The position numbers and the translations under genes are program-made. A stretch of 63,759 nucleotides of DNA, counting the filler, from Lenisia limosa (lineage: Eukaryota > Protista > Breviatea): the NCBI GenBank assembly GCA_001655205.1. It is 11 parts of 11 records of this genome, joined end to end, with 100 filler letters (N's around TTAATTAATTAA, not from the genome) between each part and the next. Parts side by side here need not be neighbours in the genome. Positions count along the whole stretch, not along the records: positions 31,897 to 43,508 come from LPNZ01008716.1; 10 more parts are not named here. One strand, written 5' to 3'. Positions 1-63,759 of the stretch are shown one piece after another. How positions within the stretch are numbered: position 1 is the first letter of the stretch; every line of letters starts with the position of its first letter. The notes under the pieces were generated by a model that searched no databases, had not been told where the DNA came from, and saw nothing but the letters and a program-made list of their open reading frames with translations.

Positions 1-374
1 GCAAAGAACGCAACTTACATGGAGGGGAGCCTTATGGGCCTTCTTGTGGTTTAAACCATGAGCACAAAGACAATAGTTAATGCCTGGAAGGGTTACGAGT
101 AACATACAACAAAAAAATGCTTGATGTTGACAATTATAGAAATGAGGTATAAAAACAAGGTTGTATCCGCTAAAGCCGTCCACACCATCACGATTATAAG
201 ATGTATTGGATTAGAGTATAACACAATTTACCCAATCATTTGCCTTACAACACTTCTCGTTACTTTAGTGAGTTTTTTTTTTGAAAAACGCAAACTTGAG
301 CTGATTATTAACGTAAAAATATTAACCCCCAGTCCTGAGGGTTACAACTATAAACGTATACCCCCAGACCAGAT

Positions 375-915
375 TTAAGATCCGTGGTAACGAAGGTGGA
401 GTTGACATAGCCCCATGTAGACACCCATCCTGGCGAGTCTGGAGAGGTTTAGCCTTAGGCTTCTAACTTGAAGATTATATCACGCAAAGCAAAAGAAGCC
501 ATATCACCACGATTTGATTTGTCCTATTCTCTTGGAATAATACACGAACATTAGAAAGTCTTGACCGATTTTTCTAAAGGGAAATCGGATTCAGTCGGTC
601 AAGACTTGTCACTACTGAAAAAAGAAGACATGAGCATCCGATTAGTTGATTGACTCGGAAAGATTGACTTTCAGATACACAAGAAACCAACAAAACTTTG
701 ACTAAAGTATACCACTGGACCCAGGAAAATGTCTACACCACTGGTTATATTGCTCAATGAATCGGAAAGTTAGAGTTATGGGTTCATAACACAACTTACA
801 TACCTTCGGTACCGACAGCAGCAAAGCCGATATCCCGTGTGTACTTCGTGTAAGCAGCAAAAGGGGCTCCAGCTACCAATGAAGCGGCAATGAGAACCAA
901 AAGAGCAGAGATCAT
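375..915 (-). CDS. Hypothetical secreted protein, multi-exon, 3' end unresolved
   Basis: ATG at 915 gives MISALLVLIAASLVAGAPFAAYTKYTRDIGFAAVGTE, a signal-peptide-like start followed by a GTATGT donor. A likely downstream exon reads SPDSPGWVSTWGYVNSTFVTTD at about 380-450. Confidence 0.45.
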
Positions 916-1288
916 AGTAAAGATAAGTCAATCTGAAGTTTGGCCAAGTCTATCACCCGTCTGGCTAGTGTATTTGTCTATAAATGTCCTAAATATACTA
1001 ACTTAAAGTCAAAGTTTATCCTCAGAGCGGATTTTCACAAATTTTCCATTTTTGGTAAAAATCTAGATCTCATAGATCTTGTTGCAATTTGTCATATCTG
1101 TCTGCTCTCACAAGTTCAATATTTCTTCAATTCTTCTATTTGCTATATTGAGATAACAATAGCACACTACAAAAATCATTCCCGATTACGTTGCGATTAC
1201 GTCTGTGATGCCAAAAAAACCACCTCACCAAGGGAAAACAAATTGAATGAAACGAAACACAGAAAGAAACAATAATATAAAGGCTGGC

Positions 1289-4275
1289 TTAGAGCTTGAA
1301 CGAGTCCTCAATGAGTCTGCTCAGCTCCAAACGGTCATAGTAGTTATTACCCGAAGCAACTGCTGCCATAGGGGGGCGGCCAAAGAATTTCTGCAGTGTG
1401 AACTAAAAATAGAGCATTGTCTTTCACCATCTCTCAAAAACGTGGTTTCGGCTAGATCCATCATTTTATTGCCCATTCAAACCACCAAGAATTGTATTTG
1501 GAGAGATAATAATGCTAATTTGATAGATTCATTCAGCTGTGGACTCTCCTGTTAATCAAGATCCCCCCCCCCCTTTTTTTTTTTTNNNNNNNNNNNNNNN
1601 NNNNNNNNNNNNNNNNNNNNNNNNNNNNNNNNNNNNNNNNNNNNNNNNNNNNNNNNNNNNNNNNNNNNNCCAAGTATAATACTACAATAAAATGTAGACC
1701 ATAGAAAGGAGTCCTCAAAAGGGCTACATGACCCAAGCTCCCCCCTACAGGTTGCTTTCCTGTCACAGTCTGGATGATGTTGCGGACGTGCGAAAAGGCA
1801 CCCATGTTTTTGGGCTCTTCCTGGGTCCAGACAACCTCGGCTCCAGGATATCTGAGGGGAGTGAAAAGAAACAAATGATAACCGAAATCTATTATTCTGA
1901 TTATGGTACTCCTGAGTCATAATAGAGTAGTATAATAACTATATAATATGATAAAATATACTATGATATATCGTTTTGTAGATCTATTTTAGAACCCTGA
2001 TTCATTCAATATGATATATGCTCAATATGATAATATATCGATGTTATCGTGTTCTTCAGATATTTAGCCTGCAAACGATTCGGCAGTGGCCTTGATAAAC
2101 TCATTGTGGGGGAATGGAGACAGCTGCTCCACCCGCACAATGGCGACGTCCTCAACTTCTGGGGGTGGGGGTGGTTATGTCAGCTAATGTGAAGTATGGG
2201 GATGATTACGTCAGCTAATGCGATGATGGTTGGGTGTAAGGGGGAAGTGGGTAGAAGACATTTGGTTGCCGTGTCATTAACTGTGTTTTTTTCTTTTAGG
2301 ATCCCCCCCCCCCACCATATTTGTTGCGGTAATCATTCAGATCGTAGTAGACCTGGCCGGAACAGGCAACAACACGCTTCACCTTCTATATTTGGTAAGT
2401 CATAAAGAACAAAAGTGCTGCCATTCAAAACAATGAGAGAGAGAAAAGCCGTTTAGGGTCTTCTGTGAATTATTTGAATCTTTTTTGTCCAGAGAGAAAC
2501 AGCATTATCTAATTCACCAAGATGTTAAAGTAACGCAACAAGGGAATAAAACATCGGGGGTGCGACCACCAACCTCGGGGCTCTTAACATGGGGGTCGTT
2601 GATAACCGGCTGGAACTCTGTTGACGCCATGAAATCTGGGGGGAGGGTGAGTGACTAATTTGAAGTTCGGGGTGAATAAAAGGGAAAGATTCATACTTTG
2701 AGAATTTGATTTATCAAAATTATGGAAAACACAAGTTAGAAGTGCCAATTGTGGCAACCAAATAAAATCCAATAGTGTGTCATATGAAAGTTCAAGGAAA
2801 GGTAACTTTATAATGAAACATGGGGAGTGAAGAAGCAAAGTACAGCTGAAGAAATATTGCGAACTTTCGAGCATACAATATCAATTAGCTGTACTACCGC
2901 TTACCTTGGAACATACAAAATCAAATAATATATCATATACTAGACTATACTTTGCGAACCTTCGACAGGGGACACGCACGCGGCCAACTTCAGAAGGCGC
3001 TTAGGGGACATGACAATGAGAGGCTGGGGGGGGGGGGGNNNNNNNNNNNNNNNNNNNNNNNNNNNNNNNNNNNNNNNNNNNNNNNNNNNNNNNNNNNNNN
3101 NNNNNNNNNNNNNNNNNNNNNNNNNNNNNNNNNNNNNNNNNNNNNNNNNNNNNNNNNNNNNNNNNNNNNNNNNNNNNNNNNNNNNNNNNTTCTGAAATCG
3201 CGATAGATCTGGCGGCGGAGGAGATGGAAGTAGTTGGCGGGAGTTGAGGGGTTGGTGACCTGAAAAGTCAACACTCAGTGGACACTTGAAGAGTTGTTCA
3301 GATATGGATTCCAGGGGTAATTAGATATTGACATTTGATACAATATGACATCATATGTAACTTTAAACTGTGTTATCCAAATTCCACCCCCCCCCCNNNN
3401 NNNNNNCTAGCCGAGACCCTCACCTGCAAGTTGTAGTTGTGGTTGCAGCTGTCACAGTCAGGGATGGAATCAACGTCCTCGTCACAGAGCTGGAGATAGC
3501 GCTCCAAACGGGCTGATGAATGCTCTGGTCCCTGTCCCTCGTATCTAATGGAGGGGTGTTATATTGGCGTGATACGAAGGGGAGGGTAGTTTTGGTGATA
3601 TGCGAACTAAAATGGAAGAAACCACCAAATAGCAAAGTATCAAATGGAGGGAGTTTTCTGACAAAAAAAAAAACAACAACAACATTGTATACTTCCTTAA
3701 AACAATTTCNNNNNNNNNNNNNNNNNNNNNNNNNNNNNNNNNNNNNNNNNNNNNNNNNNNNNNNNNNNNNNNNNNNNNNNNNNNNNNNNNNNNNNNNNNN
3801 NNNNNNNNNNNNNNNNNNNNNNNNNNNNNNNNNNNNNNNNNNNNNNNNNNNNNNNNNNNNNNNNNNNNNNNNNNNNNNNNNNNNNNNNNNNNNNNNNNNN
3901 NNNNNNNNNNNNNNNNNNNNNNNNNNNNNNNNCCACTTCTGCTCTCCTCCACTAATGAACTGATCAAAAATAATCTGAAATGTCAGTGGTGAAAATATTG
4001 AAAGTAGATATCATATGCACTGATTCAACAGGTAAGGGAAACAAAAAAACATGCAGATGATTCGAGAGGGGGGGACATTAGGACATTAGGATCGTGTCCT
4101 TGAGTTACCAGACGAGTGTAACAGGTCACTTAAATTGTTCCAGATACTCCCTGAACTATTTCCCATTGCCACATGACCCCCTCCCATACCTGAGCACCAT
4201 TGGCAAAGTCGCCGAATTGGGCTTCCCACAGGACAAGCTGGTTGGGGTGTTCCAGAGAGTATCCGAGCTCAAATC
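1289..4275 (-). CDS. OGDH: 2-oxoglutarate dehydrogenase E1 component, C-terminal part, multi-exon
   Basis: Spliced exons give [124 protein letters not shown] and [12 protein letters not shown]...SFKL*, all hallmark OGDH motifs. Confidence 0.95.
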
Positions 4276-4799
4276 CTGGTATGATGAGGGGGAGGCAAAG
4301 GAAAAAAGGACATTAACTCTGTGAATAGTTATCTTATCTGAATTCTGCCGAAATTTAACTTTCGGTTTCTCTCAGTAAACTTGGATATATTCCAATATCA
4401 CAGCATTAAACTCCAAATCAAGTGCGGATAAGATAGCGCCACAATCTCCCCACCCCCCCCCCCCACCANNNNNNNNNNNNNNNNNNNNNNNNNNNNNNNN
4501 NNNNNNNNNNNNTTAATTAATTAANNNNNNNNNNNNNNNNNNNNNNNNNNNNNNNNNNNNNNNNNNNNACCTGACATAACTTATCCCGAGGTGAAGGTCA
4601 TCAATCGCCACAAATAAGTTGCGCTAAATTGTTATAAAAGGGGTTTCACTGAGATTGTGTCATATTTTATCCAATTTTCTCATATTTTATCCAATTGTCT
4701 CATATTTTATCAACATTTTATCATATTTTTATCATATTTTATCACTATCACAAATAAAGAGTCAGATCAAAGTGTAATTCTATGAGATTAATTCGGAGG

Positions 4800-6450
4800 A
4801 AGATGATAGTTAACACGTGAAGCCATCGACTCCGTCGCAGAAAGAGATGGTAGGCTATAATAAAAAAACATCTATTATTTCCCTGAGATACTGTAAAATC
4901 CCCATCAAATAAGAGAAATACCAAAGTTACATAATATATGAAATAATATTGCATAGCCCCCTCACATGAGTAGTCATTCCAAAGGTTCTGTTGTAGAAGG
5001 CATCGAGGTCGACAGGACTCTGGAATGTCAGTTTGAAAAAGGCTTTATTTTGACAGTGTCATGAAAAGCTGTATTTTTCTATACGTAGTAAATTTTGGGG
5101 AAAAGACTAGCTTTATTCAATATTACCATTTATCAAACTTTCTATCTCATATACGATATGGTATTGAGCCTTCCATATTTGATATAAGGGCATAAAAATG
5201 AAAAAAGAGCAGGATAACAGTTTCCAAAGATATATCAAGACTATGCATTAAGTTTCTTGAATTATTTCGCGACTTTTCAAATATTGGTGTTGAGTAATTT
5301 GATTATTAGTTTCTTTGCACCATGTATTTGTGCTTAAATCCAATTTAGGGGTCAAGAAAGAAGTCTTCCCCCACATTTGCAAACTTTAGTAAAACATGCA
5401 ATTTTAGAGAGTGAGATGTCTACAGCATTGAATATTGATCAAATTAGCGAGTCGTTCTTTAGGTGTCTTTACACGCTGGAAAATGGTATTTCATCGTTCT
5501 TTAGGTGGCTTTACACGGTGGAAAAGAAACAATTTTGCGCATATTCCGTGATACCACTGTAGCATTTCCAGAGTTCTTTCCCACAGGAGTTGGTTCTGAT
5601 GCCAAAGAAACCCATCGACTCATCGAAAGTGTCGAAAACACGATAGCTGCTGAAGTGTTAGCACACACGTCAAAAATGCCACTCTTCTTCACCAGTACTC
5701 CCGGAGTAGAAAATGCAACAAAAAGATGCTGGTATTCTCGGCAACATTTATTTCGCCAATTTGTGTAATGTAAGAACAAAATTCCTTCTTCACATTTCTG
5801 ACAACACGATGCGCATTAATAATAGCTGCCGTTGGGGGCACCCTCTGATGAGAAACCTACTCGGTCGTCCGCATGCGACAGTACTGCGTTACCTGGATCA
5901 CTGCAGTGTTACTGTACAAAAGCCTTTTTTAAAAGATGAAGTGCCGTCAGTTATTCCTTCATTACCAGACCAATCTGAGCCCACTGAAGCACAAGTCTTC
6001 AACTTTGGGTCATTGGCCAAGTTTAGCCGCAAACACAGCAATCGATGCAGAGTCTCGCATGTCATTTCTTGAAGGCCTCTGCGGGTACGTTTAGTCAGAG
6101 TACGAAAACCACAAATCCTCTGGTATGATGTTTCTCTTGGCGGTTATCAAATTTGTGATGCAACAAAGCAATACCGACTGTTCTTGATTGTTCTGCTTGC
6201 GACATACTCCATTCAATGTTCGATAAAAAGTTATTGGTTCTTGATAATGAAACAGTTTTCTTAAAGGTTAAAAATTATGGAATTCGATGTTTAAATGTTC
6301 ATTCTCCCAATGTTGTTGAAACACTATCAATGTTTGTGATTGAACTGTCGTTTGATCTGGATGCGGTTATTACGTCAATAATGTTAATGATCAATGTACG
6401 GCACTGCTGGGATGTTTTGACAGTTTGTGCCTGTGTGAAGAAAGACTTAC
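4800..6450 (-). CDS. Hypothetical multi-exon protein
   Basis: Splice-bounded open segments such as YRVFDTFDESMGFFGIRTNSCGKELWKCYS (about 5540-5630) and SPVDLDAFYNRTFGMTTH (about 4965-5020). No family recognised. Confidence 0.3.
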
Positions 6451-7879
6451 TGGTTTGTTAATTTTCTCTAATTTAGATGTTTAGTTTAAGGTGTTTGCGC
6501 ATCTTTTGCAACGAAGTTGCTGAGGTGATTGACTTGAGTAATCATTTTTTAAATCGCTATGAAAAATTAACAATAAATACAGACAGCCCTGTGAAAATTA
6601 TGATATATTATACATATCCATATCGATCTGACTACATTAAAATGAGCAATCCGATAACTGGCAAGACACCAAAGGCTACAATAAAGAAGTTATGATGNNN
6701 NNNNNNNNNNNNNNNNNNNNNNNNNNNNNNNNNNNNNNNNNNNNNNNNNNNNNNNNNNNNNNNNNNNNNNNNNNNNNNNNNNNNNNNNNNNNNNNNNNNN
6801 NNNNNNNNNNNNNNNNNNNNNNNNNNNNNNNNNNNNNNNNNNNNNNNNNNNNNNNNNNNNNNNNNNNNNNNNNNNNNNNNNNNNTAATTAGTTTCACAGA
6901 TTCTATTTTCAAGGAATTTAATGAACAGCAACTAGTGCCAAAACACCCATCTTAATCGTTCTTATGGTTATGATGCATTAATCTGTTTTGCAGATTTTAT
7001 TGTAAAGTAATTATTATTTCTCCCAAACAATAATCCCTTAACCTACATAAGTACTGAGCTCCTTGAATGTCTCAATTTCCATACACTTTGCCTAGAATCG
7101 TGAATGTCATGGATGACACAGCTATTGCATTGTTATTATTACCTACTTTCAAATATTTTTTTAAATACAACTTTATTTCTACAATAGTCAGACGGAGTTT
7201 TGGCCTAAAATACAACTCTAGCAAGACTCACATTTACTTTAAGCAAGAAGCGAAGGAATAAATTGAAGAATAAAGCAAAATACTCAACTCGCTTGGTGAT
7301 GCGTTTTAAAAACAGATGAGTATTTAAAAATTAAGGACTCAGTCAGCCGCTTCTATCAACAGTACCGATCCATCACCACAAAGCCAAACACCCACAATTT
7401 CAGAGAGTCTCTCATAGAATGGAACGTCTTCTTTCGTTGTTGTTCCAAGGAGATTCCTAACAGTTGTTAAATACAGGGTTAGCTATCTCTTAAAAAAAAT
7501 ACATTAAACAGTAATAAAGTTGTATTTTATTTTGTCTCTATCACCCCCTCAAGATTGTACCCAAGGTTTCTGCGGTCCGAAAAAGACCGTCAAAATATCG
7601 ATATTTATCGAGGATCTATCGAGAAATTCAGTCTATTATATGACCGTAATGAAGCCTGATTGTGCCCCCAATCCAAGCTGTGTTTCCACGCTCTCTTTCA
7701 TCAAATAAATCAAACACATCATTCAGAAACCTCCCCCCCCCCCCTACAAANNNNNNNNNNNNNNNNNNNNNNNNNNNNNNNNNNNNNNNNNNNNTTAATT
7801 AATTAANNNNNNNNNNNNNNNNNNNNNNNNNNNNNNNNNNNNNNNNNNNNACGAGAGTTGATAAAAACAAAACAAACAA

Positions 7880-10800
7880 AGCCCTTCTGCAGCACCGCAT
7901 CTGAAATAAGGTTGTTTGATTTAGAAACAAAACCACGAGATAACACAAAGTACCAAACAGTTGCCCCTCCCCCGGACCAGTGCCGCGAGGTCAGCCATCA
8001 TCTTCTCAGTCCTGCAGAACTCTCCAGCAACTGCCGCAATATTCGACTCATTTGACAGCGACAAGAGCGCCAGTCTAGGAGGGGGGGGGAGTAAAATTGG
8101 ACAATTTATGAAAAAAAGAAGCCCAAAATCAACTCTGTTGGCTGACAACACACTAGAGAGTGGGGGGTGGTAAAAAGATTACTGACATGACAAAAGCAAA
8201 CGAGTTGGCAAGATTGCGCCCACCTTCGCCGCTCAATATGGGCCAAGTCATCTTTTCGTTCCTGGAGGAGGCTCTTGCACACCCCTTGACTGGGCTTCTC
8301 GCTAGGCTTACGCGATCCTACCGGGTGATATTGGGTATAACTTGAGGGGAAGGTACGGAACAAACAATATCATTCCATTAGCTAAATACAATAACTATTC
8401 TATGAGCTTACACAGTAGCCATTCTCTATGAACTAAATACTTGATAAACACAAGGACAGCTGCATAATAAAACAAGCCAGTGGCTTTTGTAGCACTGCAT
8501 CCCATCACCCAGTTAAAACAATACAACGGGAGGGGAAGGGGCATGCACAAACAAAACAATCATGTATTATATACACTGACCATAGTAAATCCTCACGTAT
8601 ATAGAACTTTATCTTTAGTCAATCGTGTCAGGACTTATCGCAGTCAGTTACAATGTACAAAACATTTTAAAAAAACCATATATAGAACGCATACAGCGAC
8701 CCCCCNNNNNNNNNNNNNNNNNNNNNNNNNNNNNNNNNNNNNNNNNNNNNNNNNNNNNNNNNNNNNNNNNNNNNNNNNNNNNNNNNNNNNNNNNNNNNNN
8801 NNNNAATTCAGCATTTTGCGCTTGTGTGACATGTCGTTGTGTGGAACCTAAATGGCAGGTGTCAGATAGTTACCATCACACTAGAATGAGGCAGTAAATA
8901 TTGATAATGAGAAGCTCCTCAGATTCACGCAGAATGTCAAAATATCCATTAACTTATCAAAACAGTTGAGCTTACGTGATTAAGGAAATTCTGGATCATT
9001 TGAGCTTCGTTCGCTCGGTAGTCTAATACTGGTCTTCTGAGGGGGAATAAGAAATGGTACTTGTGGTGATGCTGACATAGGTGCGATGGTATAGCGGTGG
9101 TGGAAGTGATGGTGGTATTGATATAATGTTGATGGTGGTAGTGATGATTATGATGGTGAATTAAGTAAATACCATTAACCAGAACATGAAAAAAGAGTAG
9201 CATTGGTAATAATCGCTAAATAAGATCAACAAGATCAACTGATACGGTAAGAGAGTCACTTTAATAACTTCGGACACCCCCCAAACTCGGAAGAAGTTGC
9301 TTCAGGACTCTCCTGAGGCTCAGCATCAATGGCCGCTTGCTCTTCGTTCGCCTGTTGCTCATAAACTTGCTCTCCTTCAACTTGTTCTCCTTCTAAGTGT
9401 TCTCCCTCAACTTGTTGTTCATCAGCTTCTTGCTCGTCTGCTTGCTGTTCATCAGCTTCTTGCCCGTCTGCCTGATCCTCTTCCACGCCTTGCTCAAACA
9501 CTTGTTCTTCCTTTTGTTCATATGTGTGTTCAATTTCGGCTTCTTCGACAGCAACACTCTCACCATCTTCTTCTTCTTCCATTTCTTTCCCATCCTCTTC
9601 TTGCTGCTCATCCTTGGCTTCGCCTTCCACACGATGTTCTTCGATTTTCCCCTCTTCTTCTTTACTTTCCATATCCCGAATAGCCCTCTCTCTTCCAAGA
9701 TCCTTGTCACTATCCGGTTTTCTAGCCGCTTCAGCTTCCGACAATTCCTCCGCTTCCGACAAACTGACATCCGATTCTTTCTCCATGAGATCGACAATCG
9801 GCTTAACCGCCTTCTTCGCGTGCCGGGATTCAGCAGCCTTGCCACTAGCTCTGCCGGACTTTTTGGGCAGGAACAGCCGAGCCCGGGCCGGACGGGCCGG
9901 ACGTGGCGACGGTGACCGTGACAATGAAGTGCGTGAGTCAAACGAGCGCGACCTGGATCTGGATCTGGAGCTGAAACTGGATCTAGATCTAGATCTTGAT
10001 GATCTCGAGTTGGACCTGGAAGTGATAAAAGCAGGATATAGTTCCAAAACCTGGCTCGGCGAAGGAAAAAAAAAGAACAGTTACCGAGCATGACGTAACT
10101 TGCATGGTTTAGATTTAGTTATGATTGTCATATTGATAAATCAGTAAACAATAGATAAAAGATTACGTCACCGTGCGATTATGTTCGGATAACCTTGACA
10201 ATTTTCTCGAACCTGCTTTAAGAGCCAAGAAACGTATTCCCGAAAACACAGAAACTAAGCACAATAATGTAAATATATATTATATTTGATATATACTGTA
10301 ATTATATGATACAGTATAATATTACTTACATAATTATCATATCATGGAGAGTATAAATTGATATTATCTGATAATTCTTGAAGTATTACTCCTCCTCTGA
10401 ACACACGATACCCCCAGGTACCTCGAGGGGCTTCGCGACGATTCGGTCAGCTGCGTGGGGTCCTTGAGGTCCTCCTCGTGACGGAGGGCGGTCTGTGGTG
10501 GCGGTGGTAAAATGCATGGAATGGACTCTTCAACTTTACAATAAACGTCCTTTTTCCTTTCTAAACCCCTTGTTACCTTCTGGTCAGCGGAGTTTCGCCG
10601 CTTCGGCTTCAGCCACTACAACAATAATAGGGAAATAGGGGTGACTTCATACATGAGGATACAATATAATATGATATAAAAATATGTAAAGTAAACGAAC
10701 AGCTACGAGTATTGCCATTAAAAACCCAGAGAACCAGACATACCATTGAGGTTGACCTTAGGGCTCTTTTCGACTTTGCACTAAACCGGTGAAAGAACAT

Positions 10801-13314
10801 CGTAATGTCTCTTGTGAAGGATTAAGTGCAAGAGAATGGATCCAAGGAGACTTTGGGTATGATATGAGGTTTCATTCATCAGAGCTGGGGGAAAAAGATG
10901 GTTCGTGTGAAATGATGCAAAAAACAAAGTGCATGCAATATATGATTTATATACAATATAATATACTATATGATATGCATACTTATATCATACGACACCC
11001 CACACCCACACAACAAAAAATATGATACACACCTCCCACATTACATAGCAATAAAAGAAGTAAACCCTCCAAACACGGCTAGGGCTTCACTTCGGTTCGA
11101 AAAAAGACTGCATGTATCGATAAATCGTCGAAAACTATCGATATTTTCCCGGTCTTTTTTGAATCGAAGTGAAGCCCTACATACAGCAAGCCTTGCCCCC
11201 CCCCCCCCNNNNNNNNNNNNNNNNNNNNNNNNNNNNNNNNNNNNNNNNNNNNNNNNNNNNNNNNNNNNNNNNNNNNNNNNNNNNNNNNNNNNNNNNNNNN
11301 NNNNNNNNNNNNNNNNNNNNNNNNNNNNNNNNNNNNNNNNNNNNNNNNNNNNNNNNNNNNTTCGCTGCATTCGCTCCCTCTCAGTCCCAAGAGCCTTCTT
11401 AGCTCTCTCCATTCTCCGCTCCTTCCTCAAGGCTTCGTCACGCTCCTCCATCTCCAAGGCCTGTCGCTCCCTCTCAAGCCGCGTTTCTCGTTCGCCTTCC
11501 GACTCGCTAAGTGAGAGTTTGTCCTTTTTTCTGGGGGGGGGGGGAGTAAAATTGGAAAATTTGTGAAACAAAAAAAAACCCCAAATCAACTCNNNNNNNN
11601 NNNNNNNNNNNNNNNNNNNNNNNNNNNNNNNNNNNNNNNNNNNNNNNNNNNNNNNNNNNNNNNNNNNNNNNNNNNNNNNNNNNNNNNNNNNNNNNNNNNN
11701 NNNNNNNNNNNNNNNNNNNNNNNNNNNNNNNNNNNGTGAACGGAAGGAAAAAGGAAAAATGTGTAAAAAACAAAAAAAAACGTTATTTGTGGGTAAAAAA
11801 CAACACAAAAACAAGAGCCCAAACCAGTTGCTTCATGAATTATATCCTTTCTCCCACAAAACTGGCCCACCAACGTGATTCAGCTAAACACATATACAGA
11901 GATCGGGAGTAGTTTTGACCGACTTTCCAACGGAAATCATAGAGCAAATCGGTCAAGACGTATCCCGGTCACTGTACATGTACCTTCCCTCCTTGTTAAT
12001 AGCCTGCCCACTTCTTCCTCCTCCTCTTCTTCGCCTCATCATCATCGTCACCAAGTAGCTTGTCCACAGCTAGCTTTGAGGCTTCAAGACGCTTCTTCTC
12101 ACGCCGCTGTCGGATCCGCTGAAAGCATAAGTCAAGTGTACTGGGCTGTTTATGCATTTACCACGATATTCAGGAGATTCATATCTAGGGGCTTCACTTC
12201 GGTTGAAAAAAAAAAAGACTAAATTTCTGATAAATCCTCGAAAACTATCGATTCTTTGAACCGAAGTGAAGTCCTATTCATATCACCCCAGCCACCTCCT
12301 TCCGTCTATCCTCGGCCTGGGCCTCAATTTCCGCGGCCTCTATGACGGCGATGGCCATCTTCCGCTTCCGATACGCGTCATCATCACTTCCGCTGTTGTA
12401 GCTATAGTTCTGGGGAGGGGGGGGGGTGAAAATAAAATAATATGTATAATATGTATAATATGTATAATATGTATAATATGTATCATAATGAAAGAGAAAA
12501 AAGCCCGTAATCAACGTTGATGGCTTGAATTGAAAACAACAAAATAAACAAAGCCCAGGCCAGGTGAAAATGGGAAATTTATGAAATCCTGGAGAGGAGG
12601 GGGGGGTAGCTGTAGCAGAGAACAAAGATTGGTTGATTGTGGGTGTTTCTTCTCATATATTTAATTATTTACCCTCTGGGCCTCCTTTGCCCCCGCCCCC
12701 TCCTACGTTTCTGGGCCTCCTTTTTCTCTCTTTCGGTGATGGGGAGCGAGATCGACTGTCGGAATATGACCTGAAATATGAGGCGTAGGAAGGGCCGAAC
12801 AATGTTGTGAGAAGACAGACCGTCAGGCATCTAGCAAGAACAAAAAATAAATATGATTACAGACGTATGTACAAGGTAGGGAGGACCGTGATGGTTTGGA
12901 ATAACCACACATACATACACATACAAATACCCCCACATTTCTAGTCAGTATCCCCTCCCCCCACCTGCTCCGTGACCGTGACCGTGAGTATGACCGAGAG
13001 CTAATTAGTCAGAAATGTGTTGCTGTAGTTTGCGATGTACAACAATATACTGTTTCATCATAGCATATTACAAATAAAAGCAAATAACGTATGGCATTAA
13101 TGTACAATAGATTATATTACCCATGGCAGGGTCTGATGCCGTCCACTCCATCATAGTAATGACGATAACATAGTATATGAGTAACACAAAACGAAACAAA
13201 AGCGAAAGGGCAACCAGAAACCCACAAACCGAGATCTACTCGATCTAGACCTAGACCTAGACCTTGAACGTGACCTGGAACGTGACCTAGACCTCGATCT
13301 GGAAGGCGAGCGAG
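7880..13314 (-). CDS. Large RS-domain / acidic coiled-coil protein, 5'-partial, possibly splicing-related
   Basis: RS dipeptide exons at 13240-13314, about 12965-13000 and 9900-10047. Charged helical exons (KKDKLSLSESEGERETRLERERQALE; YRKRKMAIAVIEAAEIEAQAE). A long E/Q-rich exon within ORF 9256-10047. Canonical GT-AG boundaries. Confidence 0.6.
11080..11179. mobile_element. MITE family M1, best copy, about 100 bp
   Basis: TIR TAGGGCTTCACTTCGGTTCGAAAAAAGAC ... GTCTTTTTTGAATCGAAGTGAAGCCCTA with TA at both ends. Related copies at 12186-12276, 43793-43867, 44331-44447, 44468-44540 (partial), 45003-45102, 46070-46156, 49029-49128, 57243-57341 and 7565-7637 (partial). Confidence 0.85.
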
Positions 13315-13446
13315 NNNNNNNNNNNNNNNNNNNNNNNNNNNNNNNNNNNNNNNNNNNNTTAATTAATTAANNNNNNNNNNNNNNNNNNNNNNNNNNNNNN
13401 NNNNNNNNNNNNNNATAATCATAAATTCCCATCACCCCCTTCCCCA

Positions 13447-14433
13447 GTCTCTTGCCACCCTCAACTACACTGCTGCCAAGGACAGTGAGATGACCATTGA
13501 AATATTTGCCCGTTCTGCTGATAACGACCGCATGGCCAAGGTCTCCGACGCCTTCGCTGATATGGTATGAACAATAACATTAAATCTGTCTTGATGAGCA
13601 ATTACATTATATCTGACTTGGTATGGGCCATTACACTAAATCTGACTTGATAAGCAATAACATTATATTTGACATTCCAACACAGTATGTTTCTACCCTC
13701 CTCCCCTCTAATACCGCAGATGGCCATGTACGGTGGACGTGTTGAGCTTCACGGTGACGACACTCCTGGTGGGCCCCGGATGCACTTTTATTATGGACAA
13801 TAAATGAACAATAGGTAATAAATACATTCATATTCAGAGACCTTCATTCACATCATTATCTGGCTTGGTTGATACTTGTGCTTCCTAAATAAACGTAAAA
13901 TAAAATGGTACTACAATTTCAGTTTTTTTATATTATTGTTGTTTTTATTATTATAATTATTATTATTATTACTTGTGTAACAACATCACTCAATCCATCA
14001 GAAGCACAAGAGCATCACTAATAGCACACAGGATGGCCCGCTGATATGGACTCTCCTCTCCTGACCACCATGGTTGAGGCCTTCAAGACCCTCTTCAAGT
14101 CCGACCCCAACATTGCCGCTATCCATGCAGGTTTGTGATAATGATATTATCAGCGTTAACAGACAGAGTTATTTTCTCCTTTTTAGCCCCCTCCCAAATT
14201 NNNNNNNNNNNNNNNNNNNNNNNNNNNNNNNNNNNNNNNNNNNNNNNNNNNNNNNNNNNNNNNNNNNNNNNNNNNNNNNNNNNNNNNNNNNNNNNNNNNN
14301 NNNNNNNNNNNNNNNNNNNTCCGTGGGCCCCACCATCGACGCCCCCCACACCCCTGACGAGTCCTGTGACGTGCCCACCATGAACAAGTGCATGGACCTG
14401 ATCAGGAAGATCGTTGTTGACTTCGCGGCCTAA
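13447..14433 (+). CDS. pepD: Aminoacyl-histidine dipeptidase (PepD, peptidase M20C-like), C-terminal part, with introns
   Basis: Exons give ...GDDTPG|WPADMDSPLLTTMVEAFKTLFKSDPNIAAIHAG|...VGPTIDAPHTPDESCDVPTM...FAA*. This matches the PepD C-terminal pattern PGW-x-P...IHAGLE...GPTI-x2-HSPDE; the LE part lies in an N gap. Confidence 0.8.
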
Positions 14434-15051
14434 GCTTCCGCTTCTTTCGTTTTGTTTACTTTGGTGTTAGATAGAAACGTGCTCTATTCTGTCCAGATCC
14501 AGGGTTCAAGTATTACATGCTGAGTATGGCGTGAGAGTCCGAGGTGCTCTACAAAATTCTGAGGCAGAAATCCTTTCCAATTCACGTTTTTGCTTTTTTT
14601 TTTTTTTTTTGNNNNNNNNNNNNNNNNNNNNNNNNNNNNNNNNNNNNNNNNNNNNNNNNNNNNNNNNNNNNNNNNNNNNNNNNNNNNNNNNNNNNNNNNN
14701 NNNNNNNNNNNNNNNNNNNATCAAACAACCACTAGTGTGGACAGGAGCTGGCACAACAAAAGACAGGTAGGTGAAGAAGAGTCAAATCAAAAGAGGAAGG
14801 TTGATTTGTCGTTTACCTTGACAATGCATTCTCTCCCTGCTCTCCACAGGCTTATTATTATTGTTCTTTATATTGCAGTGTGGTATCTGAGACAGCTGAG
14901 ATGAATATTCCCTCATTTATCTTCTCAAAACCTTTTCATGCTTGGAGTATTCCCTAAGTTCACGATAATCCTTCTACTTGATGATGAAGCAATTTGCTAC
15001 TATTGCTATTCCCCCCAGTAACATTAAACAGTTATCAGCTTCAACTGAATA

Positions 15052-18000
15052 ATGGAGGGCTCACAGATAGAGAGGATTGACTTCACTGTTTTTGGTGGGG
15101 GATAGGCGAATGTTTGTGGATAGCAACCCTGTCTGTCTTACCTAAATTGATTTCACAGCAATACTCCTCATAGTTCAAACTTCTTCCTACTTTCAAAAAC
15201 TAAACCGCCAATATCTTGTTTATAATAATCAGTACTTACTTTTTCAAAACAACCTGAAGCAACTTTATTTTAAAAGGGGGAAGGGTGGGGGATAAACACA
15301 ATTGTTGGCAGAGTTATTTCAGTTTTTTCTTCTTTGTTGTTGTTGTTGACATAAATTTGCTATTCTTACCTCCAATTTTACTCCCCAGGGGCCACGGGAT
15401 ATGCTGGCCAGTTTTGTGCTGTCGAAGCCGCTTTGCTTGCTCAAGAGCTCAGAATGACATGGGCGGTGGCAGGAAGGTGTGGGTAACTACAAGAGTGTAT
15501 CTATGGAGGAGGAGTTGGATGAATTTGGTGAAAATGATTGTCTCCTTTGTGTTCATTCTTTTCCTTTTAATTTTTTTCGGTCGTATTTCAGAATAAATAT
15601 GGATACGAAGTATGAGTCTTTCATGAATTATGACCCTATAACCCTGTAGAAACCTTGATAAAATGAAGAAAGTTGTCGCTGCCAACAAACAAAGTTGGAT
15701 TTTGGGTGTTGTTTTTTTGCCGTTCTCATTCTTACGATTCTCGTTTACACCCAACAGACAACCCAGCAATCACCACTGACCCCATCTTCATCATTGCCGA
15801 TTCTGGGGATGAGGAGTCCCTAAGAGAAATGGCCAAGATGTCAAGAGTGCTCATCAGGTTTGTTCGACAGTTTGTCTGAATAAATCGTAACTAATGACTC
15901 TCAACTCAGGAGCACGCATCCTTTAGATACGTATACATATATAATACATACATATCAGATGCATATTAATCCTATTGACAATGAAAATCACAGTTTAATA
16001 GTATATCATATGTACAATGATTAAGTATACTATGGGTTTATTGTATGTTTAATTACCGATGGGATATTTTATGATACTGTGGACGGCTTCGGATTGAAAT
16101 TCCTTTTATTTCACATTCTGACCACCATCGTTCTTTTTATGATACAGTGCTGTTGGGCCCTACCGCACTCTTGGAATGGCCACTCTGAGAGCCTGTGTCT
16201 CCGAAAACTGTGACTACGTTGACATCTGTGTGAGCCTGGGGGTAGCTATGGAATTCTTAAGATCCCCAAGGAAACTGTTGCCATTATGACGTGCAGGTAA
16301 AAGTTTTCAAAAAGTTGAAATAATAGTGTTGGAAAATGGAGTGGTATTAGATCACATAGTCTCATTTTTAATTGATGATTCCGAATCACACATGATATCC
16401 CTACTTGTATATTATATTACGTAGCTATATAGTATTTATCATATTGTTTATCTCCTAGGGGGAGCCATTCTTCATTGAGTCTGCAAGAGCAAAACTGAGC
16501 GATAAAGCCAAAGAGAATGGGTGCACCTGTGTTACTGCATGCGGCTTTGACTCCCTCCCTGCTGAACTTGGTGAGTTTCAAATGTGCTGATCGTTTATTG
16601 GCTGTTTAATACAGTACTTTGCTCAGATGTAACAATGATATTGGATATCTTTCAGCGTTTCTCTTCTAAAAAAGCTCTTTCTTTCCATGGTAGTTTATTT
16701 ATTAAACTTTAACTTGATTTTCTTTATTATGAGACCACCGAAACATGATAACAATTGAATTCCCATACCATTATTTTTGTTTTCATCCATTTAGTATAAT
16801 ACTCTGATAATTCTAGGTACTGTTTTGGCATGTAAAGAGCTGAAGAAAGCAGGGGCCCAGCCAGACTCGGTTGAGATGTTCCACTCCTTCAAACCGTCCG
16901 GATCCGGAGCATTGTGGGTTGGGTGTCATTTCAGCCTGAAAGGCAACATTTTTTATCAAACAATCAACACTATTTCACTAGAGAATTAGTGCATTCGCAG
17001 AAACAAATGGATATTTGCCCAAGAGTATTGTTTGTTTACAAGTTATTTACAGGAAATATTGATAAACATTTTTGGTTCCAAAAGAATCATCAGAGGCACT
17101 TTCTGTGACTATGTAGCCTTCATCACACTACGTGGGACGCGTTCGTGGACTCTCTTGCTGGTGAGGGGCAATGAACCTTCTTCAAATTCAATACAAAATG
17201 AAAGGTAGAACTTTGGATGAAATGAGAGATGGTCAATGTGTTCCAATTCAACATAGCATCTGCATACATCTGACAAATTACCAAACCTTTCAATTTGTAT
17301 AAGTGAGATAAAAAAGAAAAAAAATACTATTTATGACACACCACCACTTGTGTAAAGGATATCATATGATGATACTATAATTCACTCCGTCGTTTATTGT
17401 CCGTCTCCTTTCACCAGCTCTGTGCATCTTGATTATTTTTAGGTATTGGAGAACTAATTTCTTTGCGGAAGTCTCTCCCTCGCGTAAATGGGGTGCTTTT
17501 TCCCCTGTTGTTTATCTTAAGGATATCATAACATCACCCAATGGTATTTAATCAGTCATCATTATGAAGAAGTCAATTTCTTAATAATTCAGTCCCCACA
17601 CAAGCCCCAAGGCAAACCAATTGTCCAGCATAAGGCGCACTTTTTCGAGCCGCGTGTGCAGGAATGGTATGAAGGGCGGCTATTTGGTTCGAAAAACACC
17701 AAGAAATACCAATGGAACAGATCCAAAATTCTCAACTAATTTACCATCCAGGCTTTGTTTGTTTTGTTATTTTCAACCATCGTGTTTTTTTCATTTGGGG
17801 CTTGTTTTATCCTTTTTCTTTTTCACCCTCCCCCTATAGGAATGTTCCCTTTTTCGGAAGTGACAGTTCTGTGGTTCGCACCTCTCAGCAGCTTCTTGCC
17901 GAAAATGGCCTCAGCAAACCAGTTCACTTCGGGTTGGCGCAGTGTAAACAAGCAATTAGGGTGAAGGTATAATTTCCAAATAGCAGCTAACATTTTGATC

Positions 18001-18357
18001 TCGATGATTTTTCGACGAAAAATGGAAACCTCATATTAATGGATCATATTGTACTCATTCATAGACCATGAATATGACTGTCCAGAGCCTATGCTGCCTT
18101 AAAGAACAAGATCTGGGTATACGTCTTCATTGGCTGGTTTGCAATGATCAGCTTCCTCATCAAGTACAAACTCATGAGGTTTGGTGCAGGTAGCCTTTTT
18201 AATCAGACGTACTACTTGTGATTTTTTTTTTCGTGTGGTGTTTATGTGTACCTAATTGTAAAATCTTGAACTTCACTGCAAAACAATACCGCCTACCTCA
18301 TGACTCTTATTCTTCAGATTCCTGATGCACGAGTACCCAGTCATCTTTACCTTTGGC
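15052..18357 (+). CDS. SCCPDH: Saccharopine dehydrogenase-like oxidoreductase, 3'-partial
   Basis: MEGSQIERIDFTVF|GATGYAG...WAVAGR, SAVGPYRTLG...ACV...DYVDIC|GEPFF, TACGFDSLPAELG, GSDSSVVR, EYPVIFTFG. Confidence 0.9.
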
Positions 18358-18457
18358 NNNNNNNNNNNNNNNNNNNNNNNNNNNNNNNNNNNNNNNNNNN
18401 NTTAATTAATTAANNNNNNNNNNNNNNNNNNNNNNNNNNNNNNNNNNNNNNNNNNNN

Positions 18458-18771
18458 GTTCTAACCTGAATAGACCAGAATATGTTCTAACCTGAATAGA
18501 CCAGAGTATGTTCTAGCTTGAATAGACCAGAATATGTTCTAACCTGAATAGACCAGAATATGTTCTAACCTGAATAGACCAGAATATGTTCTAACCTGAA
18601 TAGACCAGAATATGTTCTAACCTGAATAGACCAGAGTATGTTCTAACCTGAATAGACCAGAATATGTTCTAACCTGAATAGACCAGAGTATGTTCTAACC
18701 TGAATAGACCAGAGTATGTTCTAACCTGAATAGACCGGAATATGTTCTAACCTGAATAGACCAGAGTATGT
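18458..18771. repeat. 26-bp minisatellite, about 12 copies (GTTCTAACCTGAATAGACCAGA[A/G]TAT)
   Basis: Head-to-tail near-identical units with no spacers, at a scaffold start. Confidence 0.95.
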
Positions 18772-18799
18772 TAGGGGGTTTTGTTTCATAAATTACAAT

Positions 18800-21794
18800 T
18801 TCCCAGTACCTGGCATCTGTCGCGCGAACAGCACATTGACTTAGTAAAAACGGTATTGCTTGGGGCACTACGAGCCGTCCCACCTCACGCTGTCGACACA
18901 GACAAGTTAGTGAGACCGATCCTGTCGCTGCTTGACTCAAGAGTACGTTATGGGTACTGGCGTAGAGGCGTAGTTCATCAACCCTCTTCACCTACCACTA
19001 ATCACCTCATCGTTGCAGTTCTTATTAAATGGAAATCAAGCGCCCAACATTTTCAAGATCAACACTCATGGGGACGCCCTCTCGTTTGCAAACTCATCCA
19101 AGCTGCTCTGTGGGGGTCACTTCAGAAAGCGTAATTGTTAAACCACATTCATAGTTCACTGTAATTCACCTTACCTTCTAATTCCTCATGAAGGTGACGA
19201 AGAAGCCCTACCAGACTTCATTAATACCATTATTGGTGTTGTCGAAGGTTTGTTGGCCAGTCTGGCGATACCACTCACTGTTCAGTGAGTCTGAGCTCTG
19301 TTCCCCCAGCCTCTATCGTGGTCGTACTTTCCAACATCAATCTTAGTACGCAAGGGTGTAGCAAAATAAGACTTGTTGTTCAGTGAGAATTTGATATACT
19401 AAACATATCATAGTACTATGTTATGATATACTACATATAGCTAGTAGATATATGTTATGATATAAAATATCAAATGATAGATGAAAAACAATGTATAGCA
19501 AGGAAGTAAGATTCTTCAGATAAGTTTCTGCTTGTCTTACTATCAGTACCAAATGTGGCCACTCAAGTACATGTAACTGAAGTATGCCTCCTTGCTTATG
19601 CCAACCACGAGCTTGCCAATGTTAGTGAATCTCAATCCTGTCAAAAAAATACGTCACTATTCTTTTTATGTGTTGAGTTTATTTGGCATTATCTTGATCC
19701 AGGTGGACCGAATTGTAGACGTGTTAGCTGTACAGCATTTTGACGACTTCCTTCAGACTTGTGTCAGCACAGTAAGGTGGCGCAAAGAAATGATGCATCT
19801 CTTCCATCTTGACCCACACCCCAACACTCTTCCATCTTGACCCAACGCTGATTCAGAATCTTGACCAGAATCTTGACCCCTTCTTATCATCGCCCCCTCC
19901 TCCCAGTCATCACCACTTTCTCTCTACGCCGCCGCTGCTCATAAACTGCGCGAAGTACCCCCCACGGTGGGTGCCATATGTTCACTCCTGTGTTCAAATT
20001 AGAAATAAAAAAAAAGGTAGTATCNNNNNNNNNNNNNNNNNNNNNNNNNNNNNNNNNNNNNNNNNNNNNNNNNNNNNNNNNNNNNNNNNNNNNNNNNNNN
20101 NNNNNNNNNNNNNNNNNNNNNNNNNNNNNNNNNNNNNNNNNNNNNNNNNNNNNNNNNNNNNNNNNNNNNNNNNNNNNNNNNNNNATTATGCCACAGATTC
20201 AGGAGGTGCCAGAGAGTTAGTATTGCAGACATCAAAGGCTTTATAGAATAATATTATCGTAAATATTGATAACGTCCTAGAACAGATTATAGTAGATTAT
20301 AAGTGGCTCAATAGTACTAGGTCTCAGGTGGAGAGATCCCCTAGTCTATGAGGGTTGTTTAGGAGAAGCGCCCTCAGTTTTGTTCAATGGGGTGTCATAA
20401 ATGCAGTGATGTTATGGCTCATGAGTTTTCAGATCCATGAGGGAGACAGTATGAGAGGTGGCTTTGACATTGCCATGCAGCCAGGAACACCCGATTATGG
20501 TGGTTTGAGGGCCGTCTCCTGCCGGCTGTCTTATTCCAAAACACCTTGTCTTATTAACCCCCTTCAATATTTGGATTTTTGAAAGTTTTGTGATATACTA
20601 GTAAATATAAAAGTTGTTATTTTTTTTCATCCCCCCCCCCNNNNNNNNNNNNNNNNNNNNNNNNNNNNNNNNNNNNNNNNNNNNNNNNNNNNNNNNNNNN
20701 NNNNNNNNNNNNNNNNNNNNNNNNNNNNNNNNTTGAATACGGCGTGGAAGTGACGCAGTTGCCTTATATGGAAAGTCTACCTTCAGGCCTTGGTTGCTGG
20801 GGGGAGGGGGACGGATGTTCTGTTTGTTTGAAGTGGCCGTTACTGACATCTCAGATTGGACTGCTGCAGCCTCGCGTCTCCTTCAAGCCTCCCTCACTAT
20901 CCAACCCCATGCCCATAGGTCTGGTCCATATTACAGGTCATCCTTAGAAGCCTGCATTCACCTTCGTTTTACCCCCCTCAGACCGCTTGACATTCTACCT
21001 GTCCTCTGCCTCTGCATGGAAGTTATGAGTGACGATCGGAGCTGCTTCGACAAAACACTCAACAACCTGGTGGGTGTGGAGAAACTGTTATTCTCTTCAT
21101 CCTGACCAATCAGTCCAAGAACGTGACAAAACTCTTGAAACAGTACACCAAGGCTGCCCAAAATAAACGAATCAAAAGTCTTAGGAAGAAGTATGCGTTG
21201 ATCCCCCCATTTTGATATGCCGATTTCTCTAGTCACCTCTGACACCAGGGATAACAAGCTTCGAGAAGAGTCCAACAATGTCCGTGTAGGACTGGCTTGC
21301 CGCGCTCTGCTTCTGTTCGTTGATAAAGTGGCGTTAGCCCGCAAGAGGCGCAAGGGCAATATTGTGGGTTGCGTACGATTTGGCGTGATGTTCCTTCATC
21401 CCACAAATATTGTTTATTGCTTTCAGCTTGATAGTACGCCATCCAAAACCCTCATCGCAGATTTGGATGATCTACTCTCTCTCCGGACTCTTGCCGTGTT
21501 CCAATCCGAAGATGTTTGTGGGCATCATTCTACTGTTTATGTGTTATGCCGAAATAGTGGCTATTCAGAATTGAACTGGAATGAGACTATCGCATTATTG
21601 TGAAAACACCAGCAAGACATATCATGTGTGTACTGTACTATGTACTACAACCCTTCATCCAGTAGTATGCAGCCTTCTTCAATGAAATGGAAACGCTACT
21701 GTCGCCGCTAACCACTCTGGCCAATTTTGAGGCCAATTTGGTCAGAGCCCTGGTACCCTTCGCTCCTCATCTCCTCGCATTCTTCCCAGAGTAA
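18800..21794 (+). CDS. Hypothetical helical (HEAT/ARM-like) multi-exon protein, 5'-partial
   Basis: Leu-rich spliced exons (EQHIDLVKTVLLGALRAVPP..., WTAAASRLLQASLTIQPHAHR, last exon ...RALVPFAPHLLAFFPE*). No specific family recognised. Confidence 0.45.
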
Positions 21795-23099
21795 CTCCTC
21801 TTTCTCTTTTCTTGATTTTTTTCTAATTTTGATCATGTATGATATAATATATTATAATAGATAAGATATCACTGCACCTTATTGGGAGGCATCAGATTTA
21901 CTTGAATCCTAGGGTTGTAAATATATATGTCCCTTGTTTTATGAATTTCCCTGGGAGTGCTGCACAGAAGCCTGGGCTTTTACTAGCCAACAAGTGACAG
22001 AGTTGATTTTGGGCTTTAAAATTTCACACGGTAATTTTGGGTGATCGGGTGATGGTGACTCACGTTCGTGATTAGTACCTTTACGCCAGTATTCGTCGAG
22101 ATTTCCTTCGACTATTTATATTCCACCTCTTTTCCAAGCAAATCTATTCAGGCGGCGGGGAGAATCGTATATTATGGAAAAGGGGAAAGGTAGTAGACAT
22201 ATCATATCATATGTTAAACTAGTGATGATGACCGACTTCCTACGAAAATGATGAACGAAGATAACACGAGAGTATTCATTGAGTCAATTATCACACGAGT
22301 GGATATGAGGTATCATATCACTGCGTCGAAAATAATCGCTCTCACGTGTGAAAATGATCCAAAAAGTACATAGTATAGTGTATTACATTAATCGCCAATT
22401 CTCCAAAAAGTAAAAACTGTATTTCATGCGGGCAAAAGGCCCATTTAGCATTATTTTACCATAAACAATTAGAGCGCTTCATTCAACCAACTCCTGGCTT
22501 TCCATCACGTGATGAGATCTAAGTGGGTCAGCTGGCACTTTGACTCAAGACAGGCAACATGGAATGCTCATCTTGAAATATGACATAAAAAAAATATATG
22601 AGACGTAACTTAAAGTGACACCCATCCAGCCATTACCTGTCTAGTTTGCTATTTATAAACACAAAATGTTTCATGGTGTTCTTTGCGTTTTGTTGATAAA
22701 CGTAGGGCAGCATTGCCGCACCTATACAGTTACATTGACAGGGAAACTAAATAAGCGGATTAAGAGGCGATTGACTGTTATTTCGGATAAAAATAGGTTA
22801 CAATATAGCGATTGAAACGATGTTTTCCTTTGTATTCATGATGAGGAAAGGTGGAGACCGGGGAGATGAAAATACTAAAACCGATTACTGGTACAACTCT
22901 ATTTTAATGAAATTTTATCAACCTCCTTTAAAAACGTTATTTATCAATCGCTCACTTAAAAATTTTAACTATCTGTAATTAAAAAATCAATTGTGCCCTT
23001 CGCCCCAATCTCACCTGACTCACTCAAACAGATGATCGTACAAAAACTGTAGCCCTTTTTACAGATTACCTCTCTAAAATCGTAAAAGTGCCGCGAAGT

Positions 23100-24560
23100 C
23101 TGTCAAAATGCAAGCAGTCTGAGCCTACATTGAGGGACTCAGGAGTAGTTGTGTGATGGTGTCGAAGTCAAAATCAGCCTTAACTTCCTAAGAGGACGGT
23201 AATTGGAAATCGCCCTTCAAGAGATCCAGTGGATCAGTAGAGACTCAAAAAGAGCAATCCATTCAGTGCTATGAAGACATTCCAACAAATATGCAGATAA
23301 AAATGAGAAATAAAAGAAGGGAGTATCTGACAACAGGCCCACCAGTCTATTGAGAATATTACCTTCTTCGTTCATTGTCCCAAAGTTCTTTACCTGGGGG
23401 AGGATGGGGTAACGAGTATGACGATCTAAAAAATTTGCGTTTTATTTCTATAATTTTATTCCTCAAAAGACTAATTTCCGGTTTTCCCATATATATACAT
23501 ACATATACTAGATATATAATTATTACATCGTAGACCTCAACAGTCGGATTATTCTGAGAGTATTAAAAGAGACAATCTTATTAAATATATATATCATATA
23601 ATATATACNNNNNNNNNNNNNNNNNNNNNNNNNNNNNNNNNNNNNNNNNNNNNNNNNNNNNNNNNNNNNNNNNNNNNNNNNNNNNNNNNNNNNNNNNNNN
23701 NNNNNNNNNNNNNNNNNNNNNNNNNNNNNNNNNNNNNNNTTTGTATAGTATAATATCATATCATCTATGAAATACTGAATACTATATATTATATTATGAC
23801 ATAGAAATGAGAAATATTGGAAATGTAAGTCTTTCTACTTGAAAAGGGCTCAATTATTTTATCAGCATATCACACCGTTAAAGCTCACTCAACCAACAAA
23901 ATTGAAAACAAATCCGTACCCACCTGGTACGTCACCACATCAGCTCCTTGCTCCTTCAGTCGTTCCTACTTGATGAACTCTATTTCTCTTTAACAGTGAG
24001 ATGAATGACATCGACGCATTATCATTACTCATGTTTCTCCAAACTTTGCCACCTCCCCCCCCCCCCCNNNNNNNNNNNNNNNNNNNNNNNNNNNNNNNNN
24101 NNNNNNNNNNNNNNNNNNNNNNNNNNNNNNNNNNNNNNNNNNNNNNNNNNNATCTGGAGAAATGAAGGACAAAGAAGTTTTTGGAAGTTCAAAATACGTC
24201 AAGAACATCACCTCATCATCATGGTCCTCCTTATTATCTGAAACATCTTCAACAATAGACTCCTTTTCAGCCAGAGATGGCGCAATAGGTACTGCATTTC
24301 GACTGGGTGCCATCTCCCCGTATTCAGTTGGTACTCAGCAAACTGGCTTTCAAACTACCTCTACCTTTTGGCCAGCACACGAGCAACACCCAGAGTCTCC
24401 CCAGAGTGCTTCAAGCAAGGGGCTGAACACGGCTGAAACTCCCAGAATAGATGGGATCCAGGGATCTGGTTATGGTGGTCATGCGGATCATTTGCTGGTG
24501 ACTTTGCTTTGCCGGCAAAATAAATCCCTCTCCGCAGCCCCAGTAAAAACGTAATAGTTT
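23100..24560 (-). CDS. Hypothetical multi-exon protein
   Basis: Segments DDEVMFLTYFELPKTSLSFISPD, ERLKEQGADVVTYQ and VKNFGTMNEE with GT/AG boundaries. Start and end are uncertain. Confidence 0.35.
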
Positions 24561-25465
24561 TATTTCGGTTTCAGTTGATTGAGTGATTGATTGAGAGTAC
24601 ATTTGGAGCACATTGAGTGAGAGATTGTTGGATTGTTGAAAAAATATTTAGATATTGTGGAGCCTTGATTTATTGATTTGGTTGTAAGACAATTTTTGAC
24701 ATTAAATCAGATCCACGAGCCAGATCTTGACAGTTCTGTGCAGATCTCGTTCAGAACTACAAAAAAAATATCAAGATCTCCCAAAAAAATATTGGCAAAA
24801 TCCCCAGATCTGTGGCCCCCTGCACGTGCACAAGCTACCAACGTTTAATTTTATAAGCGGTAGAGACCCAGGTAAGGAGGTGTAATATAAGAGGTGTAAT
24901 ACAGTGCCATTTCCCGGGGCGCCCCGGGTCTCATGAAATATAAGGAAGGGACTAATTTTCCGAGAATATACCCGCCGGCGTCAAGGGAAAGTGCCATGTC
25001 ACAGTTCCCGGGCGACCAGGCCTTGACCCATATAACCCAAAAATCTGAAATAGAAATAGACCCGCCGGCGGTCAGGGAAACTGGCACTTGTGGTTAGTGT
25101 GTTAGTGTTATTTATTACTAACGAGTTATTGCTCTGTTGTTATGATTAATTATGTGGTGGCTCGAATGTGGCTGGATTCTGGGGGCAGCAACCCACTCAG
25201 CATTAATTACTCCAAATGGCAAGTCCTGTTTTAGATGATTCTTTTTCGCAAATTTGAAAAACAACTGTGGTGTGAGAAAGGTGGGGGTGTGTGTTATACG
25301 TGTGGAGAAGTTCTTTCTTGATAACTAAAGTGGGTGAGGTTTTTGAAAGTGATTTTCACTTCGTCTTATATTTGTGAAGTTTTTTTGTTGCTAGAACCTA
25401 TTTGGAATATTTTTAAGAAGGATTTCGGATTTCCTTTCTCATGTTGTTGACACTTTAAGAGAGCA

Positions 25466-28893
<3,428 letters not shown>

Positions 28894-29244
28894 CTCTTGT
28901 TTTGTTGCCTCCATTTTGGTTATTTTCTCTAGCGTATATAATAGTATCATATGTATTGCACCAAAATCCTGTCATTAATTCAGAAACCGTGTCATTAATT
29001 AAATTTGTGATTTTTTTTTTTTTTATACCGTAGCACCTACCTGTTTCCAAAATGGCCAAATACATTTTATTCTCTCCTTGGACGGACACATATGATTAAA
29101 TTAATAATACATTACAAAATTCTTGCTCAATATTCAGTCTATCTTTCATACTATGGCGAAGAAGCTTAACAGAATTATCCAAGAATTCTCAGCACAAAAG
29201 GACAAAAGCTGAAAAAAGTGTCCATGTAGCGAAAACTGACCCCC

Positions 29245-29327
29245 CCCACATTTGGATAGGGGAAGCGAAAACTATGTGTTTCACCCACATTTGGATAGGG
29301 GAAGCGAAAACTATGTGTTTCACCCAC
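29245..29327. repeat. 39-bp tandem duplication (CCCACATTTGGATAGGGGAAGCGAAAACTATGTGTTTCA x2)
   Basis: Two exact copies starting at 29245 and 29284. Confidence 0.9.
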
Positions 29328-30849
29328 TTTTCCGTGGAACATTGCAAGAAATATGCACTTTTCTGAGTCAACTCCAAGAGAATTGGAAAACGTTAAATTT
29401 TGTCGTTTTCTAAAACTCTGAGTCACAAAAGTAGACAACAACCACGTGGAAAAAAATGAGGAATTCGAATGGAAAACACTATGAGTCGGGATTTTTTCAC
29501 TTTTTGAGAAGTTTTCTTTGAAAAATATATTTTGTTGGAAAAGTTTTTACCAATCTTCATCCCATTTAGCCACTGAAAAAGAAAGAAAAAAAAAGCGCAC
29601 AATAAATGTCCTTCCTGCTTGTTCCTTCAGAGGGATGAACGAGGGCTTTTTAGCCGAGTTCATCCCGAGGGCGTGCGTCTTGAGTGAATATGGGGAATCA
29701 GTGCCTGCAGGGATTTTGGTTTGAGTCGGTTTCCCAGTGACTTTCTTCATTTTTGGGCCTAGCGGGAAAAAGACGTTTACACCACTTTGTGAAATTATCA
29801 TTAACATTAATGAAATTTAGCACTTTCTATAACTTGAAAACTATATGATTTGACTAATATAAAAGTTAGCGCCCGCCAGAAAACTCCTTAAAATTTTTGA
29901 AAACCACTCCCAGGAAAAAACTCGGGGTTTTCTTGTGGGAAAACAGCAAGGCCGTTTTCCGGGAAAACTCAAATTCTCTAAGAGTTGGGGTTTCCGGTGA
30001 GGATAGTATTGAAAAGAACGTGATGTAGTACCTTGATAACCTCAGATGAATGAATACATTTTGGGAGATCAGACCGATCCCCAACAGGGGGCACATAAAA
30101 CAAAACAAGGGGCGAAAAGAGGAACAACGAAAACATTGAAGAAGCAATTTACTTATTAGCATAGAAGTTGGGAGCGAAGGAGGTAGCGGTTCNNNNNNNN
30201 NNNNNNNNNNNNNNNNNNNNNNNNNNNNNNNNNNNNNNNNNNNNNNNNNNNNNNNNNNNNNNNNNNNNNNNNNNNNNNNNNNNNNNNNNNNNNNNNNNNN
30301 NNNNNNNNNNNNNNNATGACAGAAAAGCAGGGAATAATTTTTTGATGTCTGGGGGTGCACCTCCTATTTTTGCCAAACCCAAAATTGAAATTTTCTTGTT
30401 TTCCCTTTCTTTTATTGCTGATAAAAATTGTTAAACCAGGCACCAATATGAGAAATTTTAGGCGAGTTAATGGTCTTTTCGCAAATGGAGACATTGTGTC
30501 TAAAGCAGCAATCTCGCCAAAATAAAAATGTTTCATCATTATTTTCATTTCTGTTAGCAACAAGAGTGTTACGACAATTTTCTTAGTTCTATTCCATTTT
30601 GAGCAATTATTTTTCGCATTTCAAACACATTCACAGAATGAGGAAAGTTCACAGATATAGTGTATGGACGGTGTGATGTCATATATTTTCAATATGAAAA
30701 ATATGTCTAGTATAAAATTTTGTGAGAAAATTCCCGAAATCTGTCCTATTTTTTTCAAATCATATTTTTTTTATATTGAAAACAAAAAAGAATTAATTGC
30801 AAAATTAACAGAGGCCTACTAATTACCCAAAGAGTTACCCCCCCACCAC

Positions 30850-31796
30850 CACAGTTCTGAATGAAGGTCCAGACGATGATGACGGGATCAACTGAGGAGT
30901 AAACAAGGTTTGAACTAAGAGTAAAATCATGGATTTATTTGAGCATCATTATCCGTTGATAGTGGCGAAACAGCCATCACGACATACAGGGCCGGTGCCG
31001 GGGGGAGGAGGGGGGATGCCGAACTGAGGCTAATATGTTAGTTGAAAGTCAACGAACCAACAACCGAACCTGTCCAGCAAACTGAGGCGCGCCGGAAAAC
31101 TGAGCATACCCTGAAGTTGGGGGCTGTGTGGTGAGGAATTGGTTGTGCAAGATTGTCTGCGTATTATAGTCACATACAGGAGGAGCAGCAACAGCGGCAG
31201 GGACAGAGGCGAACGCAAGAGTAGCAGGGCGGCCTAACAAGTGAGGGTCGAATGGTAACTAGAAGTGATTGAAGCAAGAGCGATAAGGGTTGCGATTAAG
31301 GATTCTCGATGTAGAGGAATTGGCGATACAGGTGGTCATTGAGGTCGAACCGTGAAGAAGGGACGTGGCGGAGGGATCAACATTGACAGGAGTGGTGCAG
31401 TTACCGATGGACTGTCCGCTGAGGGCCGTGCAGGCAAGGGCAGCAGACTCAATGTCCTAAGGCCGGTGGTGAGTGTGTCTGTATGTGTGGGGGGACTAAG
31501 AGCCCACTTACAATGTACTCAATGAGACAGACCCAGTTCTTGGTGGCATCACTACGACGAGCATCAGCAACCTACCATTCAATAATGATAATAAAAATAT
31601 TAACAGGTTATCAGATTTGAGAGTTGTTTAAGAAAACAAAGCACCCCTCCCCCACTTGAGTCACACGGCCTGCTCCTCCAGCCCATCTTTCAACCTCCTT
31701 AACAGTCATGAAGTTAATTAAAGGAAAAGTCCACGTGGATAATAAAAACAACAGCACTTACGACAGCGAACAGACCTGTGAGGTGGTGGAGGGATC
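30850..31796 (-). CDS. RRM-type RNA-binding protein, 5'-partial
   Basis: TVKEVERWAGGAGRVTQ, NWVCLIEY and DIESAALACTALSGQSIGN follow the RRM beta3-alpha2 pattern. A low-complexity P/Q/A tail follows. Confidence 0.5.
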
Positions 31797-32589
31797 NNNN
31801 NNNNNNNNNNNNNNNNNNNNNNNNNNNNNNNNNNNNNNNNTTAATTAATTAANNNNNNNNNNNNNNNNNNNNNNNNNNNNNNNNNNNNNNNNNNNNATTC
31901 TCTCTATTTCAGTCGATAGAGTTTTCCTTTCTGAGTTAGAGGACCTTCTCACGAGCCACCTCCACGAGTTGAGCGGAACGTAGTACAGCGTACGAGTGGG
32001 TGGCTCGTGAGAAGACTCCTCTACGAAGAAGGAAAGCAACTCGACCGAGGACGAGAAGTTTGACAACGGGAAACCCTCAAAATTCGCGGTAGTTTATCAA
32101 TACTAACCTTTATATAATTGAATTAAAGACAACAAGTGCCTATAGAGGCATAGGGAGGAAAGACTAAATACTCAGAAGCTTTCCCAGTTCTTTAACTTGT
32201 TGTAATTATTGCATATTTTGTTAAAATATTAAAATATGATCTTACTAAAGACTACAGTCCTCATAGAAAGGATTGTTTGGATGCAATTCTCACATAAAAG
32301 GGGGTGATCTTGATGATCATCCAATGAAATAGATGATCACTTGATGGATAGATTTTTTTTTAAGATTTACATTTCACTCAATTTTATGATGTTGTTTTCA
32401 GCATATATGTTCACTCTGTATATGTGCTATATTTGGGTCATTTCACACGGAATGTTCTTGAATCATCTTCCTAATTACTTGTAAATTTGTGTTAAAGACA
32501 TTTGGAACTGCAATATTGCTTAAAAGTTGACGGTAAAGAACAATCTAGAAGGGGAGGCATCGGAGTTTTCCAAGAGTTTTGGGAGCTTC

Positions 32590-33308
32590 TCCATTGACTA
32601 ACCTTGTCCAGGCAACAGACATGACCGGCCAAAGCAACAAGGGAAACATGTCCTATGGATCCACCTATGTTGTTAAATAAGAAAGCCTTCTGCTCATAAT
32701 CAAATTAAACCATCTGCAAACCAAGGGATATAGATCTAAGCATTACAATAGTCTGCTATCAAAATTTGAGAAATAAATAATACATTGGAACCAGTTAAAT
32801 TTTATTAGACCTCAAGCCACCGCAGCCTACTTCTTCCACTTCGGGTTTCCCTTTGAATAAGGCTCCTCGCTGACGGGTTTGAAGACGCCAACAATCTTAC
32901 GGTCCTTGTCAAAACAAAAGTATGAGCCAGAGCTTCCCTGAGCAATGCGCTGCGGGTTGACTCCAAGAAGGATTGCCTAGGCTGTTAGAACTCTCTCACA
33001 ACCCTTAATCAAGACACGCTGTAATTAGACTCTCTTCGGCCCTCCCTCACTTCTTCAACAGACCGCAGTTGCTCCTGAAAATGAGCCTCGAACCCAGCTC
33101 GACTACAGGGTCAAAAAAGTGTGGCATTGGGGAAGGGCAAAAATGGCTCCCAAAGCAAACAGTGGGGTGAAGTCCACAGAAGGGTGGCCGACCTCCTCAT
33201 CCTATTTAGGTTATTTTCCAAATCGTACCACAAAAACAGGGTGGAGGGGCAAAGAGAAGAGCTTACAATGAGGGGTGAACATTCTAAACCTGCTTCTGAG
33301 TGGGCCAT
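32590..33308 (-). CDS. PI4K2: Phosphatidylinositol 4-kinase type II, 5' exons only
   Basis: [45 protein letters not shown]|[20 protein letters not shown] matches PI4K2/Lsb6 motifs. Later exons were not recognised before the scaffold edge. Confidence 0.85.
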
Positions 33309-33640
33309 TGCGGCTCAGATTAGGAAACCACCTTAATTTAACGCGAATTGGACTCAGGTTTCCCAGATCACTCCGCTCTGCGTAATTGGTGAAACAAACA
33401 AATTGGTTTAAAGTTTAAACTAGTCTCTTTATTGGCTCCGTTACAGTTTTTTGTTGATAATTATGGTCAAAGTGAGAAAAAAAAAAAACACTGTTTTCGC
33501 GCAAAAAATGGCGTGACACGCCAAAATGTGACATCATGCAAAAAATCGGGTGTTTTCGAATCCTCTTCAATATTTCAACCGGTTTTAGTCTGTGACCTTT
33601 AGATTTAAGGATTTAGTGAAGAGTTAGCTCTTTCCAAATC

Positions 33641-36342
33641 ATGAGACTCTCTCTCTTGTTTGTTTCCTTGGTCCTTCTAGGCTGTTATGCAGACCTTTCG
33701 GAATATATCATTAAGGTTTGGTTTTAGATTTACCATTTGCGCTGATTTTTTAGGACCCTTTCCCGGTAACAGGAAATGTTGACGACTGTTGTTTTGACGT
33801 TGAAGACCTCCACAAGCACGTTCCCTCAATGTTTAACCTTCTAGAAGATTTGACTGTTTGTTTAACATGGCAATTTTCACTTCCCTAGCACACCAATTTC
33901 TTCAAGTTCTTCAAAGTGAACTACCTTAGAGAATGCCCATTTTGGGCAGAAGAGTTCCTTTGCAGTGGGATGGGGTGCTAAGAGAACTAATACAGGGTTT
34001 TTTTTGGCAATTCTACATGCAAAAATTGACATTGGTCTAAAGTGTTGTTATGACGTAATACTTTTATACGCTTGAACCCCTTCTTTCTATCTTTTTACTG
34101 TATGGCTCATTTTCTCAGCTGAACAAGGTGGTGCCTGTTCAGTCTGCGAATGCAATGATGAAGAGGTTTGTATCTGTAGAGTTTTGAAAATTATTTCGCT
34201 TGGATCCGCTTCAATCAGCTGACTTGATTGCTTTGTTCTTGTTTTCTGGATGAATCAGTTGCTTTTACTTCCCCAACTAGATTCCTGAAACCTGGAGAGA
34301 TGTCAACGTAGACTTAAGTTCTCTCTCCAAATGGACAACAGACTTTCCTGAGTTGATGTTTACGCATGTTGACGATCAAGATGGTGGGATATAATGACGC
34401 CTGGCTCACATTTTCTTTTCGTCGTCTTAACCTCTTTAGTTAGGGCTTTTCATTACATATGCCATTAGGGTAAATATAACCTTATCATTTCGAGGAAGTT
34501 CGTTCTTAAGATGCAAAAGCTATATACAATTCTGTTTTGTCAACCATTCTGATGTGAACAGAAATGTCATATATCAACTTGCTGGAGAACCCTGAGAAGT
34601 ACACTGGATACTCTGGGTACAACTCAAGTCGCATATGGGCCGAAATCTACAAGCACAATTGCTTCCAAAGCGGTATGGAGGGGTGCTTTTTAAGTATTAA
34701 TTTGGGAGCTGAAGCAAAATCCAGCTTCGATTTGTTTATGTTTTGCATAATTCTATTTTTAAAATATAGGAGCCACAGTTTTCAAAAGAAGATTCAATGA
34801 TTTTTCAGGCCGGGTAGAAGAGATGTGCTTTGAAGAGCGTGTTTTCTTCCGTCTTGTCTCAGGCTTCCACGCATCAATCAACGCACATATTAGCTCTCGT
34901 TTCTTTGACTCTAATGGTTAGATGGGCCTTGAAAGTTCCTTCGTTTACCCATAACAATGATTATATCGTATACGTAAGTTTCTTTGAGATCACTGCAGAC
35001 CCCCACTCGCAAGGGAATTATGCTAACAATAGTTAAATCAGCCTGAAGCCCCCCCCCCCCTACGATTACAAGTCCCCGGTCACCCCACACCAGGTGAACG
35101 AGTGCCAAACTTTGAAATGTTCCGTTGGCGTCTCGGAGTCTTCCCGGATCGGGCCAAGAATATCTACTTCTCGTTCCTCTTCCTCACGAAGTGGGTGCTG
35201 TGGAACGAGATATTAAATTATTCATGCGAGAATATTTCGTCTTGACTAATTCTGACCATCAGAGCACTATCCCGCATCTCTGACCATCTCAACGAAATGT
35301 CTTTGGACACGGGCGACCAAGCAGCTGACCTTGTCACCAAGAATCTCATGTCCAAGCTGACTGCCCATCCGTTGGGGGGGGGGNNNNNNNNNNNNNNNNN
35401 NNNNNNNNNNNNNNNNNNNNNNNNNNNNNNNNNNNNNNNNNNNNNNNNNNNNNNNNNNNNNNNNNNNNNNNGACTCAGTTATTGTCACAGTATTTCTCAA
35501 AATCAAGGTACACCTTTACACTTGATCACTAAGAGGTCTCTATTTATTGTTATTGTTATTTTTTTCATCTGCTTTGTTTTTGTTTCCCAAAACTGGCTAT
35601 TATTAAGTTCTCTTATCCAAAAAAAAACACAGTATCACGGTGCCTAGGATTATCGATGAGGTGGAGCGTTTTGAGCTTTCGCACATGTTTGCCTCACAGG
35701 ACAAGGCCCAGTTGAGATCGGAGTTCCAAAAGAAGTTCGTTAACATCACGCAAATGATGGACTGTGTTGGGTGTGAGACCTGCAAGGTAGGAACCGGAAT
35801 GAGGCTTACAACATTTCTCAATTTATTCACCTTAAAAATCAATACCTGAGAATATTGAATCGAGTACTTACGTTTCCTATACATGTTACGATTTAGATCC
35901 ATGCCAAACTCCAACTTCTTGGTCTTGGAACCGCCCTCAAGGTTCTCCTCGCTAGTATGTTTATCTGTCCATATAAGAGATACAGGAGAAAAATCACCTT
36001 TTATTGACATGTTTATAATCATTGTTGATGACTTTGATTTCCACGTGTGCCCTCTTTTTTGCGGATCCTTAGATCGGCCTTCACCCCTCAGACGAAACTG
36101 ACATTCCCACGGTTGTCGCCACTTTGCAGCGAAATGAAGTGATCGCCCTCGTCAACTCTCTTGCCAAGTTCACTTCCGCCCTCCACATCTTTGATGAGAT
36201 GCATGATATTGTTGGGCAAGGGGTTTTTTTTTTGTTGAGCTAACCAATTTAGTATTACAAGCAATGGGATACCTACGTATACATTGCCTTCAACACGTTG
36301 TGTGTGTTTATTGTGGTTTTCTGTTGGGGCCGCAGGAGATAG
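33641..36342 (+). CDS. ERO1: Endoplasmic reticulum oxidoreductin 1 with predicted C-terminal transmembrane tail
   Basis: Signal peptide MRLSLLFVSLVLL, VDDCC, FFKFFKVNYLRECPFW, CSVCEC, INLLENPEKYTGYSG, FFRLVSGFHASIN, MDCVGCETCK, KLQLLGLGTALKVL, LQRNEVIALVNSL. Last exon YYKQWDTYVYIAFNTLCVFIVVFCWGRRR*. Confidence 0.95.
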
Positions 36343-36517
36343 TATGGTTCCGGTTCCGCTTTCTTTTTCACTTTTTTATGCATATGATATGATGTTTGTT
36401 TTGGCTCAACGTATCATTTTACCTAGTCTTTATTCCCTTACTGCCTTCTAAAAAACTATGAACTCGAAACAGTGTATTATACAATCTATCAAAATTACAT
36501 ACGGACAAGGGGAATAG

Positions 36518-38263
36518 TTACATCATCCAGGGGTTGCCCTTTGAAACGCCGCCTTGGACTCCGGCAATGTGGATCTGAATAGGTAACAGATTGGGCAAAT
36601 AGAAACAGTTCTAAGATGGGTGAATCTGTATTACAGTGAAAACGTAAACCCCCCTCACATGCACGGGGATGTTGACATTAGCGACATCCAGAGCCTCATC
36701 AACAGCTGTCATAAGACCGCCACAGCACGGCACACTCATGCGCAGGAGAGTGATGGACTATGAGTCGTTAATTACATTATTAGCTTTATAACACCCTGTT
36801 GGTTATTTGTCTAGTGCCTTATAAAGATTTAGTAAAGTTTCTTTCAATCTTCCCCACCTTAGGGGTTGAATTAGCGAAGATGTCAGCAAGCTTGTCAACA
36901 TTGGCCTGGCGGTTGTCCAATTTGGGGCACGCAATGACTACTGGGCGGCCGCGGAGGTATCTAAAAAGAATATGCAATTTAGGCCGAAGATGAAATGTAT
37001 CTAAAAATCCTTGGATACAGCTTAAAAAGGGGGGNNNNNNNNNNNNNNNNNNNNNNNNNNNNNNNNNNNNNNNNNNNNNNNNNNCTTCTAGATAATTCCT
37101 GGACTGAGCTCGATATTGAGGCGTACCTTGAATGGAAGTCGGGGATGGTGAAGGGTGAGCAGTCAGCCGCAACAAGAAGGTCCTCATCCTTGAAGACTGG
37201 GTTGGAGCCCTGGTTGAGACGGAGTTGGATGGGCCAATTGGCTGTATTAAATAAGTTATTCGTCCCAAAAAGACAGGGGGGGGGGGGGGNNNNNNNNNNN
37301 NNNNNNNNNNNNNNNNNNNNNNNNNNNNNNNNNNNNNNNNNNNNNNNNCTAATGAGTCAAAACGACCCAATACCAGAGCAAGTCTGGCAAACGACATGGC
37401 AACCACATTGCTCCTCCTGGTCTTACCCCACAAACAATTCAGCAGCCTTGTGCATTTTTTCCTTGATTTCAAGCTGCTTGAGATGGGCCTGGACGGCCGC
37501 CTCACTGTAGGGGTCCGACTCGCGCTGTTCAACTATAATGGCGTCTTGGGGGCACACCTTCAAACTGAAAGATTAGGATGAATTTGAGTCTGAAGAAGAT
37601 TGAATATCGTATTACCCATTTGTCTTGTAACTCTGCATGAATACACCATCGACCCCCATCCAAGCCCACCAGTCGCCAATACCGTCACAGAGGATCTCGC
37701 GGATCAAACGGGCCTTGCCTTCGACAATCTCAATGGCAGCTGAAAGGGTGAACAGACACCAGCAACTTCATCCCACGCTGCTTCAGCAGAACACTCTCTA
37801 CTCATAAAACATCAAAGAAACAATCCATGCGGGTGCGACTGACCTTCATGGCATGCCTTGACACATCTGAGAAATCAGAAAAAGGGAAGCAAAAGCTTAA
37901 AAATTGCATTTTTTGCTTTTATTTCAATTATGGATTTAGCTATACATGAATGCACGACAAAGGCTGGAAAGCATGAAGAAGAGCACAGGAAAATATCATT
38001 GGCTGGGAGCGTACTTGGCACATCCGTCGCATTTCTCGTCATCAAACCTCACAATGTTGCGAATGATCTTAGGTAAAGGGCCCTGGGCGATTAGGATAAC
38101 ACTTTCGGGCACTCAGTCTCTTACAAAGTTGTTATTATTACATCCCATGAGTGTAGCTCCTGCTGTAAACCTCGCAACAGACTGCGAGAACACTAAAGGC
38201 AATAAGATTGGGAGCTTCCTTACGAGATTTTCCGAGAACTGCACTGAAAAGTCGTAACGCCAT
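36518..38263 (-). CDS. 4Fe-4S dicluster (ferredoxin-like) protein of the anaerobic-bacterial WPxQL/CPKLD/VPCC type, with mitochondrial-like presequence
   Basis: Spliced: MALRLFSAVLGKS...IIRNIVRFDDEKCDGCAK|CVKACHEG|AIEIVEGKARLIREILCDGIGDC|LKVCPQDAI...NWPIQLRL...DLLVAADCSPF...GRPVVIACPKLD...SITLLRMSVPCCGGL...PWMM*. Confidence 0.85.
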
Positions 38264-38440
38264 TGTTTAACTGTTTATACGTTTTATTTGCGCAAAAAAA
38301 TTGAAAAATGCAAAACAAAGACTGATATTAACCCCGCACATTATACCCCTTGTTACGAATAACGGTGTTGTGCCTCTTTCTTGCCTCTTCCTGATGGTGA
38401 AACAATAGTTATTTAGTGGTTGATTGAAGATCAGATAATA

Positions 38441-41400
38441 ATGGTTCGAAAACGTTCTTCTCAGCAGGAAGAAAAGAAAATGTTTACCAACCCTGTCCAT
38501 AAACCTAATAGGTCGTCTTCTTTGAGCATCCCCCTGTTTATGCTAGTGTTGACAGCAATAGCAATTGTATCGTTATCACTTTGGGCTGGAGTTCTTGTTG
38601 GATTTGGTCGAAGAGGACACTATGGTCCACATGACTTCACGATCAAGGATTATGCGTCATTCACTGAAGAAGCCCAAGTGGAGCATACGCAGGCAACCGG
38701 TGAGCTTTAGTTTATTATGGAGGATGGCATGTGGCCGGATGCAGATAGGCCTTGCAGTGGCGGTCTTGTTTTTCACCCGTTTAGGCCATAAAACCAGTAT
38801 CCCCCCTCTTTCCCAGTCCCTGACAGATGACCTTCTATGGGGTACCTACAGACCCCAGGTTTGCTTCATTAACTATAAAATTAACTAAAATAATCACTAA
38901 TATGGACGGATATACGGATGTGTTAACGGGGAATGGTCTCTCCATATGAGAAAGGAAAAACAGCATGGTTAAGTGTCTCTCAATTATTGATTAGTAGAGT
39001 CTGCCCTAACTCATTAGGTATACATGGGAACAAAGACGCGGACAGAAGTACCAGTCTCCACGGGAGTGATGTATTGGGACGCCACAAATGCTGGAATTGA
39101 CAAGAGTATGCTGGGAGGTGTCGTCATCACTGGTCAATACCGTTGCAAAATGTGTGCATTTGTTTTTTCGTTTAGTAAAGCAGATCAAATGTAATATGAA
39201 AGACACGAACAGAAAACATATTTCTCCTAGTATGGTACTTTTCCTTCCTCAGGCAGCAATAAATCACGATCTAGAAATCCGACACAAGGCTGAGATGCAA
39301 CATGGTATCTCCTACAGTTGGACCCGGCATGACGGACGCCATCTTGCGGAACAAACAATGAAAGACTCCAAAATGGGTGTTCGCACTGAAATGTCCTGGC
39401 TGTCCGCACCGCGACACGTTGATGGTAGGCATCGCTTTGAATGAGTTTTTGTATCAATGATATTATTACGTATGCTGGAGTGATGTGATGCGGTGCTGTA
39501 GAAGTGACTGGCCTGGGCTTTGTNNNNNNNNNNNNNNNNNNNNNNNNNNNNNNNNNNNNNNNNNNNNNNNNNNNNNNNNNNNNNNNNNNNNNNNNNNNNN
39601 NNNNNNNNNNNNNNNNNNNNTTTACTCCCCCAGGCGGCGACTGGGTAATGCGTGTGTCCATGACGGCAATGACTCAGTCCGAACGCGCAGCACAAACCAT
39701 TGAGAAAACCGTATACTGGCAGCCACCGCCAAAGGAAATCGCCATGGCATTCTACCTTGGGCAAGACAAGTGGGTCAAGTGCACGGTTTCCATTCAGGTT
39801 CCGGTTTCATTACATTTGAGTTTTCCTTTTTTTACTGTACTGTAGCTTTTTTTTCTTCACATTTCCACATATTGTAAAAAGGACCAGTATGATGGCAGCA
39901 GCAAATAGATTTATAAATTGCCACCGTCCTTGGTGACAAACGCCGCCTCTCACCCAGTAGACCAGAAGAAGGCTGGCTGGACCCGCCCCACCTTGTAGCC
40001 GCGGCCGGCGACCGGGTGAGCATCACCGGCGGCGTCGACGGTCCGGTCGCCCTGTTCCAGACCCTCGTCAAACCAAGCAGCAATTCGTGGGATGAAATGG
40101 CTTCACTTTTTGGTCATAAGGGTGTTCCGAATACTTCATCAGTACTATAAATAGCATGGGTTACCGGTTTTTGTAATATTTCAGGACAAAATTCACATCT
40201 TCCTCTTTTATGAGTCTCAAAGACAACGCAACATGGAAGGCCGAGGTTTGCTGGATGGTTATAAATGGATTCGACCTGTTGATTTGAATGGGGATATTGC
40301 TGATAAAGCTATTATTCAGGATGATAGAATGTCGGGGTTTATTGACAACCTGTTATTATTGCTATAAACGTTTCAGTCAGTATAGTATGGAATTGTTCCG
40401 GTGTCTTTTACACCAAGGGCAAGCCCTACTTTTTTTCTCTAATTGACATGACCATATAGGACATTCTGTCCTCCGAAATGAGGCGGCAGGCGTTTGAGCG
40501 CACTTCCTTGCGCGAAACAGCTCAAGTGTCGCGTGACTCCCTCCCCAATGTCAACACACAGGGGGCCGATCTAGCCATTGTTATGGTAGGAATGCGGACG
40601 ATGTGCATTAACATGCTGTTTTTTATGGCTTTATGCTGTGGTGTAATTATCCTAAGGGCCTTATTAATATTTGAAATACACGTATTTACATTCTGAACAA
40701 ACAGCAGGCGACTTCGACATGAATCCTATATCAATCTTTTTGATCAAAACCTAATATATTATCCTTCTTATCTGGTCAATATTCATTAAGTTCGCATATC
40801 TGACCGAAAGGTAACTGCTGAGCTTCCCGCATCCTTTGACATTGTCTTCACGTCACTGAACGGCAGAAGTGCAGCGGAGGTCAAGGTCACTGATGACAGG
40901 TGCTCAGGGTGAACACTGAATCTTTGAAGGGTCTATAAGGGGCTGTACCCATCTAAACGGTGGTATCATTTGACTCATGGGGTGCTTTTCATCCGAACAA
41001 CCTGAGTAGTGCGTGATATTGCTGGTTCTGTGATATAAGTACATATATATTACTCCTCTTGTACTTACATATCAGTATGTCTGGAGTGCACCTCGGTCCT
41101 CGCCTCGACGCTGGAAGACAGCACTTCGATGACAAACTCTCAAGATCCTTCAAACTCCCCATCTCGGATGAGTCTTTTTTGTGGGCTTCTTACTTTTTTT
41201 TTTTTTTATTCACCAACTCATTAATCAGCTTTTAAGCCAAGCTTTAGTTATTGTCATTGTGTAACCTTTAGTGCAAATATTATTCCTTTCAGTTTCTTAA
41301 CTTATTCTGCGTAGGCCCGGTGTGCCCCTTGAAGACGCCCAGAAAATGATGTCTGACGCCTTGTCATCCGTGATTGGAGGAATTGGGTGGGCTATTGGTT

Positions 41401-43446
41401 GGTTCTGGAAATAGATGGAGGAAATAGTAGAGTATTATTTTATAATATTCCTGAACCAGTAGTTTTAACTGTGTACATAATATATCATATGAAAAACGTG
41501 TTCAAGCATATTTGGGCTCGGTCGTAACTAATCCTAGGTGGTTCACCGGACGCGGAAGACACCAGGAAGGCCGGGATATTGTCAAGTCCAAGTTCATGAC
41601 TCTTTACACCGGGGTTCCTTCAAGGTGTGGGGGGCTTCATTTTAGTAAGGTTAATTGTGAAGTGAGGAAGCTTTGTATTTTATTTCAGAAAATGTTTGCT
41701 CCCTATGAGTTTGGCACGAACTTCTCCAAACCTTTTTGGCCGAGAGCTTGGTACATTCTTGTCATTTGTCGGTATCAGGCCTCACAATGCAGATCATTTT
41801 TCCCCCGCGGCTTCCTTTGGGATGAAGGATTCCATCAAATTCTCATTTCCATGTTTGATCGCGAAATTGCGTGAGAAGGGCTTGGAACTTTTATTCTTCT
41901 GAGAAAGTATAGATACAATTATGTTTTAGCTTTGTTAATTTACATGGGCTTTACCTGGAAATATAGCTCAATATCCCCAAATGAGTGTGATGGTTGCAGT
42001 ATGGAGTGCATGCGATCGTGGCTCAACAACATGGATGAGGACGGATGGGTCCCCCGAGAGATGATCCTGGGAGACGAGGCTGCTTCAAAGGTTGGCGCGA
42101 GGACCAAGTGCCATTTCATGGGTTCCATTATATCAATTTGAAAATTCCAATTTTGAGAAATCAAGACCCGAATCGTATTGGGTATTATAGTTTATATATA
42201 TATATATATACATATATATAGTCAAAGCTTCGGACATCATTCAAAATCTCTGGACACATCAAAACTCCCGGACAGCTTGAATTTTCCTTATAAAAGTACA
42301 TAGTACTTCCCGATATTTTCGAAAGTAATTTCAGTTAGAATGCGGTTTTTTTTCATATTCTTGGCTCAAACCCAAATTAAGTCACTTGTATTAAACTGCC
42401 AAAAAGAACCAAAACCGTTATAATCGGCCACATTCAAGGAATAAATGGCAACTATCCGGGAAAGTATGACCTTGTAGAAAGCACTATTTTGAACATTTTT
42501 CTCTCAAAATTCACCATTACATAGCCAAAGCAAGGAATCCATAACCAATTACTCCGAGGGGTACAAATTTTTGTTTCTTGACACTAAAAGAGGGATAGAT
42601 TTAGAAAAAAATCCCGGGAGACTAAATTCACGGATTTTTGACACTTGCTCAAAATTGAAAAAAAAAAAGTTGGGAAACATTAAGAGGTCATTTTCTCTAT
42701 ATATCTGTCGAACCAGTTTTGCATTAAACACTACCGTTGATCCATACAAGGGGTTAACTTCAAGCTGTCCGGGAGTTTTGATGTGTCCGGTGAATTTTGA
42801 ATGCTGTCCGGAGCTTTGAGGACCCACATATATTATATATTTTTACACCTCCTGTCATTGGTCACAAATCACTCGTTTGATATTTGTACATCAATTATAT
42901 TTTACTTTACTATTATGGGCTATCTTTTCAAATTAGTATTATCCAAATTCCCTTTAAGTCTTTTACAATCGTAATATTGCAGGTACCACCAGAATTCCAA
43001 GTCCAGCGACAGAACATTGCCAACCCGCCCACTTTCATATTTGCCCTGAACAACCTCATCAACCACGGCGGTCTTCTTGAGGTCGGCTTGGGTTTGAATT
43101 GAAATAACAACACCGAATGGAATTTCTCTTTGTGGGTGGTGGCTCTACTTTCATGTTATTTTCATTGCCAAGAGTTTTAACATACCTATTTAACCCCTCG
43201 ACAGCAAGCTTTTGTTCGTTTTGCTCTTCCTCGGTTCGGACAGCACTCTCTCTGGCTCNNNNNNNNNNNNNNNNNNNNNNNNNNNNNNNNNNNNNNNNNN
43301 NNNNNNNNNNNNNNNNNNNNNNNNNNNNNNNNNNNNNNNNNNNNNNNNNNNNNNNNNNNCATTCCGAAGAGTACTTACTCAGTAGTCGCGCTCACAAGGG
43401 GGATACTGGTGGCATGGAACGAAGGGCATCCACACGCTGGCCTCAG
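38441..43446 (+). CDS. MOGS: Mannosyl-oligosaccharide glucosidase (glucosidase I, GH63), 3'-partial
   Basis: Type II membrane N-terminus, [49 protein letters not shown]|VPPEFQVQ...ANPPT, HTLASG. Confidence 0.93.
42221..42827. mobile_element. Non-autonomous TIR element M3, about 610 bp, in a MOGS intron
   Basis: About 65-bp inverted ends containing CCGGACA subrepeats (CAAAGCTTCGGACATCATTCAAAATCTCTGGACACATCAAAACTCCCGGACAGCTTGAA and its reverse complement), in a TA-rich flank. A 150-bp end-copy lies at 26821-26970 in a citrate synthase intron. Confidence 0.85.
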
Positions 43447-43946
43447 GTGGGAGCCAAGAGTTTGTCTCTGTCTCTTCAACAATACAATACAAGCATACAC
43501 AAGCATACNNNNNNNNNNNNNNNNNNNNNNNNNNNNNNNNNNNNNNNNNNNNTTAATTAATTAANNNNNNNNNNNNNNNNNNNNNNNNNNNNNNNNNNNN
43601 NNNNNNNNTTAAAGCAGGGTTTCAAATGGGGATGTTAAAGGAAGGCTTATTCTTCGATAATTAATCTATTATCCTAGACAACTTTCCCATTAAGAACCGC
43701 AATTGCCTTTATCTTATTCTCCTTATGATCCATGTTTATTCCTTAGAAGGAAGCGAATCATTTCAACTCTTTATCTTATTTCGCCTTGTCATTAGAGCGT
43801 CACTTCGGTTCAAATAATTACTGAATTTATTTTATCAGTCTTTTTTTTTAACCGAAATGAAGCCGTACTTACCATACTTTTTCCTTGAAACGATTCTCTG
43901 AACACTTTATTGCCTGTATATATCATATATGCCCAATGATTATTCC

Positions 43947-44087
43947 CTCTTATGAAACCATGTTTATATCTCTTTTGAAGCCATGTTTATACCTCTTATC
44001 AAACCATGTTTATACCTCTTATGAAGCCATGTTTATTCCTCTTATGAAACAATGAGTATTCCTCTTATGAAGCAATGTTCATACCTC
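43947..44087. repeat. About 23-bp degenerate minisatellite, about 6 copies (CTCTTATGAAACCATGTTTATAC)
   Basis: Tandem imperfect copies visible directly. Confidence 0.85.
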
Positions 44088-44102
44088 GACAGAATTCCTC
44101 AG

Positions 44103-44216
44103 GATAAGGACCAAAGCAATTCGCTCAACACTGTAACGCCGCAAACCGGCTATGAAGCTGACACTGACTACTCTTTCACCAACTCCGCCACGTTTGGCAC
44201 TAATATCTACCGAAGG
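44103..44216 (+). CDS. Isolated exon of unknown protein
   Basis: AG-bounded open segment DKDQSNSLNTVTPQTGYEADTDYSFTNSATFGTNIYR followed by a GTGAGT donor. Confidence 0.35.
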
Positions 44217-44822
44217 TGAGTACAGGACGTCGGATTTTTGGCCGAAACTCCGACTTAAGACCCAAAAATCTGACTTAGGATTCTAGTCTGGTCCTATTGA
44301 ATACTTTGCAATCCACTCTGCTGTATTCACGACTCCACTTCGGTTCGAAAATTTGCGTGCTGTTTGAAAATGACCGTGAAAAAATCGAGAGTTCTCGAGG
44401 ATTTATCGAGAAATTCAGTCTTTTCTTTTGAACCGAAGTGAAGCCTACATATGACACGAAGTACTATTAGGGGTTCACTTCGATCCAGAAAGTGACTAAA
44501 CTTCTCGATAAATCATCGATATATTGCGATAGTTTACCCGATATTGTTTGAGGCAGGAGTACTCTTTTGAAATCCTCTATGTTATATTATATCATATTAT
44601 AATAGATTCATATCATATCGAAATGCTGTACTTGTAGATGTAGGAAATCTATGAACTTATAATGCTCATATCATATCACGATTCCACTCGTGATATTTGT
44701 TCATCATTTCGACTTGAAAGACGGTCATATGATCATATCACTGGTGGATATGGGTTGTCATATTTTAATATCATATGAAAAAAAGATAAACGGAGTCGTT
44801 AACCTGTTCAGAGCCTTTAAAG

Positions 44823-44972
44823 TACACATCGGCGCATCAACTTGGGATTCCCTCATATTTTTTGGAATCCCACAAATTACTTCAAATTTCCATCAAATTT
44901 TATGGGATTCCCATGTAAAGTATGAGAATCCCAACGTTTTTACAAGAACCCCAAGTTGATGCGCCGAGTGTA
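44823..44972. mobile_element. MITE M4, about 150 bp
   Basis: TIR TACACATCGGCGCATCAACTTGGG ... CCCAAGTTGATGCGCCGAGTGTA with TA ends. Confidence 0.75.
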
Positions 44973-45767
44973 GACTCTATTAAAACTATGATCATAAAGA
45001 TCAGGCAGTTTCACTTCGGTTCAAAAAAAGACTAAATTTCTCGATAAATCCTCGAAAATATCAATATTTTACCAGACTTTTTCGAACCTAAGTGAAACCC
45101 TAGAGAAACCCAGATAACTCACATTCACAGCACGGCATTCTTCTACATCAATACGCACGATGAGATTCTCATGTTAAATGAGCCCCATATTCAAAGCTAT
45201 AGAACTTTCAAGCTGATGAATGGTGGGCTAAAGTAATTATTTCTTAGAGCAAGATAAGATAATCAATAAAATGGTGGTGAAACAACTATANNNNNNNNNN
45301 NNNNNNNNNNNNNNNNNNNNNNNNNNNNNNNNNNNNNNNNNNNNNNNNNNNNNNNNNNNNNNNNNNNNNNNNNNNNNNNNNNNNNNNNNNATTATAATAT
45401 GAATGGAACGTCCACTTCTTACTTGTATTGATGTTCATACTATTCAACTTGGAACTCTGATGAAATAGCTGCGAACCCCATTATTTAAATATTTGATACT
45501 GAGCATATGTTGAGTTTCAGATTCTTCTGTTCGTGATTAGTACCGTAAAGCCAATATTCTTCATCGAAATTNNNNNNNNNNNNNNNNNNNNNNNNNNNNN
45601 NNNNNNNNNNNNNNNTTAATTAATTAANNNNNNNNNNNNNNNNNNNNNNNNNNNNNNNNNNNNNNNNNNNNATATGTTTATATAGGAGCTATATGATATA
45701 ATATAATTCTGTATAAGAGATATTATTTCTCATATCGATAACGTCTTATCTTTCATCATTCCCAGTC

Positions 45768-46310
45768 TCTCTCCGGCGTGGCGCTTGCGTTCCAAAAGCT
45801 ACATTCCTCCCTGGAACCCGCCTTTCATGCATGCCAATGGATAGATGAGCACAGCGGTTTACAGTAAGGGGGGGGGGGTGGTTTTGTGGCTTTCCAAAAC
45901 GGGGTGACTGTCAAAAAAGGAAGTTTCAGTAAAAGCCCTGATTATCTTCAAAAATCAACTTTCAGCTGAATTTATTGTATATTTTATCGATATGGGTATT
46001 TTTGAAATGCAAATAAAGGAGGGTTTTTGGAGGAGGAGGGGGTTGGACTGGAAACATATGATATCAATCAGAGCTTCACTTTCACTTCCAAAAGAGTAAT
46101 ACAATATCGATCATTATCGATGATTTATCTATTTTGGAACTGAAAGTTAAACTCTACTATTAAATCGTAATTTCAAACTCTGCACTCAGGTATATTTTTG
46201 TGGTTTCACTTTCAGAATTTCTGCGATTGACGAGCTCTTCCGGATAATGTCCACAAGTATCGAGAAGCCACAGCTGCGGTCCAAATCCACCATTCCACTC
46301 GTACGAAAGC
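45768..46310 (+). CDS. Hypothetical protein fragment (two exons)
   Basis: SLSGVALAFQKLHSSLEPAFHACQWIDEHSGL and ISAIDELFRIMSTSIEKPQLRSKSTIPL, with GT/AG boundaries. Confidence 0.35.
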
Positions 46311-46689
46311 ATGATATACATTCTATTTGATATACATTCTATTTTCTTTCTGCTTTGCTTCAGTTTGCTCTTATGATCCGATTTGGCACTTTTGTTTTAC
46401 TTGAACCTTTTTTGTTAGGGTTTATTATTATTTTTTTTTTTTTTTTTTGCTGTTTCATTANNNNNNNNNNNNNNNNNNNNNNNNNNNNNNNNNNNNNNNN
46501 NNNNNNNNNNNNNNNNNNNNNNNTTGCACATTAAAACTTGATTTCTGAAAACGCGGAAGCTTTGAAATTTGCGGATATTTCCTCCCATTCCCGCTTCAAC
46601 TTGGGCAATGGGGGAGGTCAAAGGGTTGAAAAGAAGAGAAATGTAAACATGATCATCAAATGAAAACGTCTTCAGGGAAATGCCTAAAA

Positions 46690-47270
46690 CAACTGTACGC
46701 TTTTTCTTCTTCGATTTCTTCATCATCCGTATATTCGGCCTCATCATCGTCAGCGTTGAAGAGGGCAGCTGGAACCTTTTTCATCACCTGCAGATGACGA
46801 AGATCTCGAGGGGTCTATAGTTGTGAGTAAAATAATTGGATTCTTATGATTGATGAAAAACAAAAAAAAAAGTGAGTACAACAGGAACAATAAAATTGAC
46901 ATTATCAATATCAAAGATCAGGAGTACAATCATGATAGCCTATAATATCAATGCAAAGGTCTCCAAACGAAGGTAGGTCGAGGGGATACTAGTAAAAATA
47001 ACTACACGCAGAGACCCCCTCCCCATAGCATACGCGCTACAACCTGCTTCTTCCTGGGGTCTACACCTTTCCGAATGAGCCTTCTCAAGTTGCCCAACCG
47101 GGAAAAGGTGTTTTCCCTTAGTAGTAGTGGAATGACGCATTTTACTCTCTAGCCCAATTCCCAGTCTACATGGTTGTGTTGTTCCTGGCAGCCTGATGCA
47201 AAGAAACACAATCGATCCAAAATTGTGACATATCACATTAATAGGACCAGAATCCACAACTTCACCTGGA
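46690..47270 (-). CDS. Hypothetical protein with acidic segment
   Basis: Exons including NLRRLIRKGVDP and TPRDLRHLQVMKKVPAALFNADDDEAEYTDDEEIEEEK. Family not established. Confidence 0.35.
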
Positions 47271-47399
47271 GCCCCTAGCTGGAATTGTATAAATTTTCAT
47301 AAATAGGAACAGTTAAAATATAACAATTTTTTTTTTGTTCCGAATTAAACTTTTAGATATTTCACCTACTTTGCGAGTCTTTTTTCCAGTACCTTTCTC

Positions 47400-49750
47400 C
47401 CGCAGCTTCTCTTGGTATGCAGACATTTACCTTGGAGCTATATACATTACGGTGCATTGGCATTCAACTTATGTAGTATTTTGGAATCTCAACTTAGGGT
47501 TTGTTTCTCAACTTGTGTTATACCCTTGTGTATGTTCCATACAGAGTTGATTCTTGGTTTTTTTTTTGTTTAATTAATTTTTCAATTACATATACCCCAC
47601 AGATCATTTTACTTTGTAGAAAATCTGGCCTCAGCAGTATCGTACTTGAAGTTTTTCGGGTTCCAAACAATCCTAATTCAAGCGGCCCAAGTTGCCCTCA
47701 GACGGCTCATTGAGAGGAATGTCAAGGATGAGGAGCTGCCACATGAGAAAACTGTTTTGAAAGGTGTGTGTCGGAGGGGGTGAGAGAGGCAGTTTTTTGT
47801 TAAAAGAGTGGTGTGTTCCTTCGTGTTAACCCCCCTCCCCCCATTTTATTTGTTTTGTTGTTCTCACTCAACCCTCGTGGGTTATCAGCCAACAGAGTTA
47901 ATTTTGGGATTTTGTATTTGATTAATTCCCCCCCCCCCATAGGATTGATATCAGTGGTGGGGGCGTCTCTGGACGCGTTAGATCAGAACTTTCTGGAGCT
48001 GGACAAGGAGGTTGGTTCTGAAACTGACAGTAATGGTTATTGTAAAATCATATGTATGTGGAATTATCATTGTTGGAACGTATTGTCTTCATCATTATAC
48101 GAGCATGTAATATAATTTTCATTATCATGTATGTCATCTGAATCGTCAAATGATATAGAAATAGTTCTTTTCTTATAGCTCATTATAACAGACTTTGTAT
48201 CGTTCTTCTGACTTCTCAGAAAAGGAAGAAGCTGGAAGATGACGTGTTGTTTGACCTGCATATGTGAGAGATTTTTTGAGAAAAGATTTAGAGTTTGATT
48301 TTGTCATTTTGAATTCTGCCATTCAACATACCGTGACCACTATAAATCTGTTTACGATTAAAGTTAAAGCTCATCATCCGTATATTTACTTTTCACGGTC
48401 TGTATAATACAGTGACCGGGATAAGTCTTGATCGATTTGCTATTGATTTTCCAAGGAAAATAGGTCAAGACTTAACCCGGTCACTGTATGTATCATACAA
48501 TGTACTCAACCCCAATGTTGTATTGATGACTGACTTACCCCAGGGTTATCATTGAGGAGTATTCGCGGCACTTCAACGAATTATTGAGGCAATGGCCCCA
48601 GTCCCAGTTGGGGGGGGGGGGACTGTATTCTTTTATAGGTGTTTTAAAGGTGTTTTATGGGTTATTCCGTTTTGTTGTTATCAACCCTTGTGTGTTATCA
48701 GCCAACAGAGTTGATTTTGTGCTTTTTTTGTTTCATATATTTTCCAATTTTACCCCCACCCCTTGCAGGATCATGGCTGATGAGCTCCGCTTGGCCCTCA
48801 ATGCTACAAACCGGCATGACGTTCTCGCATCAAACCTAATTAAATTGTAGGCATGGGGAGGAGGTTCTACTATAAGGGTGTGGGGTGCTTTTCCTTATTT
48901 AAACTTAAAAATGAAGCAACACTTCTGACACTTTTGATTGTGTTTAGCATTTAAATGTACGTACATGTAGGCTTTTGAGAAAAGCCTTCACCTTGATTCT
49001 TTATGGGGCATTGATACTCCCATATAATTAAGGCTTCTCTACGTTGTTTAAAAAGACAGAATTCCTCGATAAATCCTTGAAAAATTTGAAACTTTTCCTG
49101 GTATTTTTCGGATAGTAAGGAAGCCCTACATAATATGATATGAATATACTATGTATTCCCCCACAGGTAATGCTTGTTTATTTTAGAACTACAAACACAT
49201 TTATCAATTAGAAGTGAGACAATATAAACTCTTTCATCTCAAATTATATATTTTACTCAATTTCCTCAATAATATTGAATTCTTAATCTCCAGCTAATCC
49301 CCCCAGTTTCACCACCGAAGTACTGACCCCTGTCTCCTCCACTGAGCACGTCATTTTCATGTTCTTGCGCGGCCTCTATCTTGCTGCTCATGTTGACGCC
49401 TCCGATTTTACGTCTTCGCGATTGGACGGCTTGTTGAAACCCTATATCAAGTAAGTCCCCGTCCCATCATTTCAAGTATGTCCCCGCCCTATCATCCATC
49501 ATATCAACCAGCAGTTTTCGTTAACAAGAGTATTTCCACAATATGAGCTCCAACAAGTTTACTTCATCATTTGAGCCTACTATTGTTTAACAGCCACAAT
49601 TTGAGTCAAAGATTGTCACACAAACCGTTTAACTTTATTGTTTGAGCAAGTCATTATCTTACGAACAGGGGGCGAAATGATGCGGTGCATACCATTGCTG
49701 CTGCCATCATTTCCGGAAAAGAGTGAGAGAGGGAGGGTGTTATGGAGATA
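47400..49750 (+). CDS. Hypothetical multi-exon protein
   Basis: In-phase spliced exons: NLASAVSYLKFFGFQTILIQAAQVALRRLIERN, GLISVVGASLDALDQNFLELDKE, VIIEEYSRHFNELLRQWPQSQ|IMADELRLALNATNRHDVLASNLIKL. Confidence 0.55.
48408..48488. mobile_element. MITE family M2, best copy, about 80 bp, TA-CAGTG ends (Tc1/mariner-like)
   Basis: TACAGTGACCGGGATAAGTCTTGA...TCAAGACTTAACCCGGTCACTGTA. Copies at 11895-11976, 26616-26694, 51470-51547 and a degenerate one at 555-612. Confidence 0.85.
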
Positions 49751-49952
49751 TTTGTTATTTTGTCTTGTTGTTTTTTGTTTTTGTTTTACTTGGGGACAAG
49801 CTTGGGGGGGGGGGTTAAATGATGCCAAATAAGCAAAAAGCAAAATCAACTCTNNNNNNNNNNNNNNNNNNNNNNNNNNNNNNNNNNNNNNNNNNNNTTA
49901 ATTAATTAANNNNNNNNNNNNNNNNNNNNNNNNNNNNNNNNNNNNNNNNNNN

Positions 49953-51400
49953 NTCGGAAGAGAGCCTCGAGCTCACTCAGGTCATGACGTCACCATCTGC
50001 CCAGTTCCATCTGTGTCTCCAGGAGCAGCCGTGGGGAGGGTGGTGCATTTCATCAGGTGATGGAACAAGTTATCATCTTTAGAAATGAAAATCAAACAAG
50101 ACTTCCACACCATCTCGTTCATAAGAGATATGGCTATGAAATTTTCTGTTGTGTGAACGAATGCTGATTTAGAGCAGGTGACTCATTTATGCTTTAAAAA
50201 TTTATTTAACATGTAACGATCTCAAATTCTTTGATTTATATTTCAAAGATCAAATGTAATGAACTTTGTCAACAAGGTCTATTCAAGAAGCCGACCAATG
50301 CCTCTTATTTCCCAAATTACCCACCACCTATACAGACGAGTCGTATTCCCAACAATAGCCGAGAATGAGCTCTTTCAGGACCTGGTGGCGGAGGCCGAGT
50401 CCATAGTGCAAGCAAGACTGTGGGTCGTAAGATACGACTATGCCAGTCTCAGCAATAATTCCATTTTCAAGTTTAGATTTGGCTAGAAAGTATTTTGTTA
50501 TTTCCTGTTAATTACAAGAAGTAACTTAGGTTAAGCTGTGTTTTTTTTTTGGCATTGTTATACTATGCTGATGTTTCGATCTAATCAATAAACACCAGGG
50601 ATGACCTCCATGCTGCTAATAAAGAACGCATTACACGGGCGTTGGAGGCCCATCTCAGCCAACTCGCGTGGGGGGGGGGGGCTTTCCGNNNNNNNNNNNN
50701 NNNNNNNNNNNNNNNNNNNNNNNNNNNNNNNNNNNNNNNNNNNNNNNNNNNNNNNNNNNNNNNNNNNNNNNNNNNNNNNNNNNNNNNNNNNNNNNNNNNN
50801 NNNNNNNNNNNNNNNNNNNNNNNNNNNNNNNNNNNNNNNNNNNNNNNNNNNNNNNNNNNNNNNNNNNNNNNNNCTTGAAACTAAAGGTGGGGGGAGGTAT
50901 GTGGAACGGTGGGTATAATGTCAGCAGCCTCCTATCATTCCTTTCCCTCCTAACATCCCCCAGCATCCTATAAGGACTTGGACAGTAGTAACCACATTGT
51001 CTCGGCAGCTTCGGACTTACTCCGAGCCGCGGCTGCATCTGTTGTGGTGGGAGAGGCTACATTTCAGATGGAATTGATTGTTCTTTCGGCTTCTTACTGC
51101 TAAGGACCCCTTGCTGGTGTCCATCCAATCAACACTTTCGCGCCTGTCATCTAACGAGGATATCCCACAGCTGCTGGTGGGTCGTGGTCATTGTTTGGAT
51201 TAAAACTAATGGGTTTCAATGCATTTGAAAGAACAAGCTCCGCTATAATGCCCTCCCCCCCCAGGCTCAGTTTTCCGCTTTTTGTCCATAATTCTTCCAT
51301 TTTCTTACCCCCCCACCTGGTAGCAACGTATTCGGGAGCTGGACCGACAGCTGCAACTCACGGAAGAAGCTGCTTCAGGGCTGCATAGGGCGGCTGAAAG
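49953..51400 (+). CDS. Hypothetical multi-exon protein fragment
   Basis: For example RVVFPTIAENELFQDLVAEAESIVQARL, with AG and GTGGG boundaries. Confidence 0.35.
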
Positions 51401-51649
51401 CCAACTAAATAGAATATTTGAGAAGATGTCCTACGTCGTGTCTTTGGTGGGGCTTGTTGTGAGGATAGACAGTGACCGGGATAAGCCTTGACCGATTTGC
51501 TATGCGGGTTCCCAAGAAAAATAGGTGGACGTATCCCGGTCACTGTACACTGTTCCGCCTTTTGCTGATATCATGACACGCTATAATATTGTGGTGGATC
51601 TGGTGGCGGCGTTTGCTGTGTGTATATCATAAGCATGCCGTCCTACATA

Positions 51650-52520
51650 TATCATGACCCACACGCCTCACGCAACAGTGGCGCGAGGAAGCAGCCCTCC
51701 GTGATGCCTCTGAATCGCTGGCCAAAGCCGCCGACTCCGAAGCCTCAAGATCGCTCGTCACTCTCAACCAGGTGTCATCCAAGGTGGGCAGGCTGCAGTT
51801 TTTTTTGTGCTGAATTGTTGATATGGTGTTATTGTCGTATTTTCTTGTGTTTTATTCCACACACAATATTAAACCTAACCTTCTTCCTCCAAATTGCGAT
51901 TGAACCTCACGACATTAGTATGAGAGTCAACGAGCAGACCTAAAGGCCCAGTTGAAAGTCTCAAACGACAAACTCGAAGCTACCAGGGTGTGATGCCATA
52001 TAATAGGGTGTTAAAAGATATAAGACACAGCATTTTATTTAAGATTAAGGACCGTATCATATGGCACGCCTTGGACCCCCCACTACGTTGTCACAGCGTC
52101 TTGATTCTGAATATTATTGTGGAATAATCTCCATGCAGCGAGACTTGGAAGTTGAGAAGGACAGGGTGCGCTACTTCAGCTCCAAGTACCAGACTGCTGC
52201 TGATGAGCTGGCCGATCTAAAGATCAAACACGAGGCTGTATCAAAGAAGGTGACTAAGCCTTCGTTTTACTCACCTCACATTTCGGTTTTACTTGTATTT
52301 TGGGCTCTTAATTTTGTTCTCATCATCAATAACACCATGCCCAGTACGCCAAACTCTCGGAAGAGGAGTCGTCATCGAAGTCATCGCGCCAGACACAGGC
52401 TCGCGACCTTGAGCAGCTGTCGGCACTGGCGGCATCGTTCGCTTCCGCCATAGCCCGCAATCGACGGAGTTCTTCAGGTCTCGCTACGAGCCTCAAAGTG
52501 GGGGTATGATGGCTACGTCA
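51650..52520 (+). CDS. Coiled-coil protein exons
   Basis: QWREEAALRDASESLAKAADSEASRSLVTLNQ, YESQRADLKAQLKVSNDKLEATR, QRDLEVEKDRVRYFSSKYQTAADELADLKIKHE. May belong to the gene at 49953-51400. Confidence 0.5.
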
Positions 52521-53551
52521 TGCAATGGTACACTTAGGTGTGGTTATCATCTTACGAACACTATATTATATACTATCTTTTCTTCGCTTATTTCTGATAA
52601 AATCATAGTTTAAATATTCGGAACTGCCCGGTGAATAATCACTGTAGACCGACCGGAAAACCCCGGGTACCCCCCAGGCCCCTCTTACCCGGGCCGAGAG
52701 TCAGTCCATCCCATCTACAACGGGTTTTAGACCCATCGCCGCCNNNNNNNNNNNNNNNNNNNNNNNNNNNNNNNNNNNNNNNNNNNNTTAATTAATTAAN
52801 NNNNNNNNNNNNNNNNNNNNNNNNNNNNNNNNNNNNNNNNNNNACACCGACTACACCGACCCTTATGTGAGGAGGGGACCTCTCTTTTGAAAGGGGTGAA
52901 TCAAAGAGTGGTTGGTTTAAGGTTATTCCCAGGTTATCATCATAATAATTTGGAATACGTTGGTATGAGACCATAACGTTTCAGTATTACAGAGCGTCCT
53001 ATCATTGGGTTGCCATCCTTCCTGGTGATTATAGATAGAGCTGTTTCTCTTTTGTTATAAACTTGCACTCTTGTCAGCTTCAAAGAAGAGTATTCAGGTT
53101 GGGCATATCATATTGAACCAGATCATATTGAACCAGAGTTATATATAAAAAAACAAGATGAAATTCATGTAAAAGGAGCAATCAAGGCTGATTGGGAATA
53201 TCAGCAGTACCTCGCTGTATCAAGTGGATCCAAAACAATAAAAATAAAACACATGACTGTACATACCCTAAATCACCTAAGACTAGCCTATTTCTGGTCA
53301 CCAACACTGTACAGAAAACCCCGGCACTTCGAAGAGCCACATCGACATTTGATGTTCTTCACCCCCACCGGGAGCGTGTCGAAATGGTACTAAGGAATAA
53401 CAAGAGGGAGAGGAATCGGTTCAGTTCAGTTCATTCCTTACATAGCAATGAGAAATACAAAATAAGGTTGCATCTGTCCACACTATCACGCATATAAGAG
53501 ATATTGGATTGTAGTATAATAATAATTCACCCAATCATTTAATCATTTGCC

Positions 53552-56354
53552 TTAAAACTGTGCACATAGCTTACTGGGTGCCTCCCCAGCAAACATCATA
53601 GTCGAATGTGAGCTCCTCTCCAGCTTTGATGTCACGTTTGGCGAAGAAACACAGTCGTTTGAGTCGATAGTCAAACACTGCCGTGCGTGGGTACTTTTCA
53701 ATGTCGATAGAAGGGACAAGGCGCTAGAAAGTTGAAAACAATAGCGCAGAAGATCTTGGGCGTGGAGGCATGGTAATTTGTTTATGGTAGTATCCGTATT
53801 TATTTGTTTCCATAGATTTCTTATGTAATGTCTTTTTTTAAAAAAAGAAGAACAGGTCCAAACCATAAGGCCACATGGCTGCCTACCCTCGGGAAATACG
53901 ACACATTGGCACACGGCTTGTCTATCAGCTGCATTGTAAGAAATAATGGCAGCAAACGGAACTGAAGCGCTGCTGCATCATGCATTATACTTTCCTGATT
54001 AACCTCAACGCACCTCTTGCACAGATATGCCTTTGTCCCGCACTTCAGCCCAAACTTCGTCCAACTCTGGAACCACCCTCACTATTGATGGGAATATCTG
54101 GGGGGTCAGATAAAACAAACAGCATTTGCTGCCTCTTACTTGTACAGCTTAACAAAATGTGTGAATAAAAGGCATCAAACGATTGCATTATCAGAGCCGT
54201 CAATACCATCACATTAGACAAGGGCATTGAGTAACGTGTAGTTATCAGATACAGTGCATTTCTGTCATTTTCAAAGAACCACAGCCTACGGAAAAAACCT
54301 CCATGTTGGGCGTGCAGCAGTGGTTAAAAAATCGGCTCTCGTTGCCATACTAAACGACATCAGACGACACATTATATTCAGTTGCATTTAAAAATGACAA
54401 CAGTTACGATGTGTAGTAATATGTATGAACCTACAGCCTAAATAACACCAAACAACATCCAAATTGAACAAAATAAGATGCGAGTGCTGGAATAATGCAA
54501 CGCGATAAGAGGAATATCCAAGAAAGTTCGTTACCTGATAAGCATCAACAGCAGTGACCGTGTCACCCCTAAAGTATCAATCACAAAACCCACAATGAGA
54601 AATAAACTCAAGCTATAATATATGCTGTAGAAAAGAGAAAACGAGATTAGAAGAATTAAGCCATATTATGATATAGTACTACTATCTCACAAAACCGAAT
54701 CACTACCCCCCAAANNNNNNNNNNNNNNNNNNNNNNNNNNNNNNNNNNNNNNNNNNNNNNNNNNNNNNNNNNNNNNNNNNNNNNNNNNNNNNNNNNNNNN
54801 NNNNNNNNNNNNNNNNNNNNNNNNNNNNNNNNNNNNNNNNNNAGAAATGGCTTCGGATGTCGGCAATCTCATCGGGTAGCAGCTCCCCGGTATACCTACA
54901 GACGTGACAAATAGAATCCAGAATTGTTTGGAAAGATTATTTGTTGTAAAAAGTTCTGTAAGGAATACGAACACATGGATTATCACAATTGAAATGATTG
55001 CTGACGCTTTTGTCCTTTGTATTGTTTTCGATTTCCCTCAAGTTTCCTTCCAGAATGTGCTTATTTGATGGTCCACAATATATAAAATCGCCCCCCCCCC
55101 TCCCACTCCATGATGTAGGTTCCAGCCTCAATGTCTCGCCGAGCTCGGACGGCGTAGTATTCCTTGGACTTCATAAAGGTCTCGGCAATGCCCGGCACGG
55201 GAGATGATTGGGTCCGCATGTTGCTGCAGAAGCCCTGAATACAACTGCATTGTTCAGGTACACACTCGTGGATGCGCTTGCCCTGGTCCAAGTTCAAACA
55301 GCCGTCAATGTACGGTGGCTGAGGGGTTATGCCTGCTCCAACTGTGCAAAAAAGGATAAAAATTCTGGATGAGACTTGATAGCTGTGTACCCCAGAGAAG
55401 CCGTAGAAATAGGAGGATAGCCCAGAACCTAGAAGAACACACACTATTAAATAGACCTTCAACAATATTGAGAATGTTTCTGGTTTTACTTTCCACAATA
55501 CAGAGTTTCACATTCCCTCCCACCCCTTGTAACCCTAGTTCATCTTGGAAGTTACTAATGATGCAGGTGCAGCTTTCGGGTAAACAAAGCCCATCTTCGC
55601 AGCTACATTGGGGCATTTCATTTGGCTCTGCATTGGGGTCATAAAGGTACCAAACCGAAAACAAACAAAAAACACATAATCATATCTTCTCTGATTAATT
55701 CTGTGGGAGCTACTAAAACCAGCAGCCAAGTATGATGCCCCTCAAACTATGGGTCTTCAGAATGTATGACAGAAATGAGGGTGCAACAATGACAGTGTCA
55801 GTGTACTAAAAGGGTCAATGAAAGCGAAATTACAATTCTTTTAACACAACGAGATATAATTACTGAAGAATCGAAGCACTACATTTTTTTGTATAAAACA
55901 GTACCAAACCATAAAATTAAGCAAGGTTCTTAAATCACAATAAATAATAACAGAGAACTCACTTACATTGAACTGTGTTTTCTTGGAGAGTTTTGCTCGT
56001 GCGGAAAAATGTTCGTTTTCATACTACAGAATGACCAACAAAATGGGACAATATTGGGGAATGTTATTTCAGCTTTAGCATTTCGTAAAATATCTTCCAA
56101 AAAAAAACCCCAAATACAAATTTTCCTCTCAATCCCAAACCACGTACATCCAGCTCCTTGACGATCTTGTGCTCCACATTGTTCAGTAAAGGAACAAACA
56201 ACTCGCCAATCTGAGGCTCACGGATCGCTACATATGGCGGTTCAATAGTGAAGCTTTTATCAAAGCATTCCACCAAGGTCTTGTAGTCATCACTATCACG
56301 GACTTCTTCGGGACACAGGTTCCTTAGTCGCTTACGACGGCGATTGAGGCCCAT
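53552..56354 (-). CDS. Pre-SET/SET-domain histone lysine methyltransferase (SUV39/G9a/SETMAR-like)
   Basis: Pre-SET Cys clusters PQCSCEDGLCLPESCTC and IHECVPEQCSCIQGFCSNMRTQ. SET motifs YAVRARRDIEAGTYIME|YTGEL, VDAY and YGNESRFFNHCCTPN. The 3' end is uncertain. Confidence 0.85.
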
Positions 56355-56427
56355 TGTGATAGAGGTTTTTGTGTGGGGGGGTAAAGTTATCTCTCTCTTG
56401 TCTGGATAAGCTCTTTATTTATTTACA

Positions 56428-57175
56428 ATGTATCTAAGTGTAATGGTTGAGATTAAAAAGGGAGCAAAAGGGCAGGCTGGCGAACTCGGAGCCCAAAGAC
56501 TAAAACGAGGCGCCACGTTGACGCGCATTATTAAGGAGACGAATTTGAGAAAAGAGAAGCTCAGAGCAGAGAAGGAAGACTGGACAAAGTCTGGAAGACT
56601 GGAAGAAGAAAAAAAAACAAAAAAGCGAGAAACAGGAGAAACAAAGAATGTTTTGTTGATCCAAAGAGGAAGTTAATATCATATTATGGGTGATCCTGGT
56701 GACTCAAATACAGCATGCAGCTACTGTGGTTTGACGTATTTTTCCAAGGGGGAATCCATAAAACTGAAGAAGGAACTTGAGGAACTTCAACACTCATTAA
56801 AATCGATTGACGTAGGGGGGGGGGGGTCATGATGCAGCATTGCCTTTTGGTTGTGGTTGTTTCTTTCATGATGCAGTATTGCCTTTTATTGTGGTTGTTT
56901 CTTTGTTGATGTCTATTTTCATGATCACAGGCCCCTGAATCAGCTTCTCTTGAAATTGGCAGACTTGGGAGAAGGGTATGGGAACCTTTCAGTTTCCTTC
57001 TTGTCACGCACATATTGCTCTTTTTAGGCTAAGTGGCGCTGCACCGGGTAAAGTGCATCTGAGCCTGGTTTAGTTTCTCTTCACACCCGATAGGTTGGGG
57101 AGCTGGCGGCTGAGAACGATGAACTTCGCGATCGCGCAAGGAAGGCTGGCTCGGTTATTGCTGGTGGGGTGGAGG
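56428..57175 (+). CDS. Coiled-coil protein with N-terminal CxxC (weakly LEKR1-like), 3'-partial
   Basis: K/E-rich first exon, then DSNTACSYCGLTYFSKGESIKLKKELEELQ and VGELAAENDELRDRARK. The family call is from memory only. Confidence 0.5.
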
Positions 57176-57441
57176 ATTGGTTATGTATGGGTGGAGGGGG
57201 CTTTGGCATATAGGGCTTCCCTTTTCTTGGAGCAAGAGAATACATTGCTTCCCTACGGTCCCCCAAAAAACAGAATTCCTCGATTAGTCCTCGATAAATT
57301 TCGATATTTTACCAGTCTTTCTTGGACACTAGGGAAGCCCTNNNNNNNNNNNNNNNNNNNNNNNNNNNNNNNNNNNNNNNNNNNNTTAATTAATTAANNN
57401 NNNNNNNNNNNNNNNNNNNNNNNNNNNNNNNNNNNNNNNNN

Positions 57442-57513
57442 CGTTGAGTATCCATGGTATAGTCCACCCCGTTGAGTATCCATGGTATAGTCCACCCCGT
57501 TCAGTATCCATGG
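57442..57513. repeat. 28-bp tandem repeat, about 2.6 copies (CGTTGAGTATCCATGGTATAGTCCACCC)
   Basis: Direct inspection; lies at a scaffold start. Confidence 0.85.
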
Positions 57514-57809
57514 CCAGTCTCATATCGTTTCAGGGTTGTGTCCATACAGTGCCGCCCAAAAGTGTTCTTCCATCCTTCCCATTTGCCCACCACAGGTCGG
57601 AGTTTTTCGCATGCCCTGCCTATGGAAAAAGGTACGAAGTTGCTGGAGCAAATTTTTCTCTTTTTTGACAAATCAATCTCATTGTCAAATAAAACACAAA
57701 TCAAATTTTATACTTAACCAATTTTATACACATCTTCTTAACAAGTCTTTCATATTATATGAAAATGATATATTACAGATTCTGTCATACCTGGAAAATG
57801 ACACCCCTA

Positions 57810-60720
57810 TAGCTTCACAATCACGTCCGCCTCCTATCGGGACGCACTTGCGGGCTGGATGCAGGGCGACCTCCTCTCCAAAATACTCTTTCCCGCCACC
57901 CTGGCCAAGCTCTCGGTCATGAGCCGGCCGCACACTTTCGAGTTTGTTGAAAGTCTGTCAGGCAGCTTTTTAGATCAGCTGATTGCCGATACTGTCAGGT
58001 CTGCGGTGGGATAGTTTTGTATCAACATCGTTTCTTAAAGTCATCAGCAACGTCATCATATATTAATCATATACCAATCACCTTACATTAGTTATACTTT
58101 ACTATATATAGTATCATCTGTAATCACAATCCAGCTCAGCCCCCGTACACCAGTCCCCCGTCACCATGACCCGGGCCCTAATTGAGAACTACAATAAGTG
58201 TTGGATCGAGGGCGTCATCCGGCGCGTTCTGGCGCTGAAGATGGTGGAGGCGGGCGACCCGTGTCTTTTGGTCCGCTGCGCCGCCGAGAGGGGCGCCTGG
58301 GACATAGTCGTGAGACTGGTCACGTGGGGGGGGGGGGNNNNNNNNNNNNNNNNNNNNNNNNNNNNNNNNNNNNNNNNNNNNNNNNNNNNNNNNNNNNNNN
58401 NNNNNNNNNNNNNNNNNNNNNNNNNNNNNTACGAAATAAAATGGTCCTCACAATAATTTTGCTTCTTGGGGTTTTAGGACTGTGCTTTTACCACATGTCC
58501 TCTTTAAATAAAATATATTTGTCTGCTATGATGAGATGGTTGAGTGTCCATAAAAGCGACATGAAACGGATACTCTTGACTTCTAAGACGGAGATACATT
58601 CGAATGTTTTTGAGTTTGCAACGTATGCCCATCCAAGCCCAGAGAACGGTCTGACCTCTTTAGTGAAGTGAGTAAGGAATTCGGACGTGAAGAAGGCGCG
58701 AAGCTTGGTAGTGAGGCTCTTGCAGTTGCTGTTGAGACCCGTGATGCTATTATTGCAAAGGAGCTTGTCAAGTGAGGGGAGGGGGGCTGACATGGCATTA
58801 TCAGGACGTATCTTATGCTCCCTATACAGCAACATTTTCACACATTTTGAATATAATTCAGAATATAACGCATCAACGCTGCTGACGGTTTCAGATGCGG
58901 AGTTGGTACCACAATTGACAGTATCCGCTCAACTGAGAAAATGTAGGTACTGTGTGAACAGCCTAGTCATATCCTCTCATGATATCCTTATTCTATTATT
59001 CTGTCAGTCCATTCACGGGTGTGCTGTCTCTTTTCATTCTAATAGATTTCATAATAGTACAGTTGAGGGATTCAGTACTTTGCGAAAAATCAAATTTTCC
59101 AATTTATACCCTGTTACCCCCCCGCGTCACCCCTCAGATTAACAACGGTCTCTGATGCGATGTTTTGGTTCTGCCATCTGCAGCTGAGAGCACCGCAAGG
59201 CCTTTATGTCAGAATGCCCGAAATCATCCACAAGTATGTGTGAATTTCTAAACCATCTTAACACCACATTCCACCTTATTTTCTGATAATCGTGACCTTC
59301 ACCTCTTTAACTGTAATCCTTCTACTCCTTGCTTCATATTCTTGAGAATCTTTAGATCATGATAAGAATTCTCTTCAACCAGCATGACAAGCATCACTAC
59401 TAATTCTCTTCAGACTATGCGAAATGCCGCATTCTGTCCAGACCATCCGAGCCCTCACGATAATGCTTGATGTTCCCGCCCATTTTGACACAGTAACGTC
59501 CCTCCCAAGCCCTGAGAACAGTCTTTTAAGACTCCAGGTAAGAAGGTGCCCTCCGTTTCTTCAATCCATCAATGTGAATGTTAATCAGAGGTGATTTTTT
59601 CGGCTTGACTGTTTCATANNNNNNNNNNNNNNNNNNNNNNNNNNNNNNNNNNNNNNNNNNNNNNNNNNNNNNNNNNNNNNNNNNNNNNNNNNNNNNNNNN
59701 NNTGTTTCAAAATTTTTCCAATTTTACTCCCTCCCCCACCCTTTTCAATGTATTTAACCTCCTGTGCTTTTATTTTTGCTTGTTTTTGTTTGGAGTTTCA
59801 GATTGTTCGGCTCGTGCTTAATTCTTCATCTAAAATTCCTTGGTTTTACTTTTGGGCTTTTTGTTTCATAAATTTTCCAATTATACCCCCGCAGCAAACA
59901 ACAGGGGAGCAACTACCCGAGGTGCAGCACCCCACAGCTTTGCATGCGGCCGCGGCACATGATAACATCGAAGCTATTAGCCTGTTGCTTGCTGCCGGGC
60001 ATAACGTGGGAAGGAGGGGGAGTAAAATTGGAAAATGTGAAACAAAAAAAAGCCCAAAATCAACTCTGTTGGCTGAAAACATACGAGGCTGAAACAAACT
60101 TGGGGGTATGGTATCATAGTGGGTGGTTATTATGCGAGTGACTGTGGGATGTGTGAGGTGCCAGGAATTCGGGACTTCTTGGTCGAAGTTTTGACACTTT
60201 CAGCCCGAACCGCTGGTGAAAGGCTGGTACTCTCCAAGTCAGGTTGGCATTTTGGTTAATCAAGAGCCACGCATATTTAGTCAACTTCTCCCACACACAG
60301 AGTCAAGTATTACCCCTATAATTGAGTCTGCTATACCCCGATCGAGACGACTAAACGTCACACCATTTCCCCCACAGATGGGCAGGCTAATGTCATCACC
60401 CGGGGTAACGTCCATCATTTCTGGCTACACACAGGCCAGTCGAATGATAGCCTCAGCCACCCAACAGAGTCTAGCACCGCAAATGTCTTTCTCTCAGGAA
60501 ACACAGGTTTGGGCGTAATTGAGACTTGTCGGTTAATTCATCATGGAGGATAATAAGGGTGGGAAATGAGAGCAAACAGATCCAAAATGTACCAAATTAC
60601 TGTGAAAACTGTGATACCTGTGGTACTCGGGATGAATCTTCTTGCTATATCATTTCGACTGCAGTCGAAAGTCGGCCGTATGGTCAAGGACATTTAAATA
60701 CGTATCAAACATACTGATTA
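57810..60720 (+). CDS. Ankyrin-repeat-containing multi-exon protein
   Basis: Clear ankyrin exon PTALHAAAAHDNIEAISLLLAAGHN (59895-60005). Ankyrin-like LLVRCAAERGAWDIVVRLV and ALAVAVETRDAIIAKELV. Gene ends are uncertain. Confidence 0.6.
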
Positions 60721-61766
60721 TCAAACTTGATGTAGTGTTGGCCGGAAGTGAATGTGAATACATGTACGTGCACTATGACTTTACCAATCGCTCATCATGT
60801 AGATTGTTGAATGATTACTATACATTCTGGGGGTTACACACTTCTATACTTGAGTTTCTTCGTCTCCCTCCTCAAGCGTCATGGACGAACTAAGTTATTA
60901 ATCAAATATATCACAAATGATCTTGGGAGGTGGTGACATATTCATAATCACGTGCATGAGGGAGGGAAAATATAGAATAAAAAAAACCCCAAAGTCAATT
61001 TATGAAACAAAAAGTTGGCAGTAAAATAACACAATAGGGGGGGGGGAAATTGGCAATGCCATGGGGGTGCATACCGATCATTCCAGTGGTTTTTCAGGCG
61101 ATGGGGTGCCACATGTTCGCTTTCCTATAGGGTAAAGTGGGTCATTTGTCAGTCTATACTGTAAAAAACAAACTATTGCTCCGTGCAATTAATTGAAAAA
61201 AATTGAAGTAGAACATATTGTAATGAGAACCCTATTCCAGACACTTTAATATCTTTTTGTCAAATATTAAAAACAAACATAATTCCTTTCGCAAGTCATC
61301 AACGTGGCATTTTATTTTTTTAAAAAAATAGTTCGCAGTCTTTATAAGATGCTAGACCAGCCACGTTGCTACCCCCCCCCCCCNNNNNNNNNNNNNNNNN
61401 NNNNNNNNNNNNNNNNNNNNNNNNNNNNNNNNNNNNNNNNNNNNNNNNNNNNNNNNNNNNNNNNNNNNNNNNNNNNNNNNNNNNNNNNNNNNNNNNNNNN
61501 NNNNNNNNNNNNNNNNNNNNNNNNNNNNNNNNNNNNNNNNNNNNNNNNNNNNNNNNNNNNNNNNNNNNNNNNNNNNNNNNNNNNNNNNNNNNNNNNNNNN
61601 NNNNNNNNNNNNNNNNNNNNNNNNAAATACAAGCAATAGAGGGAAAATTAGAAAATTGATGAAACAAAAAAGCCCAGGTGAGGAGGTAGAATAATGATGA
61701 TGAATGGTAGCATTTCCAGGGAGTGACAAGTGCTATTAAAAACTAAACAAGTCGTCAAGTGTGAAC

Positions 61767-61894
61767 CATTCCCACGTTTCTATTGGAGGGGTGATATCCA
61801 TTCCCACGTTTCTATGGGAGGGGTGATATCCATTCCCACGTTTCTATTGGAGGGGTGAAATCCATTCCCACGTTTCTATTGGAGGGGTGATATC
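61767..61894. repeat. 32-bp minisatellite x4 (CCATTCCCACGTTTCTATTGGAGGGGTGATAT)
   Basis: Units start at about 61767, 61799, 61831 and 61863. Confidence 0.9.
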
Positions 61895-62619
61895 CGGGGG
61901 AGAAGGGGTTCCGTTTGGTCTGGGCGACTTGTAAGGGGTCGCCTGGGAAATTAGGGCTTCAGAAAGGTCTGAAAAAGATCGATACAAATGTCAAATTTAA
62001 GAGCCACTTACTGACAAGTTAGGCTGACGTAAATAAATAGATAAGATGATGTTCATTTGAAGATACAGAAAGGAATACGGCTAATAATCAAGATCCAAAT
62101 GTGAAGGTTTGAACAAAAATGCCAAAGGTACAATTCCATGTTGACTCTAAGGCTTCCCTTCAGGCTAAAATAAAAACGGATTTCTTTAGAATAAATAATC
62201 TTCAAAAGCGATTTTCTCCTTTTCAAAATCAATTGGTTCAAATAACACAAACATCAGACATCCCTCCAACATAGGCGCCAATTGGAGTCATAGAAGACAC
62301 ATATTGCTATAGGGGTCACTTCAAAGCATAAGAAAACCCTAATTCTACTAAGAATCAATTGGAAGGCTAAATACAGTTCTTAAAAGACTCTAAAGTATGA
62401 CAAAAACACTTATGGTAATAAATGCTACTAGTAGTATGATACATTGAAGACAGGAATGTGCTACTTTAATACACCAAACCAATGAATAGATCGGATTAAT
62501 CAAGTACAAAAGAGTGTTATGTATGATTTTAAAAAAGTATACACATATCAATGAGAGTAGGATGAAGATAGATAATTTGTGTGATGATTTAGAAAGTACC
62601 TTACCAAATTTGATTGCTT

Positions 62620-63602
62620 CCTCCTTGGGGTTGTCTTCCTAGGACTGTTGCTCGGGGACGCCCTCAGCGGCGAGTGGCGGGGGCTGCGGGACACATAGCA
62701 ATGACGAGGGCTTTTCTCGGGTTTTACAGGAGACAGCTTCTATGGAGTCAGGAATGGCAGGATATATAGGAATATAATAGTTTAGTTCGATGTCTATAAT
62801 AATGTCATGTGGACTTGTAGAAAACACCTTTCAAAAAATACACTTTTAAAATGCCATAGTTTGTTCCTTGTCAAATTAACTCATTAGGCCTACTCTGATC
62901 TTGTCCTCAGTGAGATGAGAGACAGGCTAAACAATCAACGGGGGTCAAAATAAGAATACGTAGAAGTATCTGGCCGAAGCCGTCCATACATTCCGCTTCT
63001 AAAAGATACTGGATTATGGATACAGAACAGGTTTGAATAGGAAAAGAGACCTTGGTGATATGGCTCAAATTAGGTGCCCATTTAACTCAGGACCTACATG
63101 AGATAAATCCAAGCGGGGCACTTTTGGGCTTCTAAGTATTGGGCTTCTAAGTATTGGCGGGCTCATTCCGGGTGAGCTCTAGGTCCGTTAACGTGGTTGG
63201 TCAGGATAAAGAAATATTTAACACAAAATCACGAAATCGAAAACTAAATTTCCTATTCAGGAACTCTTCCAAAGCCCATCACCACCTTTGGTCTCGGCCG
63301 ACATGACATGTCATTGAGTACATTTGGACTAGTGTGACTCCGAACCTGAAGTCGCCGTCTTGGTGGAGGCGACGTCTTTGGTGGTGACATGGGCGACATA
63401 GGCGGCTTTGACGTGGGGCGCTTGACAACGCTGAAGGCCGAAATATTGTCGTTCTCGCGTTTGAGCACGTTTTCACCCGGCCGCGACGAGAAGTTGGCTA
63501 TTTCGTCTGCCCATTTAGACGACACAGCAGACTGCATAGGGGGAGAGGGGGCTCTTGGAGAGGGCAGTTTGTCCGGTGACAGAGCTGTGCAGCTTCTCAT
63601 CT
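62620..63602 (-). CDS. S/P-rich low-complexity protein exons, partial
   Basis: Open exon after CATTTCAG: MRSCTALSPDKLPSPRAPSPP...KPPMSPMSPPKTSPPPRRR. A second exon lies near 62640-62760. Confidence 0.4.
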
Positions 63603-63619
63603 GAAATGTGAATTTGACA

Positions 63620-63697
63620 TTAACCCACCTCATCTCCTGTGTGAATTAACCCACCTCATCTCCTGTGTGATTTAACCCACCTCTTCTCCTGTGTGAT
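63620..63697. repeat. 26-bp tandem repeat x3 (TTAACCCACCTCATCTCCTGTGTGAA)
   Basis: Direct inspection. Confidence 0.85.
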
Positions 63698-63759
63698 TTG
63701 TTGATAATATATAATAGTATATATAGCAATGATACATAAAAAATAAAGTTGTATCTGGC

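Follow-up and report, generated by a model that had tools for sequence, protein, structure and literature searches.

Lenisia limosa, a breviate, is an obligate anaerobe whose mitochondrion-related organelles resemble hydrogenosomes. A locus in its genome (38263..36518, minus strand) raises the question of how an iron-sulfur protein of the type found in anaerobic bacteria came to be encoded by a heavily split gene in this protist, and where in the cell the protein acts. The locus lies on an 11.6-kb piece of the window, which is the whole stretch of DNA analysed (63,759 nucleotides, joined from 11 parts of the assembly, filler included). The initial annotation, made from the sequence, proposed that the protein is targeted to the mitochondrion in an organism that also has OGDH.

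The locus is a genuine nuclear gene of L. limosa that is expressed and rich in introns. As shown in Table 1, it has 11 exons and 10 GT..AG introns, and the exons total 813 nt, that is, 270 codons and a stop. The encoded protein is held in the EukProt transcriptome set (accession EP01086_Lenisia_limosa; P0001, 270 aa, "ORF type complete") and is 100% identical by tblastn to every exon present in the window. P0001 was reached by using the stop-free frame 36822-37532 of the window as a length carrier, with scoring restricted to residues 189-230, which correspond to exon 9. In run X2, an 869-nt contig of spliced polyA RNA has nine joints on the gene. For eight of them GT..AG can be read directly on the minus strand; at the ninth, which bridges the exon hidden by a gap, the real splice sites likewise have GT as donor and AG as acceptor. 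The joints confirm the 23-nt micro-exon on either flank, as well as introns of just 31 nt (intron 1; joint 38192/38224, GT..AG) and 42 nt (intron 2; GTAAGA..CCCAG). Thus, the micro-exon and the count of about nine or more introns in the initial annotation were both borne out by RNA. On its 3′ side the contig continues to 36509, and an in-frame TAA lies two codons 5′ of the ATG (38269-38267). The neighbours of the gene are ERO1 and GH63, which are eukaryotic ER genes.

Table 1. Features of the FrdX-like gene of L. limosa; positions count along the window.
Feature	Position	Strand	Content and evidence
5′ untranslated leader	38264..38281	-	at least 18 nt; in the RNA contig exon 2 begins at position 59 and the exon 1 CDS is 19-58
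Exon 1	38224..38263	-	M1-S13 + 1 nt; opens the N-terminal extension; tblastn 100%
Exon 2	38125..38192	-	L14-F36 (LFSQSVARFTAGATLMGCNNNNF); remainder of the extension; tblastn + RNA
Exon 3	38015..38082	-	G37-K59; first half of Fe-S motif I (C54, C57); tblastn + RNA
Exon 4 (23-nt micro-exon)	37844..37866	-	CVKACHE (C60, C64); RNA joints 37739/37844 and 37866/38015, both GT..AG
Exon 5	37670..37739	-	A67-D89; C84 of motif II; tblastn + RNA
Exon 6	37436..37564	-	C90-L133 (C90, C94-P95; helical linker); donor GT 37435-37434
Exon 7	within gap 37290..37348	-	41 nt; G134-L146, preceded by the third base of the L133 codon and followed by the first of A147
Gap B	37290..37348	-	hides 41-nt exon 7 and the start of intron 7
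Exon 8	37127..37241	-	start of the AF_0155 domain (NWPIQL ... AADC ... FHS); tblastn + RNA
Gap A	37035..37084	.	inside intron 8
Exon 9	36858..36960	-	(R)YLRGRPVVIACPKLD...TPK; C196; tblastn + RNA
Exon 10	36659..36757	-	SITLLRMSVPCC...PVH; C230, C231; tblastn + RNA
Exon 11	36518..36574	-	IHIAGVQGGVSKGNPWMM + TAA stop (36520-36518); tblastn + RNA

Two assembly gaps fall within the gene. Gap A costs no coding sequence, because in the RNA 37127 is followed immediately by 36960, and the phases agree across the joint. At gap B, the RNA contig has 39 letters that are absent from the window, placed between 37435 and 37242; with one flanking G per side, these form the 41-nt exon 7, which encodes GRTDSDEVPEPEL. 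Residues 134-146 of P0001 are unmatched in the window by tblastn, and direct joining of exon 6 to exon 8 is out of frame. The minus strand reads ...CATTAG up to 37349, at the edge of gap B, which is a fitting acceptor. A contig of run X1 crosses both gaps and has 11 and 16 letters fewer there than the stretches of N had estimated. A short reading, GRFDS (37365-37353), resembles GRTDS in the missing exon; it has no acceptor and is unused by the RNA, and was therefore taken as a chance likeness.

The protein has three parts: an N-terminal extension of 40 residues, a ferredoxin-like two-cluster domain (residues 44-104) and the Pfam AF_0155 domain. The motifs on which the initial annotation was based are all present on the minus strand in separate exons (CDGCAK|CVKACHE, CDGIGD|CLKVCP, WPIQL, AADC, CPKLD and VPCC). 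Similarity to bacterial proteins starts near R44, and Pfam Fer4_6, Fer4_10 and Fer4_7 score above their cut-offs for P0001; single exons searched against Pfam and NCBIfam gave only a sub-threshold Fer4_6 match. Motif I is a canonical CxxCxxCxxxC, and motif II reads C-D-G-x-G-x-C-xxx-C-P, without the usual second cysteine. In the alignment, the invariant columns of the ferredoxin part are C54, C57, C60, C64, C84, D85, G86, G88, C90, C94 and P95. The precomputed annotation of P0001 places PF27217 (AF_0155) at residues ~146-265, where W149, P150, Q152, C174, C196, K198, M226, V228, P229 and C231 are invariant and C230 is nearly so. In confident AF2 models (pLDDT 84 over the full length and 89 in the C-terminal domain), AF_0155 is predicted to be an alpha/beta domain in which C174, C196 and C231 come after three consecutive beta strands. 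Neither the whole model nor the C-terminal domain taken by itself matched any fold at Z>=8; the fold searches returned just generic folds of the parallel alpha/beta kind, at Z 5-6.6, among which beta-carbonic anhydrases recurred. Therefore, the AF_0155 domain was assigned to no solved fold. A sequence search of the PDB returned ferredoxin domains only, and a literature search for "AF_0155" returned accession-number noise only.

Judged by its sequence, the Lenisia protein is a member of the bacterial FrdX family (Fer4 + AF_0155). The prokaryotic proteins compared, which are equated with bacterial FrdX (such as C. difficile CDR20291_2075 and Desulfovibrio frdX), have the same two-domain architecture and are collinear over Lenisia residues 43-265, and the invariant residues of the family (seven ferredoxin Cys, WPxQ, ADC, CPK and MxVPCC) are all found in Lenisia. 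The name FrdX was applied on the basis of gene neighbourhood and the literature description of the C. difficile and Desulfovibrio proteins. In contrast to its bacterial counterparts, the gene in Lenisia is a eukaryotic one, split by 10 introns. Its product starts with the 40 extra residues and has a shortened linker in which the GCPGS motif of most bacterial members is missing, and neither hcp nor hcpR adjoins the gene. The architecture is that of anaerobic bacteria and archaea, as proposed initially, and relatives are encoded by at least 566 species-level genomes; a word search gave more than 1100 matches, and there are 338 representative clusters at E<=1e-30. Similarity to prokaryotic members is full-length and collinear (E 1e-59 to 1e-66, identity 40-51%). 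Among ~15 billion proteins searched, no non-self match exceeded 51% identity; the best non-self matches, at 40-51%, are all prokaryotic or metagenomic, with bit scores of 216-240 for those next to the self match (616).

The surroundings of prokaryotic frdX-like loci were consistent with the hcp-linked, FrdX-like type suggested in the initial annotation. Within 3 kb of these loci, a Crp/Fnr regulator is found in 30/80, Prismane/Hcp in 20/80 and Rrf2 in 7, and in 13 loci hcp lies on the same strand at a distance of 300 bp or less. At least one of hcp, Crp and Rrf2 adjoins 39 of the 66 loci with a recognised FrdX ORF. Two Zixibacteria loci, from the relatives nearest to Lenisia (L004 and L007), have the order crp-frdX-(Fer4_5)-hcp. 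In the Lenisia 11.6-kb piece, tblastn found no hcp or crp; operon linkage is not expected in a eukaryote. Clusters of the type crp(hcpR)-frdX-hcp have been described in bacteria (PMC1274295, PMC12915319).

Where did the gene come from? One other eukaryotic member, from Mastigamoeba balamuthi (EP00727_P007385; P0200), was found among the matches checked, and orthologues are thus not widespread in eukaryotes as far as these matches go. Its residues 335-656 form a full FrdX-like unit with 42-48% identity to Lenisia, in a gene model fused to a RING-finger region and with no presequence comparable to that of Lenisia. The Lenisia gene falls among bacteria in the trees. In the quick tree (68 best-scoring rows, 69 with both eukaryotes), it lies in a set supported at 96 with Zixibacteria/GN15; in the careful trees, no strongly supported set or sister holds it, and its branch is long (1.5 changes per site). 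Mastigamoeba nests in a Bacteroidales-type clade (100/100), apart from Lenisia in the best tree; a single clade of the two was not rejected (AU p 0.31 and 0.24 in two trees). Several ORFs called mechanically in bacterial loci proved to be wrong-strand ORFs on very long branches and were dropped from the trees (L052, L066, L080, L061, L050, L073, L014, L062 and L079), and a later tree was made without 14 redundant rows, chiefly Bacillota and Planctomycetota (L046, L048, L031, L054, L047, L049, L026, L023, L024, L025, L060, L055, L036 and L022). Because nothing exceeds 51% identity and one other eukaryote is present among the matches checked, transfer from an anaerobic bacterium is the best reading: the gene was very probably acquired laterally and later gained a host-like intron density and the N-terminal extension. 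Zixibacteria/GN15-like sequences are the nearest to Lenisia and at most point to a candidate donor.

The N-terminal extension is 40 residues that lie beyond the bacterial start positions in the alignment; nearly all bacterial homologues lack them. Two exons of its own encode the extension, and it is present in the mRNA, since the RNA contig includes the ATG and reaches 18 nt further in the 5′ direction; thus, a transcript start downstream of the extension, which the initial annotation had named as grounds for refutation, was not what we found. The first residues are MALRLFSAVLGKS, as annotated initially, and they continue through the second exon as LFSQSVARFTAGATLMGCNNNNF; this exon had been missed, and the unspliced reading given in its place is wrong. 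The absence of acidic residues was correctly noted: the first D or E of the protein is D50, so residues 1-49 are acid-free. The extension contains four basic residues (R4, K12, R21 and K41) and is rich in L, A, S and F. In a crude test, its maximal hydrophobic moment was 0.30, a value reached by 1427 of 2000 shuffles; in the same crude test, its first 11-residue windows gave 0.44-0.51. The AF2 pLDDT is ~50 across residues 1-30. By eye, R21-F22|T23 looks like an R-2 processing site.

We lean, by a little over an even chance, towards the extension being a presequence that would direct the protein to the hydrogenosome-like organelle, in which its electrons could come from PFO and ferredoxin. A less likely but substantial alternative is that a laterally acquired FrdX-like protein stays in the cytosol and that the 40 residues are not an import signal. 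The non-significant outcome of the crude amphipathicity test is in line with cytosolic location, as is the Mastigamoeba homologue, which is without such a presequence and in whose gene model a RING-finger region stands upstream of the FrdX-like part. However, the extension is precisely the part that nearly all bacterial homologues are without, and it has its own two exons. Its composition, with no acid in the first 49 positions and four basic residues, the likeness by eye of R21-F22|T23 to an R-2 site and the low model confidence over residues 1-30 also argue against a cytosolic protein.

The role of FrdX in bacteria offers a model of function. In C. difficile, knock-down of frdX makes cells NO-sensitive (PMC12915319); because frdX and hcp share a promoter, a polar effect on hcp could account for this. 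It is for bacterial FrdX only that induction by NO or nitrite is known, as is a contribution to NO tolerance (PMC12915319). By analogy, the Lenisia protein would pass low-potential electrons via its Fe-S centres to a reductase of the hybrid-cluster-protein type, and this reductase would remove NO or hydroxylamine. In bacteria, electron transfer from FrdX to Hcp is itself a putative step. The NADH oxidoreductase of Hcp in E. coli, Hcr, has FAD and 2Fe-2S as cofactors, and both its fold and its cofactors are unrelated to those of FrdX. The same role, that of an electron donor encoded beside hcp, is proposed for Hcr (PMC1274295), and the likeness is one of analogy only. Service as electron donor to an Hcp-type reductase in NO or hydroxylamine removal, as proposed for bacteria, is for the Lenisia protein a tentative assignment to which we give somewhat less than an even chance. 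A role in NO defence would fit the organism, because Lenisia carries denitrifying Arcobacter epibionts: Arcobacter EP1 is a complete denitrifier fed by the H2 of the protist (PMC12453579). It is an improbable, speculative extension that imported FrdX diverts electrons of PFO and ferredoxin to an Hcp-type reductase and so detoxifies NO leaked by the epibionts on the cell surface. If true, a eukaryote would possess an organellar nitrosative-stress chain of the HcpR-regulon type, tied to a specific symbiosis.

The protein might instead be a general low-potential carrier of the organelle (between PFO, hydrogenase or NuoE/F), or serve some other reductase, in either case unconnected with Hcp or NO. 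This is rather unlikely in our estimate. About half of the prokaryotic loci are without an hcp, Crp or Rrf2 neighbour, other neighbours exist (HD-domain, Fer4_5 and multihaem proteins), and PFO, ferredoxin and HydA occur in breviate organelles according to a preprint survey of breviates that includes eight transcriptomes (10.64898/2026.01.29.702055). However, no other conserved neighbours come close in frequency to hcp and its regulators, which are also found beside the nearest relatives, and the conserved AF_0155 domain, which has a cysteine site of its own, favours a specific partner over a plain ferredoxin.

Import into an aerobic, OGDH-bearing amoebal mitochondrion, where the protein would serve an undescribed low-oxygen pathway, was the framing of the initial annotation, and we abandoned it as very improbable. 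The presence of the N-terminal extension is its sole support, whereas the organism is the anaerobe L. limosa and the OGDH lay on a different piece of the joined window that is unrelated to this one. Moreover, the same survey found transcripts of alpha-ketoglutarate dehydrogenase (OGDH), aconitase or isocitrate dehydrogenase in no breviate (10.64898/2026.01.29.702055). Finally, a bacterial contaminant or assembly chimera might be suspected from the mixed-community culture, the metatranscriptomic label of the library and the gapped scaffold, but it has practically no chance of being correct: the ten GT..AG introns spliced out in the RNA contig rule it out, the coding sequence makes no sense unspliced and the flanking ERO1 and GH63 are eukaryotic.

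Taken as a whole, our explanation, namely an expressed FrdX gene of lateral origin with an Hcp-partner role and an organelle presequence, is in our judgement reasonably probable. An anaerobe-type Fe-S protein in Lenisia is expected, not paradoxical. Breviates have other laterally acquired anaerobic Fe-S enzymes (an SMS/SUF-like system, PFO and [FeFe]-hydrogenase), which share the pattern of a bacterial gene, an N-terminal targeting extension and a function in the mitochondrion-related organelle (10.64898/2026.01.29.702055). The FrdX-like protein belongs to a different family and is unmentioned in the main text of that survey. Thus, Lenisia FrdX is a modest addition to a known pattern of laterally gained anaerobic genes, not a surprise in an aerobic mitochondrion, and it has no bearing on aerobic mitochondria. 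The gene also illustrates cleanly how a transferred gene has come to carry ten introns, with a 23-nt micro-exon set between two of them, and an N-terminal extension spread over two exons. FrdX is a widespread, putative partner of the hybrid cluster protein in anaerobes; its occurrence in two anaerobic protists, one with a probable organelle presequence, makes it a candidate addition to the set of anaerobic functions that eukaryotes have taken over from bacteria. For Lenisia, whose hydrogen feeds denitrifying epibionts, it suggests a testable way in which the host may tolerate NO.

The minus-strand interval 38263..36518 contains no long open frame. All motifs listed in the initial annotation are present on this strand, scattered over separate short frames, and the single exons were too short for comparison with family libraries. 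For a word search, the stop-free window frame 36822-37532 served as a length carrier and scoring was limited to its exon-9 part. This search gave one protein, P0001, a 270-aa EukProt protein of 'ORF type complete' (accession EP01086_Lenisia_limosa_P007246), and this database protein, rather than a hand-joined spliced protein, was used as the query for the searches described here. In a tblastn comparison of P0001 with the 11.6-kb genome record that holds the gene (the piece), every exon held in the window was 100% identical to P0001, and residues 134-146 had no match in the piece. The stretch is contained in two public runs of one study, the contigs of which we aligned to the gene. An 869-nt RNA contig from a polyA library was spliced onto the gene with nine joints. 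Eight of the nine are CT..AC on the plus strand, namely GT..AG for the gene; the ninth bridges an exon hidden by an assembly gap, and the real splice sites there are again a GT donor and an AG acceptor. The joints include two very short introns (31 and 42 nt) and bound, on each side, the 23-nt micro-exon (37866-37844). At one of two assembly gaps in the gene, the RNA has letters that are missing from the window. Together with a G at either end, they form an exon whose translation is precisely the part of P0001 that had no match, and the gene-strand sequence beside the gap ends in ...CATTAG, a fitting acceptor. Therefore, this gap hides one small exon. A direct join of exon 6 to exon 8 is out of frame, and the visible exons plus 41 nt give 813 nt, which corresponds to 270 codons and a stop. 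An in-frame TAA is found two codons upstream of the ATG at 38263, and the RNA contig reaches 18 nt beyond this ATG. Thus, the N-terminal extension is part of the message, and the transcript does not start downstream of 38263, an outcome that the initial annotation had considered. The gene and its expression are established, and the initial observation is confirmed and refined by the identity with P0001 and by the spliced RNA.

Features of the piece around the FrdX-like gene
Feature	Position	Strand	Evidence
ERO1 (ER oxidoreductin) exon	34564-34671	+	Pfam PF04137, E 4.7e-14
Assembly gap inside an intron	37035-37084		RNA joins 37127 to 36960 directly; codon phases fit
Assembly gap hiding one small exon (41 nt)	37290-37348		39 extra RNA letters and P0001
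Exons of glycosyl hydrolase family 63 (GH63) gene (mannosyl-oligosaccharide glucosidase)	about 39250-41871	+	Pfam N- and C-terminal domains, E 1.4e-07 and 2.4e-12

It should be mentioned that one frame of the intron just before the exon-hiding gap reads 'G-R-F-D-S' (window 37353-37365, minus strand), which is similar to G-R-T-D-S in the hidden exon. It was rejected because it has no acceptor and is unused by the RNA, and the likeness is probably due to chance. Of the five assembly gaps that the piece contains, three are preceded by plus-strand G runs of 10, 6 and 15 (35374-35383, 37029-37034 and 37275-37289). Sequencing may have produced poly-G artefacts at these contig ends, or real G runs may have broken the assembly, and the adjoining letters should be distrusted.

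Residues 46-100 of P0001 form a ferredoxin-type two-cluster domain, and the C-terminal half is assigned to AF_0155 (PF27217) in the precomputed Pfam list. A word search with P0001 gave more than 1100 relatives, and an exhaustive profile search with P0001 gave 338 representative clusters at E<=1e-30. The relatives are 215-310 aa long, are 40-51% identical to P0001 and are named '4Fe-4S binding protein', 'ATP-binding protein' or 'ferredoxin' in their sources. In the family alignment, W-P-x-Q and seven cysteines of the ferredoxin part are invariant, as are cysteines 174, 196 and 231 of the C-terminal domain; cysteine 230 is nearly so. The second Fe-S motif across the family, C-D-G-[LIM]-G-x-C-xxx-C-P (residues 84-95), lacks the usual second cysteine and has an invariant Asp after the first. 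A motif of this kind points to either a 3Fe-4S cluster or a 4Fe-4S cluster in which one ligand is not a cysteine. AlphaFold predicts the structure with confidence (pLDDT 84 over the full length and 89 for the C-terminal domain alone). In the models, this domain is an alpha/beta sandwich, and its cysteines come right behind three successive parallel beta strands. No match reached Z>=8 when the C-terminal domain was used in fold searches; the matches were generic Rossmann-like folds, among which beta-carbonic anhydrases recur. Beta-carbonic anhydrases hold their metal via cysteines at positions comparable to those of the AF_0155 domain. We infer that the AF_0155 domain may bind a metal or Fe-S centre. 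Most bacterial members possess, in the linker that separates the two domains, a motif G-C-P-G-S/T, often C-G-C-P-G-S (alignment columns about 205-215), which is missing from Lenisia (residues 125-146) and a minority of bacterial members; the short Lenisia linker is partly encoded by the hidden exon.

Membership of the Lenisia protein in this family is established, and its bacterial-type origin is highly probable. P0001 scores 616 bits against itself and the next best matches, metagenomic or bacterial, score 216-240 bits; among about 15 billion proteins, EukProt included, nothing besides P0001 itself exceeded 51% identity. Sources were checked for 20 of the 150 best representatives and one was eukaryotic, namely P0200 (EP00727_P007385) from Mastigamoeba balamuthi. 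This 659-aa gene model contains a full FrdX-like unit (residues 335-656) behind a RING-finger region (278-320), a fusion that may be a merged annotation. The best matches of P0200 are Bacteroidales (45-51% identity by BLASTP, rising to at most 59% in the trimmed alignment used for the trees), and Mastigamoeba lies inside a Bacteroidales-type clade with 100/100 support in the careful maximum-likelihood tree. In this tree, the sequences nearest to Lenisia, which has a long branch (1.5 changes per site), are Zixibacteria/GN15-like. An 18-row set with Lenisia had 96% SH-aLRT in a quick tree, and no strongly supported set includes Lenisia in the careful trees. A single clade of Lenisia and Mastigamoeba was not rejected by the AU test (p 0.31 and 0.24); two independent transfers are favoured. 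Furthermore, hcp (priS) has been reported in M. balamuthi (PMC1484493).

The ERO1 exon on the same scaffold shows that this is ordinary eukaryotic nuclear DNA. The GH63 gene is likewise split into many short exons and is transcribed divergently from the FrdX-like gene, which starts roughly 1 kb away. As the initial annotation claimed, the FrdX-like gene is heavily intronised. Its ten introns in 813 nt, the GC contrast between exons (52%) and introns (41.5%), the GC3 of 0.60 (similar in one neighbouring exon, a very small sample) and the extra N-terminal exons are signs of long residence.

Relatives occur in anaerobic bacteria and archaea, where at least 566 species-level genomes encode one. 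For 80 prokaryotic loci, neighbours within 3 kb were clustered and the clusters annotated. The commonest neighbour was a Crp/Fnr-family regulator (30/80 loci), followed by hybrid cluster protein (Hcp, Prismane family; 20/80), an HD-domain protein (11/80) and Rrf2 regulators (7/80). In 13 of the 20 hcp-bearing loci, hcp is on the same strand within 300 bp. The Zixibacteria loci nearest to Lenisia in the tree have the order crp-frdX-(Fer4_5)-hcp. By gene neighbourhood and description, these relatives match the 'frdX' that belongs to the HcpR regulon (PMC1274295). In C. difficile, NO induces frdX and hcp about 200-fold and knock-down of either causes NO sensitivity; the authors consider the exact function of FrdX unclear (PMC12915319). 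Thus, the description of an anaerobe-type, hcp-linked family in the initial annotation agrees with both the loci and the literature. In three Zixibacteria/GN15 loci (L005, L007 and L008), frdX is directly followed by the gene of a 381-aa Fer4_5 and Fer4 protein (NapH/RdxA-like membrane Fe-S type); in L007 this gene separates frdX from hcp. Multihaem cytochromes are also encoded nearby. Such neighbours hint at an electron route linked to the membrane in the bacterial relatives closest to Lenisia.

Exons 1 and 2 and the first part of exon 3 encode a 40-residue N-terminal extension of P0001, which is missing from nearly all bacterial homologues. This extension has four basic residues and, as had been noted, no acidic residue, the first being D50. 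R21-F22|T23 resembles an R-2 processing site, pLDDT is about 50 over residues 1-30 (low model confidence), and a crude hydrophobic-moment test of the extension was not significant. We lean slightly towards import of the protein into an organelle.

We propose that the protein would transfer electrons at low potential. Its two ferredoxin-type clusters would hand them on either to a docked partner or to a site built from the cysteines of the AF_0155 domain. The bacterial gene clusters suggest, by analogy, that this partner may be a reductase of the Hcp type, which would remove NO or hydroxylamine. Arcobacter EP1, the epibiont of Lenisia, is a complete denitrifier that runs on the hydrogen of the protist (PMC12453579). 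Therefore, NO would be produced at the Lenisia surface, and Hcp-type NO removal would suit the host. The piece contains no hcp; the partner in Lenisia is putative, and so is electron transfer from FrdX to Hcp.

According to the main text of a preprint (10.64898/2026.01.29.702055), L. limosa belongs to the breviates and has been found in anoxic habitats only, and the predicted organelle contents of breviates are PFO, ferredoxin, [FeFe]-hydrogenase, ASCT and SCS; this text does not mention the FrdX-like protein. [quoted passage not shown] The initial annotation described an organism that also has OGDH; this OGDH is on another piece of the joined window. Thus, its interpretation is right in part: the family assignment, the probable transfer and the possible presequence stand, and the context that made the case look striking does not. 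Many lateral acquisitions have already been described for breviates, and an anaerobe-type Fe-S protein in Lenisia fits this picture. The gene adds a new eukaryotic member to a known bacterial family and follows a known evolutionary pattern.
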